A stretch of 64,000 bases of DNA from an uncultured Spirochaetota bacterium (lineage in GTDB: Bacteria; Spirochaetota; Brevinematia; Brevinematales; JAOACQ01), in NCBI GenBank assembly GCA_963768055.1, contig CAVYGN010000001.1, forward strand, positions 53,590-117,589, written 5' to 3'. Below, piece by piece: positions 1-64,000 of this stretch. The notes below the pieces were generated by a model that saw nothing but the letters and a program-made list of their open reading frames with translations, ran no database searches and was not told the DNA's origin. How positions within the stretch are numbered: the first letter of the stretch is position 1; each line of letters starts with the position of its first letter. The position numbers and the translations under genes are program-made.

Positions 1-207
1 GTTTTCCGGGGATACGACGGATTGATCACCAGCTTCATGGACGGGGGATTGCCTCTCCGGTTCTGGCTGTACAAAACCTTTTCCGGCAATATCATCGCTC
101 TGTGCCTGATTCCGGTTATGGTCCTGGTCCTTTTTCTTACCCGGTATTTTTCAAAAAAGGAAACCGGGAAATTTTCAGGAACGGGCGGCGGCATGCATAG
201 TGACTAG
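1..207 (+). CDS. C-terminal part of a membrane protein (runs in from the left edge)
   Basis: Frame 1 is open from position 1 to TAG at 205-207; hydrophobic segment NIIALCLIPVMVLVLFL. Confidence 0.55.
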   Translation, partial: VFRGYDGLITSFMDGGLPLRFWLYKTFSGNIIALCLIPVMVLVLFLTRYFSKKETGKFSGTGGGMHSD

Positions 208-226
208 GCTGGACGCCGTGTTATTG

Positions 227-871
227 TTAACCCTTTCCAAGCTGAAAATATTTTTTGGAAATAAGAAAAAACCATAATATCCAGAAAATATAACCAATAT
301 TGATAAATATGCCTGTTATTTTTGATAAAGCAATTCCCGAGAATAAATCACAACATATTAATAGAATAAAAAACGAAAGAGTTCCAATGATTGAAGTAAA
401 TTTTCCGAACCTGTTGCTCAGCAGCATTAAAATTGAGAATATCAGGCCTGCGGTCAAGATCCCGGTACGCCCGCCGGAATGAGTCAGATATAACAAGACT
501 ATTCCAAGAAAAGGTGAAATAACCGCAAAAATTGAAAATATTGCCCAGATAATATTCTTTTTCCAGAGATTATAGCAAAAGGCTATCGATATTAAACAAA
601 AAAGTATCATAATAGCAAAATCGATCAAATGAAGGGCCGATAACGAATCTCTCTGAACTGCTCCGAAATTAAGCTTTGAGAAAAGAATTATCCAGTTGTC
701 ATCAAAAATTTTAAGCCAATTGTTTATAAAATCAAGTTTTAAAACCAGGGATAACGAGCTGATACCTGCCAGAATAAGCAATGCCGAAATTAATGATGAG
801 GCTATACCGACAGATTTATAGAATCTTTTTAATCCAATCTTATCGGCCTCGTTGTTTTGTATTGCAGCCAT
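227..871 (-). CDS. multi-pass membrane protein (DUF4386-like)
   Basis: ORF 227..913; ATG at 871 has GGAGG upstream; about 6 hydrophobic segments. Confidence 0.6.
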   Translation of the reverse strand: MAAIQNNEADKIGLKRFYKSVGIASSLISALLILAGISSLSLVLKLDFINNWLKIFDDNWIILFSKLNFGAVQRDSLSALHLIDFAIMILFCLISIAFCYNLWKKNIIWAIFSIFAVISPFLGIVLLYLTHSGGRTGILTAGLIFSILMLLSNRFGKFTSIIGTLSFFILLICCDLFSGIALSKITGIFINIGYIFWILWFFLISKKYFQLGKG

Positions 872-928
872 TCTAATTCCTCCGATTGAAAAATATCCCA
901 TATTTTCCGGCAATTAACTCCAGATGTC

Positions 929-960
929 AAAAAAAAGAATGCCCCCCTGTACGAGGGGGA
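929..960 (-). terminator. intrinsic terminator
   Basis: CCCCCT/AGGGGG stem followed on the minus strand by CATTCTTTTTTT. Confidence 0.6.
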
Positions 961-1072
961 TTTCAATAAGGGCGCACGACCCGAAAACAGGCATTGCCGG
1001 CAGAAGGGTTTTCCGCACCGGCCCCCATTACTCAGGCGTTCCGGTATGCCCGCAATCCAATCCCGATGATTA

Positions 1073-1222
1073 TCAGGGTACTACAAATATTGATATTGCG
1101 CCAGTGCAATCCATCAAATACGGCTGTTCGACGCCGTTGACCCAGTAGCAGACGTAGCCGATGCCATCGTACCCACAGATATAAACATTGCCCCCGGATA
1201 CAAACATCGATTCGACATCTCC
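1073..1222 (-). pseudogene. C-terminal remnant of a paralog of the 3792..4820 repeat lipoprotein
   Basis: Manual translation VESMFVSGGNVYICGYDGIGYVCYWVNGVEQPYLMDCTGAISIFVVP* aligns to AYSIYVTGSTIYVSGNDGVYPCYWINGVKQPYLTDCGGATSIFVTP*; the off-frame ORFs 1114..1362 and 3833..4042 both end ATGSTASNSRI. Confidence 0.85.
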
Positions 1223-1225
1223 GCA

Positions 1226-1372
1226 CAGGACATCATTGGCTGGCAGGCGAATGGCATATCGAAAGTGTTTTGATTCAAGGTATTCATAGATCTCGGGTTT
1301 GGCAAATGCCGCATCGCCTCGAAAGTACTAAGGGAGATCCCGATCACGTTAGCGGGAAACAACTGGTTCTAA
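1226..1372 (-). mobile_element. IS1380-family transposase remnant (two in-frame stops)
   Basis: Manual translation LEPVVSR*RDRDLP*YFRGDAAFAKPEIYEYLESKHFRYAIRLPANDVL matches the FRxDAAFA..YExLE..YAIRLPAN segment I recall for IS1380 transposases. Confidence 0.8.
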
Positions 1373-1388
1373 TGCTAATACCCCAAAT

Positions 1389-3561
1389 TTAATGTGAATA
1401 TGCCGCCGCTGTACTGGCAATGTCAACCGCAGCGAAAACACCGTTGCCGTATGTCACTGAATACCAGCTTGCACTGCTTGGAAGCGGGGTTATTGCGGCC
1501 GTCCAATTCATTCCGTCGGTTGAATACGCCGCCGCTGTGCTGCCTTTGTCAATTGCAACAAAAACACCGTTGCCGTATGTCACTGAAGACCAGCCTCCAA
1601 CGCTTGGAAGCGGGGTTATTGCAGCCGTCCAGTTTTTACCGTCCGTTGAGAACTCCGCTGTAGATAAGGAAATCGCCACAAAAACGCCGTTGCCGTATGT
1701 CACTGATATCCAGTGTGCACTACTAGGAAGCGGGGTTATTGCGGCAGCCCATACCGACCCCGAGGGTATCCAGTACGCGTAAATGGTTGTATTCGCAGAA
1801 ACAGTAGTACTTGCCGTAAACTGAGTCCCGCCGCCGTTAGGGGCGGTGTACCAGCCGTTAAAATAATAGCACAGGTATGTCGGTACCGCCGGAAGAGTCC
1901 CGACAGTGGTAGCGGGGAAGGTGACATTCTGCGGGCTTACCGAAGACCCTCCCCCGCTGTTATATGTAACCGTATATGTTATTGGAGTCCAGACCGCATA
2001 AAGCATGATATTTGCCGCACCGATAGTGAAACTTGCCCCTATGGGGTAATTGATCCCGGTCCCGTCGGATTTCGTGTTCCAGCCGCTTAAAAAGTATCCC
2101 GAATTAAGGAGGTTTCCGGTGTTGCCTGAAACGGTGACCGTCGATCCCGGCAGATAGCTGCTGCCGTCAACCGGAACGTTCCCCAAAGCTCCGTTCGCGT
2201 TGTAGGTGACCGTATATGTCGGATTTTGTATTACATAGCTGTCAGTCACCGCATCCGAATCGTCCATTCCCGTCATGACCGCCTTTGCTATTATTGTAAC
2301 GCTTGATGAAACTAAAACAGTATTGTTCTGGTTCCAGTTCCAGGTCGTACCCCCGTCTGTCGACCATATAACGGCCGCCCCGGTTGTAGGGCATGTAAAT
2401 GTGAGTGTGAAAGCCGACGAGTAAGTCCCGGACGCCGCGCTGAACGCCGGATTGGCGGTTTTTCCCGAAGTCGTATACGCATAGCTGACCATGTGTGAAG
2501 TCGTCCATCCTGCGATGTAAGCCATTGCATTAATAGTGCTCGATCCCGGCAACGTCATTACCCCGCTATAAAGTGTCGAGGATGTCGTCGGCGTTGACCC
2601 GTCCAGCGAATAATAAATATTCGCTCCTGAAGTAGCGCTTGCGATGTTTATATATTTCGAGGTATGGTTGTCTATCAGCGTGAATACCGGGTCTATGACT
2701 ATTCCCGTGACCGTGAAAGTCTGTGTGATTATAGGCGAGGATGTCAAACCCGCCTTGAATGAGAATGCGTTTATCGTCATCGCCGAGCCCGGCGCAAGCG
2801 GTATCGCTGTGCTATAGACCTTCGACGACGTCGTAGGGGCCGATCCGTCTGTAGTATAATAAATTTTAGCCCCTGTTGTCTGGCTCTTAATCTTGATGTT
2901 TATATTAGAAAAGTAAGTCCCCTGGACAGGGCTGAAGGCCGGCGCTCCGACTGTTCCCCCCGGGACCGCCGGCTGGAAATAATATGTGCACTGGACGACC
3001 CTCGAGTCCCCCATTCCGCTTGTAACTGCGATAGCACTTACTGTCGTGGTGCCGCTGGAAAGTTTCAGGGTGCCCAGCACCGGCGATGCTTCCGTAGGCG
3101 TGCTGCCGTCCGTTGTATAATGGACTACCGATCCGGAAGTAGTGCTCTTTATCTGTATTGTTTTAGCCGTTGTATAAGTCCCGCCGACCGGGTTGAATAT
3201 CGGGTCGACAGTGTATTGAACAGCCGGCAGGGCCGCTGCCTTGACTGAGCCGAAACTTCCGTTCGCCGTTGTTTTAACAGGCGATTTCGCCTGGGACTGG
3301 CCCGGCACGTCAGGCGTTTTGGGCGGCCCCCAATAAAACACCTCGCCGACCCAGTTGGCCGAGTCGTCCGCTCAGAACGACGATGCGGAAGAAGAAGTAT
3401 GAGAAGTAGAAGAAGAACTGCTCCCGCCAGATGAAATTGTTCCCGCCTCCCCCTCCGCCTTGATTATTATTGCCGCCCCCGCCAAGGTTTAGTGAACAAG
3501 TATAAATGAGAATAATGAAAGCGATTAATGAACAGGTTAAGAGAATAATTTTTTTAAATAT
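1389..3561 (-). pseudogene. surface lipoprotein with chitobiase/Fn3-associated repeats, InlB B-repeats and C-terminal BNR-like repeats; inactivated
   Basis: AGGAGG followed by ATA (3561) instead of ATG; signal peptide ending IYTC; 1-base frameshift near 3440; in-frame TGA at 3372-3374; four YTTDGSTPT-type domains; two YTVTYN repeats; truncated mid-repeat (AAAYSH*). Confidence 0.85.
1400..1790 (-). repeat. about 120-bp coding tandem repeats (about 40 aa)
   Basis: AAAAC(A/G)CCGTTGCCGTATGTCACTGA at 1435, 1561 and 1681; peptide AAITPLPSS..W.SVTYGNGVFVA. Confidence 0.9.
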
Positions 3562-3791
3562 CGATATCCTCCTATTTTGTTAAATTCTTAATAAATTATA
3601 TTAAAGGAAATATTATCATGCAAATAATTTAACAAAGAATAATTATTATATTGGAATATTCTTGAAAATATTTGGAAATATTTTAAATTATTAAAATAGG
3701 TTTTTACTTTCAAGGTCCGGCCAGGCCGTAGGAAAAATAAATCGACTTTACTTTTCCTTTTTCATGGACAATTGCGGCCTGCCATCTTTCT

Positions 3792-4820
3792 TCAGGGTGT
3801 TACAAATATAGATGTTGCGCCACCGCAGTCCGTCAAATACGGCTGTTTGACGCCGTTGATCCAGTAGCAGGGATAAACGCCGTCATTCCCGGATACATAA
3901 ATAGTGCTGCCCGTAACGTAGATAGAGTATGCGGTTGATCCGAGCGTTTGAGATAGAGGTGACTGTTCTTTGCCTTTGACCCAGTAACAGGCGTAGGTGT
4001 TGTTATCGTCCCCGGCGGCATAAACATTACCGCCGGATACATAGATTGACTTTGCTTCTCCGCCGGCCGACAGCACCACTATGCCGCTGGTGTTGTCGAC
4101 CCAGTAGCAGGCCTGGCCGCCACCGGCGGAGTCATCGACCCCGGCGACATAGACATGGCCGCTGTCAAAGAAGATTGAGAATGCATTGTCCATGCCGCCG
4201 GCGGTGTAAGTCGTTAGGTCCTGTTCGCCAATGGCGTTGTTGACCCAGTAGCAGGCGTCCCCGCTACCATTTACCCCGGCAATATAAGAATTGCCGCCGG
4301 ATACGAAGATCGAGTATGCGTAACCCCCGGTCGACAGCACCGGTTGTTTCTTGCCGTCGACCCAGTAGCAGGGCTGGCCATAGGTGCTGTCATCAATCCC
4401 GGCGACATAAACATAGCCGCTGTCTACGAAGATTGATAATGCATTGTCATAAACGGCGGCAGTTGTCAGGACATGTTCGGTGCCGTCGACCCAGTAACAG
4501 GCCTGGTAAGCATCATCGTACCCGGCTACATAAACATGGCCGCCGGATACGTAGATTGAGTTGGCATCTCCTAAGCCGCCGGACGTCAGCGCCGGCTGTT
4601 CGACGCCGTTGACCCAGTAGCAGGCGTCGCCGTTGATATTATACCCGGCGATATAGACTGTCGGGCCTGAAGGAGAACTATGCGAAGATGAAGAACTTGA
4701 TGAAGAACCGGACGAAGAATTCAATTGGGATGTTATGTCATTCGGGGCGAAAAAGCTGGAGCAGGAGAAGGTTAACGCTGTCAATGCGGCAGATATAATT
4801 ATCGATACTGATCTATTCAT
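3792..4820 (-). CDS. lipoprotein with Ser-rich linker and about 6.5 copies of a ~43-aa repeat (putative beta-propeller)
   Basis: MNRSVSIIISAALTALTFSC lipobox; poly-Ser; repeated A.SI(F/Y)V.GG.VY.AG.D...CYWV.G. Confidence 0.8.
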   Translation of the reverse strand: MNRSVSIIISAALTALTFSCSSFFAPNDITSQLNSSSGSSSSSSSSHSSPSGPTVYIAGYNINGDACYWVNGVEQPALTSGGLGDANSIYVSGGHVYVAGYDDAYQACYWVDGTEHVLTTAAVYDNALSIFVDSGYVYVAGIDDSTYGQPCYWVDGKKQPVLSTGGYAYSIFVSGGNSYIAGVNGSGDACYWVNNAIGEQDLTTYTAGGMDNAFSIFFDSGHVYVAGVDDSAGGGQACYWVDNTSGIVVLSAGGEAKSIYVSGGNVYAAGDDNNTYACYWVKGKEQSPLSQTLGSTAYSIYVTGSTIYVSGNDGVYPCYWINGVKQPYLTDCGGATSIFVTP

Positions 4821-4838
4821 AATGTATTTTCCTCTCAT

Positions 4839-6176
4839 TTAAAATCTTATGCCTATCCCGCACATAGGGTATATATTGTGGTCGTAGAGGCTGTATCTCG
4901 CCCCGCCCTCGATAAAGAAGTTAAGCCATGAAAATTCGACTTCTGCTATAGGGGAAAACGTTGGAGAACTTGTAAAATAAACAAACATTCCTCCGTAAAC
5001 AGTCAGCTTGAAATCTCCAAACCCGATAATATCGAGGCCTATACCAGCGTTCGCGACTGGCAGAATCACGCTATTCATATATACCGCTCCGCCGAGAAGC
5101 GAAGCCCGCAGGCCGCCGATAAAATAATAATCGAGGCCGAGAGTCCCGCCGTATCCGCCCTGGAGGGCATGAACGGATACGAACAATCTCCGGGTATTGT
5201 CTTTCTTTACCTCGACCGGAGCGGTCTTCGCTATAGAGGAAAAATCAGCCGTATATGTATTTCCCTCTTCAACCCTGATAATCTTGCTGTCAAGAACCTT
5301 GCCGTCATTTTCAATGCGTATCGCATGGCTCTCTCCCGCTTTCATGTTGCTCACGGCAAGCTCGCCGTTTTTGCCGGTTTCACCGGCCATGAAATCGTCG
5401 GCGAAAACATTTATGCCCGGCGAACCGGCTTTTACGACTATAACGCCGGAGGGAGCGTAAGTGATATCCCTGTTCTCACCGTCCCTGAGCGTAATTGTAT
5501 CATGGTAAACCTCGCGTCCTGTTTCCGGGATGACTATCGACACTTCGATAGGTTCTTCGGCCGGCTCTATTTCTTTAAAACCGTCCTGTCTGGTTATTTT
5601 TTTCTGAAAATTTTTGTTTATAAGCAGGCTGTATGCCGAATCCGAGGATATCTCCACTTCAAGATTGCCCATGTACACCGGATGGCCGACGAGTTCTATT
5701 GAAATGTTGCGGATAAGCCTGTCGATCGTGTCGAATATTTCTACGCCGGCGTCCCCGGAATATTCCCTCTGCAGTTTAAGCTTGTCCGTGACAGGATCGT
5801 ATATATAAACAATTATTTCTATCGTGTTATTTTTCGCATCGACCTTGTAAGTGCCTGTAACGACCCGTTCGGCTTTTAGCGACAGGCCCATTTCGACAGC
5901 GGTTTCGATATCCAGCTTTTTCGATTTCCAGAACTTATTCTCCGCCGCAAGTTTTTCCATAATTGCAAAGGGCGTCACCCTGACGCCGCCGATCTTTCCC
6001 AGATAGGTTATCAGCGATTTGCTGATGACCTTATTGATGGGATCGTCCGTTTTAACGCCCTGGTTTATGAACCCGGCTACGGCGATTGTTTTGATTTCCT
6101 CGGTAAATAGGGATGATACTGATACAGATAAAATAATGGATAAAAACAGGAAAGCAATCTTGTTCGGAATGCTCAT
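4839..6176 (-). CDS. exported protein with TolB-N/CsgG-like N-terminal domain, PEGA-like middle and beta-barrel-like C-terminus ending in Phe
   Basis: Signal peptide; IAVAGFINQG..VVTGTY; C-terminal GIGIRF; ATG 6176 has a GGAG RBS. Confidence 0.6.
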   Translation of the reverse strand: MSIPNKIAFLFLSIILSVSVSSLFTEEIKTIAVAGFINQGVKTDDPINKVISKSLITYLGKIGGVRVTPFAIMEKLAAENKFWKSKKLDIETAVEMGLSLKAERVVTGTYKVDAKNNTIEIIVYIYDPVTDKLKLQREYSGDAGVEIFDTIDRLIRNISIELVGHPVYMGNLEVEISSDSAYSLLINKNFQKKITRQDGFKEIEPAEEPIEVSIVIPETGREVYHDTITLRDGENRDITYAPSGVIVVKAGSPGINVFADDFMAGETGKNGELAVSNMKAGESHAIRIENDGKVLDSKIIRVEEGNTYTADFSSIAKTAPVEVKKDNTRRLFVSVHALQGGYGGTLGLDYYFIGGLRASLLGGAVYMNSVILPVANAGIGLDIIGFGDFKLTVYGGMFVYFTSSPTFSPIAEVEFSWLNFFIEGGARYSLYDHNIYPMCGIGIRF

Positions 6177-6256
6177 ATACTCTCCTAAAAATGATAAAAT
6201 ATTTTGACAAAGCTTAAAATAAATACCGTTTATTGTCAATATTTTCTATATAGGTA

Positions 6257-6310
6257 TTGACAATAATTTTAAAAGATGTTACTATATATTGACTGACTAT
6301 AAAGTCAATA
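6257..6310 (+). promoter_or_regulatory. sigma70 promoter and putative TetR operator
   Basis: TTGACA(6257)-17 bp-TACTAT(6280); inverted repeat TATTGACT-N8-AGTCAATA at 6287-6310. Confidence 0.7.
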
Positions 6311-6330
6311 TAAAAACGGGGGCGGTGCTT

Positions 6331-6975
6331 ATGTCTCCGAGAACTAAAGAGGCGAATGAGCAGATCCGGAGCGGCCGCAGGGAGCAGATACTCAGGGCTG
6401 CAATGAGGGTATTCGGCAGGAGAGGACTTGCAGCGGCTAAGATCAGCGATATAGCTTCTGAAGCCGGTTTCAGCCACGGTCTGGTTTACAATTACTTCGG
6501 GTCGAAGGATGAAATTTTCACGGAGCTGGTCAGGCGGGCAATGGATTTTTCCATTGGCATAATTTCAGCTGCAGTTCAGGCCGAAGGGTCTGCCTGGGAC
6601 CGCATAAAGCGGATAACTGAAACTATAGTTAACGGAGCCTACCGGGGCGACGCCCCGTATTATTTTCTGATCATTATCCAGGCGTTCACATCCGATGCCG
6701 TTCCCCCTGAAAGCAAGGAGATTTCATCAAAGCAGTCCATTCTTTTCAATAAGTATATGGTCCCCCTGATAAGGGAAGGCCAGGAATCCGGGGAGATAGC
6801 TCCCGGCTATCCGGAGGAACTGTCGATGGCCTATTTCGCACTTATACAAGGGCTGGCAATAATGAAAATACAGGGCGGCGAATCGATGCCCGATCCGTCC
6901 CCCGATATTGTCCTGCGCCTGCTCCGCAACGGCCGTACCCCGGCCGTTGAATCAAATATAAGGAGGCTTAAATGA
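6331..6975 (+). CDS. TetR/AcrR family transcriptional regulator
   Basis: N-terminal HTH RREQILRAAMRVFGRRGLAAAKISDIASEAGFSHGLVYNYFGSKDEIF. Confidence 0.9.
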   Translation: MSPRTKEANEQIRSGRREQILRAAMRVFGRRGLAAAKISDIASEAGFSHGLVYNYFGSKDEIFTELVRRAMDFSIGIISAAVQAEGSAWDRIKRITETIVNGAYRGDAPYYFLIIIQAFTSDAVPPESKEISSKQSILFNKYMVPLIREGQESGEIAPGYPEELSMAYFALIQGLAIMKIQGGESMPDPSPDIVLRLLRNGRTPAVESNIRRLK

Positions 6976-7548
6976 TAAAGAATATTATCGAATATGCGGC
7001 TATGATCTACGGGGCAATGGAAATTGCTTATGGGATAACAAGCCGGATCAGGAGCGGCAATGTTTCAAAAAATAACAAGGACAAAGGAAGCTTTGTGCTG
7101 AATCTTTTATTCTTAGGGATAGGGTTCACTATTTCTCTCGGGATTTATTTAGGGGGTTCCGGGGGCCCTGATGTTCGCCGATGCGGTTTATCCCTTTGCT
7201 GCGGGTGCGGCTATCGTCATTATAGGCTTCATTGTAAGGGCCGCTGCAATACTGACCTTAAACCGGCAATTCACATTCTCTGTTCAGATCTTCGACTCTC
7301 ACAGGCTCTATGATTCCGGGATATACCGGTATATAAGGCACCCTTCCTACCTTGGAATAATTCTCATAACAACGGGGTTCGGCCTGGCGATGAACAGCTG
7401 GATCTGCCTTGGCATCCAGGTGCTGATCAATTTTATACCCATGATCTATCGGATAAATGTCGAGGAAAAAGCCCTTATTGAAAAATTCGGGGCTTCGTAT
7501 TCGGATTATATGAAGAAGACAAAAAGGCTTGTGCCTTTTATATACTAG
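6972..7548 (+). pseudogene. isoprenylcysteine carboxyl methyltransferase family protein, frameshifted
   Basis: Overlapping ORFs 6972..7313 and 7171..7548 offset by +1 at G5 runs (7152-7165); C-terminal GIYRYIRHPSYLG and RINVEEKAL motifs. Confidence 0.8.
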
Positions 7549-7584
7549 GCGGGCGATATGCCGTGATCATGAGGCGGGCGGTTT

Positions 7585-8034
7585 TCAGCCGTTTGTTTCT
7601 GCAAAAAAGAGGCTCTTCATTTCTTCCGAGGCTTTTTCCGCCCATTTCGCAGCCTTTTCCTTCTGAGCCGGGGTCAGGGTCTTATGAAAATCAGTGAATT
7701 TCTGAGTGATAAAATCCTCCAGCTCCCTGTCGAGACCGTTCATTTTTTCCCAGAGCTGGTCCAGCTTTGCCTGATCGACGGCGTCGCTTTTGACCAGGGC
7801 GGCGAAATCGTCGTTGAGCCGGATACGGTCTTCCTTCTGGGCATTCAGCTTTTGAAAGAACCCGATCGTGATCTGCCTGACGGAATTCTGCTGGTCTTTT
7901 GTCAGGTCCAGTTCCGCTATAATTCTTTGCGCTATCCAATCCGCCCTTTGTTCCATTGTAGTTGCGCATCCCGCCAAAAGCACGATCGTGAATATAAGGA
8001 CAGCGGCAATCGTTCCCGATGATCTGTAAGTCAT
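7585..8034 (-). CDS. Spy/CpxP-like (LTXXQ motif) lipoprotein
   Basis: LLAGC lipobox; LDLTKDQQ and LTPAQKEK motifs; ATG 8034 has GGAGG. Confidence 0.75.
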   Translation of the reverse strand: MTYRSSGTIAAVLIFTIVLLAGCATTMEQRADWIAQRIIAELDLTKDQQNSVRQITIGFFQKLNAQKEDRIRLNDDFAALVKSDAVDQAKLDQLWEKMNGLDRELEDFITQKFTDFHKTLTPAQKEKAAKWAEKASEEMKSLFFAETNG

Positions 8035-8223
8035 ATGAATGCCTCCTGCTGTATTCTTACGCATTCCCCCTGCAGAATATATACCGGTTCGCAGGAAAAG
8101 TAAAGGGTCAAACGGCAGGCAATAACGATTTTAAAAAATTAAATATTAAAATACCGGGATTTCGGTATTGAAATTCTGAAAGTTTTGCTTTATTCTATCT
8201 TAAATTATGATTTTATGGAACAA

Positions 8224-10113
8224 ATGATGAAAAAAGCAGAAGCGATCGTTTTGATCATTTTATTGATCCTGATAAAAGGTTTGATTTCAGGGCAGGATGA
8301 CAGCAGCTACTATCCCGGCGATACCTGGCGGACATCTACGGCGGAAGCTCAGGGGATGGATTCCGGATACCTCGTCAAAATGATGGATGATATTCAATCG
8401 AATAATTTGAATATACACAGCATGATAATTATAAGGCATGGATATGTTGTTATGGAAGCTTACAGAGAACCCTTCGGAAAGGACAATATTCATGCCATTA
8501 ATTCATGCACTAAGAACGTAGCGTCAGCTTTGATCGGCATCGCTCTGAGGGAAGGCTATATTAAAAGCATCGATCAAAGGGTGGTTGATATCTTTTCAAA
8601 CCTGAATATTAAAAATCTGGATGATAACAAGCGGGCTATGACAATTAAACACCTGCTTACCGAGAGTTCCGGAATCAATTTTACCGGGTTATATCCCGAT
8701 GGATACTTAAACGCCCCCGATTGGACCCGATTTTATCTCGATCAGCCGATGGCCGCGCCGCCCGGCAAGGTGTTTCATTATGATTCCGCGGGCGTGAATC
8801 TCCTTATGGCAATTCTGCAGAAAACCAGCGGCTTGAAAAATTCGGATTTTGCCGATAAATTCCTCTTCAAACCGATAGGCATTACCAAATACTACTGGCA
8901 GTCCGATCCTCAAGGTCTTAATCTGGGGGGTATGGGGCTTGCATTGACGCCTATGGAAATGGCCAGGTTCGGTTATCTTTATCTGAAAAAGGGTTTATGG
9001 AATGGAAAGAGGGTAATACCTGCCGATTGGGTAGAGGCGTCCCTGTCCAGTCAGATAAAACCGCCTGCCTGGTTTTCTAAAGACAAGGGGCACGGCTACC
9101 TCTGGTGGGAGCTTCAATCCGGAGGATTCGCGGGGATCGGCCATGGGGGGCAATATATAATTGTCATGCCCGGGCGGGATATGGTGATCGTAATTAACTC
9201 CGGACTTTCCGATAAAACTCATTGGCAAACTGTAAGCCCTCTGATAGAATATATAAACAAGTCTGTCGTATCCGGTAAAAGTATCGTGGAAAATCCGGAA
9301 AAACAAGCAGAACTGTCGGAGGCCATCAGGAATTTGGCGAATCCGGCAAGCAAAACGGCAATTATTATTCCGGAAACGGCTCAGAGAATATCCGGTAAAA
9401 AATATATCCTGAATCCAAACTCATGGAATTTAAAAACCCTTATGGTGACTTTTAATGGAAAGGACGAATGTATTGCCGAACTGGGCTGGCCCGGTTTTCT
9501 GTTCTTTGACTACCGTTACGAAATTGCAATCGGATTGGACGGCAAATACTGGGAGAATAGATTTGCCCCTGATTTTCGCCAGCGCGAACTTTCACGGGGT
9601 AAATGGGTCAGTAATGATACTTTTGTTATTGAATATTACAGGCCCTGGGCCGATAGCAGTAAAATTCTTTGTGTTTGCCAAATTGATCATGACAGGTTTT
9701 CAATGACATTGGAATCGACTACCGGAGAATGGCTGCAGGAGTTTACAGGGAAAATGGAACAACAGATTTTCTTATTTGAAGCGGCTTCCAGGGGCGATTA
9801 TAACTTCATAAAAAGTTATCGGGGCTATATCGACGATAAAGACGATTACGGCAAGACGGCAATGATGTACGCCGCCGATGCCCTGACGGTTAAAACGTTA
9901 ATCGCAGCCGGGGCCGATATAAATTCGGTTGATGAAAAAGGCTGGACGGCATTGATGTATGCGGTCAAGGAAGGAAAAACGGATGCGGTTAAAGAATTGA
10001 TCGAAGACGGTTCCGATATAAACGCGAAAGATAATTACGGCAGGACGGCTATATTTTGGGCTAAAAATGAAGCTATAGTAAATCTGTTTAAAAATGCAAA
10101 AGCCGGGAAATAG
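8224..10113 (+). CDS. serine hydrolase (beta-lactamase class C-like) with C-terminal ankyrin repeats
   Basis: SxxK (SCTK), FHYDS, GHGGQ; ankyrin motifs GKTAMMYA, GWTALMYAV, GRTAIFWA. Confidence 0.85.
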   Translation: MMKKAEAIVLIILLILIKGLISGQDDSSYYPGDTWRTSTAEAQGMDSGYLVKMMDDIQSNNLNIHSMIIIRHGYVVMEAYREPFGKDNIHAINSCTKNVASALIGIALREGYIKSIDQRVVDIFSNLNIKNLDDNKRAMTIKHLLTESSGINFTGLYPDGYLNAPDWTRFYLDQPMAAPPGKVFHYDSAGVNLLMAILQKTSGLKNSDFADKFLFKPIGITKYYWQSDPQGLNLGGMGLALTPMEMARFGYLYLKKGLWNGKRVIPADWVEASLSSQIKPPAWFSKDKGHGYLWWELQSGGFAGIGHGGQYIIVMPGRDMVIVINSGLSDKTHWQTVSPLIEYINKSVVSGKSIVENPEKQAELSEAIRNLANPASKTAIIIPETAQRISGKKYILNPNSWNLKTLMVTFNGKDECIAELGWPGFLFFDYRYEIAIGLDGKYWENRFAPDFRQRELSRGKWVSNDTFVIEYYRPWADSSKILCVCQIDHDRFSMTLESTTGEWLQEFTGKMEQQIFLFEAASRGDYNFIKSYRGYIDDKDDYGKTAMMYAADALTVKTLIAAGADINSVDEKGWTALMYAVKEGKTDAVKELIEDGSDINAKDNYGRTAIFWAKNEAIVNLFKNAKAGK

Positions 10114-10211
10114 GATATAGGGGTAACCAGGCTGATAAAAATATATAAAATGTGCTTGACATCATAATCGTAATATTATAATATTAAGATATTGATTTTA
10201 GGAAAATAGAA

Positions 10212-10472
10212 ATGGAATTTGTTAAGGATAGCGAACTTCTTAAAGCGCTGGGCCATCCGGTCAGGCTTCGGATCGTAGCCGCCCTTGCCGGAAGCAAGGA
10301 GTGCAACGTTAATAATATGGTGTCCAGGCTTAATATACCGCAATCGACGGTTTCCCAGCATCTTGGAATATTGAAAAGCCGGGGTATAATTACATTCAGG
10401 AAGAAAGGGGTGGAAACTTGTTATTTTGTGGAAGATGAAAGGGTAAAAAAGATACTAGAAGCGCTGGGATAA
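10212..10472 (+). CDS. ArsR/SmtB family transcriptional regulator
   Basis: LKALGHPVRLRIV..PQSTVSQHLGILK; palindrome AATATTATAATATT upstream at 10172-10185. Confidence 0.9.
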   Translation: MEFVKDSELLKALGHPVRLRIVAALAGSKECNVNNMVSRLNIPQSTVSQHLGILKSRGIITFRKKGVETCYFVEDERVKKILEALG

Positions 10473-10486
10473 TTTTATTTTGAATA

Positions 10487-11014
10487 TTACCTTCCGGTGA
10501 GGGCCTTCATCAGGTTATCGACTTCCTCCTGGTTGATGAAGGATTTTCTGTCGAATGCGAGTTGAAGATGCGACTCGCGAAGCTTGAGAAGAAGGCTGTA
10601 GGTTATTACCATCAGTATCTTGACCCCTGCGATGGGGTAGAGTTTGAAAAAAGACAAAAGCCCGTTCCTCTCGATTTCGATAAGCTCAGTGCGTTCAAGG
10701 GCGTAAACATCGGCAGTCCGCTTCATGTTTATGAAAAGCGCCGCCTCTCCGAAAATATCGCCTTCGCCGATCGAGCTCAAAAAAACGTCCTTTTTTTCAT
10801 CCTCATGTATCATTACATTTACAGATCCGTTTGCAATTACGTAAAGATTAGGGTTGACCTCATTTTCACCGATGATCTTCTCGCCCTTTGCAAACTGCAC
10901 AAATTTACAGAATCCGTAAAGGTTGTCGAGGTCGTCGTCGCTGAGATACTGAAAGGTTTTTGTGCTTTTCAGGACTTTGAAAGCGGCATCTTTTGCCATA
11001 GTAATCTGTTCCAT
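10487..11014 (-). CDS. cyclic nucleotide-binding domain protein
   Basis: LYVIANGSV, GDIFGEAALF, RTADVYA; no clear HTH. Confidence 0.85.
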   Translation of the reverse strand: MEQITMAKDAAFKVLKSTKTFQYLSDDDLDNLYGFCKFVQFAKGEKIIGENEVNPNLYVIANGSVNVMIHEDEKKDVFLSSIGEGDIFGEAALFINMKRTADVYALERTELIEIERNGLLSFFKLYPIAGVKILMVITYSLLLKLRESHLQLAFDRKSFINQEEVDNLMKALTGR

Positions 11015-11181
11015 TATCGATATCCTCCATTATAGGTGATATTAAAGTATAAACAAATATAATAAAAAAATTCCGGTTGGAAAATCTATATGTGAAAAAC
11101 CCGCATGAATCTTTTTTCCCGCCGCCGGCGATTGTCACTAAGCTCTATTGAAAAATATGACCGCTGGCAGCCTGTTCTGAT

Positions 11182-11565
11182 TTATTTTCTAAAAGCTCCC
11201 TGTATTATCAATACCCCTGAAACAGAAAAAATATAGGGACATAGTTTAAACGGCAGGAAATCGATATTATATCCGGTGAATAATGATAATATCGCCATCG
11301 AGAATAGCATAATTGAAGACGATATATAGATCAATTTTGAGGTTTTATTATTCTCTTTATTGATAACTGCCGTTATAAAAACGAGCAAGCCGATAAAGAT
11401 TAAAGTAAATCCTTCATTGATCCATTCCATTAAAATTATGTTTTTATTATTAGCCGACAGAGTACCGTAAACTCCGTTCGCAACGGCGCTCGCCGGGATT
11501 AAGTGAGAAGCGCCCCACAGGAAAGCTGATAAACCGCCGATCATAACAAAAATTTTTCTATACAT
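11182..11565 (-). CDS. small multi-pass membrane protein
   Basis: Four hydrophobic segments; AGGAGG RBS before ATG 11565. Confidence 0.7.
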   Translation of the reverse strand: MYRKIFVMIGGLSAFLWGASHLIPASAVANGVYGTLSANNKNIILMEWINEGFTLIFIGLLVFITAVINKENNKTSKLIYISSSIMLFSMAILSLFTGYNIDFLPFKLCPYIFSVSGVLIIQGAFRK

Positions 11566-11729
11566 ATTTTCCTCCTTACTTTGCACCGATAATTATATTT
11601 GTTAAGCCGCTGTTTAATTCAAAACTTCATCCTTAAAAACCGGCATAAAAGCCGGCCCTACTTTGTACATTCCCCATGGTTCGGCCGGTCCGAAGAGGCC
11701 CATATCCAATTTGCCGTTGCCGTATACTT

Positions 11730-12029
11730 CTATTTTTTTGATGAACTTTTCATTACAGGACCAAGATAATCCTTGACAAAAAATCCGAGTTCTTCCGATT
11801 TCATCAGGGAAAAACAAAGAACTTTCCCATTCATGGTCCAGCTGATCAAAGCCAATTTATCGCCGGCTTTAATATCCGCCTTATCTCTCACTTCTTTAGG
11901 CAGGACCATCTGTCCCCTCTCGTCAACGGTGATGAGAGATTCGACCCGGCACTTGCTGTCATTGCAGCATGAAGGCTCATTAATACAATCGGATCCGCAT
12001 ACTTTTGATTCTTCACTTTTTTTATCCAT
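11730..12029 (-). CDS. hgcC: HgcAB-associated protein HgcC-like (AbrB/MazE/SpoVT fold, Cys-rich N-terminus)
   Basis: C.VESLITVDERGQMVLPKEVRDKA.IKAGDKLALISW motif recalled for the HgcAB-associated family; hgcAB is in the same window. Confidence 0.75.
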   Translation of the reverse strand: MDKKSEESKVCGSDCINEPSCCNDSKCRVESLITVDERGQMVLPKEVRDKADIKAGDKLALISWTMNGKVLCFSLMKSEELGFFVKDYLGPVMKSSSKK

Positions 12030-12042
12030 TTAATTTCTCCTA

Positions 12043-12060
12043 ATTCTGATATATCAGAAT
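12043..12060. promoter_or_regulatory. perfect 18-bp palindrome upstream of hgcC (putative operator)
   Basis: ATTCTGATATATCAGAAT; ATCAGAATAATC recurs at 12053 and 12072. Confidence 0.6.
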
Positions 12061-12195
12061 AATCTATAAAATCAGAATAATCATAATGGATTTATAATTC
12101 TAACATAAATAATCTTATTTTTCAAACGATACTAATTATTTGCAGGTTATAGGCCTGCGGATTATAATGAAGGATAATCCGTGGTAGAGTAAATT

Positions 12196-13830
12196 ATGAA
12201 GAGGCGAGTTATGAAAAATTTCTGGGCCTTATTTTTTGTATTGGGGTCTGCTTTCAGCTTTCTGGGCGCTGAAGAAAAGACAAACCTGGATTCCGTGATC
12301 ACTTCCGTGATTGTATTTTCCGACAGGGCGCAGGTTACACGCAGCGCTGAGCTTACTCTTGCCCAGGGGGATTACGTCCTGGTTTTCGACATGCCTGATT
12401 CCATGGATTTAAAGAGCGTCCGGGCGAGCGGAAGCGGGAACGGCCGGATCAAGGACGTCAGTCTTATTACAAAATTCGTAACCGAAATATCCGATGACCG
12501 GATAAAGGCCCTATATGCCGAGAAAGAGAAAATGGAATCGGAGTTGAAAGATGACGACTTAAAAACAGCGAGAATAAATAATGAAGTCGATTTCCTGCAG
12601 AAAATGAAGGGAAAAGTAACCGGTGAAAACAATACACAGCTGGCTGTTGAAAAATGGACGGCTTTGATAGCGTTTTACCGGACCCGCCTGGATAGCCTGG
12701 ATAGGGAAAAACAAGCAGCCGAGCAGGAACAGAAGTCGATCAGGGGTAAACTCGACAAGATCAACTCTAAAATACAGGATTCGAACGCTATGCTGGGCAA
12801 GTCTAAAAAACAGGTCGAAATATTGTTTTACTGTGGGGGCGGAGGTAAAAATACGATAAGGTTGTCTTATATCGTTTATAACGCCGGCTGGCTGCCGGTT
12901 TACGATCTCAGGGTCGATAAGGACGAAAAAAAGGTCTCCCTGTCCTATTTCGGCATGATCAGGCAGAACACCGGTGAAAACTGGGATAACACCGCAATCA
13001 GCCTCTCGACGGCAAAGCCCTATGCCGGCGGCAATCAGCCCGAGCTTTCAGCCTGGTACATAGATGAAGCGAGGCGATACCCGGAAATTTCATCCCTTGA
13101 AGAAAAATCGGAGGCCCCAAAAAAATCGGGCATGAAAGATGAAATTACCCGGGACTATAAAGAACAGGCTCCTATTATAAACGAAGGAGCACAGGTCGAT
13201 ACGGGCGCAACCTCAGTCGATTTCCAGATCGGCGGCAGATCTACTATAGACAGCGACAATGTCCCGCACAAACTCGGGATCCTGGAAACAGCTTTCGATG
13301 CTGCTTTCCATTATTCCGCAGTCCCGAAACTTTCCCCTTACGCATATTTGAAAGCCGGAACAACGAACATTACGGAATATCCCTTTTTACCCGGCGAAGC
13401 CGGCATTTATTCGGACAACTCTTTCGTATCGACTTCCCGCCTTGAACTGGTCGCTCCCGGCGAGGAATTCCGGATGTTCCTGGGAATTGACGAGGCTATC
13501 CGGATTCGGCATAACCTGGTCAAACGCGAGAAGATGAAGTCCGGTTTTCTTGCGAATAATGTCAAATACCGGTATGAGTACTTGACTTTTATAAAAAACA
13601 ACCGCAGGGATAGCGTAGAATTGACATTATACGACCAGATCCCGATCGCCCTTAATGCGGAAATCAAAGTGGAATTGCTGGAGCCGGAATTAAAAAATAC
13701 GACAAATGTCAAGTTGAATGAAAATAAGACATTGGAGTGGAATTTTAGTATCAGACCCGGCCAGGAATTGAGCGTTCCCCTCATTTTTACCGTGGAACAC
13801 CCGGAAAATATGGCAGTCAATGGATTGTAA
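12196..13830 (+). CDS. mucoidy inhibitor MuiA family protein (DUF4140/DUF4139)
   Basis: ITSVIVFSDRAQVTR, AGWLPVYDLRV, QNTGENW..LSTAKP; signal peptide. Confidence 0.85.
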   Translation: MKRRVMKNFWALFFVLGSAFSFLGAEEKTNLDSVITSVIVFSDRAQVTRSAELTLAQGDYVLVFDMPDSMDLKSVRASGSGNGRIKDVSLITKFVTEISDDRIKALYAEKEKMESELKDDDLKTARINNEVDFLQKMKGKVTGENNTQLAVEKWTALIAFYRTRLDSLDREKQAAEQEQKSIRGKLDKINSKIQDSNAMLGKSKKQVEILFYCGGGGKNTIRLSYIVYNAGWLPVYDLRVDKDEKKVSLSYFGMIRQNTGENWDNTAISLSTAKPYAGGNQPELSAWYIDEARRYPEISSLEEKSEAPKKSGMKDEITRDYKEQAPIINEGAQVDTGATSVDFQIGGRSTIDSDNVPHKLGILETAFDAAFHYSAVPKLSPYAYLKAGTTNITEYPFLPGEAGIYSDNSFVSTSRLELVAPGEEFRMFLGIDEAIRIRHNLVKREKMKSGFLANNVKYRYEYLTFIKNNRRDSVELTLYDQIPIALNAEIKVELLEPELKNTTNVKLNENKTLEWNFSIRPGQELSVPLIFTVEHPENMAVNGL

Positions 13831-13846
13831 TTTCCGGCAGGTTGTA

Positions 13847-15106
13847 TTATGCATTACCGGGAGATGCGTTCCTTTGCTTTTTATTGGGATCGGCAAAAAA
13901 AAGCATTGAAAGCATCAATAAAACCCCGATGCCGATCGTTATAAAACATATTCTGATCCCGAAAGCCTGGCTTAGCCCCCCCGCTATCAGGTTTCCGATA
14001 GGCGTTGTCCCGGCATTAACAAGCAGATAGACGCTGATTACCATGCTTCTGTATTCATCGCTCGATTTTATTTGAAGAGTTGAATTAGCTGAAGTAAAAA
14101 ATGAAGATGTTATAAACCCGGTAAGAGCCAGTAAAAAAGATGATAACACCAGATTGGCGTTCAAGCCGATAATAATAAAAATTACTGAAACAGCGAAACC
14201 CGCGCCGGTCAGTACAAAATTTTTAGGCCCATGTTTGCTTCTGGAGGCTATAAAAAGAGCTCCGGAAAGAGAGCCCGCCCCCATGCAGGACCATAAAAAG
14301 CCCAATCCCTGTTCTTTCTGGTGAAGGCCGGCTTTAGCCAGGACAGGCATAAGGACATTAAAATTCATAATAAATGTGCCTATGATAAAAACTGAAATGA
14401 CAGTCTTCAGGAGAATTTTATTTGAAAAAATATATTTTAACCCGTTGTAAATATTACTCAGAATATTAGAGCTGCCTGCCTCTTTCCTGTAACTGAAAAT
14501 CGGCACTATAAAAAACATCCCGGCAATTAAAGGCAGAAAACTAAGGGCGTTTATCAGGAAACACCATCCTATCCCTAAACCGGCCATCAATAACCCTGCT
14601 ATGGCAGGGCCGACGATACGCGCCCCGTTATGGACAGCGGAATTAAGGCCGATTACGTTCATTAAATCGCCTTTTCCGATCATTTCAATGATAAACGACT
14701 GCCGGGCGGGAAAATCTATAGCGCTGATAGAACCAAGCGCCAATGACAAAATAACCAGGTGCCAGTACTGGATCAGGCGGGAAAAAACAAGGAAAGCTAA
14801 AATAAAGGCGATCACAGCCTGGGCGCTCTGGGTAAAAATTATTATTTTCTTTTTTTCATACCTGTCTATCGCAGCGCCTGCAAAAAGGGAAAAGAACATA
14901 ACGGGCAAATACTGCATTGCCCCGACAACTCCCAGCAGGAAAGCGGAGCCTGTGATGGAATAAGCAAGCCAGGGAAGGCTTATTGTCTGCATCCAGCTTC
15001 CTATCTGGGAAATTACCTGCCCTGAAAAGAATATCCTGTAATTTATGTGGCTTAAGGAATGAAATGATTTTTTTAATTTTCCAATTAATAGATATATATT
15101 AAACAT
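13847..15106 (-). CDS. MFS transporter (MFS_3 / transmembrane secretion effector type)
   Basis: NYRIFFSGQVISQIGSWMQ, IDFPARQSFI, GLNSAVHNGARIVGPAIAG; about 12 TM segments. Confidence 0.9.
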   Translation of the reverse strand: MFNIYLLIGKLKKSFHSLSHINYRIFFSGQVISQIGSWMQTISLPWLAYSITGSAFLLGVVGAMQYLPVMFFSLFAGAAIDRYEKKKIIIFTQSAQAVIAFILAFLVFSRLIQYWHLVILSLALGSISAIDFPARQSFIIEMIGKGDLMNVIGLNSAVHNGARIVGPAIAGLLMAGLGIGWCFLINALSFLPLIAGMFFIVPIFSYRKEAGSSNILSNIYNGLKYIFSNKILLKTVISVFIIGTFIMNFNVLMPVLAKAGLHQKEQGLGFLWSCMGAGSLSGALFIASRSKHGPKNFVLTGAGFAVSVIFIIIGLNANLVLSSFLLALTGFITSSFFTSANSTLQIKSSDEYRSMVISVYLLVNAGTTPIGNLIAGGLSQAFGIRICFITIGIGVLLMLSMLFFADPNKKQRNASPGNA

Positions 15107-15145
15107 ATAATAACCGGCGAAGCAGCCGTCAAAGCGTTACCGCTG

Positions 15146-15178
15146 CTACCGCTTTTTTAGCGAGTCCGCCGATAGCAT
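15146..15178 (-). other. candidate 10-aa leader peptide MLSADSLKKR in a structured 5' UTR
   Basis: GAAGGGA precedes TTG-ATG; the ORF lies inside nested inverted repeats (CGGCG/CGCCG, AGCAGC/GCTGCT). Confidence 0.3.
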
Positions 15179-15341
15179 CAATCCCTTCTATTGATATTAC
15201 AATTACGCAGTACGTAAATGTTATTATAATAATATATTTGATATAATAGCTTGTCAAGGTACATGTTTATATCAAAGGGTGATTCTGCAAGTATTGATAT
15301 GTGAGGCGGCAGGATTTTTATCCCGAAAAAGAAAATTAGTA

Positions 15342-15394
15342 TTGACAATGTAATTATTTTAAGCTATAGTTTACATATGACCGGGCGGTCATAT
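15342..15394 (+). promoter_or_regulatory. sigma70 promoter and perfect palindrome at the predicted start site
   Basis: TTGACA(15342)-17 bp-TATAGT(15365); ATATGACCG-GG-CGGTCATAT at 15375-15394. Confidence 0.7.
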
Positions 15395-15516
15395 TATTTA
15401 AAAAATTTTAATGAAAGTTGACGAGAATACTATTTTTAGTTTAACATAACAGCATCAAGTCATGAAAATCAGGCTTTGATGCCGGCCCGGTCGAGTATAA
15501 GCGGAAGGGGATAGTT

Positions 15517-15633
15517 ATGTCTCAAATACTTTTTAATCCGGCATTAAATTGTTTTAGAAACATTCCTGTTTTCTCGGGATGCAAGTTCTGGATCAAAGGG
15601 ATTCCCTTCTCCGAGCCTCCCAGTCCCAAATAA
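15517..15633 (+). CDS. 38-aa proline-rich leader peptide candidate
   Basis: AAGGGG RBS; MSQILFNPALNCFRNIPVFSGCKFWIKGIPFSEPPSPK*; 6 Pro, 4 of them in the last 9 residues. Confidence 0.6.
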   Translation: MSQILFNPALNCFRNIPVFSGCKFWIKGIPFSEPPSPK

Positions 15634-15689
15634 CCAAAATTCCATACCGGTTCTAATCGCAATTAAGACGGTTATACAGGAGGCTGATC

Positions 15690-16964
15690 ATGCGCTTTTG
15701 GGACAAATTATATTTCAATCTGAAAAGATATTTCAAATCGATTCAATTATTTCTGATCATAAGCGGTCCGGGTATCATTGTTATGATGGCCGATAACGAT
15801 GCGGGCGGTATTACGACTTATGCCGCCACTGGAGCGAAATACGGTTATCATCTGATCTGGTTTATGATCCTGCTTTTTCCCGTGGCTTATTACGTACAGG
15901 AAATGACCGTAAGGTTAGGCGCGGTAACGAAGCATGGCCATGCCGAAGCGATATTCAGCGCGTTCGGCCCCTTCTGGGGCTGGTTTTCTCTGATCAACCT
16001 GGGTATTGTCGACTGGCTCACCCTTGTAACGGAATTCATTGGCATGACCGCGGCTATGAGCATTTTCCACGTTGCGCCCCTTATAACGATTGCCATCGTG
16101 ATCGTTATCATGGGTATTATGATCATTCAGGGGCGCTACTGGACCTGGGAAAAGATCGCTATCGCCTTTTCGATATTGAACGTCATATACATTCCAGCCT
16201 GTATTATGGTCAAACCGAGCGTTTCGGATATAATCAGGATAGGCCTTATACCCCATTTCCCCGGCGGATTTAATGTCGATATCTTCTTTTTTATCATGGC
16301 TAATATCGGCACTACTATAGCTCCCTGGATGATTTTCTTCCAGCAGAGCGCGGTTGTAGACAAGGGGATGCAGGAAAAGGACATCCCCTGGGGCAAATTC
16401 GACACCTTAAACGGCGCGGCATGGACGGTCATAGTCGCAATAGTTATTATTATCGCTGCAGGTACGGTTCTTCTCGGCCAGCCTATCGATAACGCCGCCC
16501 AGGCGGCCCTTGTGCTGATGAAGACCAATCAATGGGTCGGGACAATGATTGCAATCGGACTTTTCGATGCGGGTTTATTGGGCGCAATATGCATTTCGCT
16601 TGCGACCTCATGGGCTTTCGGGGAAGTATTCGGCTGGGCGCATTCGCTCAATAAAAAGGTTAAAGAAGCGCCCTGGTTTTACGGCGCTTATTTTATTCTT
16701 CTCTCATCGGCAGCCGCTGTGGTTCTTATCCCAAACGCTCCCCTTGTGCTGATAACTCTTTTTGTCCAGGTCGTTGCCGTGACCCTTCTCCCCGCGGCGC
16801 TGGTATTCCTGATCCTGCTGTTAAACGATAAAAAACTTATGGGAAAACACGCCAATACGCCCCTCGAGAATATTATTAATATCACTATTGTATCAATCAT
16901 CATTGTAATATCTACGCTTTACGGGATAAGCGCGATTTTCCCCGAATTTTTTGCGGTTAAATAA
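15690..16964 (+). CDS. Nramp-related divalent metal transporter (Mg2+-type clade)
   Basis: DNDAGGITTY in TM1 instead of MntH-type DPGN; GTTIAPWMIFFQQS; adjacent MgtE-like gene. Confidence 0.85.
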   Translation: MRFWDKLYFNLKRYFKSIQLFLIISGPGIIVMMADNDAGGITTYAATGAKYGYHLIWFMILLFPVAYYVQEMTVRLGAVTKHGHAEAIFSAFGPFWGWFSLINLGIVDWLTLVTEFIGMTAAMSIFHVAPLITIAIVIVIMGIMIIQGRYWTWEKIAIAFSILNVIYIPACIMVKPSVSDIIRIGLIPHFPGGFNVDIFFFIMANIGTTIAPWMIFFQQSAVVDKGMQEKDIPWGKFDTLNGAAWTVIVAIVIIIAAGTVLLGQPIDNAAQAALVLMKTNQWVGTMIAIGLFDAGLLGAICISLATSWAFGEVFGWAHSLNKKVKEAPWFYGAYFILLSSAAAVVLIPNAPLVLITLFVQVVAVTLLPAALVFLILLLNDKKLMGKHANTPLENIINITIVSIIIVISTLYGISAIFPEFFAVK

Positions 16965-16976
16965 GGAGGGTTTATA

Positions 16977-17153
16977 ATGCTGCGAATGATTAACGGGTTT
17001 TTAAAAAGCATATCGGAAATAAATAAGAAGTATAAAACCCCTACCATAAAGATAACGCCGATGGTCAGGTTTTCTCTCTTTATTCTCCGCATGTATCTGT
17101 TAATACTTGTCGGATTATTGGTATTCCGATTCATTACTCTATTGCATAAATAG
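16977..17153 (+). CDS. 58-aa single-TM protein (not in ORF track)
   Basis: AAGGAGG RBS; MLRMINGFLKSISEINKKYKTPTIKITPMVRFSLFILRMYLLILVGLLVFRFITLLHK*; fills the operon gap; its TAG overlaps the next RBS. Confidence 0.8.
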   Translation: MLRMINGFLKSISEINKKYKTPTIKITPMVRFSLFILRMYLLILVGLLVFRFITLLHK

Positions 17154-17163
17154 GAGGTTTTTC

Positions 17164-18444
17164 ATGAACGATATAAATAAAAAAGATATGCGGCCTGAGC
17201 CTAAGAGGCCGGAGCCGGAAAAGAGCTTTTTACTGAGCGAGATAAAAGACATACCCGTTTATAACGGCGTAAAGCGGATAGGCAGGCTTTCGGATATGAT
17301 CGTCCAGGAATACGCTACGATTCCGCATATCACTCATTTTATTATAAAAAGGCCCTTCGGCTATCCGAAGCTGCTCATTCCAATGGCTAAAATGCTGTCT
17401 ATCGGCCTTAAAAGCCTTCGTTTTGAGCTGCCCTCCCTGGATGAATATGAAAAAGAGCCAGAACCCGGCGACATGCTCCTTCGGGACTATATTCTCGATA
17501 AAAAAGTGATCGATATGGACGAACATGAAGTATCGGTAGTCTACGATGTGAAGATCATCCAGGTGAATAAAAAGCTCTATGCAAGCGATGTCGACTTCAG
17601 CCACTACGGATTTTACAGGCGTCTGCATATGAAATGGCTTGCCGGGATATTGAATATCAAAGAGGACCTGTTATCCTGGAAATTCGTTCAGCCGCTGCCT
17701 GGGAACCTCAGCAGTTTCAAAGGCGATATCAAGCTGACGGCTTTGAAAGAAAAGCTTGCCGATATTTCTCCGGTCGATATGGCTGACATTATCGAGGAAT
17801 TGGACCGGGAACAGCGCGCCGCAGTCTTCCAGGAAATGCCCACGGAACAGGCTTCGGACACCCTTGAAGAGCTCGAACCCAGCGTCCAGCGCGAGGTGGT
17901 TTCTTCACTTAAAAAAGAAACTGTCGCCCAGCTTATAAATGATATGACCCCCGCGCAGGCTGCCGATGTCCTGGCGGTTATTTCACTTTCGGAAAAAGAA
18001 TCGATTATGCAGCTTGTTGAAAAAGATATGGCATTGAAGATACAGGCCATTCTTGACAGGCAGGAAGAAAACATCCTTAATTTCACTACCGCCAGTTTCC
18101 TTAAATTCGGCCCGCATGAAATTGCAAGAGATGTCCGTAAATTATACCAGAAAAAGGCCCGCGACATGGATGTGATCATGTATCTTTATGTGGTCGACCC
18201 TGAAGATAAGCTCCTGGGAGTACTGGACATCAAAGAACTATTAATTGCGGAAGATGGAGCGCTTCTTTCGGAAATAATGACTGAAGGAATAATAAATTTG
18301 AACCCTGACAGCACGCTGCATGACGCATCCGATCTGTTCGACCGCTATAGTTTCAGGGCCCTGCCCGTATTGGACGCCGATGGGAAAATTCAAGGCGTCG
18401 TTCCCTACAGGGATGTAATGGAATTGAAACACCGGTTTTTATAG
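17164..18444 (+). CDS. soluble MgtE-like protein (PRC-barrel-like, MgtE N-domain, CBS pair; no TM domain)
   Basis: KLADISPVDMADIIEEL, YLYVVDPEDKLLGVLDIKELL, FRALPVLD. Confidence 0.85.
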   Translation: MNDINKKDMRPEPKRPEPEKSFLLSEIKDIPVYNGVKRIGRLSDMIVQEYATIPHITHFIIKRPFGYPKLLIPMAKMLSIGLKSLRFELPSLDEYEKEPEPGDMLLRDYILDKKVIDMDEHEVSVVYDVKIIQVNKKLYASDVDFSHYGFYRRLHMKWLAGILNIKEDLLSWKFVQPLPGNLSSFKGDIKLTALKEKLADISPVDMADIIEELDREQRAAVFQEMPTEQASDTLEELEPSVQREVVSSLKKETVAQLINDMTPAQAADVLAVISLSEKESIMQLVEKDMALKIQAILDRQEENILNFTTASFLKFGPHEIARDVRKLYQKKARDMDVIMYLYVVDPEDKLLGVLDIKELLIAEDGALLSEIMTEGIINLNPDSTLHDASDLFDRYSFRALPVLDADGKIQGVVPYRDVMELKHRFL

Positions 18445-18795
18445 AGTTTCTTTGAGAAGTATCCTTGTATTATATAAAGAACAGGCATAATGAGAAATAA
18501 CAATCGGAGCATTTTGAATGATCGATGAAATTATTTCTTTGTAGAGAAATCACTGACTGAAATTGCAACTTATGTCGTTGACTTTCATAATATAGCGCTG
18601 CATTCAAATTTAAAGATAATGAATCCGGAGAAATATAAAGAAAACAGGATTTGAATAAAATTAAGAATTTATCTTATAATAAAGCGGTAGCTTTTTAACC
18701 TGATATTAATAAAAACTTTGTTTCCCGCTTGCCATCTATGGTGAGACGAGCTTCGGGACTCTGGAATAAAATTTATTTAATATAGGGGATAATAG

Positions 18796-19656
18796 GTGTC
18801 GGTTAAATCAAGGGCGATATTCCTCGCGGTTTTATCGGATATTTTATTGATAGTCATAAAAACCGGGGCCGGTATTTTCAGCGGTTCTGTCAGTTTATTA
18901 TCGGAAGCCGTACATTCGGGAATGGACATGGTTTCATCGATAATTAATTTCCTTTCAGTAAGAGTGTCGGATAAACCACCGGATGAGAGCCATCCATACG
19001 GTCATCATAAGTTCGAGGATATGTCGGGACTTCTCGAATCGATCCTCCTTTTGTTCGCTTCCGGGTCAATTATTTATGAGGCGATAATCAGGCTTAAAAA
19101 TTTGAAAGAAATCAGTATGCCGTCCCTTGGCCTGGCTGTTATGGTTTTTTCTTCCCTTCTGAATCTTGCGCTCTCTTTTCACTTTTCCAATGTAGCTAAA
19201 AAAGAAAGCTCAATCGCCCTTGAAGCCGAGGCTTTAGACAAAAGGGCCGACATAATTTCCACAGCGGGTGTAGGGGTCGGCTTTATTCTCATATGGCTCT
19301 TCAAGCTCTATTATGTCGACCCAATTCTTGCAATAATAATTGCCCTGTACATATTGAGGGGAGCGGTTTCGCTTTTTATCAAGGTGGTTAATCCCCTGAC
19401 CGACTCAAGCCTTTCAAAAAAAGATATTATAATTATCAAGGAAGTATTAAATAACAACTCCGATTATATATTTGATTATCATGACCTGAGGACAAGGGGG
19501 GACGGCATCACCAGGTATATTGATATGCACATCACGCTTCCGGATAATATGACGATCCATCGCGGCCATGACATCGCCAATAAAATTGAAAAGGAAATCG
19601 AAAGCAGGCTTAAAAACACCCAGGTCCTTATCCATATGGAGCCGAAAGAGGGTTAA
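18796..19656 (+). CDS. cation diffusion facilitator (FieF/CzcD family)
   Basis: SEAVHSGMD, PPDESHPYGHHKFE, C-terminal HDLRTR..HMEP. Confidence 0.9.
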   Translation: MSVKSRAIFLAVLSDILLIVIKTGAGIFSGSVSLLSEAVHSGMDMVSSIINFLSVRVSDKPPDESHPYGHHKFEDMSGLLESILLLFASGSIIYEAIIRLKNLKEISMPSLGLAVMVFSSLLNLALSFHFSNVAKKESSIALEAEALDKRADIISTAGVGVGFILIWLFKLYYVDPILAIIIALYILRGAVSLFIKVVNPLTDSSLSKKDIIIIKEVLNNNSDYIFDYHDLRTRGDGITRYIDMHITLPDNMTIHRGHDIANKIEKEIESRLKNTQVLIHMEPKEG

Positions 19657-19705
19657 TCATCAACCCCTCCCGGTTGACATCATGGAGGAAAATACCGAGG
19701 CCATT

Positions 19706-20122
19706 ATGCTGCAGGAATTTATCCATCGTAAAACGCTTGCCCATGAGGGAGTTTACGATATTACCTCCGAAGTGAAGTCTATCGTCGCCAGGAGCGGTAT
19801 AAGAACCGGCCTTGTCAATATATATGTACAGGGCGCTACAGCCGCTATAATGATCCAGGAGAACTGGGATGAAAGCGTTCAGACCGATGTGATCAACCTC
19901 CTCCGAAAGCTTATTCCGGCGGGTGTCTGGCTTCATGACAGCCAGGATAATAATGGGGATTCTCATCTCAAATCCGGGCTTATCGGGCCTGGAAAGACAG
20001 TTCCGGTTATAAACGGAGAACCCGGCCTTTCCACCTGGCAGAACATCTTTCTCTGCGAGTTCGACGGGCCAAGGGAAAGCAGGGATATAATTGTCACAGT
20101 TGTTGGAGAGCCCTCCCCATGA
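19706..20122 (+). CDS. YjbQ family protein (secondary thiamine-phosphate synthase)
   Basis: TAAIMIQEN, HDSQDNNGDSHLKS, LSTWQNIFLCEFDGPR. Confidence 0.9.
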   Translation: MLQEFIHRKTLAHEGVYDITSEVKSIVARSGIRTGLVNIYVQGATAAIMIQENWDESVQTDVINLLRKLIPAGVWLHDSQDNNGDSHLKSGLIGPGKTVPVINGEPGLSTWQNIFLCEFDGPRESRDIIVTVVGEPSP

Positions 20123-20225
20123 TATCCATGTTTCGTTAAACTCCGGTAAGAATTGTGGCATATCCCTTGACATCTAGCCCATATTTAATGTAACATTATT
20201 GATTCATTAATAAGGAGGGTTTAAT

Positions 20226-20501
20226 ATGAACAAAGGTGAACTCGTTGAATTCCTGGTTGATAAGGCCAAATTGAGCAAGGCGGAAGCCGGAAGAATTTTT
20301 GACTATGTGATCGAAGGAATTCAGCATGGTCTTAAGAAAACAAAAGAGGTCGCTTTAGTAGGTTTTGGGACTTTCAAAGTCGTTGACAAGCCGGCAAGGG
20401 AAGGAAGAAACCCTAAAACAGGTGAGAAAATTAAGATCGCGGCAAAAAGAGCGGTTTCCTTCAAAGCAGGTAAGGGTTTAAAGGAATCCGTGGCAAAGTA
20501 A
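20226..20501 (+). CDS. hup: DNA-binding protein HU
   Basis: LVGFGTF..REGRNPKTGEKIKI..FKAGKGLK. Confidence 0.95.
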   Translation: MNKGELVEFLVDKAKLSKAEAGRIFDYVIEGIQHGLKKTKEVALVGFGTFKVVDKPAREGRNPKTGEKIKIAAKRAVSFKAGKGLKESVAK

Positions 20502-20724
20502 GGGTCTGATCTGCCGGCTCGCTGCTCCCGGGCGTATAAAATAAAAAACTAGCTTGCAGCTATTTGTCAAGGTATCGATTTATTTCGGCATTGCCGATGA
20601 AAATTGTCCTTGGCCGGATTCGGCCTGGATTTTTTTATCGAAGCAATGCGAGATATCGGTGTGTGGTATATGATAATCCATATACGATGGCTATGGATAA
20701 ATCGAAGGGATAAACGGAGGATTT

Positions 20725-21606
20725 ATGAAAAATAATCTTATTATATTCTTCATTTCTGACGCTTTGATATTTTTGTTAGCAGCCTGTTCGGGTAATGGAA
20801 AGACGGCTTCAAGCAGTTCAAGCGCCAGCTCTGTTGCCAGCTCCAGTTCAATTTTATCGTCCTCTTCAAGCTCCGTATCTTCAAGCCTAGCTACTTCCTA
20901 TTCCCATTCCAGTTCAACTATTCCTACTTATACCGTTACCTACAATCCTAACAAAGCAAAGGGGGGAAAAGTTCCAACCGACCCGAATAATTATACGAAT
21001 GGGGAAGCTGCTACAGTATTAAGTAATTCCGGCAGTCTGGTTAATACCGGATCGATCTTTGCAGGATGGAACACAAAGGCTGACGGAACAGGAACCAGTT
21101 ATGCCGCAGGAACCACTTTCATTGTCAATGCTGCAAACATAACGTTTTATTCTATATGGCTTCCCCACAACCTTTCTTTTTCCAGTTCAGGGAAGAGCAT
21201 CGTTATAGAAGGCCATTCTTCAGCTCCAATCGGAGATCTTGTTATTCCCGACGGCGTCACAATCGTAGGGTGGAATGCCTTTATTAACTGTTCAAGCCTG
21301 ACAGGAGTAACAATCCCCTCCACCCTGGCCGGCATCGGCGACAGCGCTTTTGACGGCTGTACAAACCTTGTAAGCGTAATCATTCCTTCAAACGTAACCA
21401 GTATCGGCAATTATGCATTTTATAGCTGCACCGGCCTTACAAATGTTACCGTTAAGGGAAGAACCCCTCCAGGCCTTGAACCTGGATCTAAGGCATTTAA
21501 TTTATGCCATGCAGGTCTGCAGATACATGTCCCGGCCGGTACCCTGATTTCTTATCAATCGGCAACCGGCTGGAGTGATTATGCATCTATAATTGTTTCT
21601 CCTTAA
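20725..21606 (+). CDS. lipoprotein with Ser-rich linker, InlB B-repeat and BspA-type leucine-rich repeats
   Basis: LLAAC lipobox; YTVTYN..FAGWNTKADGTGTSY; IPSNVTSIGNYAFYSCTGLT repeats. Confidence 0.85.
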   Translation: MKNNLIIFFISDALIFLLAACSGNGKTASSSSSASSVASSSSILSSSSSSVSSSLATSYSHSSSTIPTYTVTYNPNKAKGGKVPTDPNNYTNGEAATVLSNSGSLVNTGSIFAGWNTKADGTGTSYAAGTTFIVNAANITFYSIWLPHNLSFSSSGKSIVIEGHSSAPIGDLVIPDGVTIVGWNAFINCSSLTGVTIPSTLAGIGDSAFDGCTNLVSVIIPSNVTSIGNYAFYSCTGLTNVTVKGRTPPGLEPGSKAFNLCHAGLQIHVPAGTLISYQSATGWSDYASIIVSP

Positions 21607-21717
21607 TTATTTGCCGGCAGGTATTTTTAATAAAATTGATTTGACCAATTTCTTTAAAAACATTAAATTAAAATAAAAATATATTAATTATTAGAAGCGT
21701 TATAAGGAAAGGAGCTT

Positions 21718-23265
21718 ATGGGAGCAATAGAAACCAGGACTGCAAAAATTTATCTTGATGAAAATGGGGTTCTCAGAATTGTATTTACGGCCGCACTCGA
21801 CTCCGGGGAAGACGAGAGGGAAAATATCGAGGCTATTGACAAAATCACGGAAAAACAAAAATACCCTCTTCTAATAGATTTTTCGGGAGTAACTGAAATC
21901 CCCCCCCTGTCCAGAAAGTTTTTTGAATCTAAAGATGCTTTCAATCCCATTTCAGCTATGGCGGTGCTTTTGGGGCCGGCTGTAAGCAAAATGACGGAGG
22001 ACTTTTTCACCGGTTTAATGAATCAGCCCGGCCTGGCTATGAAACTTTTTAATGATGAAGACAAAGCGCTTTTGTGGCTGAATAGCTTTATATCGGCCAG
22101 GTTTGAAGCCGAGCAGTATGCCGTAGACCGAAAAATATCAATATTAGAATTTAAGGATACGAAAACTTCCTTTATTATCTCCTGCGATGACGGGATAATC
22201 CGGATTTCATCTTTTTGGGACACTCATACGCTGGAAGACGCTAAAGAGGTGATTTCCGCTTTCAAGCTGATAGCGAAGGATAAAAAGCACCCGGTACTGG
22301 TAGATTCTTCAAGAGCAAAGGATATGTCGCCTGAAAGCATGAAATTTTACGGTTCTGACGAGGCTATGATATCCGTATCAGCCATTGCAATCATCATAAA
22401 ATCCGGAATTTCAAGAGTGATGGCGAATTTTTTTATGGATATCAGCAAAAGAAAATTCCCTCCCAGAAGGCTGTTTAACGATGAAAATAAGGCCGTTGAA
22501 TGGCTGAAAACCTTCATGGTTTCGAATTCGGCAGGGGAAACCGAACAGATTAATGTACTGGTTTATGAGCCCGTCAGCCAGATGCAGAAGCCAATCATAT
22601 ACACGCTGATAAAGAACGGCATCAAATGCCTGTGCCTGCAGGACAAAAAATTTATTATTAATAAATTAAACTCAAAAAAATTTAATGCTTTTATCTGCAA
22701 CTGTCCCCCCGGGGCGACGGAAATTATAGGAATTATTAAAGAAATAAGGCAGGACTCCGGTTTGAATTCCGTTAAAATCGTCCTCTGGACCGATGCTTCC
22801 TACAAAAGTTTTTTTGAGGAAATGATCAGGATCGGCATCAACGGGATCATTTTAAAGCCGTTTGTCGAGGAAGTATTTGAACAGAGCATTCTTAAAATAT
22901 TGTACGGAAAGGGAGGAGTTCCCGATCGCAGGCGGATTATCCGGGTTGAACCGGATGCCGGAGACAGAACCATTGTCGCAATCCGGTCAACCACCACTCA
23001 TAAGACAGTTGTCGGCAAAGTAAAATCCTTATCCATGGAGGGAATGGCGATCGAGCTGACCGGCGAACTTACAGATGAAGATCTTAGAGAAAAAGAAGTG
23101 ATAACCAATAATAACATCAAAATCACTCTAAATGAGAATGATATCAGCACGAACGGCGTCATATTCAAGAGAAAACAAAATATGGCGGTGATTAAATTCT
23201 ATGAAATGCAGGATTATTACAAAAACATGCTCAGTTCTTATATTTACGGCAGGCTCGGACTTTAA
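21718..23265 (+). CDS. multidomain signalling protein: two STAS/SEC14-like domains, pseudo-receiver, PilZ-like
   Basis: Duplicated P(L/V)L(I/V)D.S..LFNDE.KA..WL domain; receiver-like GINGIILKPF; RRIIRV..SLSMEGM. Confidence 0.65.
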   Translation: MGAIETRTAKIYLDENGVLRIVFTAALDSGEDERENIEAIDKITEKQKYPLLIDFSGVTEIPPLSRKFFESKDAFNPISAMAVLLGPAVSKMTEDFFTGLMNQPGLAMKLFNDEDKALLWLNSFISARFEAEQYAVDRKISILEFKDTKTSFIISCDDGIIRISSFWDTHTLEDAKEVISAFKLIAKDKKHPVLVDSSRAKDMSPESMKFYGSDEAMISVSAIAIIIKSGISRVMANFFMDISKRKFPPRRLFNDENKAVEWLKTFMVSNSAGETEQINVLVYEPVSQMQKPIIYTLIKNGIKCLCLQDKKFIINKLNSKKFNAFICNCPPGATEIIGIIKEIRQDSGLNSVKIVLWTDASYKSFFEEMIRIGINGIILKPFVEEVFEQSILKILYGKGGVPDRRRIIRVEPDAGDRTIVAIRSTTTHKTVVGKVKSLSMEGMAIELTGELTDEDLREKEVITNNNIKITLNENDISTNGVIFKRKQNMAVIKFYEMQDYYKNMLSSYIYGRLGL

Positions 23266-23302
23266 AACCGGCATCTATACCCGGTAAAAATACCTCTATT
23301 AT

Positions 23303-24055
23303 TCAATCGTTGGTCGGATTAAAAATATCCAGTTCGTTTTGCGCTTTTACCGCCTCGTGAACGTTTAGATTTAATTTTTTGTTCAGCGATACCGATTTGT
23401 CCCAATAATCGACTGCCCCCGCGATATTTGTTTTTGATTTCTGCAGTTCTCCGAGAAAATAATAAGCGGCTATCATATATCCTTCCAGGCTGGAATTTTC
23501 AGAATATGCTTTTTGGACGAAATCGTAATCGGCTGCGGCAATATCCCGTTTTTTAAAAAAATCCGGCAGATTGATAAAAAGATTGGCCCTCTGGTATCTT
23601 ACAAACCATTCTATAGGCTTGCCCCCGGCAATCCTGACCGCATTATCGAAAATGGAAATTGCATTGTTTACCTCGAAGAATTTTTCCAGCCCGTCTTTGG
23701 AATCCCGGCTTACCAGAGAATGTCCCAGGCCAAGGTAAACCATTGCGAAAGGATTTTCCTTTTCTTTATTTAAGAATTTTTCCACATGCGATACAATATT
23801 CCTTGAATTGGTAATGTCCGGGTTTTCCCCTGAAGACGATAAGGCCGTGTATAAAATTCCAATGGCCAGGTCCGCATAATAATCCTTGGGATCGCCGATC
23901 AGTCTTTGTTCGTATTCGGTAATTTTTGCCCGGATCTTTTCCCGGGAATAATTAAAATAATTGTTTAAACCGAAGCATTCGTCAAAATCCGTTGAAAACA
24001 TGGATGATGCGGCTATAAAAGCTAAAATCCCCGATACTGCTATTCTCTTAATCAT
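23303..24055 (-). CDS. exported helical-repeat (TPR-like) hypothetical protein
   Basis: Signal peptide; AMVYLGLGH and AAYYFLGELQ helical repeats. Confidence 0.6.
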   Translation of the reverse strand: MIKRIAVSGILAFIAASSMFSTDFDECFGLNNYFNYSREKIRAKITEYEQRLIGDPKDYYADLAIGILYTALSSSGENPDITNSRNIVSHVEKFLNKEKENPFAMVYLGLGHSLVSRDSKDGLEKFFEVNNAISIFDNAVRIAGGKPIEWFVRYQRANLFINLPDFFKKRDIAAADYDFVQKAYSENSSLEGYMIAAYYFLGELQKSKTNIAGAVDYWDKSVSLNKKLNLNVHEAVKAQNELDIFNPTND

Positions 24056-24213
24056 AATATTGCTCCTGCCTGTAACATCATGACGCGCCGGCTATTTGAA
24101 GCGCCTTTAATGCAGACAATTATAGCATGAATATCAGCCGGTTAAAAGTGATTTTTGACAAGATGGTCAAAAGGCATTATGAAGTGATTTATTCTTTGCA
24201 TGACAGGATGAAT

Positions 24214-24531
24214 TCAGCAGCATCCGCCGGATTCCGGCTCTTTACAGGACTGCGGCCCCCCGCACCCGCATTCGGGAGATTTATTCCCGAAAATGCCGCT
24301 GATTACCGCGGCGGCACATCCGACACCGGAATTGACTTCGATTGCACCGGCCGGGCAATTTATCCGGCAGGCCCCGCATTCCATGCATGCGTCTCTTATA
24401 ACTATCAATGCTTTTTTATCAAGCAGCTTGAAAACATTATGCGGGCAAACTTCTATACAATTGCCGCATCCGGTGCATTTATCGATGTCCAATGCCAGGC
24501 TCCCGCCGTTTTTAATATATTTCCAGATCAC
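24214..24531 (-). CDS. hgcB: mercury methylation ferredoxin HgcB
   Basis: Two CX2CX2CX3C motifs including CMECGAC; C-terminal CC; directly after hgcA. Confidence 0.95.
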   Translation of the reverse strand: MIWKYIKNGGSLALDIDKCTGCGNCIEVCPHNVFKLLDKKALIVIRDACMECGACRINCPAGAIEVNSGVGCAAAVISGIFGNKSPECGCGGPQSCKEPESGGCC

Positions 24532-24533
24532 TG

Positions 24534-25562
24534 TTACCCTCCGATATTCAGAATTTTTAAAATATTTAATACGATCCCTCCCGCAAAGGCCGCGGCCATA
24601 ACGGGCAGCGATCTTTTAACCTCGAGAGTCGCGCCGGTTTGATTTGTAAATGTCGTCGATCCCGTAAAATTCATGGCTATAAACGATATTACGGGAATCG
24701 TTATAAGGGCCAGTAATAGCGACCCGTAAATTGAAAGCCTGCATATCCATGCCGCCGGTAAGCAATATATAATACCGAGAACGCCGCCCTTTAAAGAAAA
24801 GGCCCTGAAAGGCAGGTATGGGAGCAGCAGGGGAAATACAAAAACTCCTGAAAGAACGGAAAAAATGTAAGCGGTAAGAAGCGGCGTAAGTCTTTGTATA
24901 TAAGTTTTGTCTAAAGGCAGGCTGAAAACAGAGCCGAGAATAATGAGAACAGAAACAAGCCACATGCTTTGAACCAGTTCCACCGGAGCCACTATAAGCC
25001 TGTCCTTCCAGTTGAAGCTTACCTCGCTCATGCGGGCGTCTTTTTTCATCCCTTTTGCCATGAATCGTTTTATATCGCCTGCACGGACAGGGCCGTATGT
25101 AATTTCAAATTTTGTCATCATGCGGGCCTTATAAGAAGACACTCCTACAGCGCCAAGCTGCGGCAGGATGATTTTCCTGTGCCTTACGATCCTTTCGAGC
25201 CCCGATTCTAATATTCTTTTTACAAGCTCCATTGTTCCGAAAGTACCCTTTCCGGCTGCGCACCAGACGTTGATGCCCCTGGTATCGAGAACGATCAGCC
25301 AGGCGTCCAAGCCTTCAAGGTTTTTTCTAACAATGTCGAAAGAAAGTTTATAGTTGGCCGTGACAAATACAGGTGAGTCCTGATCCGGTTTCCCGATCCC
25401 GTAAAGCCCCGGAGAAACCCTGTAATTTCCTCTCCCGATATCGAGCCTGACCATAAGGCCGCCAATCCAGTCTGTAAAGGTGAGCTTAGTCGATATTAAA
25501 GGAATTTGCCGGTTGGAAATGCCGGCATAACCACTTATATAAGGTTCCCTTTTATCCATCAT
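24534..25562 (-). CDS. hgcA: mercury methylation corrinoid protein HgcA
   Basis: Cap-helix NVWCAAGKG, VTANYKLSFD, C-terminal TM domain ending FTGSTTFT; start may be the second Met (25559). Confidence 0.97.
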   Translation of the reverse strand: MMDKREPYISGYAGISNRQIPLISTKLTFTDWIGGLMVRLDIGRGNYRVSPGLYGIGKPDQDSPVFVTANYKLSFDIVRKNLEGLDAWLIVLDTRGINVWCAAGKGTFGTMELVKRILESGLERIVRHRKIILPQLGAVGVSSYKARMMTKFEITYGPVRAGDIKRFMAKGMKKDARMSEVSFNWKDRLIVAPVELVQSMWLVSVLIILGSVFSLPLDKTYIQRLTPLLTAYIFSVLSGVFVFPLLLPYLPFRAFSLKGGVLGIIYCLPAAWICRLSIYGSLLLALITIPVISFIAMNFTGSTTFTNQTGATLEVKRSLPVMAAAFAGGIVLNILKILNIGG

Positions 25563-26007
25563 GGACCTCGCTTGTTGTTTTTTTTCTCAGGGCGTCGGCG
25601 AAAAGTTTGAAGGATTCAACCACGCCGGCATGTTTATAATCGGGTATGTATTTAAAAATATCCAGGTATATTTTGTTCCATAACGAATTTATCTCACAGG
25701 TAATTCTATAGCCGGTTTCCGTCAGTTTAAGGTTAGTATATCTCCTGTCTTTAGGATTTTCAGACCTTTCAATAAAACCCGATTTGAACAATTCGTCGGC
25801 TGTCCTGCTCAAAGTGCTTTTATCAAGGTCGAGGGCTAGGGAAAGCTGTTTTATTGTAAGTTCTCCCTGCGATTCTATCTCCATTAGCATGTGACATTGA
25901 GGCACGGTGATCCCGCAGCAGCAATCGCCGTTTGCAAACTGCCTTTCTATCGCCCTTTCTATTACCCTGATCGATTTTCTGAAAATTCCTAACTTTAATT
26001 CGTCCAT
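25552..26007 (-). CDS. MarR family regulator with DCCC motif
   Basis: ITVPQCHML, LDLDKSTLSR, ENPKDRR; overlaps the hgcA start. Confidence 0.9.
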   Translation of the reverse strand: MDELKLGIFRKSIRVIERAIERQFANGDCCCGITVPQCHMLMEIESQGELTIKQLSLALDLDKSTLSRTADELFKSGFIERSENPKDRRYTNLKLTETGYRITCEINSLWNKIYLDIFKYIPDYKHAGVVESFKLFADALRKKTTSEVHDG

Positions 26008-26041
26008 ATTTTATCCGGTTTATTGAGTGTGTATAACAACT

Positions 26042-26070
26042 ATTGTAACACACAACTACGATAATGTCAA
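26042..26070 (-). promoter_or_regulatory. sigma70 promoter of marR-hgcAB
   Basis: TTGACA-17 bp-TACAAT; -35 overlaps the GH1 stop; imperfect IR (GTGTGT..ACAA-N3-TTGT..ACACAC) overlaps the -10. Confidence 0.7.
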
Positions 26071-27410
26071 TAGCCGTTGTTATCAATAACCGATTTAAGC
26101 CACAAGCCGCTTTTCTTGACTGTCCTCTTTTGCGTTTTAAAATCCACATGAACAAGCCCGAATCTCTGTGAATACCCGGCGTTCCATTCAAAGTTATCCA
26201 TGAAGGACCATACAAAATAACCGGCCAGGTTTACTCCGGCTTGTATCGCCCGGTGGGCCTGGAATATATGTTCCCGGATATAATTAATCCTGTTATCGTC
26301 ATTAACTTTCCCCTGCGGGTTTAAAACATCCTTAAAGGCCGCTCCGTTCTCGGTTATCATCATTTTTATGCCATTGTATTCCCTGTGAAGATAAAGCAAT
26401 AGATCGTAAAGGCCTGCGGGATATATTTCCAATCCCGAGCCGGTCGTTTCCTTTCCTGTTTTTGTAAAGGAAGTTTGAAGATAGGGTTTACCGGGATCAT
26501 GCCTTGCCGAATTGCTTGTATAATAATTTACACCTAAAAAATCAATCGGGGTATTTATTATATCCATGTCGTCTTTTTTTATTTCAGGAAAATCTGCTGT
26601 CTCAGAAAACCAATTGACCAGCTCGGGCGGATATTGCCCTTTCATTACAGGGTCGAGGAACCAGCCGTTATAAAAATCGTTGTAACGCCTCGCTGCGGCA
26701 ATGTCCCTCTCATCCATTGACGCGGGGTAGACCGGATTCAGGTTAAGCTTTATCCCGATTTCGCCCTTCATTCCCATTTCACGGAAAGCGCGGACGGCCC
26801 TGCCATGCGAGAGCAGGATATTATGAGAAACGGATAGCGCTATTGAAAGATCCTTGATCCCAGGCGGATGCCCGCCGTACAAGTTGCCCGCAAAGGCGCT
26901 CACCCAGGGCTCGTTGAATGTCGCCCAGATTGGGACCATATCTCCAAGTTCCCTGAATACATAGCGGGAGTATTCTTCGAAATAATTAATAGTTTCCCCG
27001 GCGGCCCAGCCTCCGATATCCTGGAGTTTCTGGGGCAGGTCCCAGTGATACAGGGTAGCCGCAGGTTTAATTCCGTTTTCAAGAAGCAGACCGGCAAGTC
27101 TCCTGTAAAAATCGATTCCCTTTTTATTAGGTTTTCCTTTGCCTTCCGGAAATATCCTCGGCCAGGAAACGGAAAAAAAGTAAGATTTGAATCCGAGGTC
27201 TTTAAGAAGTTTTACATCCTTCTCATAAAGATGATAATGGTCGCAGGCGACATCGCCGTTATCGTTGTTGAATATCTTTCCAGGCCGCAGGTGAGTGAAG
27301 CGGTCCCAGATCGATTCCCCCTTCCCGTCTTCCAGGTAAGCGCCCTCGATCTGATATGAGGCGCTCGACGCGCCCCAGATGAAGCCATGCGGAAAAACTA
27401 ACCCCGGCAT
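26067..27410 (-). CDS. GH1 beta-glucosidase
   Basis: WGASSASYQIEG, TFNEP (acid/base), ITENG (nucleophile), WSFMDNFEW. Confidence 0.95.
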   Translation of the reverse strand: MPGLVFPHGFIWGASSASYQIEGAYLEDGKGESIWDRFTHLRPGKIFNNDNGDVACDHYHLYEKDVKLLKDLGFKSYFFSVSWPRIFPEGKGKPNKKGIDFYRRLAGLLLENGIKPAATLYHWDLPQKLQDIGGWAAGETINYFEEYSRYVFRELGDMVPIWATFNEPWVSAFAGNLYGGHPPGIKDLSIALSVSHNILLSHGRAVRAFREMGMKGEIGIKLNLNPVYPASMDERDIAAARRYNDFYNGWFLDPVMKGQYPPELVNWFSETADFPEIKKDDMDIINTPIDFLGVNYYTSNSARHDPGKPYLQTSFTKTGKETTGSGLEIYPAGLYDLLLYLHREYNGIKMMITENGAAFKDVLNPQGKVNDDNRINYIREHIFQAHRAIQAGVNLAGYFVWSFMDNFEWNAGYSQRFGLVHVDFKTQKRTVKKSGLWLKSVIDNNGY

Positions 27411-27532
27411 TTTTCACCCGGGCAGCCGCACGGTGCGGGCGGCCTGCAATCCGTGTTTTCCGGGCCGCAGCATTCGCAATCGATGCCTTTTTGCTTTGAA
27501 ACGCCTTCCATTTCCTTTTTGAACTCAAACAT
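27398..27532 (-). CDS. 44-aa Cys-rich mini-protein (not in ORF track)
   Basis: AGGAGG, 7 nt, ATG; MFEFKKEMEGVSKQKGIDCECCGPENTDCRPPAPCGCPGEKCRG*; 7 Cys; stop overlaps the GH1 start; lies directly behind an ECF-type promoter copy. Confidence 0.7.
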   Translation of the reverse strand: MFEFKKEMEGVSKQKGIDCECCGPENTDCRPPAPCGCPGEKCRG

Positions 27533-27562
27533 AATTGAGCCTCCTGAATTATTTTTCATAAT

Positions 27563-27598
27563 ATATGACGTAAGTTTCCCTGAAAGGACGCAAAATCC
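27563..27598 (-). promoter_or_regulatory. ECF sigma-type promoter, copy 1
   Basis: Minus strand TGCGTC-16 bp-CGTC; 34/36 identical to copy 2. Confidence 0.75.
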
Positions 27599-27637
27599 AT
27601 GATAATTTGCAGTGCCATTGTAAAAAAACCTTGCATT

Positions 27638-28996
27638 TTATTCTCCTCTTACAATATTTAGCAAGCAGGACGGCCGGACAGTATAGGACCTGATAAGATC
27701 GGCGAGTTCCTCCCATCCGGTGCAGTTTTCCAGTAAAAAAGACCTTGGATAATCTTTGATCTCCTCCCAGGGAATAGACTGCAATACAGGTTTGAAAAAC
27801 TGGCGGATTTGAAGCTCATCAAGAAAAGAAAAAATCCTGAATTTCAACTGTTCTTTTACTTTGTAATCAATTGCTGAAGAAAACCTGTCCTCCAGCATTT
27901 TGAATATTTCCACTGCTATAGCGGAATTACCGAGGCCCCGTCTTTGATCCCTGATTTTATCGGCCATTGACGCCCATTTTGTGCCGTTCTTCGGATAAAC
28001 CAATCCCATTGCCCCGATATCTTTATAAGCCCAATAAGTCCATGAAATGCGGTATTTTTCAAAAAGATCGAGACAGTCTTTTACTAATTTCAGACCTTCC
28101 ATCAGCCTGCCTTTGGGAAAAAACCCTCCGGTCTCTCCAACCCACAGAGGCATGCCTGTTTTTTCTCTAAGGCCGATGAAATACGATAGTTTTTGTTCCA
28201 GTTCCGCTTTTCTTTTTTCAGGTTCTGCGGATAATAAAACATGCATACCGGGGTAAAAATGGAACGAAATAGCCTGCTGGCGCCCGCCTAAATTTTTAAA
28301 TAAATTAAAGTCCTTGGCCCAGTCGTCTCCTTCAAGGAATATTATGTGATTATTATCGATTTCTCGTATCTTACGGATCACCCTGTCATAAAAGACGTTG
28401 AAGGTATCGATATCAGGAACGAATGCGGGTTCATTGAGTATATCGAAACCGGCAATGATCGGATCATCCTTATACCTCTCCGCTATATATCCCCAGAGGT
28501 TGACGATTCTCTCTCTCGATGAGGCGTCTTCCCAGAACGTGCTGACCCCTGTATCACCCCCGCCATGCGAATCGGGGTTTTGGCCGCCGGGTGAAGAATG
28601 CATATCAAGGATAGCGAAAATATCATATTTACGGCAAAGCTCAAGCACCCGGTCTATATGTTTAAATCCTTCAGGTTTATACTCCCCCGGCGCCTGATCA
28701 TCTTCAAAACGCCTGTAATCGAGAGCCAGCCTTAAGGCGTTTATGCCCAGACTTTTTAATAATATAAAATCTTCTTCGGTAATGAAGAATCGCAGGTAAT
28801 CATCAAAAAATTGGGCGGAATTTTCGCTGCCGTAAACCCCGGCAAAAGTCTGTCGGATTCTCTTATTGGAGCCCGGTATTCCGATCATGAAATTTTCGAT
28901 ATTCATCCATGATCCTAACACAAACCCCCTTAAAATTATAGATGTGTTATGAAGGGTAAATTCCCCGTTTTTAGCTTGGATAAAACTTGTGTCCAT
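27638..28996 (-). CDS. GH5 glycoside hydrolase (cellulase family)
   Basis: ILDMHSSPGGQN, FDILNEP, FHFY, WVGETG; start placed at MDTSF because the longer ORF runs through the promoter. Confidence 0.9.
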   Translation of the reverse strand: MDTSFIQAKNGEFTLHNTSIILRGFVLGSWMNIENFMIGIPGSNKRIRQTFAGVYGSENSAQFFDDYLRFFITEEDFILLKSLGINALRLALDYRRFEDDQAPGEYKPEGFKHIDRVLELCRKYDIFAILDMHSSPGGQNPDSHGGGDTGVSTFWEDASSRERIVNLWGYIAERYKDDPIIAGFDILNEPAFVPDIDTFNVFYDRVIRKIREIDNNHIIFLEGDDWAKDFNLFKNLGGRQQAISFHFYPGMHVLLSAEPEKRKAELEQKLSYFIGLREKTGMPLWVGETGGFFPKGRLMEGLKLVKDCLDLFEKYRISWTYWAYKDIGAMGLVYPKNGTKWASMADKIRDQRRGLGNSAIAVEIFKMLEDRFSSAIDYKVKEQLKFRIFSFLDELQIRQFFKPVLQSIPWEEIKDYPRSFLLENCTGWEELADLIRSYTVRPSCLLNIVRGE

Positions 28997-29028
28997 GCTT
29001 TTTATTCCGTTAAAATATTTTCCACAAG

Positions 29029-29064
29029 ATATGACGTAAGTTTCCCTGAAAGGATGTAAAATCC
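29029..29064 (-). promoter_or_regulatory. ECF sigma-type promoter, copy 2
   Basis: ATATGACGTAAGTTTCCCTGAAAGGATGTAAAATCC on + strand; minus strand TACATC-16 bp-CGTC. Confidence 0.75.
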
Positions 29065-29075
29065 GGGATGTGTTT

Positions 29076-29630
29076 TTAAGAAATGTTACAGCAGCAGCAT
29101 GTGACGGGCCGGATGTCGATGATTGTACCAAAGCGGTCGAATTCGAAATGGCAGCAATTCATGAGGCTGTCCCTGACTAATTTGCGGCCCCTCTGGACGC
29201 GCGACTTGGCACATGATGATGAAATACCAAGTTTTTCCGCTACTTCAACGATTGATAAACCCTGAAATTCGAATAAGAGAAGAGCCTGCGCGTACTTTTC
29301 CGGCAGGGTTTCGATCATATTTCTCAGGCCCGAAGCGATTTCATCCTCCGGGCTTTCCTCTTCTCTTTCATAGCCGATTTCGATATCATCTATATCCTTG
29401 ATCCCTGTCCTGCGTTTCCTGTAATAGTCTATTATCGTATTCCGCGCTATCCGGTAGATCCATCCTACCAGCTTCGACTGTTCCTCGAGTTTATCGATAT
29501 TAAGGTGGATCTTTAAAAAAACATCCTGAAGGATATCGTCGATATCGGAGCGGTTGGATATCCTATGGTATATAAAAGCCCTTATCCTTTCTCCGAAATC
29601 TTCCCAGATTTGATTGAAATCATGCGGCAT
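29076..29630 (-). CDS. sigZ: ECF RNA polymerase sigma factor, SigZ-like, with Cys-rich C-terminus
   Basis: DDILQDVFLKIH, WIYRIARNTIIDYYRK, AKSRVQRGRK; tail CCHFEFDRFG..TCCCC. Confidence 0.85.
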   Translation of the reverse strand: MPHDFNQIWEDFGERIRAFIYHRISNRSDIDDILQDVFLKIHLNIDKLEEQSKLVGWIYRIARNTIIDYYRKRRTGIKDIDDIEIGYEREEESPEDEIASGLRNMIETLPEKYAQALLLFEFQGLSIVEVAEKLGISSSCAKSRVQRGRKLVRDSLMNCCHFEFDRFGTIIDIRPVTCCCCNIS

Positions 29631-29678
29631 AATTACCCAAAACCTCCGTCATCTTCAAAAAAAATATTTTTTTACAAG

Positions 29679-29714
29679 ATATGACGTGAATATTTTTGAA
29701 AGGATGCAAAGTCC
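29679..29714 (-). promoter_or_regulatory. ECF sigma-type promoter, copy 3 (autoregulatory position)
   Basis: Minus strand TGCATC-16 bp-CGTC; 28/36 identical to copy 2 with -35 and -10 conserved. Confidence 0.75.
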
Positions 29715-29862
29715 GGGATTTTTTTTGCATTACATTATAAGTTCCAATAAATTATACTCTTCTTAAAGGAAAAAATTCAACATCTTTCTTTATTTTTTAA
29801 GCCGGCCTCTTTAACCTTATGTTAAAATATTCTTTCAGCTGTGAGAATTTGTTTAGTTTCTT

Positions 29863-32211
29863 ATGAGGTTCCGGATGAAAAGATTTTTTGCGGTTTCAGC
29901 AATTATCTTCACCTTCAATGTAATGTCTTTTCCTGCAAACCTTACTGTAAAAGTAACCGACGGGAAGATCGCTCTCGAAGATGCGACTGTGGTCATCATG
30001 GAACTCAAAACGAATATTCTGACTTCCGACATGGGCATAATTTTTGTCAAAAATATACCGGACGGGAAATACACAATGATCGCAGTCCTGCCGGGATATG
30101 AAAAATACAGCAATGTCATAGAGATGAACGGAGAAGACAGGGAGATCGATGTGAGGCTCAGGCCGGTTACTTTTTCCCTCGGCGAAATAAATGTCGAAGC
30201 GAAAAAGAACGAGGGAAAGGTCCAGACTACAACCACTATAAAAAAAGACGAACTCGAGGCAAATACACAGACCTTCATGAACGATGCGGTAAAGACCCTC
30301 CAGCTTATGCCCGGCGTCTCGTCCGGAGGGGGGACTTTCGACAGCAGGATGTACATACAGGGCGGCGACCAGGACGAATGGATCGCTTACATGGACGGTA
30401 TATGGATCATGAACCCGACTGTATTCGGAGGGTTCCTGTCGATGTTCAACCCTTATGTGATAGAAAACATAGACCTTTACACGGCAGGGTATCCCGTCGA
30501 GTACGGACAGGGTCTTTCAGGCATAATTGTCGTCGATACGAAGAATGGAAATAAGGACAGGCTGAAGGGATTTATCGATATTTCCCTTATTTCGGCGGAG
30601 ATGCTCCTTGAAGGGCCTTTAAGTTCAAACTTCACGGTGATGTTCGATATGAGAAGGACCTATTACGATCTTTATCTGTCGGAAATATTTTCCAGTTCAC
30701 TGCTTTCAGGGGTCCAGCTTCCATATCTTTGGGACGGGATAATAAAATTCGACTGGGACATTTCCCCTCATGACAACCTTACCCTGGACCTTTACGGCAA
30801 CATAGAGGGATTGAAATGGGATTTCAGCGGTTTTAGAGGGTCGTCCGGCTCGAATGAGGAATTTTATTACCAGCAGATAAACCTTATCGGCAGCATGAAA
30901 TATACCCACAGGGATGATTCGGGCGACGCATTCGATCTTGTCGCAGGCGCAACACCTCAATTCAACCAGGACCAGTTAAGCGGAAGCCCTAATACCTTTT
31001 TTGACGACACTGAAAATGATTATTTATACCAGGTAAAGTCGGATTATTTTTTAAATTCCATTAAAGGGCACAAAATTCAGCTGGGCGGGCAATTTGTATA
31101 TGATGTCCCGACCGGCAGCGATGTGATCAGCAATTATTCGCTAAACGCGCAGGGCCAATGGGCGAACACTTCGGAACTGGATCTTAACTACAATTCGACC
31201 CGGATCGCTTATTACAGCGGTTATCTCATGGATAACTGGGAGATCTTCCCCTCGATAATCATAGAGGGAGGGGGAAGGGAGGAGTATTATACGCTAAATG
31301 GCGAAAGCGCCTTCAACCCCCAGGCAGGGATAAAGTGGGAGAGCACCGATGCGCTCGATTTCTACCTGAGGGGAGGTTTATATCATCTTTTTCCTACGGA
31401 TATTTCCTATATAGACAGCAATATGGGGAATCCTGACTTGCAGAGCGAGAAAGTCTGGCATGTCATCGGGGGGACCGAATATTCAAGCGGTGATTACGTC
31501 CTGCGCCTGGAGGGTTTTTACAAGTACTATTACGACCTGTGGGAAAGCGATTCAATACTCCGCTACAATAACGACGGGATAAGGAATATATACGGCGGGG
31601 ATGTCTACATCCAGAAAAAGGCAAGGAAGGGCGAATGGCTTTCGGGATGGATCGCTTACACATATGTTTACGGTGCAGAGGACGTAATCGACAGGTCGCC
31701 TGATAATCCCGCGAATCCTTATCAGACTCCCTTAAACGACTGGTATGTCCCCGATTATCTCCGGGAGGATACTATATCGGCCATTATTGAAATGACGTAT
31801 TATAAAAATCCGGACGTGCCTTCTTTTCTAGACTTTCTTAACGAATGGAAGCTTTCCCTTGAGCTTTCGGCGCTTAGCGGCAAGCCATACACGCCGGCGA
31901 CTAATTTCATACAGAGCACCGATCCAAACGGCAATACGGTTTATTACATAAACTACGGCTCATACGACAGCCAGTATACTCCATGGTATATAAGGCTTGA
32001 CGTAAAGATTACAATACCTGTAGGACTGCATTTTCTCAGCGGACTTCTTGGGCCCAATGTGAACGGCTATTTCTATGTTGAAGTATTAAATGTTCTAAAC
32101 CTTTCGAATGTGATAGGCTACTATTACAGCGTCCAGAACGGCCAGCTTACCCAGACCCCGGAAAAAGACCTTCCGTTCGTGCCTTTCGCCGGATTCCGCA
32201 TAGAGTTTTAG
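29863..32211 (+). CDS. TonB-dependent receptor
   Basis: Signal peptide; carboxypeptidase-regulatory-like N-domain; plug LQLMPGV; YPVEYGQGLSGII; C-terminal FRIEF. Confidence 0.9.
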   Translation: MRFRMKRFFAVSAIIFTFNVMSFPANLTVKVTDGKIALEDATVVIMELKTNILTSDMGIIFVKNIPDGKYTMIAVLPGYEKYSNVIEMNGEDREIDVRLRPVTFSLGEINVEAKKNEGKVQTTTTIKKDELEANTQTFMNDAVKTLQLMPGVSSGGGTFDSRMYIQGGDQDEWIAYMDGIWIMNPTVFGGFLSMFNPYVIENIDLYTAGYPVEYGQGLSGIIVVDTKNGNKDRLKGFIDISLISAEMLLEGPLSSNFTVMFDMRRTYYDLYLSEIFSSSLLSGVQLPYLWDGIIKFDWDISPHDNLTLDLYGNIEGLKWDFSGFRGSSGSNEEFYYQQINLIGSMKYTHRDDSGDAFDLVAGATPQFNQDQLSGSPNTFFDDTENDYLYQVKSDYFLNSIKGHKIQLGGQFVYDVPTGSDVISNYSLNAQGQWANTSELDLNYNSTRIAYYSGYLMDNWEIFPSIIIEGGGREEYYTLNGESAFNPQAGIKWESTDALDFYLRGGLYHLFPTDISYIDSNMGNPDLQSEKVWHVIGGTEYSSGDYVLRLEGFYKYYYDLWESDSILRYNNDGIRNIYGGDVYIQKKARKGEWLSGWIAYTYVYGAEDVIDRSPDNPANPYQTPLNDWYVPDYLREDTISAIIEMTYYKNPDVPSFLDFLNEWKLSLELSALSGKPYTPATNFIQSTDPNGNTVYYINYGSYDSQYTPWYIRLDVKITIPVGLHFLSGLLGPNVNGYFYVEVLNVLNLSNVIGYYYSVQNGQLTQTPEKDLPFVPFAGFRIEF

Positions 32212-32219
32212 GAACTAAA

Positions 32220-32792
32220 CTACCTGTGCCATCCCCCGCGCCAGCCGCCATGCCAGCCGCCGTGCCAGCCCCACCCATGATAGAAACCCCGGTGCGGGCC
32301 GAAATAACCCCAGTGCGGACCTATGTAAAAAACCGGGCCGGGCACATATGGTCCCTCAATAATAATCCATGGTCCGGTATAAAAGGGCGACCTGTACCAG
32401 GCCCCGTCTTCGTACCTCCACCAGTATCCGCCGTAGTAATAGACAAGTTCGCCGTTATAATCATAATACCCTTCCGAACCCGGGACAGGTATTAATTGCG
32501 GCTGCTGGACCTGTGAATTTTGATTGTTCTGTACATTGGTGGAAGGTTGTGTCGGCTGGGGGGCTTTAAGATCAACCTGTGACCCCTTTGCCGCGTCGAA
32601 CACGGATTTGATGTCGGCTATTTTAATCGATCTCGCTTTTCCGTTTTCGCCGTCAAGGTACAACTCTTCGGCAGTTTTTCCCAGCATATTGCCCTTGACA
32701 ACGCTTCCATCGTTCAAAATTATGTTTACTTCGAAAGAATATAGGAGAGTCATGGGCAGTAGAAGTATCGCCGTCATCAATATTTTTTTCAT
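32220..32792 (-). CDS. exported protein with Q/P linker and Y/W/G/H-rich C-terminus
   Basis: Signal peptide; GWHGGWHGGWRGGWHR encoded by 12-bp repeats; GGAGG RBS. Confidence 0.7.
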   Translation of the reverse strand: MKKILMTAILLLPMTLLYSFEVNIILNDGSVVKGNMLGKTAEELYLDGENGKARSIKIADIKSVFDAAKGSQVDLKAPQPTQPSTNVQNNQNSQVQQPQLIPVPGSEGYYDYNGELVYYYGGYWWRYEDGAWYRSPFYTGPWIIIEGPYVPGPVFYIGPHWGYFGPHRGFYHGWGWHGGWHGGWRGGWHR

Positions 32793-32928
32793 AACCGCCT
32801 CCATGAAGCTTCATGTATAATATAATAAGGGTTTTTCCCAAAAGAAAGATTCAGTATTTAGATCTGTCTTTTTCAGCGATTGCGTTGTGAATCTATGCTG
32901 TATGGCGCCCGGCTTACGGTACTTACAG

Positions 32929-33339
32929 TTACTGCTGCCGTAGCGTTCCCGAACCGGCTATCGAAGACATTATGATTCCCGCTATAGTATACTGGATCAA
33001 GCCTTCAATAAACCATATGACTGCAATTTTAAAAGGTATAGGGTATAAGGCGTATTGTTTGAATGATGAATATCCGGCCATAAGTATGCCGATCAGGAAG
33101 CCGTAAAAAATTCCCTCTGTAATACCCTTGCCTTTGTAAATACGGGCAAATATGAATACAAAAAGCAGGGTCGAAACCAGATATAAAACCGGTTCGAGCC
33201 AGAATATCATCTGAGGCCGCCATACATTGCTTAAAGAATTATTTATCTTGACAAGAAGTAGGGAATCAAATAAAAAATCGATAATTGCAAAGCAGAAAAA
33301 TACAGCGGCAATTGTAATAAAGTATTTTTTGACGGTCAT
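32929..33339 (-). CDS. four-TM membrane protein
   Basis: Hydrophobic segments; GGAGG RBS. Confidence 0.7.
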   Translation of the reverse strand: MTVKKYFITIAAVFFCFAIIDFLFDSLLLVKINNSLSNVWRPQMIFWLEPVLYLVSTLLFVFIFARIYKGKGITEGIFYGFLIGILMAGYSSFKQYALYPIPFKIAVIWFIEGLIQYTIAGIIMSSIAGSGTLRQQ

Positions 33340-33351
33340 TGTCAACCTCCT

Positions 33352-34362
33352 TTATGATAACACGGATAATTTATTTCTTCTGGTTGAAGAAGTCAAGTGC
33401 AGGATAAGCTCCCCGATGTCCCCGACAAATTCCAGCCCGGCGTTTCTTCCGGTGCCCGAGAATACCATTTGATTATTCTCATAAAAACAGACCATGATAT
33501 TCGATTTCAGGGATTCGTTAACTTTTGCCGTCATCTCGCCAAGCTTAGGAGCCGGCAGGTCGATTCCCTCGGTTCTGTCGGCGTATATTTCCATAGAACG
33601 TCTTTTATCTTTTACTGTTATTTGTATCGTCTCTGACGATAAGATGATTTTATCTATCCGGGCTCCGGTATATGTCGCAAACCGGTAAATGCGGTTTTTA
33701 TAATAAAAACCGAAGATGAATCCTGTAAAATAACTTCCGAGCCATGGGATTTTAGCGATTGAACCGAACAAAGAGATTCCGTCTTCGTCAAAGTGATTGG
33801 TCTGCATCCAGATCCATGATGACGGCATCGATCGGCCCCAGTCCTTTTCCATGTAGCCCTTACCGCCTGTAAAATCGGTAGTTATGCCGTTAACATCAAA
33901 ATAACCGTATATATCATGATCAAAGCTCATGGTGGCATGATAGCATTCCATCATGGGCACGAAAGCGTACCAGCCCATTGTTCCCGGAGAGAAAGGGGAT
34001 ACCGGCCAGGGAAAGATGTTTTTAAAATTCAGGTCGGCTTTTATTTTGTCCCTTCCGTCGTCCATATCCAGGAGCATTTGTTCCAGGGAAAAATAATTAC
34101 CGCCGATTTTAAGCTCGAACTTTTTTGTATTTGCCCGGAACTCGCCGATCGGATATTGATAATAATAGAGTTTCCGATTTCTGGCGTCCGCAAGCATAAC
34201 AAAAGAATGCGATTTTGACGTATTCATCGATATTGAAATTCCGGGAATGACTGCATAAGCTGTTTTCTCATCCCTGCTGATCGACTTAAAATACCAGCCC
34301 TCAAAATAGTTCTTCTTCTTCACTTTGCCCTGAAAAACCTCAGGCTTCCAAAGATTCGACAT
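33352..34362 (-). CDS. tocopherol cyclase family protein
   Basis: YFEGWYFK, MGWYAFVPMMECYH, GYMEKDWGRSMP..WIWMQ. Confidence 0.9.
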   Translation of the reverse strand: MSNLWKPEVFQGKVKKKNYFEGWYFKSISRDEKTAYAVIPGISISMNTSKSHSFVMLADARNRKLYYYQYPIGEFRANTKKFELKIGGNYFSLEQMLLDMDDGRDKIKADLNFKNIFPWPVSPFSPGTMGWYAFVPMMECYHATMSFDHDIYGYFDVNGITTDFTGGKGYMEKDWGRSMPSSWIWMQTNHFDEDGISLFGSIAKIPWLGSYFTGFIFGFYYKNRIYRFATYTGARIDKIILSSETIQITVKDKRRSMEIYADRTEGIDLPAPKLGEMTAKVNESLKSNIMVCFYENNQMVFSGTGRNAGLEFVGDIGELILHLTSSTRRNKLSVLS

Positions 34363-34428
34363 GCATCCCCCGAATAATAAATATAGAATATAATGATCAT
34401 ATTGACAAATTAGAAAATTAATTTTATT

Positions 34429-34448
34429 ATTTAATAAGCCTATTAAAT
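34429..34448. promoter_or_regulatory. putative TetR operator of the ABC operon
   Basis: ATTTAATA-N4-TATTAAAT perfect IR downstream of TTGACA. Confidence 0.5.
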
Positions 34449-34477
34449 ATCATTATTAAATAGCGGGGAAAATTTAT

Positions 34478-35167
34478 ATGGGTATTGCCGCATCTTTCAG
34501 CAAAGTTAGGAAATCATATTCCTCAGGCGAAGCGAGAACCGCTGTTCTTAAAGACCTTGATTTCAAGATCGAAAACGAGGAAATGGCGGCTTTTGCAGGG
34601 CCTTCCGGATCGGGTAAAACCACTATCCTTAACCTTCTCGGCTGCATAGACAACCCCGATTCCGGAAAAATAGAAATAGACGGCCTCGATATCACATCGA
34701 TGGGACAGGGAAAACTCGCGGAATTAAGAAATAGCAAAATAGGGTTTATCTTCCAGAGCTTTAACCTTATACCGGTCCTGACGGCATTTGAAAACGCGGA
34801 GTTTCCCCTGCTTCTAGGAGGAATGAAAGACAGGGATCAAAGAAGGGAAAAGGTGATGGAAATATTTAAACTCGTCGGAATTGAAAAATTAGCCTCCCGG
34901 CTTCCGGGGCAGCTTTCGGGGGGCCAGCAGCAAAGGGTCGCTATAGCAAGGGCCCTTGTTAAAAAACCCCTCCTGATCCTGGCCGACGAGCCGACAGCAA
35001 ACCTGGATTCAAAGAGCGCATCCGAAACCCTGGAACTGATGAGGATGATGAATAATGAACTTAAAACGACTTTTGTATTTTCGACCCATGATATTAAAAT
35101 AATGGAATTCGCCAAAAGGCTGATCCGGCTGGTTGACGGAAATATAGTTTCGGATGAAAAAAAATGA
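34478..35167 (+). CDS. ABC transporter ATP-binding protein (LolD/MacB type)
   Basis: GPSGSGKT, LSGGQQQRVAIARAL, LADEPT. Confidence 0.95.
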   Translation: MGIAASFSKVRKSYSSGEARTAVLKDLDFKIENEEMAAFAGPSGSGKTTILNLLGCIDNPDSGKIEIDGLDITSMGQGKLAELRNSKIGFIFQSFNLIPVLTAFENAEFPLLLGGMKDRDQRREKVMEIFKLVGIEKLASRLPGQLSGGQQQRVAIARALVKKPLLILADEPTANLDSKSASETLELMRMMNNELKTTFVFSTHDIKIMEFAKRLIRLVDGNIVSDEKK

Positions 35168-36420
35168 TCGGGCCGGCTGATTTATTGAAACTTGCCGCAA
35201 GGAATGTCCGCCGAAACCGCGCCAGGACCGTTCTTACTGTGGCCGCCAGCGCTGTCGGCATAATGGTTTTCCTGTTATCGAGCGCCATGCTGGGCGGGAT
35301 CGATGAAACCTCGATCAGGAACCTCGTTAACTCGGATACGGCCCATATTAAAATTTACAATACGGCTTATTATCCCGACAGGAAAAATATGTACCTTGAG
35401 AACCTTATTCAGGGCTATGATAAAATTACAGTAAAAATCAAATCGCTTGACAGCGTAATTTCCGTAACTCCCCGCCTTAAATTCACCGGGGCCGTATCCA
35501 TGCCTGAAGAAGACGCCCCCTGTACAATTATCGGTGTCGATCCGGAAACCGATGGTAAAGTCTTTAATATCCTGAAAAGCGTTATAACGCCGGGCAAAGG
35601 CGCTGATTTTTATAATAATCCGCACTCCTGCCTCCTGGGGGTAAAGTTCGCCGATTATATAGGGGTAAAACAGGGTGACGAGATTTTACTTTCGGGAAGA
35701 ACCATGCATGGCACTTATAACGCCGACAGTTATACCGTATCCGGGTTTGTTTCGTGCGACAATCCTGCAATCGACGCATTCTCCGTTATACTCCCCCTTA
35801 AATCGGCATTAGAATTCGCCGATACGGGTGAAAGAGTGAGCGAAATAGATATCTCCTTAGGATCCAAAGATTCTCCCCTGATTGGCAAAGTCATGGATTC
35901 TCTGCGGGAGCAAAATAATCTGCCGCCAGGGCTCAATGCTTATTCCTGGAAAGACGAGCTTTCGGATATGCTGACGGTATTCGGGATCAGGCGTTTCGCA
36001 CAGAAATTGATCATATCCCTGCTGTCCATAATAGCAATTGCCGGCATTGCCAACACCATGCTGATGGCCGTTTTCGAGAGGACAAAAGAAATCGGGACAA
36101 TGGAGGCAATGGGAATGAAAAAGAGCGAGATCATGCAGCTATTCCTTTTCGAGGGGATAATCATAGGTATCGCGGGCTCCCTTGCCGCTATAGTAATCAC
36201 CTCGATTCCCCTTACCATTCTCACCAATATCGGGATCGAGGTCAAGGGTTCGGAACTCCTGGCTAATGTCCCGATATCGAGCAGGATCTACGGTTACCTG
36301 GAATGGTCGTATTACCCTGTCGCATTGATCATCGCTTTCATCACCTCTGTGATCGCTTCGGTTTATCCGGCCCTTAAAGCAGCCGGCCTCAATATTGCGA
36401 TGGTCCTCAGGAGTAAATGA
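35164..36420 (+). CDS. ABC transporter permease (FtsX/LolE type)
   Basis: MacB-like periplasmic domain; NTMLMAVFERTKEIGTMEAMG. Confidence 0.9.
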   Translation: MIGPADLLKLAARNVRRNRARTVLTVAASAVGIMVFLLSSAMLGGIDETSIRNLVNSDTAHIKIYNTAYYPDRKNMYLENLIQGYDKITVKIKSLDSVISVTPRLKFTGAVSMPEEDAPCTIIGVDPETDGKVFNILKSVITPGKGADFYNNPHSCLLGVKFADYIGVKQGDEILLSGRTMHGTYNADSYTVSGFVSCDNPAIDAFSVILPLKSALEFADTGERVSEIDISLGSKDSPLIGKVMDSLREQNNLPPGLNAYSWKDELSDMLTVFGIRRFAQKLIISLLSIIAIAGIANTMLMAVFERTKEIGTMEAMGMKKSEIMQLFLFEGIIIGIAGSLAAIVITSIPLTILTNIGIEVKGSELLANVPISSRIYGYLEWSYYPVALIIAFITSVIASVYPALKAAGLNIAMVLRSK

Positions 36421-37655
36421 TGCATTATTTAATTTCTTTTTCCATGAAAAACATTTTAAGGAACAAGAGGCGGACGCTTCTTACTCTGATTGGAATTATA
36501 CTTGCAATATCGGCCCTGATAATAGGCTATTCGGTCCTTACCGGAGTTTTAAATCAGGTCCTTGAAGCGTCGGTTAAATCGTCGGGAGATATCTGCATCC
36601 AGACCAGGGCCTTCACGAAATCGGAAAGGCTTCTTCCAACCGATAAGGGCCTGTCAGATCTAACCGGACTCATCGATGCGATTAAGAAATATCCGCAGAT
36701 AAAATATGCCATTCCGAATGTTAAATTTGCCGGTTTATTCGTTACAAACGATGAAAACTTTGCTTCAATGGGAAATTCCATTGTTCCTTCAACCGAAAAG
36801 GATTTCTTAAGGCTTCAGGACAATCTGGTCGCAGGGACATATTTTTCAGGAGGCACTAACGAAGCGGTCATCGGCATAGAGATTGCCAGGAAGCTCGGGT
36901 TGAAAGCCGGCGACACCGCCCTTTTTGTCACTAAGAACAGCTTCGATTCGCTGGCCGCCAGGAGGTTCAAGATAGTCGGAATAGCCGATTTCAGCATGTA
37001 TGAATTGAACAGGACTTTTTACGCCGACCTTGATACGGTTTATTCCCTCCTTAAAATAACGGGAAGCCCGCAGAAACTGATGATAATACTCCGGAACAGT
37101 TCGGATATGGATACCTTCAAGGGGACACTTTTAAAAGACCCTTATATCAGGGAGCATAAGCTCGATGTGTTCAGGGCCGATGAAATAGGAATTTTCTCGA
37201 CAGTATTCCCGCTCATGACCTGGATAGCGAGGTTTGTAATGCTTCTTTTCCTCCTGACGGCGGGGATGACTATAGTCAATACCATGATGATGACTGTCCT
37301 TGAAAGGACCGCTGAAATCGGGGTCCTTCAGTCGATGGGCATGAAACGCGGCGCCGCGATAATAATGATCATCACCGAAAGCTCTTTGATCGGGCTTATC
37401 GGAAGCACCTGTGGAGCCGCAATAGCCGGCCCGGCGGCTTTTTATCTTGCCAGGAACGGGATAATACTCGGAGAAAACATAGCAAAGGGAATGCCGATAG
37501 CGATTAAAAACGTGATCTACCCGTATATCAGCATCGGATCGATCGCCGGTATTATGGCGATAGGAGTTATTATGGCGGCTGGGGCAGGCGCCATCCCGGC
37601 TCTTTTAAAAATTTTAAGGCTGAATCCCGCCCAGGCCATAAGGTCCAAGGGATGA
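36417..37655 (+). CDS. ABC transporter permease (FtsX/LolE type)
   Basis: NILRNKRRT; NTMMMTVLERTAEIGVLQSMG. Confidence 0.9.
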   Translation: MMHYLISFSMKNILRNKRRTLLTLIGIILAISALIIGYSVLTGVLNQVLEASVKSSGDICIQTRAFTKSERLLPTDKGLSDLTGLIDAIKKYPQIKYAIPNVKFAGLFVTNDENFASMGNSIVPSTEKDFLRLQDNLVAGTYFSGGTNEAVIGIEIARKLGLKAGDTALFVTKNSFDSLAARRFKIVGIADFSMYELNRTFYADLDTVYSLLKITGSPQKLMIILRNSSDMDTFKGTLLKDPYIREHKLDVFRADEIGIFSTVFPLMTWIARFVMLLFLLTAGMTIVNTMMMTVLERTAEIGVLQSMGMKRGAAIIMIITESSLIGLIGSTCGAAIAGPAAFYLARNGIILGENIAKGMPIAIKNVIYPYISIGSIAGIMAIGVIMAAGAGAIPALLKILRLNPAQAIRSKG

Positions 37656-38263
37656 AAGAAAGTAAAGCCGAACAGGTTATTCTTGAAGCCGCGGAAAAAT
37701 TATTCCTGGAAAAAGGGTTCTCGATGACATCCACTACCCTGATCGCTAAAGCCGCCGGCTGCAATCAGGCCCTTATTCATTATTACTTCCGCACTAAAGA
37801 ACATTTGTTCGAAGCGGTGTTTGAAAAAAAAATGAAAATGTTCGTATCGACGTTTTTCCAGGCGGGGAAAGAAAATTCAACTTTAGAAGATAAATTGAAA
37901 CAAAAAATCGAAACCCATTTCGATATGCTTAAAGCCAACCCCCAGCTGCCCTTTTTAATATTTAATGAATTGATAACAAACCCCAAAAGGCTTGATAAAT
38001 TCAAGAATAAAATAAAAACAATTGCTCGGCCGATTCTTCTTCAAATTCAGTCTGATTTGCAGACGGAGATAGAAAAAGGAAATATCCGTCCAATTACCGC
38101 TGTAGATTTATTGATCACGATTTTTTCACTCAATGTAATTCTGTTCCTTGGTAGCCCGATCCTGAAAACTATTGCGAACCTATCGGACGATGAATATCAA
38201 AATTTTATCGAACACAGAAAACGGGAAAATGTAACTGCAATTCTAAAAAGCCTGCGCCCCTGA
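37652..38263 (+). CDS. TetR/AcrR family transcriptional regulator
   Basis: ILEAAEKLFLEKGF..IAKAAGCNQALIHYYFRTKE. Confidence 0.92.
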   Translation: MKESKAEQVILEAAEKLFLEKGFSMTSTTLIAKAAGCNQALIHYYFRTKEHLFEAVFEKKMKMFVSTFFQAGKENSTLEDKLKQKIETHFDMLKANPQLPFLIFNELITNPKRLDKFKNKIKTIARPILLQIQSDLQTEIEKGNIRPITAVDLLITIFSLNVILFLGSPILKTIANLSDDEYQNFIEHRKRENVTAILKSLRP

Positions 38264-38745
38264 CCTTGAGACCCTGCAATTCCCGCCATTGTTTGATTTT
38301 TGATATTCAGTTAAAATCACTTATTTTAAAAAATTCAGTGAATATTCCTGATTGCAAATACCCGGATTATTTGTACCATTAATTGCGGAATGATTTTAAT
38401 TAAAATAATCAGAGGATATTTTGATAAAAATAATTATATTTATTTTTTCACTTTGCTGTTTGACTTTCGCTTTCTATTTCAGGGATTTAATTGTGGCCGG
38501 TTTAATTTTTTTTATGATAGGGCTATCCGGAATGCTGTATCTGATAAAAAATTATTTGAATAAGAATAAGATAGACCCTCCTGCAAAAAATAAATCATGA
38601 AAAGGAATAATTGGCCCCTCAAAAAAAATATAAAACAACTTGACTTTTCATTTTATTTCTTACTATATTCAATTAATAATAATTTAAGAGGCTGCAAGTC
38701 TGAAAATATTTCTTTTAAAAAAATCTCTGCCTTCCTCCTATAAAG

Positions 38746-38786
38746 AGAGCTGTGTCCATTGATTGGGGACAGCTCTTTATTTTTTT
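38746..38786 (+). terminator. terminator-like hairpin in the 5' region of the desaturase gene
   Basis: AGAGCTGT/ACAGCTCT stem followed by TTATTTTTTT. Confidence 0.55.
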
Positions 38787-38809
38787 GAACGCATGGAAAG
38801 GAGATTTCG

Positions 38810-39592
38810 ATGGGTTTTAAATCTATTGCTCTGGTTATCATTTACCCGGTTGTTTTTATATTGGAGCATGTTTATCCGAATTATTTTCCCAGGCCCCGCC
38901 ATATCCGGCACAGCGCTTACAATCTGTCGGTCGGCCTCTTGAACGGCCTCATCGGATTATTTATTATTTCGGTTGTCAATCTGCGCCTGTCGGATATTAT
39001 AAGCCTGAACAATTTCGGCCTCCTGAATTTACGGGTTTTGCCTTATTTTCTCAGGATAATTCTCGCATTTCTACTGTTCGATCTCTGGATGTATATCTGG
39101 CACCTGGCCGATCACCGGGTGCCTTTGTTATGGCTTTTCCATAGATCCCACCATAACGACCCGGAGATGGACGGCTCGACAGCGCTGCGCTTCCATCCTG
39201 TTGAAATCATAATATCGGGTGTTTTAAGGCTTCCTGTCTTTATTCTGCTAGGCATGAATATTACAGCCCTGTCCATATATGAAACCGTTTTTTTGGGCTG
39301 CATTCTTTTTCACCACAGTAATATTTACCTTCCGGCTCCTGTCGACAGGTTCATACGAATTTTTATCGTAACACCCGATATGCATAGGATGCATCATTCT
39401 GTTAAGAAAATAAACCTTAATTCTAATTTCTCATCGATTTTATCTTTCTGGGACAGAATTTTCGGCACTTTTAAAAAATGGGGAGATACCAGGCTCGTGA
39501 AAATAGGCCTTACAGATTACCGTGAAGAAAAATGGCAGAGGCCCCTTGGTATTCTTGCCCTTCCCTTCAAGGGCCTCGATGAAACGGGATAA
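38810..39592 (+). CDS. sterol desaturase / fatty acid hydroxylase family protein
   Basis: His boxes HLADH, HRSHH, RFHP, HRMHH. Confidence 0.9.
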   Translation: MGFKSIALVIIYPVVFILEHVYPNYFPRPRHIRHSAYNLSVGLLNGLIGLFIISVVNLRLSDIISLNNFGLLNLRVLPYFLRIILAFLLFDLWMYIWHLADHRVPLLWLFHRSHHNDPEMDGSTALRFHPVEIIISGVLRLPVFILLGMNITALSIYETVFLGCILFHHSNIYLPAPVDRFIRIFIVTPDMHRMHHSVKKINLNSNFSSILSFWDRIFGTFKKWGDTRLVKIGLTDYREEKWQRPLGILALPFKGLDETG

Positions 39593-39688
39593 AAGAAATT
39601 AAATCACATTATCGGCGAAAAAAAACACGACAAAAAATATATTTTTCAAAACCCTTGATTTTTGGTTTTAAATATCGTATAATATATC

Positions 39689-39708
39689 TGTATTAGAACA
39701 GTAGTACA
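39689..39708. promoter_or_regulatory. YtrA/GntR-type operator
   Basis: TGTATTA-N6-TAGTACA upstream of an operon encoding a YtrA-like GntR. Confidence 0.65.
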
Positions 39709-39713
39709 CTAAT

Positions 39714-40580
39714 ATGGAGGAAATGATGGTTTCCATTCACAAACTTTCCTTTTCTTATGGGAAAGGAAAAAATTTGTTTTCAGGTTTGAACCTGGAATTA
39801 ACACCCGGGAATATTTATGGGCTTCTCGGCAAAAACGGGGTAGGGAAGACAACCCTGCTTAAAATCATATCGGGGCTTCTTTTTTCACAATCCGGCGAAT
39901 GCATGGTCTCGGGAATAAATTCAAAATACCGCAATCCGGAAGTTTTAAAAGATATTTATTTTATTCCGGAGGAATTTTATTCCCCGCCGGTAACTATAGG
40001 CCAGTATGAATTTCTCCAGGCCCCGTTTTACCCCAAATTCGATCATGAAAATTTTTCCAGATTGATCGGTGAATTCAGCCTTTTCCGCAAGAATAAACTG
40101 ACGGAGCTTTCTTTTGGGCAGAAAAAAAAATTCCAGCTGGCATTCGGTACGGCCACTAACAGCCGGCTTTTTATCCTGGACGAACCGACAAACGGGCTGG
40201 ATATCCCCTCAAAAAGCCAGTTCAGGAAACTCCTCGCCTCATCTTTATCCGAAGAAAGGATCTTTATTATCTCTACGCACCAGGTCAGGGATATGGAGAA
40301 TATCATAGATCCCATAATCATCCTTGATGACGGGAAAATAATCTTTAACGAGTCGATGGAAAATATTTCAAGACATCTTAATGTTTCCATCAGGCAGGAT
40401 CTTGGAAATGATAATAAAATCCTGTATTATGAAAGGGTTCCCGGCGGATACAGCGTATTGTCGGCCGATGGAAATTCCGGAGGTTCCAGGATCGACATTG
40501 AGGTCCTTTTTAATGCAGTAATATCGGAGAGGGAAAAGATGAAAGCCATTTTTAATTCGGAGGAAAAAAATGAATATTGA
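39714..40580 (+). CDS. ABC transporter ATP-binding protein (YtrB-like)
   Basis: GKNGVGKTT, LSFGQKKK, ILDEPTNGLD. Confidence 0.93.
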   Translation: MEEMMVSIHKLSFSYGKGKNLFSGLNLELTPGNIYGLLGKNGVGKTTLLKIISGLLFSQSGECMVSGINSKYRNPEVLKDIYFIPEEFYSPPVTIGQYEFLQAPFYPKFDHENFSRLIGEFSLFRKNKLTELSFGQKKKFQLAFGTATNSRLFILDEPTNGLDIPSKSQFRKLLASSLSEERIFIISTHQVRDMENIIDPIIILDDGKIIFNESMENISRHLNVSIRQDLGNDNKILYYERVPGGYSVLSADGNSGGSRIDIEVLFNAVISEREKMKAIFNSEEKNEY

Positions 40581-41304
40581 ATCCATAATAAATATCAATA
40601 GGGTCGTTTTCCTTATAAGGAACGAAATATTTTCTAATTACACGAAAATATTTACTGTATTCGGAGCGATAGCAGCAGTTTTATTTGTGAACATGCTTTT
40701 CTCCAGGAATATAGGCGCCGGCTTGTTCGAGGCAATACTTTTTATAGGGGGGGTAATATATACCAGCGGCATATTCAAAGAATTGCACAATCCTCAGAAG
40801 GGAATCAGCTATCTTATGCAGCCTGCATCGATACCGGAAAAATTTCTGGCCAAACTCCTGCTCTCAACCATCGGGTATTCACTAGCGGTAATAGTTTTTT
40901 TATTTCTATTTTCCGTTGTGATTTCAGGTTTAAGTTCGGTCATTTTTGGAAAAGGAAGTCCTTTATTTAATCCTTTTACATTGAATGTGATCTGGATGAT
41001 ACTGAATTATTTCATAATCCAGTCGGTCTTTCTGCTGGGTTCGGTTTATTTTAAAAGGTCGGCTTTATTCAAAACAATTCTGGCATTGTTCGTTTTCGTA
41101 ATTTTGTTAGGGCTTATGAGTTTTATTTCGATCAGAATCGTTTATGGAAACGATTTAAGCTTGAATTTACAGGAATTATCAGGCAGCTTCAAAAATTATT
41201 TCATAAGCTACATACCGGGAATTGCGAAAACTTTATACCTTTTCGCAGCGGCTCCCCTTTTCTGGATAGTCGGTTATTTTCGATTAAAAGAAACAGAGGT
41301 TTAA
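40570..41304 (+). CDS. ABC-2 type permease
   Basis: Six TM segments; YLMQPAS..EKF. Confidence 0.8.
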   Translation: MNIESIININRVVFLIRNEIFSNYTKIFTVFGAIAAVLFVNMLFSRNIGAGLFEAILFIGGVIYTSGIFKELHNPQKGISYLMQPASIPEKFLAKLLLSTIGYSLAVIVFLFLFSVVISGLSSVIFGKGSPLFNPFTLNVIWMILNYFIIQSVFLLGSVYFKRSALFKTILALFVFVILLGLMSFISIRIVYGNDLSLNLQELSGSFKNYFISYIPGIAKTLYLFAAAPLFWIVGYFRLKETEV

Positions 41305-41305
41305 T

Positions 41306-41686
41306 ATGGAATTCCGGAACCGGGAGTCTATTTACCTCCAGATAGGGGATTTTATCTGTGAAAATATTTTACTTGAAAAATGGAAGGCGGGGGAGAAGAT
41401 ACCCTCGGTCCGCGATATGGCTGTGAGTATCGAGGTGAATCCCAACACGGTAATGCGAACATACTCTTATCTTCAGGAAAAGGGCATTATAAACAATCAG
41501 CGCGGGATCGGATATTTTATAACTGACGAATCCTATGAAAATACACTGAAATTGAAAAAGAAGGAATTTATCGATACGGAACTCGGAAGGCTTTTTAAGG
41601 ATATGGAACTTCTCGGATTATCGATCGAGGACCTGATTACTTTATATCAAAATTATAAAAGCTTGAATAAGGAGAAAAATATATGA
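41306..41686 (+). CDS. GntR family regulator (YtrA subfamily)
   Basis: IYLQI..KIPSVRDMA..VNPNTVMRTY..RGIGYF. Confidence 0.93.
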   Translation: MEFRNRESIYLQIGDFICENILLEKWKAGEKIPSVRDMAVSIEVNPNTVMRTYSYLQEKGIINNQRGIGYFITDESYENTLKLKKKEFIDTELGRLFKDMELLGLSIEDLITLYQNYKSLNKEKNI

Positions 41687-42399
41687 AGACTTCAGACAAA
41701 ATATTGATTTATGCAGGTTTTTTTGTATTGATATTGATAACCGCATTAATTGTTTTTTCGAGGATTACTCTTCACCGTCAAAACCCTGCGGTCGATCAAA
41801 AAGAGCATTCCGCCGGCGGTGAAATAATCACAAAAGAATTTCAGCTGGACGGGTTTTCCGGAATTTCCGTTTCAGGGGGCTGGGAGGTTGAAATAACTTC
41901 CGGCGGTTCAAATCAATACCAGGTGCGGATAGATCTTCCGGAGTCCGATTCCGATAACCTCGATGTTTATAAGGATGGCGGATTGCTGATCGTTAAATAC
42001 AAAAATTTTTCATTTTATACCCCTGGGGAACATAAAATCAAGGTTACTATGCCGAAAATCGCCCGGATTGATTCGAGCGGGGATGCGAAAATTTTCTTCA
42101 CGGGTTTTCAGTCCGGAAATCTGGATATATCAAGTTCAGGAAGCTGCAGACTTCTAGACGGTACCAATACTATCGGACGCTTATCGATCGATAGTTCCGG
42201 TTCTTCGCAAATAAACCTTAACGGCAGTCCGGTTACAAACGCCTATGTTCATACATCCGGATCCAGTACGGTAGAACTTAATATGGCCGGAGGCGATCTT
42301 ACCGTAAACACCAGCGGATCAGCATCTGTAATTTATTCCGGCGCGGCGGGTAAATTAAATGTAAGCCAATCGGGATCGGGTTCGGTTACTAAGAGATAA
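41683..42399 (+). CDS. DUF2807 / GIN-domain membrane-anchored protein
   Basis: N-terminal TM; repeated SSGS beta-helix motifs. Confidence 0.8.
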   Translation: MKTSDKILIYAGFFVLILITALIVFSRITLHRQNPAVDQKEHSAGGEIITKEFQLDGFSGISVSGGWEVEITSGGSNQYQVRIDLPESDSDNLDVYKDGGLLIVKYKNFSFYTPGEHKIKVTMPKIARIDSSGDAKIFFTGFQSGNLDISSSGSCRLLDGTNTIGRLSIDSSGSSQINLNGSPVTNAYVHTSGSSTVELNMAGGDLTVNTSGSASVIYSGAAGKLNVSQSGSGSVTKR

Positions 42400-42605
42400 T
42401 CACGAATTAATTAATTGTTTCATTTAGCCGGCTAAGCCGGCTGTATTGTCCTCTTCATCAGTAAATCCTCCAGATGCAGGTACATAATATGGCCTGCATT
42501 TTATTATTGAGGGAGATCCGGCGAATTCAATAGTCATGCAACTTTTTCTCATAATGAATTAATAAGCTATAATATAATAACTTGAAATTTAGAGAGGCAT
42601 ATCTA

Positions 42606-42992
42606 ATGGATAAAGATAAAGAACCTCCCATTTTTGACACAAACCCGCTTGTCCTCCGGGATGAGATGATTATGAAGCCTGTGCTGGCTTCAGGTCCCGG
42701 AGGCCAGCATATAAATAAGACATCGTCGGCAATCCAGGTCTATCATCAGAAATCCGGAATTCGTTTCCGGGTGCAGGATTCCCGCGACCAGTTCCAGAAC
42801 AGAAAGATAGCGGTAGAAAGGCTGGCAATGAAACTCGAAAAACTAAATGAAAAGAACAGATTAAAACTGGCTGAAAATAAAAGGAAAAATAAAGTATGGA
42901 AGAAACCTAGAAAAATCAAAGAAATGATACTAAAAGACAAAAGGAAAATATCGGAAAAGAAGGAATCGCGAAAGGGACCCTTAGCCGATTAA
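42606..42992 (+). CDS. peptide chain release factor-like ribosome rescue protein (ArfB/YaeJ type)
   Basis: SGPGGQHINKTSSA (GGQ), SRDQFQNR, basic C-terminal tail. Confidence 0.8.
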   Translation: MDKDKEPPIFDTNPLVLRDEMIMKPVLASGPGGQHINKTSSAIQVYHQKSGIRFRVQDSRDQFQNRKIAVERLAMKLEKLNEKNRLKLAENKRKNKVWKKPRKIKEMILKDKRKISEKKESRKGPLAD

Positions 42993-43207
42993 AGGTTGTA
43001 TTTAACCTTGATCTCCTGTTCGGCTTTTAACCAATCCGATATTTCATTGCCTGGCATTCCATTATTTTTCCTTTCCAGATAAAGTTCATAAGATCGTTTT
43101 TTAATTTCATTCAAAAAATCTTTGAGTTCCGGCTTTACTTTCGGGCTCCTCTTTTTTGCAGTTTTTTTTGCCGGTTTTTTTGTCGAGGTCTCTTTTTTTG
43201 AAGCCAT
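42989..43207 (-). CDS. DUF2934-domain protein with Lys-rich N-terminus
   Basis: IKKRSYELYLER..DWLKAEQEI. Confidence 0.75.
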   Translation of the reverse strand: MASKKETSTKKPAKKTAKKRSPKVKPELKDFLNEIKKRSYELYLERKNNGMPGNEISDWLKAEQEIKVKYNL

Positions 43208-43385
43208 AATAATTCCCCTCCTAAACACTAAAAGAATTATAATAATCGCCCTGCAATAAAGCAAAATAATTAAAGGGTCGGCAAGCTTATAAAAAATTCC
43301 CTACGGCTCTTTGCAGCGGGTCATAATTCCTGTTATAATTTTTAAGGATTTCATATAAGTCCGGTTATTTTAGGAAGATATCACG

Positions 43386-44489
43386 ATGCCCTTTGACAAA
43401 ATTATGAAAATAATTGTGAAACCTTATACACTGGGATTGCTATTACTGATAACCGGATGCGAATTGAATCCGGAAGGCAGCAATCAACATGTCAGTCCAA
43501 GGAATTCCAGCTCTTCGTCATCGTCGTCATCGCAGTCCCATTCGTCAGTCAGCAACCCGACAAATTTGGTTTTAAATCATTTCGGGACACAAATTATAGG
43601 CAATCACTTCCAGGTGATCGTTTCAAGCTGGCTTAGTAACGGTTCAACATATTTTGCCACAAACTCATTATTAGACAAGGAAGATATCAGCATCCTTTTC
43701 GCTTGCGAACAAACCCCTGTTATCTTTAATGGAAAATATTATGAAGTAGTCTCCGTGCATCCGGCTGTCGGAGGCCAGGAGAATAATATTAATACTTATA
43801 TTGTCGTAATGAATGTTGATGGAGTAAATAATATAGTCGCCAGGACAGGCACCTTTACAAGCATGTGCTGCGCTATTGTAAATGGCGGCACTCTTTATAT
43901 ATACGGTACTTTATTGAGCAGAAACGGCATAACCAGAGATTGCCAGATTCCCTGGGTATTTTATACTCAGGACCTCATTAACTTTCAATCTAACCAGGTA
44001 TTTTCAACAGACCCGACGAATACGATCTTTAATACCAGTGTTTGTTTTGATGGTACCAGATATGTTATGGCGCTGGAAGCGGGTTATTTTAATCCGGTAT
44101 TCGCGCAATCTGCCGACGGGAAGAATTTTACTCTGATGAACCTTAAATATCAGAACGGAAGTTATAATGCATGTCCGACTATACGCTATTCAAACGGTTA
44201 TTATTATATGATTTATCTTATTTATACGAATGGCCTGTATAATGAAATGATCACAAGGACTGCCGACTTTGTCAATTGGCAGGATTCAGTCAAGAATCCG
44301 GTTTTAGTTCCCGATTCTTTTGACATGAAGGATCCGTCGTGCATTGATACTTCGGATATAGATATGGTCGAATATGGGGGGCAGCTTCATGTTTATTATT
44401 GCATCGGCAATCAGTCCAGCTGGTTCAATATAAGGCGCGCCTATTATAATGGGACTATGGCCAATTTTTTCAACTGGTTTTATATGTGA
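43386..44489 (+). CDS. lipoprotein with Ser-rich linker and beta-propeller glycoside hydrolase-like domain
   Basis: LITGC lipobox; ACPTIRY, NPVLVP, SDIDMVE. Confidence 0.65.
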   Translation: MPFDKIMKIIVKPYTLGLLLLITGCELNPEGSNQHVSPRNSSSSSSSSSQSHSSVSNPTNLVLNHFGTQIIGNHFQVIVSSWLSNGSTYFATNSLLDKEDISILFACEQTPVIFNGKYYEVVSVHPAVGGQENNINTYIVVMNVDGVNNIVARTGTFTSMCCAIVNGGTLYIYGTLLSRNGITRDCQIPWVFYTQDLINFQSNQVFSTDPTNTIFNTSVCFDGTRYVMALEAGYFNPVFAQSADGKNFTLMNLKYQNGSYNACPTIRYSNGYYYMIYLIYTNGLYNEMITRTADFVNWQDSVKNPVLVPDSFDMKDPSCIDTSDIDMVEYGGQLHVYYCIGNQSSWFNIRRAYYNGTMANFFNWFYM

Positions 44490-44602
44490 TGATATGCCCC
44501 GGGATGGCAAACCAGGCTTTGAATCAAAAATTTTTATTAAAAATATATGCAATAACTTGACACTACGAAATAACGGGATTATCCTTATTTAGGAGTTGAA
44601 AA

Positions 44603-44866
44603 ATGAAACTTTATGTAGGAAATCTATCGTTCAACATGACCGATTCGAGTTTGAGTGATATTTTTAAGGAATTCGGCGCTGTGAATGAAGTTACCATCGT
44701 TATTGACCGCGAATCAGGTAGATCGAAAGGTTTCGGGTTCATTGAAATGCCAAATCAGGCTGAAGCTGAAGAAGCTATCAAGCAGCTTGACGGCAAGGAA
44801 GTTGACGGCAGAAAAATTAAAGTGAATGTCGCCAAACCGAAAGAAGATCGTTCTCGCCGCTATTAG
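44603..44866 (+). CDS. RRM RNA-binding protein
   Basis: KLYVGNLS (RNP2), RSKGFGFIEM (RNP1). Confidence 0.95.
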   Translation: MKLYVGNLSFNMTDSSLSDIFKEFGAVNEVTIVIDRESGRSKGFGFIEMPNQAEAEEAIKQLDGKEVDGRKIKVNVAKPKEDRSRRY

Positions 44867-44949
44867 TCAATTTTCCGCATTGCTTCAGAGGATTGTCTGG
44901 AACCGCTGTCAAAGAAGTCATAGAGGTGTTTATTTTATATCGCCTCAAG

Positions 44950-45251
44950 AGGCGTTTGTGCCGTACAATGAGGATGTGAGAGAGGCTGAGAAATTAGGGC
45001 TGTTAAAATATCCTCTTTATCCGAACGGGCGGATAGTCTTACCGCGACAGCGGGCTTTTTGATCAGTCCTGATAGAGCGCGGCAGGATCCAAATCCTTTG
45101 ATGAAGAAGCGGGAATGCCTGTTTCAATAATATCGACGCCTGATTTTTCAATCTGAATCGCAACGGCAATTTTGTCTTCAATTGAAAAGCCGATACCCGG
45201 CCCCTTTTCTCCTACCTGAAGAGTCGTATCGAGTATGAATAGCTTTTTCAT
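44950..45251 (-). pseudogene. LeuA/HMGL-like (2-isopropylmalate synthase type) N-terminal fragment
   Basis: ILDTTLQVGEKGPG (canonical DTTLRDGEQ is degenerate), GVDIIETG; stops after 62 aa, with weak continuation in another frame. Confidence 0.7.
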
Positions 45252-45613
45252 GTTATACCTCCTTTAAGCAAATACCTTTTTCCTGCCATTGATTATCAAT
45301 AGCAATTTTATTTTATCCTGCCATGGACATGCAATTTGCCTCAAAGTAAGGAATAAAAGGTTTTTCCTTATTTCCCGGAAATTGATACCAATCTAAAAAG
45401 TGATTAATATTTAATCATTTTTATATAATAAGATTATATTATAATCTGGTTAAATTATTTTAGCATAATAATTACTCATTATTTTGAAATTGCAGTAGCT
45501 CATTTAACTTATTTGATAATAAGGAATTATAATATCACCTGATTAAAATATAGAATGTTGGTATAAATATTGCTTCATTTATTTAAAGAGATTTTTAGAT
45601 AAAGGAGGATTCT

Positions 45614-47515
45614 ATGTCTGAAAGAATAATAACCGGTCCGAAGATTGTTCCGACTCTGGGTTTTATGGGCGCTGCAATTAACGCAATGGCGCTGATCGCT
45701 CCCGGGGCGTTTCTCTGGATCACATACCAGATGCAGGCCGCGGCCACGGCTACAAGCGGGGCGTCTGCGGCGCTGGATATGTGGCCGGGTATATTAGTCG
45801 CTCTTGTGCTGGCTTTTTTGACGGCCCTGTCCTACGCGGAACTCGCAAGGATATATCCGGAAGCCGGTTTTGCAAGCTGCGCTTACTTCGCGGAGAAGGC
45901 TTGCCTTGATGCTGCAAAGGAAAAACGTGCGGCCCCCGCTTCTTTCGCACGTCTCTCCAAACTTGTGACCGGCTGGGCCGCCCACCTGTTCTACTGGGTT
46001 TACCCCGGCGTTATGGTGGCCATGATGTCGATACTCATAGGCTATATATATAATGCTGTAACGGGCCAGACCCTCTCGAACACGGTCCTGGTCATCATCG
46101 GTATAGTTTTTGCCTTCGTCATGGGTTATATCGCTTACAGGGGCGTCAATGGCTCCACGAAGACCAATATTGTGGTAAATATAATCCAGTGGGTGGCTAT
46201 TGTTGTATTTAGCGGCCTTGCGATATGGTACAGGATATCCAACCCCGAACATGTTCAAAACTGGTCTTTTACCGGCACGTACGATATCCTCAAATTCCAC
46301 AATATCCAGGCCGTACTGGTTCAGTCCACGATCGCCATCCTTATACTCGTCGGCTTCGAAAGCGCGACCGCGCTGGGCGCCGAGACAAAAGAGCCGGGGA
46401 AAAATATCCCCAAGGCTATAATCCTGGCGTTATTTGTCCAGGGTGTTATAGCGTACCTCTTCGAATACTTCGCGGCAAACCTTATGGCCAGTGAAAAGCT
46501 TACAGGTACGATTACTGTTGCGGCGACTGCCTCAGCTAAAGCTTACACGAAGACTGTGACCGGCATGGACTGGCTTGCCGCATCTTCCGCGCCGATCGGC
46601 GATATGACGAGGCTTCTCGGCGACAAACTCCTGGGCGGTATAGGCTTCGGGCTTATGATAATCATGGCTGTAACCGTCGCGATAGCGGTAATAGGCACGA
46701 CCCTTAGCTGTATGAATACTGCCGTCCGGGTGACGAACGGCATGGCAGCGGACAGGGAACTTCCGGAATTCCTGGGGTTCCTCCACACCGAGCATAAGTC
46801 TCCGCATACCGCCATCTGGGTGCTTGTCGCAGTTTCCTGTGTAATAGCGGCTATCGGCATACCGAATATTGTCGGTTTGACGGGCATTACCCTTGCATCC
46901 AACTTCGGCACGTTCGTCCTGTACGGTTTCGTATGCATATGGACTATAATCGCTTTTAAAGGCCGAAAGGATTTTAACCTGCTCAGGCATGGCGTTATTC
47001 CTGCAGGAGGGCTGATCCTGAACATCCTGATGCTTGCAGGGATAATCTACCTGAACTTTACCGGAACGGCGGATAATGTTACCGAAGCGAGTATATGTTT
47101 TTACATAGCGGGCGGCTTTGCTCTTGTAAGCTTCCTGTATGTGGTGATTACGACCGTCAACAAGAATTATAGCATGAAAATGATATCGGCGATGATACGT
47201 CCTGAAAAGCTGGGAATACTTGTCGCTGTGTTAAAGGAAGAATCCCTTGTCCAGGGCATGACTGTTACAAAAGTCAAGGGTTTCGGCCGGACATACGGCA
47301 AGGTCGATCCGGATGAACCGGTCGACGAGAAGATAAGCTTTATCCCCAAAACCAGGATCGATATAGTCGTAAACGACTGGGATGTTCCCCATGTCCTGGC
47401 TATAATGAAGGAAGTTTTAAGGACCGGTAAAGCCGGTGACGGCAAGATCTTTGTTACCGACACAAAGGAAACCTTGAGGGTTTCCACCGGTGAAACAGGG
47501 GTCCTTGCCGTATAG
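45614..47515 (+). CDS. APC-family amino acid permease fused to a C-terminal P-II (GlnB/GlnK) domain
   Basis: About 12 TM segments with GFESATALGAETKEP; then MKMISAMIRPEK..KGFGR..GKAGDGKIFV..RVSTGE. Confidence 0.9.
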   Translation: MSERIITGPKIVPTLGFMGAAINAMALIAPGAFLWITYQMQAAATATSGASAALDMWPGILVALVLAFLTALSYAELARIYPEAGFASCAYFAEKACLDAAKEKRAAPASFARLSKLVTGWAAHLFYWVYPGVMVAMMSILIGYIYNAVTGQTLSNTVLVIIGIVFAFVMGYIAYRGVNGSTKTNIVVNIIQWVAIVVFSGLAIWYRISNPEHVQNWSFTGTYDILKFHNIQAVLVQSTIAILILVGFESATALGAETKEPGKNIPKAIILALFVQGVIAYLFEYFAANLMASEKLTGTITVAATASAKAYTKTVTGMDWLAASSAPIGDMTRLLGDKLLGGIGFGLMIIMAVTVAIAVIGTTLSCMNTAVRVTNGMAADRELPEFLGFLHTEHKSPHTAIWVLVAVSCVIAAIGIPNIVGLTGITLASNFGTFVLYGFVCIWTIIAFKGRKDFNLLRHGVIPAGGLILNILMLAGIIYLNFTGTADNVTEASICFYIAGGFALVSFLYVVITTVNKNYSMKMISAMIRPEKLGILVAVLKEESLVQGMTVTKVKGFGRTYGKVDPDEPVDEKISFIPKTRIDIVVNDWDVPHVLAIMKEVLRTGKAGDGKIFVTDTKETLRVSTGETGVLAV

Positions 47516-47540
47516 GATTTATCCTGAAAGGAGGCATTAA

Positions 47541-47818
47541 ATGAAAAGAATAGAAGCAATAGTAAGGCAGAAAAAGCGGGTGCTGTGGTAACGGCCCTTG
47601 GCCGGATCGGGCACCCGGGTATAATGATAAGCGAGATAGAAGGACATGGAAAACAGCATGGCCTGGAGGATAATGTCCGCGGAAAAAAATATACAATCGA
47701 CCTGATAACCAAGACGCGTATCGAGATAATCGCTAAAGATCCCGATGTAAAAAAACTTGTCAATGCGATAAGAGAAGCGTTTTTACTTAATCATCGCAAC
47801 CGTTCTTATATTATTTAA
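47541..47818 (+). pseudogene. P-II family protein, frameshifted and C-terminally truncated
   Basis: AAGGAGG RBS; MKRIEAIVRQ, then a 1-base deletion; continuation EIEGHGKQ..KTRIEI..IREAF lacks GDGKIF and runs into the convergent U32 gene. Confidence 0.85.
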
Positions 47819-49048
47819 AAGCGTATCTGCATTCTTAAGCCATATGCCGACTTCCCTGTCATCATATGAAATTGCCCTTTCGGCCCATTGCCTGCAGTAC
47901 GAACATACCAGGGATTTGTCATTTATAACCCTGTCGCTGCCCATTCCATCACAAACCTTTTTATCGCATTCATAGTTTGTTACAAATTTTTTTAAAAATC
48001 CGTCCAATTTTTTATTATCGATATAAAGGCTGGAAGGAAACTTAAAGAAATCAAAAAACCTGGCCAGTTCCTCCAGATTTGTTTTCCCTGCCGTGTCTTG
48101 CCCGGCCTTTTTAATCTCTTTAATATCTTTAATAGACGGCCAGAACATCAGGTCTAACAGGTTTCCTTTGTATTCTCTCGATATATAAGCCTGTGCAACC
48201 CTTGATAAAAATTCGGTAGTTTTAGTTCTATCGACGAGCTTCATAGAAAAATTGTAATTACCCGTTTTATTGCAAAGCTCTTCATAGAGGTATATGTCCT
48301 CGGGCCTGATAAATTCGGCGGCTATATTATGTACGGGATATTTGAATTTTTCCGTGCAGCAATTCATTACATTGTAATCTATAATTAAATTTTCCGATGG
48401 GTCGCCTTTTCTGCTTGAATGCGACTGGCTTGTCGAGTGGGAAATACGATTAGGGCAATAGTGCAGGCATGAACTATTTGCAAAGATCCGGAGCGCAACA
48501 TTTGAATTCCTGGTATAGCTCAGCATATCCTCAAGCAATTCAAAGTTTCTATTATTATAGTTTTGCAATGTGATTTCATCCGCGCCCATCTCTTCCCAAT
48601 ACTTTATGTGCTGCAGTTCGCAAATACAGGCGTGCGCCCCGATTGTAACCTTTAAATCCGGAAAAAGTTTTTTAACTATAGTCAATAGATATGAAGAATT
48701 AAGGGTTATCCGGTCCGTACCCATCTCTACAAGGGATTCAACCAGCCGGATCATTTCATTAAGGATGGTTTTATCAAATTCTTTATTTGCCAGACACATG
48801 GGATTTAAAAGGTAGTTAAACTGCAGTCCGTTATCATGGCAAAGTTTTATATAGCTTCCAAGCGACTCCCTGGAAAGCTCCGGTAGGAGCATAGAGTATC
48901 TTCCGCCTCCCACAGCATCGCTTTTTTGCTTCCCATAGACAGATTTTATCGATTTTTCGATATCAATTTTTACTATCTCTTTAATTAATTGAGGATCGAA
49001 GTTCGTTGCCAGAGAATAATTCATTTTGAATTTTTCCGGACTTTGCAT
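47783..49048 (-). CDS. U32 family peptidase-like protein (putative Fe-S enzyme)
   Basis: FNYLLNPMC, LRIFANSSCLHYCPNR, YNVMNCC, FIRPED, KLVDR. Confidence 0.85.
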   Translation of the reverse strand: MQSPEKFKMNYSLATNFDPQLIKEIVKIDIEKSIKSVYGKQKSDAVGGGRYSMLLPELSRESLGSYIKLCHDNGLQFNYLLNPMCLANKEFDKTILNEMIRLVESLVEMGTDRITLNSSYLLTIVKKLFPDLKVTIGAHACICELQHIKYWEEMGADEITLQNYNNRNFELLEDMLSYTRNSNVALRIFANSSCLHYCPNRISHSTSQSHSSRKGDPSENLIIDYNVMNCCTEKFKYPVHNIAAEFIRPEDIYLYEELCNKTGNYNFSMKLVDRTKTTEFLSRVAQAYISREYKGNLLDLMFWPSIKDIKEIKKAGQDTAGKTNLEELARFFDFFKFPSSLYIDNKKLDGFLKKFVTNYECDKKVCDGMGSDRVINDKSLVCSYCRQWAERAISYDDREVGIWLKNADTLLNNIRTVAMIK

Positions 49049-49141
49049 TTCTTTATCTCCAAATTTGCCGCATACGGACGGCGATTGCAGGAGATAGTAT
49101 AAAATGAGGCAAAATAATAGTCAAAACCCTAAATGACCGGG

Positions 49142-50482
49142 TCATCGCGGCGGGATGTAGTCCCTGTATTCTTCAATCCAGCCGTTTTGAAGCATTACCC
49201 TGACTTTTGTTCTTCCTGTTATATTTTCAGGTAAAGGGCTTGTCCATGATTTGCCCGGAGGCAATGAAAAATTAGTCGAATAAGAGCTGTCTGATCCGTC
49301 AATAAGGACTTTTCCGTTCGTTATTCCGTATTCCGTAGGATTATCCAGCTGCAAAGTCATATCGGGATGAACTATTTCGATATTTACCGGATCGATGATC
49401 CTAATTAAAACAATGCCGGGCCTTATATCGTTCGTACTGTTAAATTCGGATTGATAAAAAAGATATACATTGGTTTTGACTGTGAAAGCAGGGATTTTTA
49501 CCGGGATGACGACTGTTTCCTGATCCGCTGAAAATTTGATGTTTCCCGAGATTTTGGGATTTTTCTCCAGGTTAAAATGAATCATTCCGCCCTTTGACAT
49601 ATCTGTTTTATCCCGGCGTAAATCCAGCAAAAGCGTTTCACCGGGGTAAATATGAACTTCGTTATTTTCAGGCTTGAATGCCGGATTTGTGCAATTGAAC
49701 ATGCATTTATATAAAAACATGGTAATGTGTGTTACTGCGCTGTAAAAAAATTCGTCATTTTCCCCGAGGCCTCCTCCTTCCATGACTCCATGGCCCATGC
49801 CCTTCAAGGTAAGCAGTTCATTAAAGATACCCTTATCGGTTAGTAATCTTGAAAAATTGGCGCTGGTTTCATAAGGAACAAACTGATCTTTATCGCCATG
49901 GATCAGAATAGTCGGAGTATCGGTAAGCTTAAACGCCGGAAACGAAAATGACCCGTAAATACTTATTATCGCGAAAAGCCCGCTTTTATCCGGATAGTTG
50001 TGAGCGATTTCACCGCCGGCTGAAGCTCCTCCAAGGGCGATGAAATTTGAATTTATTCCATACCTTACGCTGTTTTCTCTTACCCAGGCTACGGCTTTTT
50101 CCGTATCGGCTATAGCGTTAGCATAAGCCTTCGCCCAATTCAATTCAGGATGATCCGCAAGGGTATAATTTATCGAAATAACGACATAACCCCGCCTTGC
50201 AAGAGCTTCGGCCAGGGTCTCTAGCTGTGTTTTATCGCCGGTGGAAAACCCTCCGCCATGCACAAGTATAATTGCAGGACGGCTTAATGCCTTATCTTTT
50301 GACGGCCTGTAAATATCCAAAGTAAGATTAGTATTCTGCGGGGAGTAAACCAGGTCATTTTCCGCATCGATTTTATCAAAAATCGGAATTAAGTAACGCA
50401 GGGTTTCATTGCCCTTATTCTGTGAAAATCCAACTGATGAAAATAGAACGGCAATTGTTAATATAAAAATGATTTTCCTCAT
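49142..50482 (-). CDS. exported alpha/beta hydrolase (esterase) with C-terminal extension
   Basis: VHGGGF, GGASAGG, IHGDKDQFVP, GHG. Confidence 0.88.
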   Translation of the reverse strand: MRKIIFILTIAVLFSSVGFSQNKGNETLRYLIPIFDKIDAENDLVYSPQNTNLTLDIYRPSKDKALSRPAIILVHGGGFSTGDKTQLETLAEALARRGYVVISINYTLADHPELNWAKAYANAIADTEKAVAWVRENSVRYGINSNFIALGGASAGGEIAHNYPDKSGLFAIISIYGSFSFPAFKLTDTPTILIHGDKDQFVPYETSANFSRLLTDKGIFNELLTLKGMGHGVMEGGGLGENDEFFYSAVTHITMFLYKCMFNCTNPAFKPENNEVHIYPGETLLLDLRRDKTDMSKGGMIHFNLEKNPKISGNIKFSADQETVVIPVKIPAFTVKTNVYLFYQSEFNSTNDIRPGIVLIRIIDPVNIEIVHPDMTLQLDNPTEYGITNGKVLIDGSDSSYSTNFSLPPGKSWTSPLPENITGRTKVRVMLQNGWIEEYRDYIPPR

Positions 50483-50520
50483 TTGTTGCTCCTCTTTTTA
50501 TTCAATTAACGGTTTAAGGC

Positions 50521-50679
50521 TTATATTCCGGAAATAAAGTGAAGGCTTGTCAGCCCCGCATTCGAATTATAACCAGCCGAAATCGTCGGTTTCGATCCTT
50601 TCATGCCGCCGCATGATACTAAAGTCATGCCAAAGGCGAAGCACACGTCGGCTGTTAAAGACTTGTGGACAATATTCAT
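50521..50679 (-). CDS. 52-aa lipoprotein-like ORF or remnant (not in ORF track)
   Basis: AGGAG RBS; MNIVHKSLTADVCFAFGMTLVSCGGMKGSKPTISAGYNSNAGLTSLHFISGI*. Confidence 0.35.
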   Translation of the reverse strand: MNIVHKSLTADVCFAFGMTLVSCGGMKGSKPTISAGYNSNAGLTSLHFISGI

Positions 50680-50731
50680 CAGTTTCTCCTGTTAAATATG
50701 TGGTAGATAATTTCTTTGAAGTGTTTACTTT

Positions 50732-53053
50732 TCAAATTTCTATATAATTAACATTTCTATATTTTTTATTGTTATTGAAAATTTCTTTAATTTCACCTTT
50801 CGATGAAAAATATAATATTTGCCACCCCTTATCTATAATTTTTTGAAGCATATTAATTTGTTTTTCCAATCTAATAGGATCAGATTTAATAAATGGATCA
50901 TCCAGAATAAAGAAACCTTTACTTCCTTTCAAAAGCTTTTCTCCAAGTGCAAGCCGGATGGAAAAATATAATTGGTCCCACGCTCCTCCTGATAATTTTT
51001 CAGCTTCTAAAACTTCTCCATTCTGTCGTCTGACTTTTATTTTATCATTTTCCTGGCTAAAAATAACTTCTTCATAGAAGTTACCTGTTATTTCAGCAAA
51101 AAACTTTGAGGCCGGGCTATTTTTTCCAAAAAGCACAGAAACCTTTTCTTTTTCTTCAGCTTCTATCTCTTCAAATATTTTAATACCTTCCAGTGCGTTT
51201 TCCCTGTTATTTTCAGTTTTATTTATAAATTCCTGCAATCTATTTAAAAGTTCTTCCAGTTCAATAGTTGTTGTACAATAAATACTTTCACTTTCTGCAT
51301 GTAAAACTTCATTTGCCTTTTTTCCAATTTCATTCATTTCATTTTGAATATCTTTTAATTTTTGATTTAATATATTCAAATTATTTTCAAATTCATTTTT
51401 TTGATTGTTTAATTTTAAAAATGATGTTTCATTAAAATTTATAGATTCTGCTTTATCTTCATATTCTTTTAATTTTTCTATTTCCTCAGTCCAGAAATTA
51501 ATATTTTCTTTTAAAATTTTGCTCTTTGAATCAAATAAACTATTTAAGATACTTTCTTGTTCTTTTATTGACCTCTCATATTGACTTTTTAAAATAAGTT
51601 TCTTTGTATATTCTTCCAATGATTCTTCTTCAGATTTACTTTTTATCAAATTGATTTTTTCAAGGATATTTTTTATTTTATTTTTTATCCCTGGAATTTT
51701 TACTTCTTTCAATTCTTTTATTTTATCTTTTTTGATTTCCAGTTTTCTCTTAAATTCTTGCAATTCATTTGATTTTTTATCATAGTTTTCATTAAACCTT
51801 TGCATTAATGAAAGTATTTCTTCTATATTATCAGAAGCCAGTTCAAATTTTGATAAATATAATCTTATTGCATTAAATGAGCTTGAAAACAAGGCTTTTT
51901 TCTTTATAAATTGATACTGTAATATAAAAAAAATACTAAAAACAATGATAGAAAATGAAGCGAGGAGATAAAAAAAATAGTATAAAAATGATGGTTTAAG
52001 AATAGCTCCAAACAAGGATATACAGAAAACAATTGCTGACATAATTAAAAATGGAGTAAAAAATTTACTTTTAATTTCTTGCTGAACTATTTCCCCTTTC
52101 TCCTTTTCAAGGTTTTTTAATTGGGGTTTTACTTCATTTTCCAGATCTTTTTTCCTTTCTTCGTAAATTTTAAAATCACTCACCAATCCAAGGGATTTTT
52201 CACTTATAATTTCATATTCTTTTTCTTCTTTTATTTGTTCTACAAGTAGATTTTCTTTTTCCTCTTCCAAAGTTTTAATATCCTTTTCATTATCCCTCCA
52301 AAATTCCCGGTCTTTCTCATTAATTTCCTCTAGGTTTTCAATTTCTTTTAAAGCTTTTTCCATTTTATTCAAAGCATCTTTTCCTTTTTCATATTTATCT
52401 CTTTTCCTTGCGGCATCAAAATTTTTAATATTTTCTTTAAGGATATCGATTTCTTCACTTTGTTTGGCAAAATTTTCTTCAATCGCATCAAACTGTTTTT
52501 CTTTAATTTCTTTTTTTAATTTTTCAATTTTATCAATAAGATTGACGGCCTGTTCAAACCTTGTTTTTAATTTATCATCTTTATCAGAATCAGTAAGATT
52601 ATTGTCCTTAGCAGTAATTTTTCCAAAATTTCTCAAGTTTTTAATTATCTTTGAAATTTCATTAGTTTTTAATCCTGTAAGTCGATCTGTAATATTAATA
52701 TAAAATTTATTCTCACACGAAATAGAAAGATTGCTATTTCTTATCACAAAAATATTGTTGTATTCTGCTGAAGTTAATTCAGTAATTTCAGTTAAATAAC
52801 CTTTTTCAGGAATTTTAATTTCTTTACTATTTTCATCTTCAATAATAACATACCCTTCCGGTTCTTCATCTACACGATTAATTTCATTAAATTCTTTATA
52901 AGGTTTTAATATCATTTTCACAAGCGCATCTATTGATAGAGTTTTTCCCTCCTCATTTTTCCCCCAAAAGAGGTTGAAATTTTTCAACCTAAATATTCCT
53001 CTATTAATTAACGGACCGTAGTGGGTAATAGAGAATTCTTTAATTTTCATCAA
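50732..53053 (-). CDS. SbcC/Rad50-like (YhaN-type) coiled-coil ATPase with central TM hairpin
   Basis: Walker A GKNEEGKT, signature LSGG, ILDDPF; long coiled coils; hydrophobic central segment. Confidence 0.85.
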   Translation of the reverse strand: MMKIKEFSITHYGPLINRGIFRLKNFNLFWGKNEEGKTLSIDALVKMILKPYKEFNEINRVDEEPEGYVIIEDENSKEIKIPEKGYLTEITELTSAEYNNIFVIRNSNLSISCENKFYINITDRLTGLKTNEISKIIKNLRNFGKITAKDNNLTDSDKDDKLKTRFEQAVNLIDKIEKLKKEIKEKQFDAIEENFAKQSEEIDILKENIKNFDAARKRDKYEKGKDALNKMEKALKEIENLEEINEKDREFWRDNEKDIKTLEEEKENLLVEQIKEEKEYEIISEKSLGLVSDFKIYEERKKDLENEVKPQLKNLEKEKGEIVQQEIKSKFFTPFLIMSAIVFCISLFGAILKPSFLYYFFYLLASFSIIVFSIFFILQYQFIKKKALFSSSFNAIRLYLSKFELASDNIEEILSLMQRFNENYDKKSNELQEFKRKLEIKKDKIKELKEVKIPGIKNKIKNILEKINLIKSKSEEESLEEYTKKLILKSQYERSIKEQESILNSLFDSKSKILKENINFWTEEIEKLKEYEDKAESINFNETSFLKLNNQKNEFENNLNILNQKLKDIQNEMNEIGKKANEVLHAESESIYCTTTIELEELLNRLQEFINKTENNRENALEGIKIFEEIEAEEKEKVSVLFGKNSPASKFFAEITGNFYEEVIFSQENDKIKVRRQNGEVLEAEKLSGGAWDQLYFSIRLALGEKLLKGSKGFFILDDPFIKSDPIRLEKQINMLQKIIDKGWQILYFSSKGEIKEIFNNNKKYRNVNYIEI

Positions 53054-54123
53054 GATATCTCCATCATTGACTTGATTGTCATATCTTGCAGTTCTTTTTT
53101 CTTTTTTGCATCAAAAGCGCTTTCATTTAATTTATTTATAAAAATTTTAAATAAATCATCTTCTAAAATTCTATTTATATCTTTAAATTCAAATTTTGTG
53201 TCTTTTTCATCATCAATTAAATTCTTATCCTTGATTACATCTTTTATTTTTTTTACAAGATCCTGTTCATTAATTTTCATCTTTAAACCATTAAAATAAC
53301 CACCAATTGACAGTATAAGAGAGGCTTCTGGATTAATATCCTTTAGATATTCACTTACAACTTCTATAGGGTTTTTATCATTAAAAGGATCAAATCTAAT
53401 AGTGACTTCTTCAAAATATGAAGTATCCAAAAGATATTCCTTTGGCTTTTTTCCTATTTCGAAGAGATTGACTTTCCTTTTCCCTGTTTCTCTTTTTGTT
53501 ATTGAAACTGGTGATCCGGGATAAACAAAATATCCTCCATTTTCTAATTGCCACATATCAAATTTAGAATGGAAATGGCCTCCAAGAACGTATTCAATAT
53601 TTAAATCTTTAAAATATGATAGTTTGACAGGCATATATTTTTCATCGCCTTCTTCTCCAAAATCTTTTCTGGAATAAAAAGAATCAAGTAATTCTCCATG
53701 ATAAAGCAATATATTTTTTTTATTGTTTGTCAAACTATTTTTTAGAGAATGTAGTTTTTGGATAATTTTGTCGGAAGTCAGCTTTTCAAATGGAAAACCC
53801 CAAATATTGATATCCTTGTATTCATATGGTTTATTTAGATCATTTAATACTATTATATCTTCCCCAAAATACATACCGCTTTTATAAGAATCACTATCAT
53901 GATTCCCCGGAATAACAACTATTTTATAGCCGTTATTTGAGAAAATTTGCCTTATTTTTGTTTTAAGGGTTTCTGCATTTATGTCTTTATCAAAAAGATC
54001 TCCACTAATAATAAGTATTTCAATTTTTTCCTTTTTTCCGACTTCGATAAGTTTTTCAAGAGCCTTCCATCTTTCGTCTTCAAATTCCCTTAAATGAATA
54101 TCAGCAGTATGAAGAATTTTCAT
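53050..54123 (-). CDS. SbcD/Mre11-like metallophosphoesterase nuclease
   Basis: HTADIH, SGDLFD, PGNHD, LYHG, GGHFH. Confidence 0.9.
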   Translation of the reverse strand: MKILHTADIHLREFEDERWKALEKLIEVGKKEKIEILIISGDLFDKDINAETLKTKIRQIFSNNGYKIVVIPGNHDSDSYKSGMYFGEDIIVLNDLNKPYEYKDINIWGFPFEKLTSDKIIQKLHSLKNSLTNNKKNILLYHGELLDSFYSRKDFGEEGDEKYMPVKLSYFKDLNIEYVLGGHFHSKFDMWQLENGGYFVYPGSPVSITKRETGKRKVNLFEIGKKPKEYLLDTSYFEEVTIRFDPFNDKNPIEVVSEYLKDINPEASLILSIGGYFNGLKMKINEQDLVKKIKDVIKDKNLIDDEKDTKFEFKDINRILEDDLFKIFINKLNESAFDAKKKKELQDMTIKSMMEIS

Positions 54124-54183
54124 TATTTGCCTCGATTATTTCTTTCATTTGTCCTCGAAATGATATCTATGATCCCTTACAGC

Positions 54184-54843
54184 TTAATCTGTGGAATCTG
54201 TGGTTTCGTTCTTCCGGTGGAAAACTCTGCCGAATACATATACCGCGCTGAAAGCCAGTAGAAGCCCGGCGGCCGCATCAGCGACATAATGCTGTTTGAT
54301 GAATAGGGTCGATAATACGATCAAGGCGGTCCATAATGCGGCAGGTATTCCGATCCTCTTTTCAAGTTTCCACCAGTGGATAGCCATTACGGTCGATATT
54401 GAAGTATGCAGGCTCGGGAAATCATTATACGGATTGTCGGTGGAATAAACACCCTTGATCAGCCCTGATAGAAAATCGTTTCCTTCAATAGACGGCCTGT
54501 CGACATAGGACTGAAAAAAATAATAAAATAAATAACTGATTATGAATATTGTTATCATCGATAACGCTGCTGAATGAAAATATTCAGTCCTGAAAAGCAG
54601 GAATAAAATAAGCGAGAAATAAACGTAGAGGTCTAAAGAGATATAAGGTATGACGAATATTTTGACTACCGGTATAATTTTGTCAAAAGGAGTCAGCAGG
54701 AATATTCGGGCCGGGCCATGATTGAGCGGTCCGTACACAAGGGAAACCAGGTAAACGGCCGCAGCCAGGATAACTGCCAGGAAAGTATTAAGCCAGCCGG
54801 TATATAAAACACCATTTTTTAACCGTGATAATAACCAATTCAA
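54184..54843 (-). CDS. PAP2-family membrane phosphatase/transferase
   Basis: DRP, NDFPSLH, STLFIKQHYVAD. Confidence 0.85.
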   Translation of the reverse strand: MNWLLSRLKNGVLYTGWLNTFLAVILAAAVYLVSLVYGPLNHGPARIFLLTPFDKIIPVVKIFVIPYISLDLYVYFSLILFLLFRTEYFHSAALSMITIFIISYLFYYFFQSYVDRPSIEGNDFLSGLIKGVYSTDNPYNDFPSLHTSISTVMAIHWWKLEKRIGIPAALWTALIVLSTLFIKQHYVADAAAGLLLAFSAVYVFGRVFHRKNETTDSTD

Positions 54844-54948
54844 AAGAACCCCCCTTCGGTGCTTCCTATCCGTAGAAGCGCCTTAAAAAGAATATAGAGG
54901 GCAAGGATAAATGTCAAAATCTAATAACGGCTGATCTTAAAATCACAG

Positions 54949-54990
54949 ATGTCATTTCGAGGTTAACAGCTGGGATGCTCGAAATGACAT
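54949..54990. repeat. 13-bp perfect inverted repeat (REP-like hairpin)
   Basis: ATGTCATTTCGAG-N16-CTCGAAATGACAT. Confidence 0.6.
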
Positions 54991-55061
54991 TGTTTTGGAA
55001 AAATTAGCGTAATCGTTTTATAATTATGAAAGAGGATCTTGAAACCGATTGGAGTGATATA

Positions 55062-55880
55062 ATGGAATTTACCGAAGATCAGCTTGAACGTTACAGCAGG
55101 AATATCCTTTTAGAGGATATCGGCACTGCCGGCCAGGAAAAGATCTTGAGAAGCAGTGTACTGGTTATCGGCGCGGGTGGGCTGGGGTCACCTGTCGCGC
55201 TTTACCTTGCCGCGGCAGGAGTAGGAACGATCGGGATAGCTGATTTCGACAGGGTGGAGCTGTCCAATCTCCAGAGACAGATCATCCATTTTACTGCGGA
55301 CATCGGCAAGCCCAAGGTCCAGTCCGCCCGGGAAAAAATGACTGCGATCAATCCGGATATCAAGGTAAATGCCATAGAAGAATTTCTAAGCGGCGTTAAT
55401 ATTGTTTCGATTATTCGGGGATACGACTTTGTGATAGACTGCACGGATAATTTTGCCACCAAGTTCTTGATCAATGACGCCTGCGTCATTGAGAAAAAAC
55501 CATTTTCTCATGGCGGCGTCCTGCGCTTCGAGGGTCAGACGATGACCGTCAAGCCCGGAGAAACGGCCTGCTACCGGTGCATTTTTACTGCGCCGCCTCT
55601 CGCCGGCACTGTTCCTTCATGCCGTCAGGCGGGTGTGCTTGGCGCTGTCGCAGGCATTCTCGGTACGATCCAGGCTTCCGAGGCTTTGAAATTTATTACC
55701 GGGGCCGGCGAAATGCTTTACAACCGGCTCCTTATTTTCGATGCGAAGAAAATGAATTTCAGGAAAGCGGTGTTCAATAAAAATCCGGAATGCCCGGTCT
55801 GCGGGGAGAATCCGTCGATTACCGAAATTAAAGAAAACTCTCAGTCGGCGATCGACCTGGTTTTCGAATTGAAGAAATAA
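55062..55880 (+). CDS. HesA/MoeB/ThiF family adenylyltransferase
   Basis: RYSRNILL, GAGGLG, SNLQRQ, CTDNF, CYRC..CPVC. Confidence 0.93.
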   Translation: MEFTEDQLERYSRNILLEDIGTAGQEKILRSSVLVIGAGGLGSPVALYLAAAGVGTIGIADFDRVELSNLQRQIIHFTADIGKPKVQSAREKMTAINPDIKVNAIEEFLSGVNIVSIIRGYDFVIDCTDNFATKFLINDACVIEKKPFSHGGVLRFEGQTMTVKPGETACYRCIFTAPPLAGTVPSCRQAGVLGAVAGILGTIQASEALKFITGAGEMLYNRLLIFDAKKMNFRKAVFNKNPECPVCGENPSITEIKENSQSAIDLVFELKK

Positions 55881-56255
55881 TTAAACCACAGATTTACACA
55901 GATTGATACGGATTAATTATTGTAAGGAATGAGAATTTCTCTGTGAAATCCATATAAAATTAGAGAATAAATTGTGATTTACCCCAAAGAGTCATAAGGT
56001 ATTATTTTACATGTAGAAACTGAGGCACGAGAGTATATAAGATGATGTTCATCAATTAAATTATACTATTAAATAAATCAAACCTTAATAAAAATGGTTT
56101 AAAGAAATGTTAAAAAAATAAAATTTATATTAAAATAAAACTCATTTATTCAGTGTGTCGAGGACCGGGTAGATTCCCCAGTGGCAGGGGCATGAGATTC
56201 CCCACCTTTTCCTGAAAAATACCGTTCTTGATTTTAGAGAGAAATCATAAAACTT

Positions 56256-57002
56256 TCAAATAGTTTTCCCTTCCTTCCGGAAAGATTTTCCATCTTTGGA
56301 TTTTACCAGGATTTTAATTGAGCCTGAAACAAGGCGGTCAAGCATAGCCCCTCCAATCACAGGATCAGGGAAGATTGCCAGCCAGTCCTCCGGAGGCCGG
56401 TTGCTTGTCAGAATAATGGACCTGTTTCCAAGCCTTTCATCGACAATCCGGTATAGGTATTCCGTTTCTTCATTGTCGAGTTTTTTAAATCCGAAATCGT
56501 CTATTATCAGGAGGTCTGTTTTAATACACTTTCTGAATAGAGTATTCTTAAACATAAGCTTTTCGCTTTTCAAGTCTTCAAGAAGAACCGCGGCTTTCTT
56601 GAAAAGAACTGTGTTTCCTCTTCTGCAGGCCTCATGGCCGACTGATTTTGCAATGCATGTTTTACCTATGCCGGGAGGCCCGGCGATGACAACAAACTGT
56701 CTCATATCCATGAAACGGCAGGACGCGATTTCACGAATAAGCCTTGAAGGGATAGCGCTCTCATTGAAATTAAAATCAAACCCCTCGAAAGTGTTTTCCT
56801 GGCCGAACTTCGCTTCTCTCAGCCTCTTTTTGAGCATGTTATTATCCCTCTGGCATAATTCATCCTGAACTAACAAAGAGAAAAATTCTCCATAGTCCAG
56901 GTTTGATTCTTGAGCCTCCCTGATCCGCATAGGAAGGTTGAATAGCATCCCAGGAAGCTTTAACCTCCTTAAGTTTGCCTCAAGCTGATTCTGATGTTCC
57001 AT
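56256..57002 (-). CDS. istB: IS21 helper ATPase IstB
   Basis: GPPGIGKT, LIIDDFG, ILTSNR, MLDRL. Confidence 0.95.
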   Translation of the reverse strand: MEHQNQLEANLRRLKLPGMLFNLPMRIREAQESNLDYGEFFSLLVQDELCQRDNNMLKKRLREAKFGQENTFEGFDFNFNESAIPSRLIREIASCRFMDMRQFVVIAGPPGIGKTCIAKSVGHEACRRGNTVLFKKAAVLLEDLKSEKLMFKNTLFRKCIKTDLLIIDDFGFKKLDNEETEYLYRIVDERLGNRSIILTSNRPPEDWLAIFPDPVIGGAMLDRLVSGSIKILVKSKDGKSFRKEGKTI

Positions 57003-57020
57003 ATTTCCTCCTCATTATCT

Positions 57021-58562
57021 CTATTGAAAGTAATAGCTGCCGTCCCTGGTCATTTCAGACCCTTCTTCTGAAATTTCAAACAGGGTGTCCTGTTTATCCT
57101 TTCCTTCATTTTCCATCCAGCTTTTGAATAGTTTGGGATCGGTTATTTTTGCCGATATTGCTCTTTCACAGACTTTATTAAAGTATTCTTCTTTCGAGAA
57201 TGTTTCCATTACACTTAAGAACCCCAGGGCCCTCCGGCAATTCAGATTAGCATGAACAGCAAGGATTTGAAAGATCAACTGGTATGCGGCTTCTCCGTAT
57301 TTCCTCGACTGGTCTAATAAATACTTGGGGTATCCCCCGGATAGCATCTCCCTTGTATTCTCCGGAAAATCAGTCTTTTCATATGCTGCATGTCCTCTTG
57401 GTACGACAAATTCCCGGATAAGTTTGTACTGGAAGAAGATCTTCACTAAATTGCCGGTTCTCCTGACAAAGACTTCCTCTCCACGATACCTGGGAGGCAG
57501 GGAATACCTCTTTTTCTCGAACTGGACAAATTGGTCCGGGTGTACCTTGGCCTTTTTCCATACGGGAGTCTTAAACCTTTCTTCAGGAAGCTTCTTAAGC
57601 AGGGGCTTCTCTATCGTTTCAAATACCTCTATTGGTTTCAAACCTGTTGTTCCATGGTTCCTCATCCCGTATTCATACCTGCACCATTCCAGAGCTTTGA
57701 TGTTTAATTCCTTTAACGAGGCTCCGGGATTAAGGGCTTTAAGTTTTCTGAAAAGCTCTCTGGCAACAGGGACCATTCTCTCTATCTTGGCTTTATCCTT
57801 TGGTTTCCTTACCCTGCAAGGATCAAGAAAAGTATTGTAATACTCCGCATAATCAGCATATGCCTGATTATATTTAGGATCGTAAAGGTCCGGTGATATG
57901 ATGCCGGTTTTCAGATTGTCCAGGGATATTCTTACAGGCACACCGCCGTAAAACTCCAGCATATCCACATTGCTTTCAACGAATGATTCCTGGTTTTGTG
58001 AATAGACATATTGAACAAATGGCAGCCTTGAACTCGACATTATTCCGATAAAAGACTGCACGATCTTGTTGTGCCCCAGGTATTCCATTGTGCCGGCCCT
58101 GCCGTAGTCAAGCTGGATCTCCTGACCAGGGTTAGTTTCAATCCGGATGGTTTCCTTTAATTCTTTAGCTGTAAGGCCGCTCTTTATCGAGAATCTCTTG
58201 AAACTTGTATAGCTTATGTCCAGATTATGCCTTATACAGACAACTTCAAAGGCTGTCTTGGGTTTCATTCCGTTTTTCGGGTCATTTATGAGCCCGTACA
58301 GCTCATCTTTATATCGTTCAAGTATGCTTGCCTTATTTTCATTTTTTGGAGGCCCTACAAAGGGGCGTTTCAGATGGAATTCTTCCCGGCTTATTGTTTC
58401 TCCCGCCTTTTCAAAGCCGTAATCGATAATTTTTTGAATCGCTAGTCGGACTGTTTTCCTATCCCTGTTTTCCTGTTCGGAAATTTCACTTATGCTTTGA
58501 TCGGCTTTCCATCGTCTGTAAATGTCATAGTAATCCTGTTCGTTCATAAATCTGTACCCCAT
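57021..58562 (-). CDS. istA: IS21 transposase IstA
   Basis: PGQEIQLDYG, SLDNLK, KPKDKAKIER, KVHPDQFV. Confidence 0.95.
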   Translation of the reverse strand: MGYRFMNEQDYYDIYRRWKADQSISEISEQENRDRKTVRLAIQKIIDYGFEKAGETISREEFHLKRPFVGPPKNENKASILERYKDELYGLINDPKNGMKPKTAFEVVCIRHNLDISYTSFKRFSIKSGLTAKELKETIRIETNPGQEIQLDYGRAGTMEYLGHNKIVQSFIGIMSSSRLPFVQYVYSQNQESFVESNVDMLEFYGGVPVRISLDNLKTGIISPDLYDPKYNQAYADYAEYYNTFLDPCRVRKPKDKAKIERMVPVARELFRKLKALNPGASLKELNIKALEWCRYEYGMRNHGTTGLKPIEVFETIEKPLLKKLPEERFKTPVWKKAKVHPDQFVQFEKKRYSLPPRYRGEEVFVRRTGNLVKIFFQYKLIREFVVPRGHAAYEKTDFPENTREMLSGGYPKYLLDQSRKYGEAAYQLIFQILAVHANLNCRRALGFLSVMETFSKEEYFNKVCERAISAKITDPKLFKSWMENEGKDKQDTLFEISEEGSEMTRDGSYYFQ

Positions 58563-58993
58563 CCATTCCCCTCCGGTTTTTTCCGGAGAGTATGTTTGAT
58601 TTTTTAGATTCTGAACAGGAAAAGGTGGGTGGGGAATCTCATGGCCCTGGATGCTAAAAAGTGGGGAATGTGGTGGCCCTGACCCTGGGGAATCTCATGG
58701 CCCTATTTTGCCTTTTTACTGGGGAATCTGGGTGGCCCCGGACAAGTGTCTACAATTCATAATTATGTTATGATTACACAGATATTTCCTTATATACCAA
58801 TACATTACAATTTTTAAACCCCGAAAAAAGATTTCTGGTTATAGCGTTATCTGAAATGACATCTGTGCAATCGGTGCAATCTGTGGTTCCAATCACAGGT
58901 AATCCTATAGGAAAATGGTTGTTAATTTACAAAACCTGGAAATCATTATATAATTTTCGTTATGAAAAATCTGAAATGGACAGGTTGTCGAAT

Positions 58994-59851
58994 ATGAACA
59001 TATTTATAATTATTCTCCTCGCTGTAGTCCAGGGAATGGCGGAGCTTCTGCCTATATCGAGTTCAGCGCATGTCATTCTTGTTGAAAAATTCCTGGGCTT
59101 AAACCCCTCTTCCCCCGAAATGACTTTTTTACTTGTTATGCTCCATACCGGGACTATGTTTGCCGTTCTTATATATTTCTGGCCCCGCTGGAAAAGATTA
59201 TTGTCAAAAGAAAATCCCAACCGATGGAATTTTGTCAGGATGGTGATTTACAGTACGGCAGCTACGGGAATAGTTGGACTGGGGCTATTATATTTAATTG
59301 AAAAATATGGATCCCCCGGAAAATCGGTAGAAGACATATTCGGCAACACTTTAATAATAGGGACCGCTCTCGGAGCTGCGGGAATATTAATTATCGTTTC
59401 AGGGCTTTTTAATAGGAATATAGAAAAAGATAAAATCGATTTCGATTCAAAAAATTATGAGTTAAAAAATTCCTTTCTTGTAGGGATTGTCCAGGGTCTG
59501 GCTCTTCCCTTCCGCGGATTTTCAAGATCGGGTTCGACTATATCAACCTCCATTCTGCTTGGACTGCCTAAAGGCTTCTCCGAAGATTATAGTTTTATCC
59601 TCGCACTTATTATAACCCCGCCGGTCATTATCCGTGAATTTTTACGTCTCAGGCATTTTGCCGGGGCGAATATAAGCCTTCCTTATTTACCGGGAATATT
59701 GGGAATGATATTCAGCTTTTTTGCCGGCCTATTAGCAATTAAATGGCTTTCATCATGGCTTGAAAAAGGCCGCTGGTCTATATTCGGCTGCTACTGCCTC
59801 GTTCTCTCCGCATTTATCCTGACTATGACGGGTTTGAATATTCTCAGGTAA
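58994..59851 (+). CDS. uppP: undecaprenyl-diphosphate phosphatase
   Basis: VQGMAELLPISSSAH, FRGFSRSGSTI. Confidence 0.92.
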   Translation: MNIFIIILLAVVQGMAELLPISSSAHVILVEKFLGLNPSSPEMTFLLVMLHTGTMFAVLIYFWPRWKRLLSKENPNRWNFVRMVIYSTAATGIVGLGLLYLIEKYGSPGKSVEDIFGNTLIIGTALGAAGILIIVSGLFNRNIEKDKIDFDSKNYELKNSFLVGIVQGLALPFRGFSRSGSTISTSILLGLPKGFSEDYSFILALIITPPVIIREFLRLRHFAGANISLPYLPGILGMIFSFFAGLLAIKWLSSWLEKGRWSIFGCYCLVLSAFILTMTGLNILR

Positions 59852-61547
59852 TATCCGCCGGATCCCCCTGATAAATATCGCTATTCGCCTGGTTGACCGC
59901 GGTGAATTCGTAGGTCTTGTAACCGCCGGACAGATTAAAAACACTATCGAAGCCGCTCTGGGTCAGGATACGTGCGGCAGTATAAGCCCTTAAACCAACT
60001 CCGCAGAATACTATGATCTTCTTATCCTTAGGCAATTCGGGAAGGCGCCCCCGGATTTCATCAACCGGAATATTTACCGCGTCTTCGATGGTCCCTTTCC
60101 TGTATTCCTCTTCCGTCCTGACATCCACCAGGATTGTTTTAGAGGGATCCCGACTCATTATATCGTACCATTGAACAATTTTTACTTTTCCTTTAAGGAT
60201 ATTATCCGCTGTAAAACCGGCTATATTGACGGGATCTTTTGCGGACGAATAAGGAGGAGCGTAGCTTTGTTCCATCATCTCAAGATCGTAAACGGTTTTA
60301 CCGTTCAAGAGAAAAGCGGCGATGACGTCGATCCTTTTATCTACCCCTCTGTACCCGACGATCTGGGCGCCCAGGATTTTTCCATCATCGGGAGAAAAAA
60401 GTATTTTGATAGACATGGGGGCCGCATTCGGGTAATAGAGAGCATGGGAAGAGCTGTGTGTTATCGATGCCATATACGGAATGTTTTCCCTTCTGAGAAG
60501 TTTTTCGGAAGCGCCAGCCGATGCAACTGCAAGGTCGAACACCTTCACAATAGCCGTTCCTATAGAGCCGATATATTTCGAATTATTTCCGTAAACGATA
60601 TTGTCGGCGGCAATCCTTCCCTGCTTATTGGCAGGCCCGGCAAGGGGCATCAAAACCTTTTTGCCGATTACCGGGTTGGTAACTTCTATCGCATCCCCCA
60701 CCGCATATATATCGAGATCGCTTGTCTGAAGATATTCGTTTACCTCAATTCCCCCGAGTTCTCCGGTTTTAAGCCCCGATTCCCGGGCCAGTTTGATTTC
60801 CGGTTTAACTCCGATAGATATTATTGCCATGTCCGCGAAGAGTTCCTTTCCGCCGCCCAGGACAACGGATAATCTGTTTTCCCCGGGGTTTTTAAATGCT
60901 TTAACGCCCTCCTTAAGGAACAATTCCACTTTCTTCGTTTTTAAATGATGATGGATCATTGAAGCCATTTCGAAATCCAGAATGTTCATGACCTGATCGG
61001 ACATTTCGACTATTGTTACTAAAACCCCTCTTTTCTCAAGTGTTTCAGCCATTTCAAGACCGATAAAGCCGGCCCCTACGATAACCGCCCTTTCCGGTTT
61101 TTTAGTATCGATAAAATCTTTTATGGAATCGGTATCCTGAATGCTCCTGAGCGTAAAAATACCTTCGCCGTCTATTCCCGGGATAGGGGGAATTACAGGT
61201 TCGGCCCCCGGTGAAACAACTAATTTATCATATTTTTCACTATAAACTTCCCCTGAACCGGTTTTTTTTACTTCGATTGTCTTTACGGCCCTGTTTATTT
61301 TAATAATATCGGATTTCAGGCGTACATCCACATTGAACCTTGCCTTGAAACCTTCCGGGGTCTGAACGAAAAGATCGTCCCTGTCGGGGATCACTCCGCT
61401 TATATAATACGGCAACCCGCAATTTGCATATGAAATATAATCCCCCCTCTCGAAAAGGACGATATCCGCTTTTTCATCGTTTCTTCTGAGCCTTGCGGCG
61501 GCCGTCGCTCCCCCGGCTACTCCGCCTACTATTAAATACCTGGACAT
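59844..61547 (-). CDS. CoA-disulfide reductase with rhodanese domain
   Basis: GGVAGGA, SYANCGLPY, GAGFIGLE, YAPPYSSAKDP, VFCGVGLR. Confidence 0.9.
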   Translation of the reverse strand: MSRYLIVGGVAGGATAAARLRRNDEKADIVLFERGDYISYANCGLPYYISGVIPDRDDLFVQTPEGFKARFNVDVRLKSDIIKINRAVKTIEVKKTGSGEVYSEKYDKLVVSPGAEPVIPPIPGIDGEGIFTLRSIQDTDSIKDFIDTKKPERAVIVGAGFIGLEMAETLEKRGVLVTIVEMSDQVMNILDFEMASMIHHHLKTKKVELFLKEGVKAFKNPGENRLSVVLGGGKELFADMAIISIGVKPEIKLARESGLKTGELGGIEVNEYLQTSDLDIYAVGDAIEVTNPVIGKKVLMPLAGPANKQGRIAADNIVYGNNSKYIGSIGTAIVKVFDLAVASAGASEKLLRRENIPYMASITHSSSHALYYPNAAPMSIKILFSPDDGKILGAQIVGYRGVDKRIDVIAAFLLNGKTVYDLEMMEQSYAPPYSSAKDPVNIAGFTADNILKGKVKIVQWYDIMSRDPSKTILVDVRTEEEYRKGTIEDAVNIPVDEIRGRLPELPKDKKIIVFCGVGLRAYTAARILTQSGFDSVFNLSGGYKTYEFTAVNQANSDIYQGDPADIT

Positions 61548-61652
61548 AAGAAATTCCTCCTGAAAACATTAAATACAGTACTTAGAATTGAATATAATTA
61601 TTAAATGAAGAAATTGCAAAGTCATTTTATAACCTTGAAAAATATAAAAAAT

Positions 61653-61705
61653 TCCCTCGCCAGTTTAATTGTAATAATAGTCAAGCCGGATAGACTGGCG
61701 AGGGA
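61653..61705. terminator. 12-bp inverted repeat, terminator-like on the minus strand
   Basis: TCCCTCGCCAGT/ACTGGCGAGGGA followed on the minus strand by ATTTTTATATTTTT. Confidence 0.45.
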
Positions 61706-61728
61706 CAATTTATAGGGAGGAAAGATTT

Positions 61729-62652
61729 TTATCTGAACCTGGCCCTCTCATCCAGGGGGATAAGTAAAATCACTATCCTTCTGTTTTGGGCCTTCCCTTC
61801 CTCGGTATCGTTCGAAGCAACCGGATTATACTCGCCGTACCCGGTCGCTTTTAACAGGGTGGGATCGATACCCTGGCTTTGCAGATAACGAACGATCGTT
61901 GTCGCCCTTGCAGTGGAAAGTTCCCAGTTTGATGGAAATTTCCACCGATAGCCAGGAGCTATCGGAACATTATCAGTATAACCCTCAATGCGGATCTGTT
62001 TATTTGTAATACTTTTTAATACCTTTGCCACTTTATCAAGGGTTCTCTTACCGCTGTTTTTAATGTCGGCGCTGCCCGAATCGAAGAAAATTTTATCCTG
62101 GAAATCTACGCTTAACATGTCGCCCATTTGCTTGATTTTTAAATCTCCGCTAGCAATTTCTATCTGCATAGCTGCTTCGAGTTTATTATGGGTTTCAGTA
62201 ATGTTGGATATTTCCTGGTTTTTTTCCTGAAGAAGCTTTGCCTGCTCTGCCGATAGGGATTTGATCGTCTTTTGCAGATCATTTATTTGTCCATCCCTAT
62301 TGCTTATCTCATTTTGCAAATATGATTTCTTTAGATTGTTGTCTTTAATGGACTCATTCAAACTGTCAATTTGCTTTCCCAGTGCGCTTTTCGTCGAGTC
62401 TACAAGATTCTTTAAAGCGATATTATCATTTGAGTATATTGCAGCCTGCTTCTGAAGACTATCCCTCTGATCCTGAAGGGAAGCTATATCGTTTTTCCGT
62501 TGATTCAGATCGTTCGCCAGATTCTGGTTTTCTGCCGTCAGATTATCGTTATCCGCCTTTAACTTGGCAAACTCTTCAGGTTTTATAGATGAACAACTGC
62601 CCAGAATTATAAGTAAAGATGAAAGTGATGCGAGCCATAAAAATTGTTTCAT
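61729..62652 (-). CDS. OmpA/MotB-family lipoprotein with coiled coil
   Basis: LGSC lipobox; FFDSGSA, IEGYTDN, NWELSTARA, NRRIVI. Confidence 0.9.
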   Translation of the reverse strand: MKQFLWLASLSSLLIILGSCSSIKPEEFAKLKADNDNLTAENQNLANDLNQRKNDIASLQDQRDSLQKQAAIYSNDNIALKNLVDSTKSALGKQIDSLNESIKDNNLKKSYLQNEISNRDGQINDLQKTIKSLSAEQAKLLQEKNQEISNITETHNKLEAAMQIEIASGDLKIKQMGDMLSVDFQDKIFFDSGSADIKNSGKRTLDKVAKVLKSITNKQIRIEGYTDNVPIAPGYRWKFPSNWELSTARATTIVRYLQSQGIDPTLLKATGYGEYNPVASNDTEEGKAQNRRIVILLIPLDERARFR

Positions 62653-63046
62653 ATAAACCTCCTTTGGATTTATCTTTATTTTACTAACGATTGTAACAGG
62701 AGTAATCAGGAATATTTACTGATTTATGAATATCATGCTCAGGAAATTAAACTGATTTTTAATAAAAAGCGTAGGGGATTATTACTGATTGGCATTATTT
62801 ACCGAATGAATCGACCATCTTTATTAATTCATTTTTATTCTTTGAACCTGTTTTCTGATAAATATGATAAACATGTGTTTCGACGGTTTTATTCGAGATG
62901 AAAAGCTTGTCTGAAATTTCCTTATAACTGTATCTTTGTACCAGAAGTTCAAGTATATCGCATTCCCTTTTCGATATTTTATGTTTTTCAGCAAATTCTT
63001 TAATGGGGGTAACAACATCATAGCTGTAACCAGGGGCAAAGTAGCT

Positions 63047-63206
63047 CTATATTGGGAATTTCTTAATAACTTCATTATATTTCTCTTGAGCCTCGACTAT
63101 AGAAAGTTTTGAATATATCTCGAGCGTCTTTCGGCTCTCATGTCCGCTATAAGGTTGTATCAAAGCATCATCAATACCTTGCTTTTTGAGCCATGTGAAA
63201 AGGAAA
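63047..63206 (-). pseudogene. C-terminal remnant of a tyrosine recombinase
   Basis: [34 protein letters not shown]: GH...Y catalytic region; stop abuts the left IR. Confidence 0.8.
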
Positions 63207-63287
63207 GCCCGTGGATTGAAACTGGAAAGACACATATTCTATCGCCGCCCCCATCGTCGGGCCCCACGCGGGCCCGTGGATTGAAAC
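63207..63287 (+). CRISPR. CRISPR remnant: 16-nt partial repeat, 33-nt spacer, full 32-nt repeat (type I-C-like)
   Basis: GCCCGTGGATTGAAAC / TGGAAAGACACATATTCTATCGCCGCCCCCATC / GTCGGGCCCCACGCGGGCCCGTGGATTGAAAC; hairpin-forming repeat ending ATTGAAAC. Confidence 0.8.
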
Positions 63288-64000
63288 CATTAAGGTAATC
63301 CGAATGTTTAATTCACGGAACATAAAAAAATCATCCGGTAGATTAATTGAAAGCTACTTTGCCCCTGGTTACAGCTATGATGTTGTTACCCCTAATGGGC
63401 AGTCCGGGCTCTTCCTTTATTTTTCCGGGCACTGTGATATATAGATAATAAGTATTAACGATAGTAAACAATAATATTCCATAACCGAGGGTATCCTGCT
63501 GGCCGATAAATAAGACTGTCAGGCTGATCGTATAAATTTTATTCTGGATAATATAAATCAGATATGAAAATAGCAGGATTGAAGAGCTCAATAAAAACAC
63601 AATGGATTTCAATCGGTCTTTTTTAATAAAATAAGCTGAAATAAATATATTGAATGCCAGGCCGGCCAATAATAAAATGTAATAAATCGATAGAATGTAA
63701 TTAAGCGATACCCAGTTAACCGGTAAGGTTAATGATATGATTATTAGTATAAAAACAGCGGAAATGATCCTGAAGATAGCCCTGCTTTGACTTTTAAAAA
63801 AAAGATATATGAACAGGGCGTTTATAAGGAACAGTTTTGCATAAAGTAAAATTATTTGTATTTTAATAAGCAAATCGGCTGAAATATCCGAAAGAAAATT
63901 AAGAGTTTCTCCCCTGCCGACTAAATTCAGGGCCTGGATAAATGCAAATAAACTCAGTATCAAAAAAGCGTAATTTTTCCTGTTCCCGAGCAGTAAGAGT

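What the first reader, a model, noticed from the sequence alone, without database searches (positions are those of the whole stretch)
27398..27532. Unannotated 44-aa metallothionein-like mini-protein
Seen: perfect AGGAGG; first ORF after ECF promoter copy 1; 7 Cys (CECC, C, CGC, C) in the C-terminal 26 residues; stop overlaps the GH1 start. It is missing from the ORF track because of the length cut-off. Inference: a metal-binding peptide (Hg/Zn/Cu buffer or sigma partner), or alternatively the remnant of a gene displaced by the GH1.
Basis: partly seen in the sequence, partly recalled or inferred. Interest (0 to 1): 0.62.

Follow-up and report, generated by a model that had tools for sequence, protein, structure and literature searches.

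The report
Conserved cysteine-rich mini-protein in SigZ module
The 44-codon frame is a real gene: the shortest member of an undescribed family of cysteine-rich mini-proteins that travels with two sugar-cleaving enzymes, a cysteine-studded efflux permease and metal-type regulators, and sits beside mercury-methylation or arsenic genes in at least two separate bacterial lineages.

Summary
Observation confirmed. On the minus strand, 27398-27532 encodes MFEFKKEMEGVSKQKGIDCECCGPENTDCRPPAPCGCPGEKCRG. It has AGGAGG 7 nt upstream and 7 Cys, and its stop overlaps the GH1 start by 13 nt.

It is neither chance nor a remnant. I found at least 35 homologous protein clusters (44-107 aa, all "hypothetical", no Pfam/NCBIfam/PDB relative). 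They share MF[EK]FKKxMxG...C-x-CCG...C-x-C followed by a variable CGCG/CC-rich tail. The N-terminal block is under strong purifying selection (pN 0.18, pS 0.90).

The gene always lies in one module: [SigZ-type ECF sigma or ArsR] - [ArsP_1 permease with a Cys-rich loop] - GH5-like - mini - [GH1] - [Cys-MarR]. A TGCGTC-N16-CGTC promoter directly precedes the mini gene in four loci from two phyla. In this genome it has exactly three copies, all in this locus.

The module sits beside hgcAB in two independent lineages and beside arsR-acr3-arsC in a third. It is rare: 2 of 401 Spirochaetota genomes and 4 of 399 in the Bacillota MAG's class. It probably moved by horizontal transfer.

Best reading (about 0.55): a thiolate-rich binder, buffer or chaperone for soft metals or metalloids. 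It is metallothionein-like in composition only. Metal binding and expression remain untested, and why two glycosidases belong to the module is unexplained.

The parts
27398..27532 (-). Mini-protein CDS, 44 aa plus stop. Conserved core: M1 F2 F4 K5 K6, G10, C19-x-C21-C22-G23, C35-x-C37.
   Evidence: family alignment; purifying selection.
27540..27545 (-). Shine-Dalgarno AGGAGG, 7 nt before the ATG. The same arrangement occurs in all homologous loci.
27563..27592 (-). SigZ-type promoter copy 1: TGCGTC (27592-27587), 16-nt spacer, CGTC (27570-27567). It lies inside the 57-nt repeat 27547-27603.
26067..27410 (-). GH1 beta-glucosidase (BglA type; NEP and TENG motifs present). Its start overlaps the mini-protein stop by 13 nt.
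27638..28996 (-). GH5-like glycosidase (452 aa, no signal peptide seen). It is the most constant upstream neighbour of the family.
   Evidence: contexts.
29029..29057 (-). SigZ-type promoter copy 2, upstream of the GH5-like gene.
29076..29630 (-). SigZ-type ECF sigma factor (ECF238 group) with the C-terminal tail CCHFEFDRFGTIIDIRPVTCCCC.
29679..29707 (-). SigZ-type promoter copy 3, upstream of sigZ (autoregulation inferred).
25552..26007 (-). Cys-containing MarR regulator. It belongs to the extended module (36% identical to the MarR at the same place in L032, with a conserved CC..C.H patch). It has its own TTGACA-17-TACAAT promoter at 26070-26042.
24214..25562 (-). hgcA (24534-25562) and hgcB (24214-24531), the mercury-methylation pair downstream of the module.
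   Evidence: HgcA 387 bits against cut-off 275; HgcB 113 against 99.

Best explanation
The ORF is a real, translated gene. It is the shortest member (44 aa) of an uncharacterised family of cytoplasmic, cysteine-rich mini-proteins.

Family anatomy (shown):
- A conserved N-terminal block, MF[EK]FKKxMxG.
- A conserved five-cysteine core, C-x-C-C-G ... C-x-C.
- In longer members, a variable low-complexity tail of CGCG/CC repeats.

Proposed function (inferred): it binds a thiophilic metal or metalloid through its thiolates. Candidates are Zn/Cd/Cu(I), As(III) and Hg(II). It would act as a cytoplasmic buffer or chaperone for a stress module made of a Cys-loop ArsP_1-type efflux permease, two cytoplasmic beta-glycosidases (GH5-like and GH1) and the mini-protein.

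Proposed control (partly shown):
- Shown: the module is controlled either by a SigZ/ECF238 sigma whose Cys-rich tail is the presumed sensor, acting at TGCGTC-N16-CGTC promoters, or by ArsR/SmtB repressors.
- Shown: in this genome the sigma's promoters drive sigZ, the GH5-like gene and the mini-GH1 unit.
- Inferred: read-through could continue into marR-hgcAB.

Status of the steps:
- Shown: gene reality, family, synteny, promoter motif, selection.
- Inferred: metal binding, which metal, hand-over to the permease or HgcAB, and induction by metal.
For: (1) Homologues with the same start and RBS:
- A same-genus spirochaete MAG and a Brevinematales-type contig.
- Bacillota-like contigs and a Bacillota MAG.
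- 35 clusters in the profile search.

(2) Selection and conservation:
- The N-terminal block has pN 0.18 against pS 0.90.
- Invariant residues are M1 F2 F4 K5 K6 C19 C21 C22 G23. C35 and C37 are at least 90% conserved.

(3) Composition is metallothionein-like: 9-16% Cys, S+C+G about 40%, no His or Trp, and CxC/CC/CGCG motifs.

(4) The module's ArsP_1 permeases:
- They carry TPLCACG plus a central loop of CGC/CxC repeats, the same kind of motif as the mini-protein tail.
- Their nearest NCBIfam models are a Cu/Zn efflux family and SaoE, both below cut-off.

(5) The regulators are of metal-sensing kinds:
- The sigma reaches the SigZ equivalog scores. All orthologues share CCHFE[FL]DR[FY]G...CCCC.
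- ECF238 includes CorE/CorE2, which are activated by Cu or by Cd/Zn through a Cys-rich C-terminus and have no anti-sigma (PMC7826278, PMC8999054).
- ArsR/SmtB metalloregulators precede the module in L038, L040 and L032.

(6) Dedicated promoter:
- TGCGTC-N16-CGTC lies 41-75 nt before the mini gene in L032, L034 and L039, and a copy directly precedes it in the window. It also precedes ArsP, GH9 and GH5.
- It appears only on the coding strand and only in intergenic DNA.
- There are exactly three perfect copies in the 3.69-Mb genome.

(7) Neighbourhood:
- True hgcAB in the window, L031 and, independently, L040, where gshA and an ATP-grasp gene lie between.
- arsR-acr3-arsC in L032.
- A DGC gene in L040. 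The ND132 preprint places ArsP and DGC in an arsenic-induced operon and links hgcAB to ArsR control.
Against: - No experiment and no expression data.
- No homology to any metallothionein, ArsD, MerP or other metal-binding family.
- AlphaFold2 gives a disordered model, pLDDT 50. This is uninformative.
- The most constant neighbours are glycosidases (GH5-like, GH1, sometimes GH9). They look like ordinary beta-glucoside or cellodextrin enzymes, and a metal role does not explain them.
- This sigma lacks the CxC linker motif of CorE-like sigmas (seen in the translation). Metal sensing by SigZ-type members is itself unproven (PMC8999054).
- ArsP_1 is a broad permease family, and the module's members score below every curated cut-off.
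- The G003 homologue has only 5 Cys, and L036 shows no metal gene within 8 kb.
- The resemblance between the mini tail and the permease loop is at motif level only. BLASTP is not significant.
Confidence: 0.55

Rival explanations
1. Small zinc-knuckle-like partner of the glycosidases. The conserved C-x-CC...C-x-C core folds around one structural metal, and the N-terminal block docks onto the GH5-like enzyme or GH1. It would act as an accessory or regulatory subunit, for example a redox or thiol switch on enzyme activity, rather than as a metal buffer.
For: - The GH5-like gene is the immediate upstream neighbour in 10 of 13 loci, and GH1 the downstream neighbour in 10 of 13.
- The stop and start overlap in both spirochaete genomes that carry GH1.
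- The strictly conserved N-terminal block looks like a docking motif.
- There is a weak resemblance to the eL43 zinc ribbon (E 0.27).
Against: - The long, hypervariable Cys-repeat tails of most members are not what a structural knuckle needs.
- L028 and L030 have the permease, not GH5, directly upstream. L031, L037 and L039 have no GH1 after the mini gene.
- The PDB similarity is not significant.
- BglA-type GH1 and GH5 enzymes are not known to need such subunits (my knowledge).
Confidence: 0.15
2. Regulatory accessory of the sigma factor. This would be an anti-sigma-like protein or co-sensor that bridges a metal to the sigma's CC...CCCC tail, in place of the anti-sigma factor that ECF238 lacks.
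For: - The sigma and the mini gene co-occur in 8 loci, and the mini gene has its own sigma-type promoter, a feedback layout typical of sigma/anti-sigma pairs.
- Both proteins are Cys-rich.
- ECF238 has no known anti-sigma.
Against: - The family is also present in ArsR-controlled loci with no sigma within 8 kb (L038, L040), in L036, and in G003.
- It has no His and no HxxxCxxC motif of zinc-binding anti-sigma factors.
- It is never adjacent to the sigma gene.
Confidence: 0.08
3. Exported cysteine-rich peptide. The layout is a conserved leader followed by a hypervariable core, as in a ribosomally made metallophore-like or other modified peptide. The adjacent ArsP_1-type permease would export it.
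For: - The conserved N-terminal 23 residues followed by a hypervariable Cys-rich region resemble a leader and core.
- A permease is present in 8 of 13 loci.
Against: - No radical-SAM, YcaO, lanthipeptide or other maturase, and no peptidase, in any of the loci examined.
- No match to SCIFF or other precursor models in NCBIfam.
- There is no signal peptide, and this window has no permease in the module.
Confidence: 0.08
4. Leader peptide or upstream ORF whose translation merely sets the expression of GH1 by translational coupling. The peptide itself would have no function.
For: - A 13-nt overlap in the window and an 8-nt overlap in G003 with the GH1 start.
- GH1's own GGTGA ribosome site lies inside the mini ORF.
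Against: - The peptide sequence is under strong purifying selection.
- Lengths range from 44 to 107 aa.
- The gap to the next gene ranges from -13 to about +260 nt.
- The next gene is not GH1 in L031, L037 and L039.
Confidence: 0.04
5. Chance ORF or decaying remnant of a longer gene cut short when GH1 arrived.
For: - It is the shortest member.
- Its last six codons run over GH1's start region.
- The nearest relatives are 55-59 aa.
Against: - All family-invariant residues, the RBS and the promoter are retained.
- GH1 is the usual neighbour of the family elsewhere, so it is unlikely to be a recent arrival.
Confidence: 0.03

Closest known systems
Bacterial metallothioneins (SmtA/BmtA, Pfam PF02069; MymT of mycobacteria)
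   Same: Small cytoplasmic proteins rich in Cys, with CxC/CC motifs and few bulky residues. They are expressed under metal-sensing regulators (SmtB for SmtA; my knowledge).
   Different: - No sequence similarity.
- No His, whereas SmtA uses His and a zinc-finger-like fold.
- Lower Cys fraction (9-16%).
- A strictly conserved, non-Cys N-terminal block.
- A genomic home among glycosidases.
- Metal binding not shown.
Metallochaperone plus transporter pairs that share a binding motif (CopZ with the CopA N-terminal domains; ArsD with ArsA)
   Same: A small soluble Cys protein is encoded next to an efflux transporter that carries the same kind of Cys motif. Here the CGC/CxC repeats of the mini tail match the type found in the ArsP_1 central loop.
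   Different: - No homology to CopZ, ArsD or HMA domains.
- The resemblance is at motif level only.
- The transporter is a secondary permease, not an ATPase.
- This window's module has no permease.
CorE / CorE2 regulons of Myxococcus xanthus (ECF238, formerly ECF44)
   Same: An ECF sigma without an anti-sigma, carrying a Cys-rich C-terminal extension, that drives a small local regulon including an efflux system (PMC7826278, PMC8999054).
   Different: - This sigma is the SigZ (formerly ECF24) type and lacks the CxC linker motif.
- Its signal is unknown.
- Its regulon contains glycosidases and a mini-protein, which I did not find reported for CorE or CorE2.
ArsR-ArsP-ArsE-DGC organoarsenical operon, and ArsR control of hgcAB, in Pseudodesulfovibrio mercurii ND132
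   Same: ArsR/SmtB regulator, ArsP-type permease, DGC protein and hgcAB all occur in one functional neighbourhood (preprint 10.1101/2022.10.17.512643; compare L040).
   Different: ND132 has no GH5/GH1 pair and no mini-protein in those operons as described. Here hgcAB follows a Cys-MarR, not an ArsR.

Membership tests
New 'MFxFKK / CxCCG' cysteine-rich mini-protein family (defined here) | N-terminal MF[EK]FKKxMxG block beginning at the start codon | tested here: met
   MFEFKKEMEG in the window protein. M1 F2 F4 K5 K6 are invariant in 34 sequences.
New 'MFxFKK / CxCCG' cysteine-rich mini-protein family (defined here) | C-x-C-C-G followed 10-14 residues later by C-x-C | tested here: met
   C19-E-C21-C22-G23 and C35-G-C37. 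The first motif is invariant and the second at least 90% conserved.
New 'MFxFKK / CxCCG' cysteine-rich mini-protein family (defined here) | Position directly after a GH5-like gene (or the ArsP_1 permease) and usually before GH1 | tested here: met
   Window order is GH5-like, mini, GH1. The same order is seen in L032, L034, L035, L036, L038 and L040.
New 'MFxFKK / CxCCG' cysteine-rich mini-protein family (defined here) | Long CGCG/CC-repeat tail | tested here: not met
   The window protein ends 7 residues after the core. Tails of 20-70 residues occur in most members. I do not treat the tail as obligatory, since L031 and G003 are also short.
Metallothionein (general definition) | Low mass, high Cys content, CxC/CC motifs, few aromatic residues, no His | tested here: met
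   44 aa, 16% Cys, CECC and CGC motifs, only two Phe (both N-terminal), no His or Trp. The Cys fraction is at the low end for metallothioneins.
Metallothionein (general definition) | Binds d10 metal ions in metal-thiolate clusters | not testable with these tools
   Needs the purified peptide, metal titration and mass spectrometry.
Known metallothionein sequence families (Pfam, including PF02069 SmtA type) | Match to a family profile | tested here: not met
   No Pfam family at E up to 0.1-1 for the 44-, 55- and 107-aa members. No NCBIfam match for any of 34 members.
Zinc-binding anti-sigma factors (zf-HC2) | HxxxCxxC motif and an anti-sigma domain next to the sigma gene | tested here: not met
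   The family has no His at all, no Pfam hit, and is never adjacent to the sigma gene.
SCIFF / ranthipeptide-type Cys-rich precursor peptides | Match to the precursor model and an adjacent radical-SAM maturase | tested here: not met
   No NCBIfam hit. No radical-SAM gene in any of the neighbourhoods listed.
SigZ / ECF238 sigma factors (for the controlling sigma at 29076-29630) | Match to the SigZ equivalog models above cut-off | tested here: met
   NF007215 scores 213.1 bits against cut-off 212. TIGR02959 scores 202.6 against 168.65.
SigZ / ECF238 sigma factors (for the controlling sigma at 29076-29630) | Short Cys-rich C-terminal extension, no anti-sigma gene nearby | tested here: met
   The tail is CCHFEFDRFGTIIDIRPVTCCCC. 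No anti-sigma-like gene lies in the locus.
CorE-like sigma factors in the strict sense (formerly ECF44) | [quoted passage not shown] | tested here: not met
   The linker (about residues 75-100) contains no Cys (translation). PMC8999054 says the motif is confined to former ECF44.

The most novel reading that the evidence does not exclude
The mini-protein belongs to a horizontally mobile pathway not yet described. The pathway comprises a metal-sensing SigZ-type sigma or ArsR, a Cys-loop ArsP_1 permease, GH5-like and GH1 glycosidases, the Cys-rich mini-protein and a Cys-MarR.

In this reading the pathway processes a glycoside-linked or thiol-sugar-linked form of a soft metal or metalloid, for example an arsenic- or mercury-bearing glycoside or thioglycoside:
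- The glycosidases release the metal(loid) species.
- The mini-protein captures it on thiolates.
- It hands it either to the efflux permease or to a methylating enzyme encoded after the MarR. That enzyme is HgcAB here and in L031, and a SAM methyltransferase in L032.

This would make the mini-protein a substrate-delivery factor for mercury methylation.
Probability: 0.12. Interest if true: 0.85.

Novelty: new variant of a known kind. Interest (0 to 1): 0.6.

Why it matters
- How Hg(II) reaches HgcAB inside the cell, and how hgcAB expression is controlled, are open questions. Here a Cys-rich mini-protein and a Cys-tailed sigma regulon lie immediately upstream of hgcAB. The same module recurs next to hgcAB in an unrelated lineage and next to arsenic-resistance genes in a third. 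That yields a concrete candidate thiol ligand or chaperone, and a regulatory input, that can be tested.
- It gives SigZ-type ECF sigmas, whose function is unknown even in Bacillus subtilis, a defined promoter motif (TGCGTC-N16-CGTC) and a conserved target set.
- It adds a family of at least 35 protein clusters with no name in Pfam or NCBIfam to the short list of candidate bacterial metallothionein-like proteins.
- The unexplained partnership with two glycosidases is the part most likely to hold something new.

Tried and rejected
- Single-sequence searches with the 44-aa protein found only itself: the word-indexed search of 5.8 billion proteins and the full HMMER scan of 1.84 billion representatives. 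A 44-aa query is too short for those database sizes. Homologues appeared only through whole-genome search of relatives, pattern-based locus scans and profile searches.
- The weak hits L003-L008 are spurious, with stops or unrelated frames.
- Other GH1 paralogues in the family's genomes (at most 49% identity) are not the syntenic gene. I did not inspect their upstream regions.
- Pfam, NCBIfam and PDB gave nothing. The eL43 zinc-ribbon similarity (E 0.27) is not significant.
- AlphaFold2 with the 34-sequence alignment gave pLDDT 50 and no secondary structure. I therefore ran no fold search.
- The hypothesis that the mini tail is a duplicated piece of the permease loop is not supported by BLASTP.
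- The terminator scan between GH1 and marR is at noise level, so read-through into marR-hgcAB is neither shown nor excluded.
- The supplementary text of the ECF classification paper is not held, so I could not check the neighbourhood it lists for ECF238.
- Searches of earlier scan notes by sequence and by words found nothing on this family.
Full report
**1. The observation**

The feature lies on the minus strand. The reverse complement of 27398-27532 reads ATG...TAG and translates to MFEFKKEMEGVSKQKGIDCECCGPENTDCRPPAPCGCPGEKCRG.
- AGGAGG sits at 27545-27540, seven bases before the ATG.
- There are seven Cys, all in the last 26 residues.
- The GH1 gene (26067-27410, Pfam Glyco_hydro_1, E 1.5e-176) starts at an ATG inside the ORF's AAA-TGC codons, a 13-nt overlap.
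- The ORF is the first reading frame after copy 1 of a 57-nt direct repeat (27547-27603). The other copies are at 29013-29069 and 29663-29719.
- Among 224 ATG-initiated frames of at least 40 aa in all six frames of the window, it is the second most Cys-rich. Only a fragment of HgcB is richer.

A longer 53-aa reading from the ATG at 27559 is unlikely. That ATG lies in the -10/+1 part of the promoter repeat, and every homologue begins at MF[EK]FKK.

**2. Is it a gene?**

Single-sequence searches found only the protein itself. They do show that the exact sequence is already in the public predicted-protein collection. Homologues appeared once genomes and profiles were used.
- A same-genus MAG (G003, an uncultured Spirochaetota bin) has a 55-aa homologue. 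It has the same AGGAGG, the same start, and a stop overlapping its GH1 orthologue, which is 67% identical.
- A Brevinematales-type metagenome contig (L031) has a 59-aa homologue.
- A Bacillota MAG (L028) and several metagenome contigs have 60-107-aa homologues.
- A profile of seven sequences retrieved 35 protein clusters. All are 'hypothetical', and none has a precomputed Pfam domain.

In a 34-sequence alignment, M1 F2 F4 K5 K6 C19 C21 C22 G23 are invariant. G10, E18, C35 and C37 are at least 90% conserved.

Across 13 loci, the 20 best-aligned codons differ at 90% of synonymous sites but at only 18% of non-synonymous sites. Selection therefore acts on the peptide, not on the DNA.

**3. What the family looks like**

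The lengths are 44-107 aa.
- First comes a conserved, charged N-terminal block with two Phe.
- Then comes a five-Cys core, C-x-CC-G, followed 10-14 residues later by C-x-C.
- In most members a hypervariable, low-complexity tail of CGCG(S/P), CCG and CSC repeats follows.

Family composition is S 14%, C 14% and G 12.5%, with no His, no Trp and almost no Arg, Leu or Ile. No hydrophobic stretch suggestive of a signal peptide or membrane segment is visible in the sequences. No Pfam, NCBIfam or PDB relative was found. AlphaFold2 predicts disorder, pLDDT 50.

The window's protein is the minimal form: N-block plus core and little else. Its last six codons (GEKCRG) run over the GGTGAAAA-ATG start region of GH1, which is conserved in the Bacillota-type loci L028 and L032. 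The tail seems to have been lost and the frame now ends inside GH1. The seventh Cys is probably incidental.

**4. Context: one module in two phyla**

In thirteen loci the gene lies in the same arrangement:

[regulator] - [ArsP_1 permease] - (GH9) - GH5-like - mini - [GH1] - [MarR]

| Feature | Count or loci |
|---|---|
| GH5-like gene directly upstream | 10 of 13 |
| GH1 directly downstream | 10 of 13 |
| ArsP_1 permease present | 8 of 13 |
| SigZ-type ECF sigma as regulator | window, L031, L032, L034, L035, L037, L039 |
| ArsR/SmtB metalloregulator as regulator | L038, L040; also at the head of L032 |

- The sigma factors are 57% identical between the spirochaete and L032. All end in CCHFE[FL]DR[FY]G...CCCC.
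- The MarR after GH1 is also shared: 36% identity with a conserved CC..C.H patch.
- The module's permeases carry TPLCACG plus a central loop with four to six CGC/CxC repeats. Their best, sub-threshold NCBIfam matches are a Cu/Zn efflux family and SaoE.
- The family is rare and patchy: 2 of 401 Spirochaetota genomes (one genus of 152) and 4 of 399 genomes of the Bacillota MAG's class. Together with the cross-phylum similarity, this points to horizontal transfer of the whole block.

**5. Regulation**

- A strict pattern built from the three copies has exactly three perfect matches in the 3.69-Mb genome, all in this locus. Two-mismatch matches are at control level.
- In the other sigma-bearing loci, the motif T[GA][CA][GA]TC-N16-CGTC occurs only on the coding strand and only in intergenic DNA, 24-75 nt upstream of ArsP, GH9, GH5 or the mini gene.
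- It directly precedes the mini gene in the window, L032, L034 and L039. It is absent from the ArsR-type modules.

The mini gene is therefore a direct target of this sigma in two phyla. The sigma reaches the SigZ equivalog scores and so falls in ECF238. That group includes CorE and CorE2 of Myxococcus xanthus, which lack anti-sigma factors and are switched by Cu or by Cd/Zn through a Cys-rich C-terminal domain (PMC7826278, PMC8999054).

Two cautions apply. This sigma lacks the CxC linker motif of the strict CorE type. The review also warns that ECF238 is heterogeneous. Metal sensing here is an inference.

**6. Link to mercury and arsenic**

- In the window the module is followed by marR-hgcA-hgcB (HgcA 387 bits, HgcB 113 bits, both above cut-off).
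- L031 has the same arrangement without GH1.
- L040 is independent. Its mini-protein is about 53% identical and its module is ArsR-controlled. True hgcA and hgcB (328 and 122 bits) lie 4 kb upstream, separated by gshA, an ATP-grasp ligase and a hexapeptide transferase. An ArsR and a DGC gene lie downstream.
- L032 begins with arsR-acr3-arsC (ACR3 437 bits). After the MarR it carries a C_GCAxxG_C_C protein and a SAM methyltransferase, where the window has hgcAB.
- A preprint on P. mercurii ND132 shows ArsR-type control of hgcAB, arsenic induction of an ArsR-ArsP-ArsE-DGC operon, and co-location of hgcAB with ars genes in some methylators (10.1101/2022.10.17.512643).
- G003 and L036 show no such genes nearby, so the link is recurrent but not universal.

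**7. Explanation**

The reading that fits most of this is a soluble thiolate-rich binder of a soft metal or metalloid, induced by metal-type regulators. It would act as a buffer or chaperone beside a permease that carries the same kind of Cys repeats. In this organism it may also serve HgcAB.

- Shown: gene reality, family, selection, synteny, the promoter and the neighbourhood.
- Inferred: binding itself, the identity of the metal, any hand-over, and induction.

The main weakness is that the tightest partners are two apparently ordinary, catalytically intact beta-glycosidases.
- GH1 is BglA-like (E 1e-166). Its NEP and TENG motifs were seen by eye.
- The GH5-like enzyme is closest to a putative beta-xylosidase and to CelC.
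- A metal role does not explain either enzyme.

I therefore keep four rivals: a glycosidase partner, a sigma accessory, an exported peptide and a leader peptide. The leader-peptide and remnant ideas are largely excluded by selection, variable length and variable downstream genes. The sigma-partner idea is weakened by sigma-less loci.

**8. Comparison and novelty**

It works most like a bacterial metallothionein, or like a CopZ/ArsD-style chaperone paired with its transporter. It is a member of none of those families: profile tests were negative, and it has no His, no HMA fold signal and no ArsD match. I found no description of the family in the profile libraries or in the papers searched. I rate it a new variant of a known kind, namely Cys-rich metal-handling mini-proteins. 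Function is untested, and the association with glycosidases is unexplained.

**9. Limits**

- No structure-based inference.
- The hgcAB and ars association rests on 13 loci.
- The taxonomic origin of most metagenome contigs is unknown.

Noticed in passing
window 27563-27592, 29029-29057, 29679-29707 (minus strand); L031, L032, L034-L037, L039: The TGCGTC-N16-CGTC promoter motif defines a tiny, self-contained SigZ-type regulon. There are three perfect copies in the whole 3.69-Mb genome. The same motif lies upstream of ArsP_1, GH9, GH5 and the mini gene in Bacillota-like loci. This gives SigZ-type sigmas a candidate promoter consensus and target set.
   Followed up: yes
L040 1-5310: A second, independent lineage has true hgcA-hgcB followed by gshA, an ATP-grasp ligase and a hexapeptide transferase (thiol synthesis?). 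After these come ArsR-ArsP_1-GH5-mini-GH1-ArsR-x-x-DGC.
   Followed up: partly
L032 7882-9451 compared with window 24214-26007: After the module's Cys-MarR, L032 carries a C_GCAxxG_C_C protein and a SAM methyltransferase (weak ArsM-like hits) where the window carries hgcAB. In both cases a methylating enzyme follows the MarR.
   Followed up: partly
L032 3350-4513; L035 5190-6308; L037, L038, L039, L040 permeases: The module's ArsP_1 permeases have a TPLCACG motif and a 60-90-residue central loop with four to six CGC/CxC repeats. The closest NCBIfam models, below cut-off, are the SO_0444 Cu/Zn efflux family and SaoE.
   Followed up: partly
L002 1345-1482 (G003): In the same-genus genome only a 45-aa C-terminal fragment of the GH5-like gene remains upstream of mini-GH1. 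There is no sigma, promoter repeat or hgcAB nearby, and the mini-protein there has lost two core-flanking Cys. The module appears to be decaying in that genome.
   Followed up: partly
L031 5440-5826: In the relative's locus a 128-aa predicted membrane protein is inserted between hgcA and hgcB, which are adjacent in the window. An LMWPc (ArsC-like) gene lies just downstream on the opposite strand.
   Followed up: no
window 26008-26070 (minus strand); L031 3995-4088: marR has a near-consensus TTGACA-17-TACAAT promoter with a TG extension. The surrounding sequence (TTATTGACATTAT...GTTGTGT...TACAAT...) is conserved between the window and L031, which suggests a MarR operator. No convincing terminator separates GH1 from marR.
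   Followed up: partly
L032 7731-7895: A 54-aa ORF with no family match lies between GH1 and marR in L032, overlapping the marR start.
   Followed up: no
window 24214-24531 (HgcB): The HgcB C-terminal tail (ECGCGGPQSCKEPESGGCC) has the same CGCG/CC style as the mini-protein family and the permease loops. This is a resemblance in composition only.
   Followed up: no

Follow-up and report, generated by a model that had tools for sequence, protein, structure and literature searches.

A 387-bp Tn3-Family Mini Element with a CRISPR Remnant, and a Type I-C System between Tn3-Family Ends in the Same Genome

Introduction

How does a piece of a CRISPR array come to lie between the ends of a small transposon that has split a regulatory gene, and does it still have any function there? 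The question is raised by a locus near the right end of a 64,000-nucleotide stretch (the window) of contig 1 (C1) of the genome of an uncultured Spirochaetota bacterium. Plasmids, phages and integrative elements are known carriers of CRISPR-Cas loci, which have also been co-opted by Tn7-like transposons. An earlier note, made from the sequence of the window, had read the locus as what an internal deletion left of a Tn3-family transposon with a CRISPR array as cargo.

Results

The mini element covers window positions 63006-63392 (387 bp). It is flanked by two copies of TAATG (63001-63005 and 63393-63397), a 5-bp target site duplication (TSD) as expected of the Tn3 family. Its terminal inverted repeats (IRs), the left at 63006-63046 on the plus strand (GGGGTAACAACATCATAGCTGTAACCAGGGGCAAAGTAGCT) and the right at 63352-63392 on the minus strand, are perfect 41-bp inverted copies of one another (41/41 positions complementary), and the pairing extends to 48 nt at 94%. 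The IRs start with GGGGTAAC and so have the GGGG tip that, together with a length of ~38 bp, marks terminal IRs of the Tn3 family. Within the window the 41-mer was found at these two places only, with 0 matches in 100 shuffles. The earlier note had reported the perfect GGGG-tipped IRs and the 5-bp TSD, and our analysis bore out both, together with every detail of the interior order that it gave. Next to the left IR lies the 3' fragment of a TnpI-like tyrosine recombinase (63047-63206, minus strand), recognized by amino acid and DNA homology to plasmid recombinases and by the Pfam Phage_integrase model. It is followed, on the plus strand, by a partial CRISPR repeat (63206-63222; AGCCCGTGGATTGAAAC) that sequence comparison showed to be the 3'-terminal 17 nt of the repeat type common in array B on contig 2 (C2), a 33-nt spacer (63223-63255; TGGAAAGACACATATTCTATCGCCGCCCCCATC), a full 32-nt type I-C repeat of the trailer-end variant (63256-63287; GTCGGGCCCCACGCGGGCCCGTGGATTGAAAC), and a 64-bp segment (63288-63351) that reaches from this terminal repeat to the right IR. 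The interior also holds the direct repeat GCCCGTGGATTGAAAC (63207-63222 and 63272-63287).

The sole open reading frame (ORF) of the element, on the minus strand at 63047-63235, encodes 62 aa, a recombinase stub that runs on into CRISPR-derived codons. Tn3-family elements transpose replicatively by way of a cointegrate, which is resolved at a res/IRS site; no res site was recognizable within the 387 bp, and Rfam gave no match to the element. In its size (below ~500 bp), its lack of intact coding capacity and its possession of the IRs of an autonomous family, the element resembles TIMEs and other MITEs. The multiple copies typical of such elements were not found, as the complete element is present once in its own genome, plus one solo end at array B, and is absent from 100 related genomes.

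The insertion lies within a gene on the minus strand. Positions 62795-63005 encode its C-terminal part, a LuxR/GerE-type helix-turn-helix (residues 391-462 of the joined protein, C1:116387-116602). Positions 63393-64000, continuing to ~C1:118164, encode its N-terminal part, which based on the joined ORF and its homologues comprises a signal/extracellular region and seven transmembrane segments. When the element and one TSD copy were removed in silico, the flanks formed a single open frame of 474 codons, giving a 462-aa 7TM protein with the helix-turn-helix at its C-terminus when read from the first Met. Uninterrupted homologues of 458-477 aa, among them a paralogue at 69% identity and proteins of genus relatives, align over residues 1-458. 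The precise splitting of a LuxR gene that the earlier note described is thus correct. This restored frame also bears on whether the element or its junctions might be a chimera produced by collapsed IRs or CRISPR repeats during assembly. The genome consists of two contigs at ~95% completeness and may be a metagenome-assembled or long-read draft, and IRs and CRISPR repeats are classic points of misassembly. A chimera, however, does not generate a perfect 5-bp duplication that, once removed with the element, leaves a 462-aa gene colinear with its homologues, and the genome has no second copy of the recombinase fragment from which to mis-join, so that we find an assembly artefact scarcely credible.

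The recombinase fragment comprises the last 53 codons and the stop codon, which abuts the left IR. The region of the catalytic Tyr is retained and the N-terminal ~175 codons are deleted. Residues 3-62 of the ORF align at 82% aa identity with the last 60 residues (178-237) of the 237-aa recombinase encoded by a C. estertheticum plasmid, and the fragment has 74% aa identity to a Legionella plasmid recombinase. The Phage_integrase match (E=1.3e-3) scored below the cut-off because the recombinase piece is short. At the DNA level, positions 1-201 of the mini element are 76% identical to the C. estertheticum plasmid, where the counterpart is a 3.5-kb element with the order IR, recombinase, tnpA (in pieces) and IR. 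In Legionella and Paenibacillus plasmids tnpA is followed by the recombinase and then by the element end, and the Paenibacillus elements carry ars/P-type ATPase cargo upstream of tnpA, closed by distal IRs.

The IRs of the mini element align in register, and share motifs, with those of Tn3-family tnpA-tnpI elements that encode a Tn3 TnpA, and wherever relatives on plasmids or in genomes share this IR type and recombinase, a Tn3 tnpA adjoins, with the recombinase and IR immediately downstream of it. A degenerate scan of GTDB species genomes found 34 loci with GGGG-N9-CATAGCTGTNACCAG ends, many of them beside tnpA and this type of recombinase; none had the IR of the mini element or an adjoining CRISPR repeat. 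These comparisons place the IR and recombinase end in a Tn3-family subgroup with the order tnpA-tnpI-IR that is represented on Clostridium, Paenibacillus and Legionella plasmids, in support of the earlier assignment of the ends to the Tn3 family. With a Tn3-type transposase defined by DUF4158 plus DDE_Tnp_Tn3, the genome gave four Tn3 DDE matches (three full-length, one truncated), all of them in elements with other IRs and none in the mini element. As no tnpA matching the IRs of the mini element is present in the assembly, its mobilization in trans is something that we infer.

A third identical copy of the 41-bp IR was found elsewhere in the genome, at C2:1591411-1591451, where it ends array B, a 13-repeat I-C array with a leader and cas2-cas1-cas4 that lies on the inner side of this IR. 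The identity is not limited to the IR. The right 137 bp of the mini element, comprising the full repeat, the 64-bp segment (C2:1591452-1591515) and the IR, match the closing sequence of array B at C2:1591411-1591547 at 137/137 positions. The subtype is supported by the score of Cas1-B against the type I-C Cas1c model TIGR03640 (506 bits; cut-off 385). Since the spacer of the mini element does not occur in array B, and the repeat variants follow one another in a different order in the two, the mini element did not derive directly from the present array B.

At least five Tn3-family elements make up a dense mosaic in this region of contig 2. The array B locus is cut off by another Tn3 transposon, of the serine-resolvase type. 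This neighbour, a canonical Tn3 element at C2:1594822-1602199, has HigBA aboard, a mutated left tip (GAGG) and no TSD; PADLOC found no match among its uncharacterized cargo genes. The possibility that the 340 bp upstream of cas4-B are left over from cas7 was rejected for want of similarity. In a genus relative (G001) the I-C locus occupies a different position from that of array B, and no empty site for the array B block could be defined by synteny with genus relatives, as synteny ends directly after an ICMT-like gene and never resumes. The closest relative of Cas1-B (79%) is encoded in an ordinary chromosomal I-C locus with no Tn3 genes or IRs.

Approximately 16 kb from the array B locus is an intact 12.3-kb Tn3-family element, Tn-A (C2:1562894-1575168). 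Its perfect 43-bp IRs (C2:1562894-936 and 1575126-168), 12.2 kb apart, enclose tnpA, tnpI and a complete I-C system of seven genes (cas3-5-8c-7-4-1-2, encoding Cas3, Cas5d, Csd1, Cas7, Cas4, Cas1 and Cas2) with a 5-repeat array (array A), the arrangement of a cargo transposon. The transposase scored 870 bits as a Tn3 TnpA (cut-off 500), and the tyrosine recombinase is 221/245 aa. The cargo lies between a decayed inner IR (IR'), directly after tnpI, and the perfect outer IR. Such an inner IR' also follows tnpI in the relatives of the transposition module (tnpA 81-83%, tnpI 86%, IR with 1-2 mismatches), which carry other cargo in the same slot, either FGE-sulfatase-domain genes or an HRDC plus reverse-transcriptase pair. 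No cas genes were found near the recombinase relatives of Tn-A at 49 loci in metagenomes, and the closest relative of Cas3-A (74%) belongs to an ordinary chromosomal I-C locus without Tn3 genes or IRs. The cas operon of Tn-A would be transcribed from the tnpI side. The A and B systems are distinct (Cas1 65%, Cas2 76% and Cas4 55% identity).

Because a 5-bp direct TSD is absent around Tn-A, we regard it as a candidate 12.3-kb transposition unit. Its flanks, TTGTA and TACAA, are reverse complements of each other, and on the right lies the truncated tnpA of a different element, the other half of which is missing. Intramolecular inversion was considered as the source of these flanks and discarded, as the products expected from it do not predict the pattern. 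The TnpA of Tn-A is an unlikely mobilizer of the mini element, as the IRs of the two agree at ~19/41 positions in an alignment made by eye.

The full repeat of the mini element, which is identical (32/32) to the two terminal repeats of the cas-linked array B, is of type I-C. It is 32 nt long, ends in ATTGAAAC and folds into a GC-rich hairpin with a 7-bp stem, a 5-nt loop and an 11-nt tail. The partial upstream repeat lacks the 5' half of the 7-bp stem and marks the junction of the deletion with the recombinase fragment. With one full repeat, one 17-nt partial repeat and no leader, the remnant does not have the make-up of a working array, which has a leader and a minimum of two whole repeats around a spacer. 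Type I-C processing by Cas5d needs the repeat hairpin. As the upstream repeat is only 17 nt and stemless, normal cleavage cannot yield a 5' handle. A scan of the element for promoters and terminators was not above shuffled expectation (5 promoter-like sites versus 4.3). The spacer occurs nowhere else in the genome, arrays A and B included, and searches of the genome and of phage and plasmid collections gave no target for it or for the spacers of arrays A and B.

These observations bear on the suggestion of the earlier note that the element acts as a mobile mini-array or a repeat decoy. The I-C machinery of Tn-A might process a crRNA from the element, or the element might titrate Cas5d/Cascade, and it would in this way spread an immune or anti-immune function. 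The full repeat is intact, the genome encodes a complete I-C effector set, and one stem-loop architecture is common to the repeats of both systems, A and B, as is an identical 12-nt 3' end (GTGGATTGAAAC) that takes in the 11-nt tail. Set against this are the stemless upstream repeat, the lack of a leader or of promoter-like sites beyond chance, the spacer with no match, and the presence of the element as a single copy that the 100 relatives lack. We therefore consider such a function very improbable, and the suggestion finds no support in our data. Most likely the CRISPR piece is an inert relic, neither mini-array nor decoy.

Discussion

Our data suggest that the 387-bp element is probably a non-autonomous MITE of the TIME type, and a deletion remnant of a Tn3-type transposon that carried CRISPR-Cas. 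The cargo part of the earlier proposal, a Tn3 parent carrying a CRISPR array with cas genes, is well supported by the sequence comparisons, namely the 137/137 match to an array end linked to cas2-cas1-cas4, and by the precedent of Tn-A. The parent itself was not recovered: searches of the genome, 100 relatives, GTDB species genomes and metagenome contigs gave no intact element with the GGGGTAACAAC IR, the exact 30-nt IR had no match in metagenome contigs, and no cas genes were present among ~80 related Tn3 loci. In order, the lost parent would have had a left IR, tnpI and tnpA (both pointing leftward), the genes from cas3 to cas2 followed by a leader and array (all pointing rightward), the 64-bp segment and a right IR. 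The left and right halves of this layout are linked only through the mini element.

We hypothesize that a single internal deletion in this larger transposon gave rise to the mini element by fusing tnpI at codon ~175 to a trailer-proximal repeat of the cargo array. The product would then have transposed into the 7TM-LuxR regulator gene, leaving the 5-bp duplication, presumably by means of a TnpA that was supplied in trans and has since been lost. The array B locus would be a truncated sister of the parent that consists of the right IR, the 64 bp, 13 repeats, the leader and cas2-cas1-cas4, a serine-resolvase Tn3 transposon having inserted there and the remainder having been lost.

The CRISPR-Cas genes need never have been cargo if a plain 3.9-kb tnpA-tnpI parent had landed next to an I-C array already resident in the chromosome. 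The junction of array B and the IR would then have formed through later deletions or through recombination between repeats, and the mini element through a one-off rearrangement. This is consistent with the chromosomal nature, free of Tn3 genes, of the nearest Cas1-B and Cas3-A relatives, with the lack of any other CRISPR-bearing relative among the related loci and with the absence of the mini-element spacer from array B. The Tn3 mosaic on contig 2, with its truncated elements and missing TSDs, makes chance juxtaposition easier and so weighs against a cargo origin. However, a neighbouring insertion would leave the array outside the transposon tip, whereas at C2:1591411, as in the mini element, it is inside the IR. 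By our reasoning, the two structures would need at least two insertions and two deletions, with one endpoint exactly at a repeat end. In addition, the TSD of the mini element shows that an IR-to-IR unit with CRISPR sequence did transpose, Tn-A is an independent case in which perfect IRs bracket an entire I-C locus, in the slot where its relatives have their cargo, and array B is elsewhere than the I-C locus of G001. Accidental adjacency is thus unlikely in our judgement, and we favour descent of the mini element from a CRISPR-bearing Tn3 transposon.

A broader proposition, on which we are evenly divided, is that tyrosine-recombinase Tn3-family transposons serve as self-mobile vehicles for whole type I-C systems, with two independent cases in this genome. 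Tn-A suggests that cargo is gained in this subgroup by the addition of an outer IR beyond a decaying inner one. In Tn-A, capture would have involved decay of the inner IR and the addition of a new outer one past the array trailer, with the result that cas3 is only 18 bp from the former transposon tip. The immune operon may then be driven from a promoter at tnpI or the resolution site, and would travel with the transposon or be lost by internal deletion. If the vehicle reading is true, the mini element is the first "fossil" of a CRISPR-bearing Tn3 unit that actually transposed, and adaptive immunity would have yet another, very promiscuous route of spread in a replicative Tn3 carrier of a complete, interference-competent system. 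The related transposition modules are found in Clostridia, Legionella, cyanobacteria and this spirochaete-like lineage alike. The mini element would also illustrate the decay of CRISPR carriers into TIME-type elements that inactivate host genes. It also cautions annotators that an isolated repeat-spacer-repeat can be transposon debris and not an orphan array.

Among known systems, the mini element is most readily compared with TIMEs (PMC4133298; PMC13367494), which are likewise small and non-autonomous, have Tn3-family IRs and a 5-bp TSD, encode no transposase and are mobilized in trans. It differs from them in being single-copy and in its interior, a recognizable recombinase 3' end plus a CRISPR trailer as opposed to anonymous sequence. 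Moreover, TIMEs were described in Pseudomonas Tn3/Tn21-type elements, whereas the IRs of the mini element are those of the tyrosine-recombinase tnpA-tnpI-IR subgroup.

Elements of the Tn4430/Tn5401 type are similar in their Tn3-type TnpA, their small tyrosine recombinase without a separate arm-binding domain (a comparison by features), their IRs of ~38-41 bp and their 5-bp TSD. The gene order in Tn4430 is tnpI followed by tnpA. In the relatives of the mini element the order is instead tnpA, then tnpI, and in Tn-A the two genes are divergent; Tn-A and its relatives also have GGCC tips, not GGGG.

Like the CASTs (Tn7-like; I-F3, I-B and V-K), Tn-A is a transposon physically linked to CRISPR-Cas, with the array near a transposon end. 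CASTs pair an interference-defective effector, taken over for RNA-guided insertion, with Tn7-like TnsB/TnsC/TniQ. Tn-A does not qualify as a CAST, as its transposase is a Tn3-type DDE enzyme and there are no TnsB/TnsC/TniQ or other Tn7-type genes inside. Its system, with a full-length Cas3 (HD plus helicase) and cas1-cas2-cas4, looks like ordinary defence cargo, and nothing in Tn-A suggests RNA-guided insertion. We found no report in the literature of a Tn3-family transposon carrying a complete CRISPR-Cas system. The nearest parallel is with Tn3 transposons that have defence or toxin-antitoxin passengers, in which a defence module also occupies the cargo slot beside the resolution module. In Tn-A, by contrast, the slot is filled by an entire CRISPR-Cas system of seven genes together with the array.

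The Mini Element and Its Target Gene

The mini element occupies 387 bp of the window (63006-63392), and the coordinates given for it in an earlier note were all right. Its two ends are perfect 41-bp inverted repeats (IRs), GGGGTAACAACATCATAGCTGTAACCAGGGGCAAAGTAGCT, matched end to end, and TAATG lies on either side as a 5-bp target-site duplication (TSD), as that note had described. The 41-bp IR had no match in any shuffle of the window. From left to right, the interior contains a minus-strand gene fragment of a small tyrosine recombinase (its stop codon and final 53 codons), a partial CRISPR repeat of 17 nt, a 33-nt spacer, a full 32-nt repeat (GTCGGGCCCCACGCGGGCCCGTGGATTGAAAC), and 64 bp. Removal of the element and one TAATG restored a single 474-codon open frame (462 aa from the first Met), which upheld the claim that a LuxR gene had been split. 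The restored protein begins with an extracellular part, followed by seven membrane helices, and has a LuxR/GerE helix-turn-helix at its C-terminus; its uninterrupted homologues, a paralogue (69% identity) and relatives in the genus, are 458-477 aa long. The consequence seen today is that this LuxR-type regulator has lost its DNA-binding domain through the insertion.

The CRISPR remnant in the mini element is most likely inert. This is because the partial repeat upstream of the spacer lacks the stem, which is needed for CRISPR RNA processing, the element has neither a leader nor a convincing promoter, and the spacer had no match in the genome or in phage or plasmid collections. The proposal that the remnant acts as a mobile mini-array or a repeat decoy thus fared poorly, and we consider either function very improbable. 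That the structure is an assembly artefact is less probable still.

Tn3-Family Kinship of the Ends

BLAST searches against plasmids matched positions 1-201 of the mini element (IR and recombinase fragment), at 70-76% DNA identity, to plasmids of Clostridium, Legionella, Paenibacillus, Desulfosporosinus, Francisella, and endosymbionts. The recombinase C-terminus recognized earlier is borne out by the 62-aa ORF of the element, which shares 82% identity with the C-terminal part of a 237-aa C. estertheticum protein and 74% with a Legionella recombinase. On the C. estertheticum plasmid, the matched sequence belongs to a 3.5-kb element (IR = GGGGTAGGAAGAACATAGCTGTCACCAGAAGCAATACC) in which an IR, the recombinase gene, a fragmented tnpA, and a second IR follow one another. 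The Legionella and Paenibacillus counterparts have an intact Tn3 tnpA that overlaps with the 5' end of the recombinase gene, and the latter ends at the transposon terminus. On the Paenibacillus bovis plasmid NZ_CP021170.1 (L158, 14952-23265), a transposon related to the mini element's parent has the order IR-tnpI-tnpA, after which come genes for metal and arsenic resistance. This cargo, on the upstream side of tnpA, is bounded by two successive distal IRs (L158 22064-22103 and 23225-23265), suggesting that cargo grows stepwise through added outer IRs. A scan of species-representative genomes found 34 loci with GGGG-N9-CATAGCTGTNACCAG, the majority in psychrophilic Clostridium and others in taxa including cyanobacteria, Paenibacillus, and Desulfopila; at several of them a tnpA and a recombinase of the mini-element type adjoin. 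The tips (GGGG), the length of the TSD (5 bp), and the genes beside related ends assign the ends to a Tn3-family subgroup with the order tnpA-tnpI-IR, in keeping with their first description as Tn3-like. The mini element joins the TIMEs, a category of miniature Tn3-family derivatives (PMC4133298), as a new member.

A Matching End Closes a CRISPR Array on Contig 2

The 41-nt IR has three copies genome-wide, two in the mini element and one on the genome's other contig (C2:1591411-1591451). At the latter, a 137-bp stretch that spans the IR, the 64-bp segment, and the terminal repeat is identical to the right part of the mini element. Beyond this identity lie a type I-C array of 13 repeats and 12 spacers (array B), its leader, and then cas2, cas1, and cas4 on the minus strand (system B). 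The system B Cas1 scores above the type I-C Cas1c cut-off. The closest named Cas1 relative comes from a Brevinematales MAG. The mini element's spacer is absent from array B, and its repeat pair combines the common type with a G-variant terminal repeat while array B ends in two G-variant repeats; the mini element is thus derived from a sister copy, or one spacer unit was lost in each lineage. The two trailer-end repeats of array B have G, not A, at position 16, and its spacers 8 and 9 are identical, a duplicated spacer-repeat unit (C2:1591747-1591846).

A canonical Tn3-family transposon (C2:1594822-1602199; L005 19823 to L006 7200) starts ~340 bp past the cas4 start of system B. Its IRs are GGGGTCGGCTCACGAAACGGAAATTTAACCACGTTAAG, with the left tip mutated to GAGG, and no TSD was found at its ends. 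It encodes HigB/HigA, a res region, a 192-aa serine resolvase, a 988-aa TnpA, a 373-aa FGE-sulfatase-domain protein, and a 436-aa partner of no known function. This transposon cuts short the cas operon of system B, and no cas genes follow on its far side. Presumably cas3-cas7 and the opposite end of the CRISPR-bearing element were lost through its insertion together with a neighbouring deletion.

The earlier note had envisaged a Tn3-family parent with a CRISPR array, possibly with cas genes, as cargo. An array with cas2-cas1-cas4 does lie inside an identical IR, but an intact parent was not found. The main rival explanation is chance adjacency, in which a plain transposon inserted next to an array already in place and rearrangements followed. 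The nearest Cas relatives are in Tn3-free loci, and no second CRISPR-bearing relative was present among the related loci compared, as chance adjacency would have it. However, both the array B locus and the mini element, two separate structures, have the array internal to the IR, and the mini element's TSD demonstrates transposition of a unit that was bounded by IRs and contained CRISPR sequence.

Tn-A, a Transposon with a Complete Type I-C System

About 16 kb from array B is the type I-C array (array A; 5 repeats, GTCGCGCCCCGTGTGGGCGCGTGGATTGAAAC) of Tn-A, an intact-looking 12.3-kb Tn3-family transposon (C2:1562894-1575168; L150 894-13168) enclosed by perfect 43-bp IRs (C2:1562894-1562936 and 1575126-1575168). 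Its operon is complete (cas3-cas5d-csd1-cas7-cas4-cas1-cas2), with a tyrosine recombinase (221 aa in homologues) directly upstream of cas3. The adjoining, divergent tnpA encodes a 1004-aa Tn3-type TnpA (870 bits against a cut-off of 500), and the right IR begins 8 bp past its stop. On sequence comparison, this system (A) and system B are distinct (Cas1 65%, Cas2 76%, and Cas4 55% identity); their repeats have alike folds and a common 12-nt 3' end, GTGGATTGAAAC, including an 11-nt tail.

Two metagenome contigs have the Tn-A transposition module at 79% DNA identity (tnpA 81-83%, tnpI 86%, IR with 1-2 mismatches). After tnpI they carry other cargo, FGE-sulfatase-domain genes and an HRDC plus reverse-transcriptase pair, indicating that the cas locus sits in the family's cargo slot. 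In Tn-A, the gap from the tnpI stop to cas3 contains a degenerate inner IR (80% match), 18 bp ahead of the cas3 ATG; both relatives have an inner IR at the equivalent place, interrupted by an 11-bp duplication. The core thus amounts to an IS-like unit of 3.9 kb (IR'-tnpI-tnpA-IR), and the cargo fills the space from the decayed inner IR to a new outer one. The outer-left IR copies only the IR and its 5 flanking bp, with no interior sequence. There is no direct TSD at the tips; the 5 bp outside them are TTGTA and TACAA, reverse complements (C2:1562889-1562898 and 1575164-1575173), an arrangement predicted by none of the pathways considered. There is no promoter-like or terminator-like site between tnpI and cas3, and read-through transcription is therefore predicted.

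Other Tn3-family sequences were observed on this contig. A truncated element (C2:1575125-1578009; order tnpI, tnpA) has a tnpI 37% identical to that of Tn-A and a 737-aa tnpA frame that enters the Tn-A right IR and ends there; the C-terminal part that it lacks does not occur anywhere in the genome. A third serine-resolvase module (C2:1555487-1559600; L074 487-4600) encodes a 991-aa TnpA and a 187-aa resolvase, with small ORFs nearby. Three solo Tn3-type ends (C2:1585586-1585626, 1672316-1672358, and 1678520-1678560), left over from additional elements within the IR superfamily of the mini element, have GGCCCTATGG-like rather than GGGG tips, and their inner halves match its IR (GTNACCAGGNGCAAAGTAG). 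A DsrE-like gene has its stop codon right against one of these ends, and a Gp49/HTH toxin-antitoxin pair adjoins another. Just outside one solo end, a gene (L007 19065-20000; C2: ~1679064) encodes a primase domain of TOTE conflict systems (Pfam AEP-TOTE, E=3e-100), which gives the region the appearance of a defence island.

FGE-sulfatase-domain genes are found repeatedly next to, or as cargo in, various Tn3-family elements (L079 131-2346 and 6366-7031; L080 2750-3676; L006 216-2554), twice paired with a ~440-450-aa protein of no known function. These genes and partners had no PADLOC family matches and may represent an undescribed passenger or defence module.

Origin of the Mini Element

That the contig 2 region is a Tn3 mosaic is in favour of chance adjacency. 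Against it, Tn-A exists, and several coincident deletions would be required; on balance, we regard chance adjacency as unlikely. Under descent from a CRISPR-bearing transposon, the parent probably had the layout IR_L - tnpI <- tnpA <- | -> cas ... array -> 64 bp - IR_R, with cargo positioned as in the Paenibacillus relative. A single deletion from tnpI to a repeat near the trailer would leave two intact ends 305 bp apart, and a TnpA able to recognize them would then have moved the remnant into the LuxR-type gene. No TnpA recognizing these ends is present in the two-contig assembly. Its four Tn3 DDE matches (three full-length genes, one truncated) all lie within 47 kb (C2:1555-1602 kb), in elements whose IRs differ from those of the mini element.

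Comparison with Known Systems

Tn-A and the truncated array B element both belong to the tyrosine-recombinase type of Tn3-family transposon. In the literature searched, there was no report of a complete type I-C passenger, interference-competent by gene content, on such transposons. Neither element is a CRISPR-associated transposon (CAST), because, in contrast to CASTs, Cas3 and the adaptation genes of Tn-A are intact and both elements are without Tn7-type genes.
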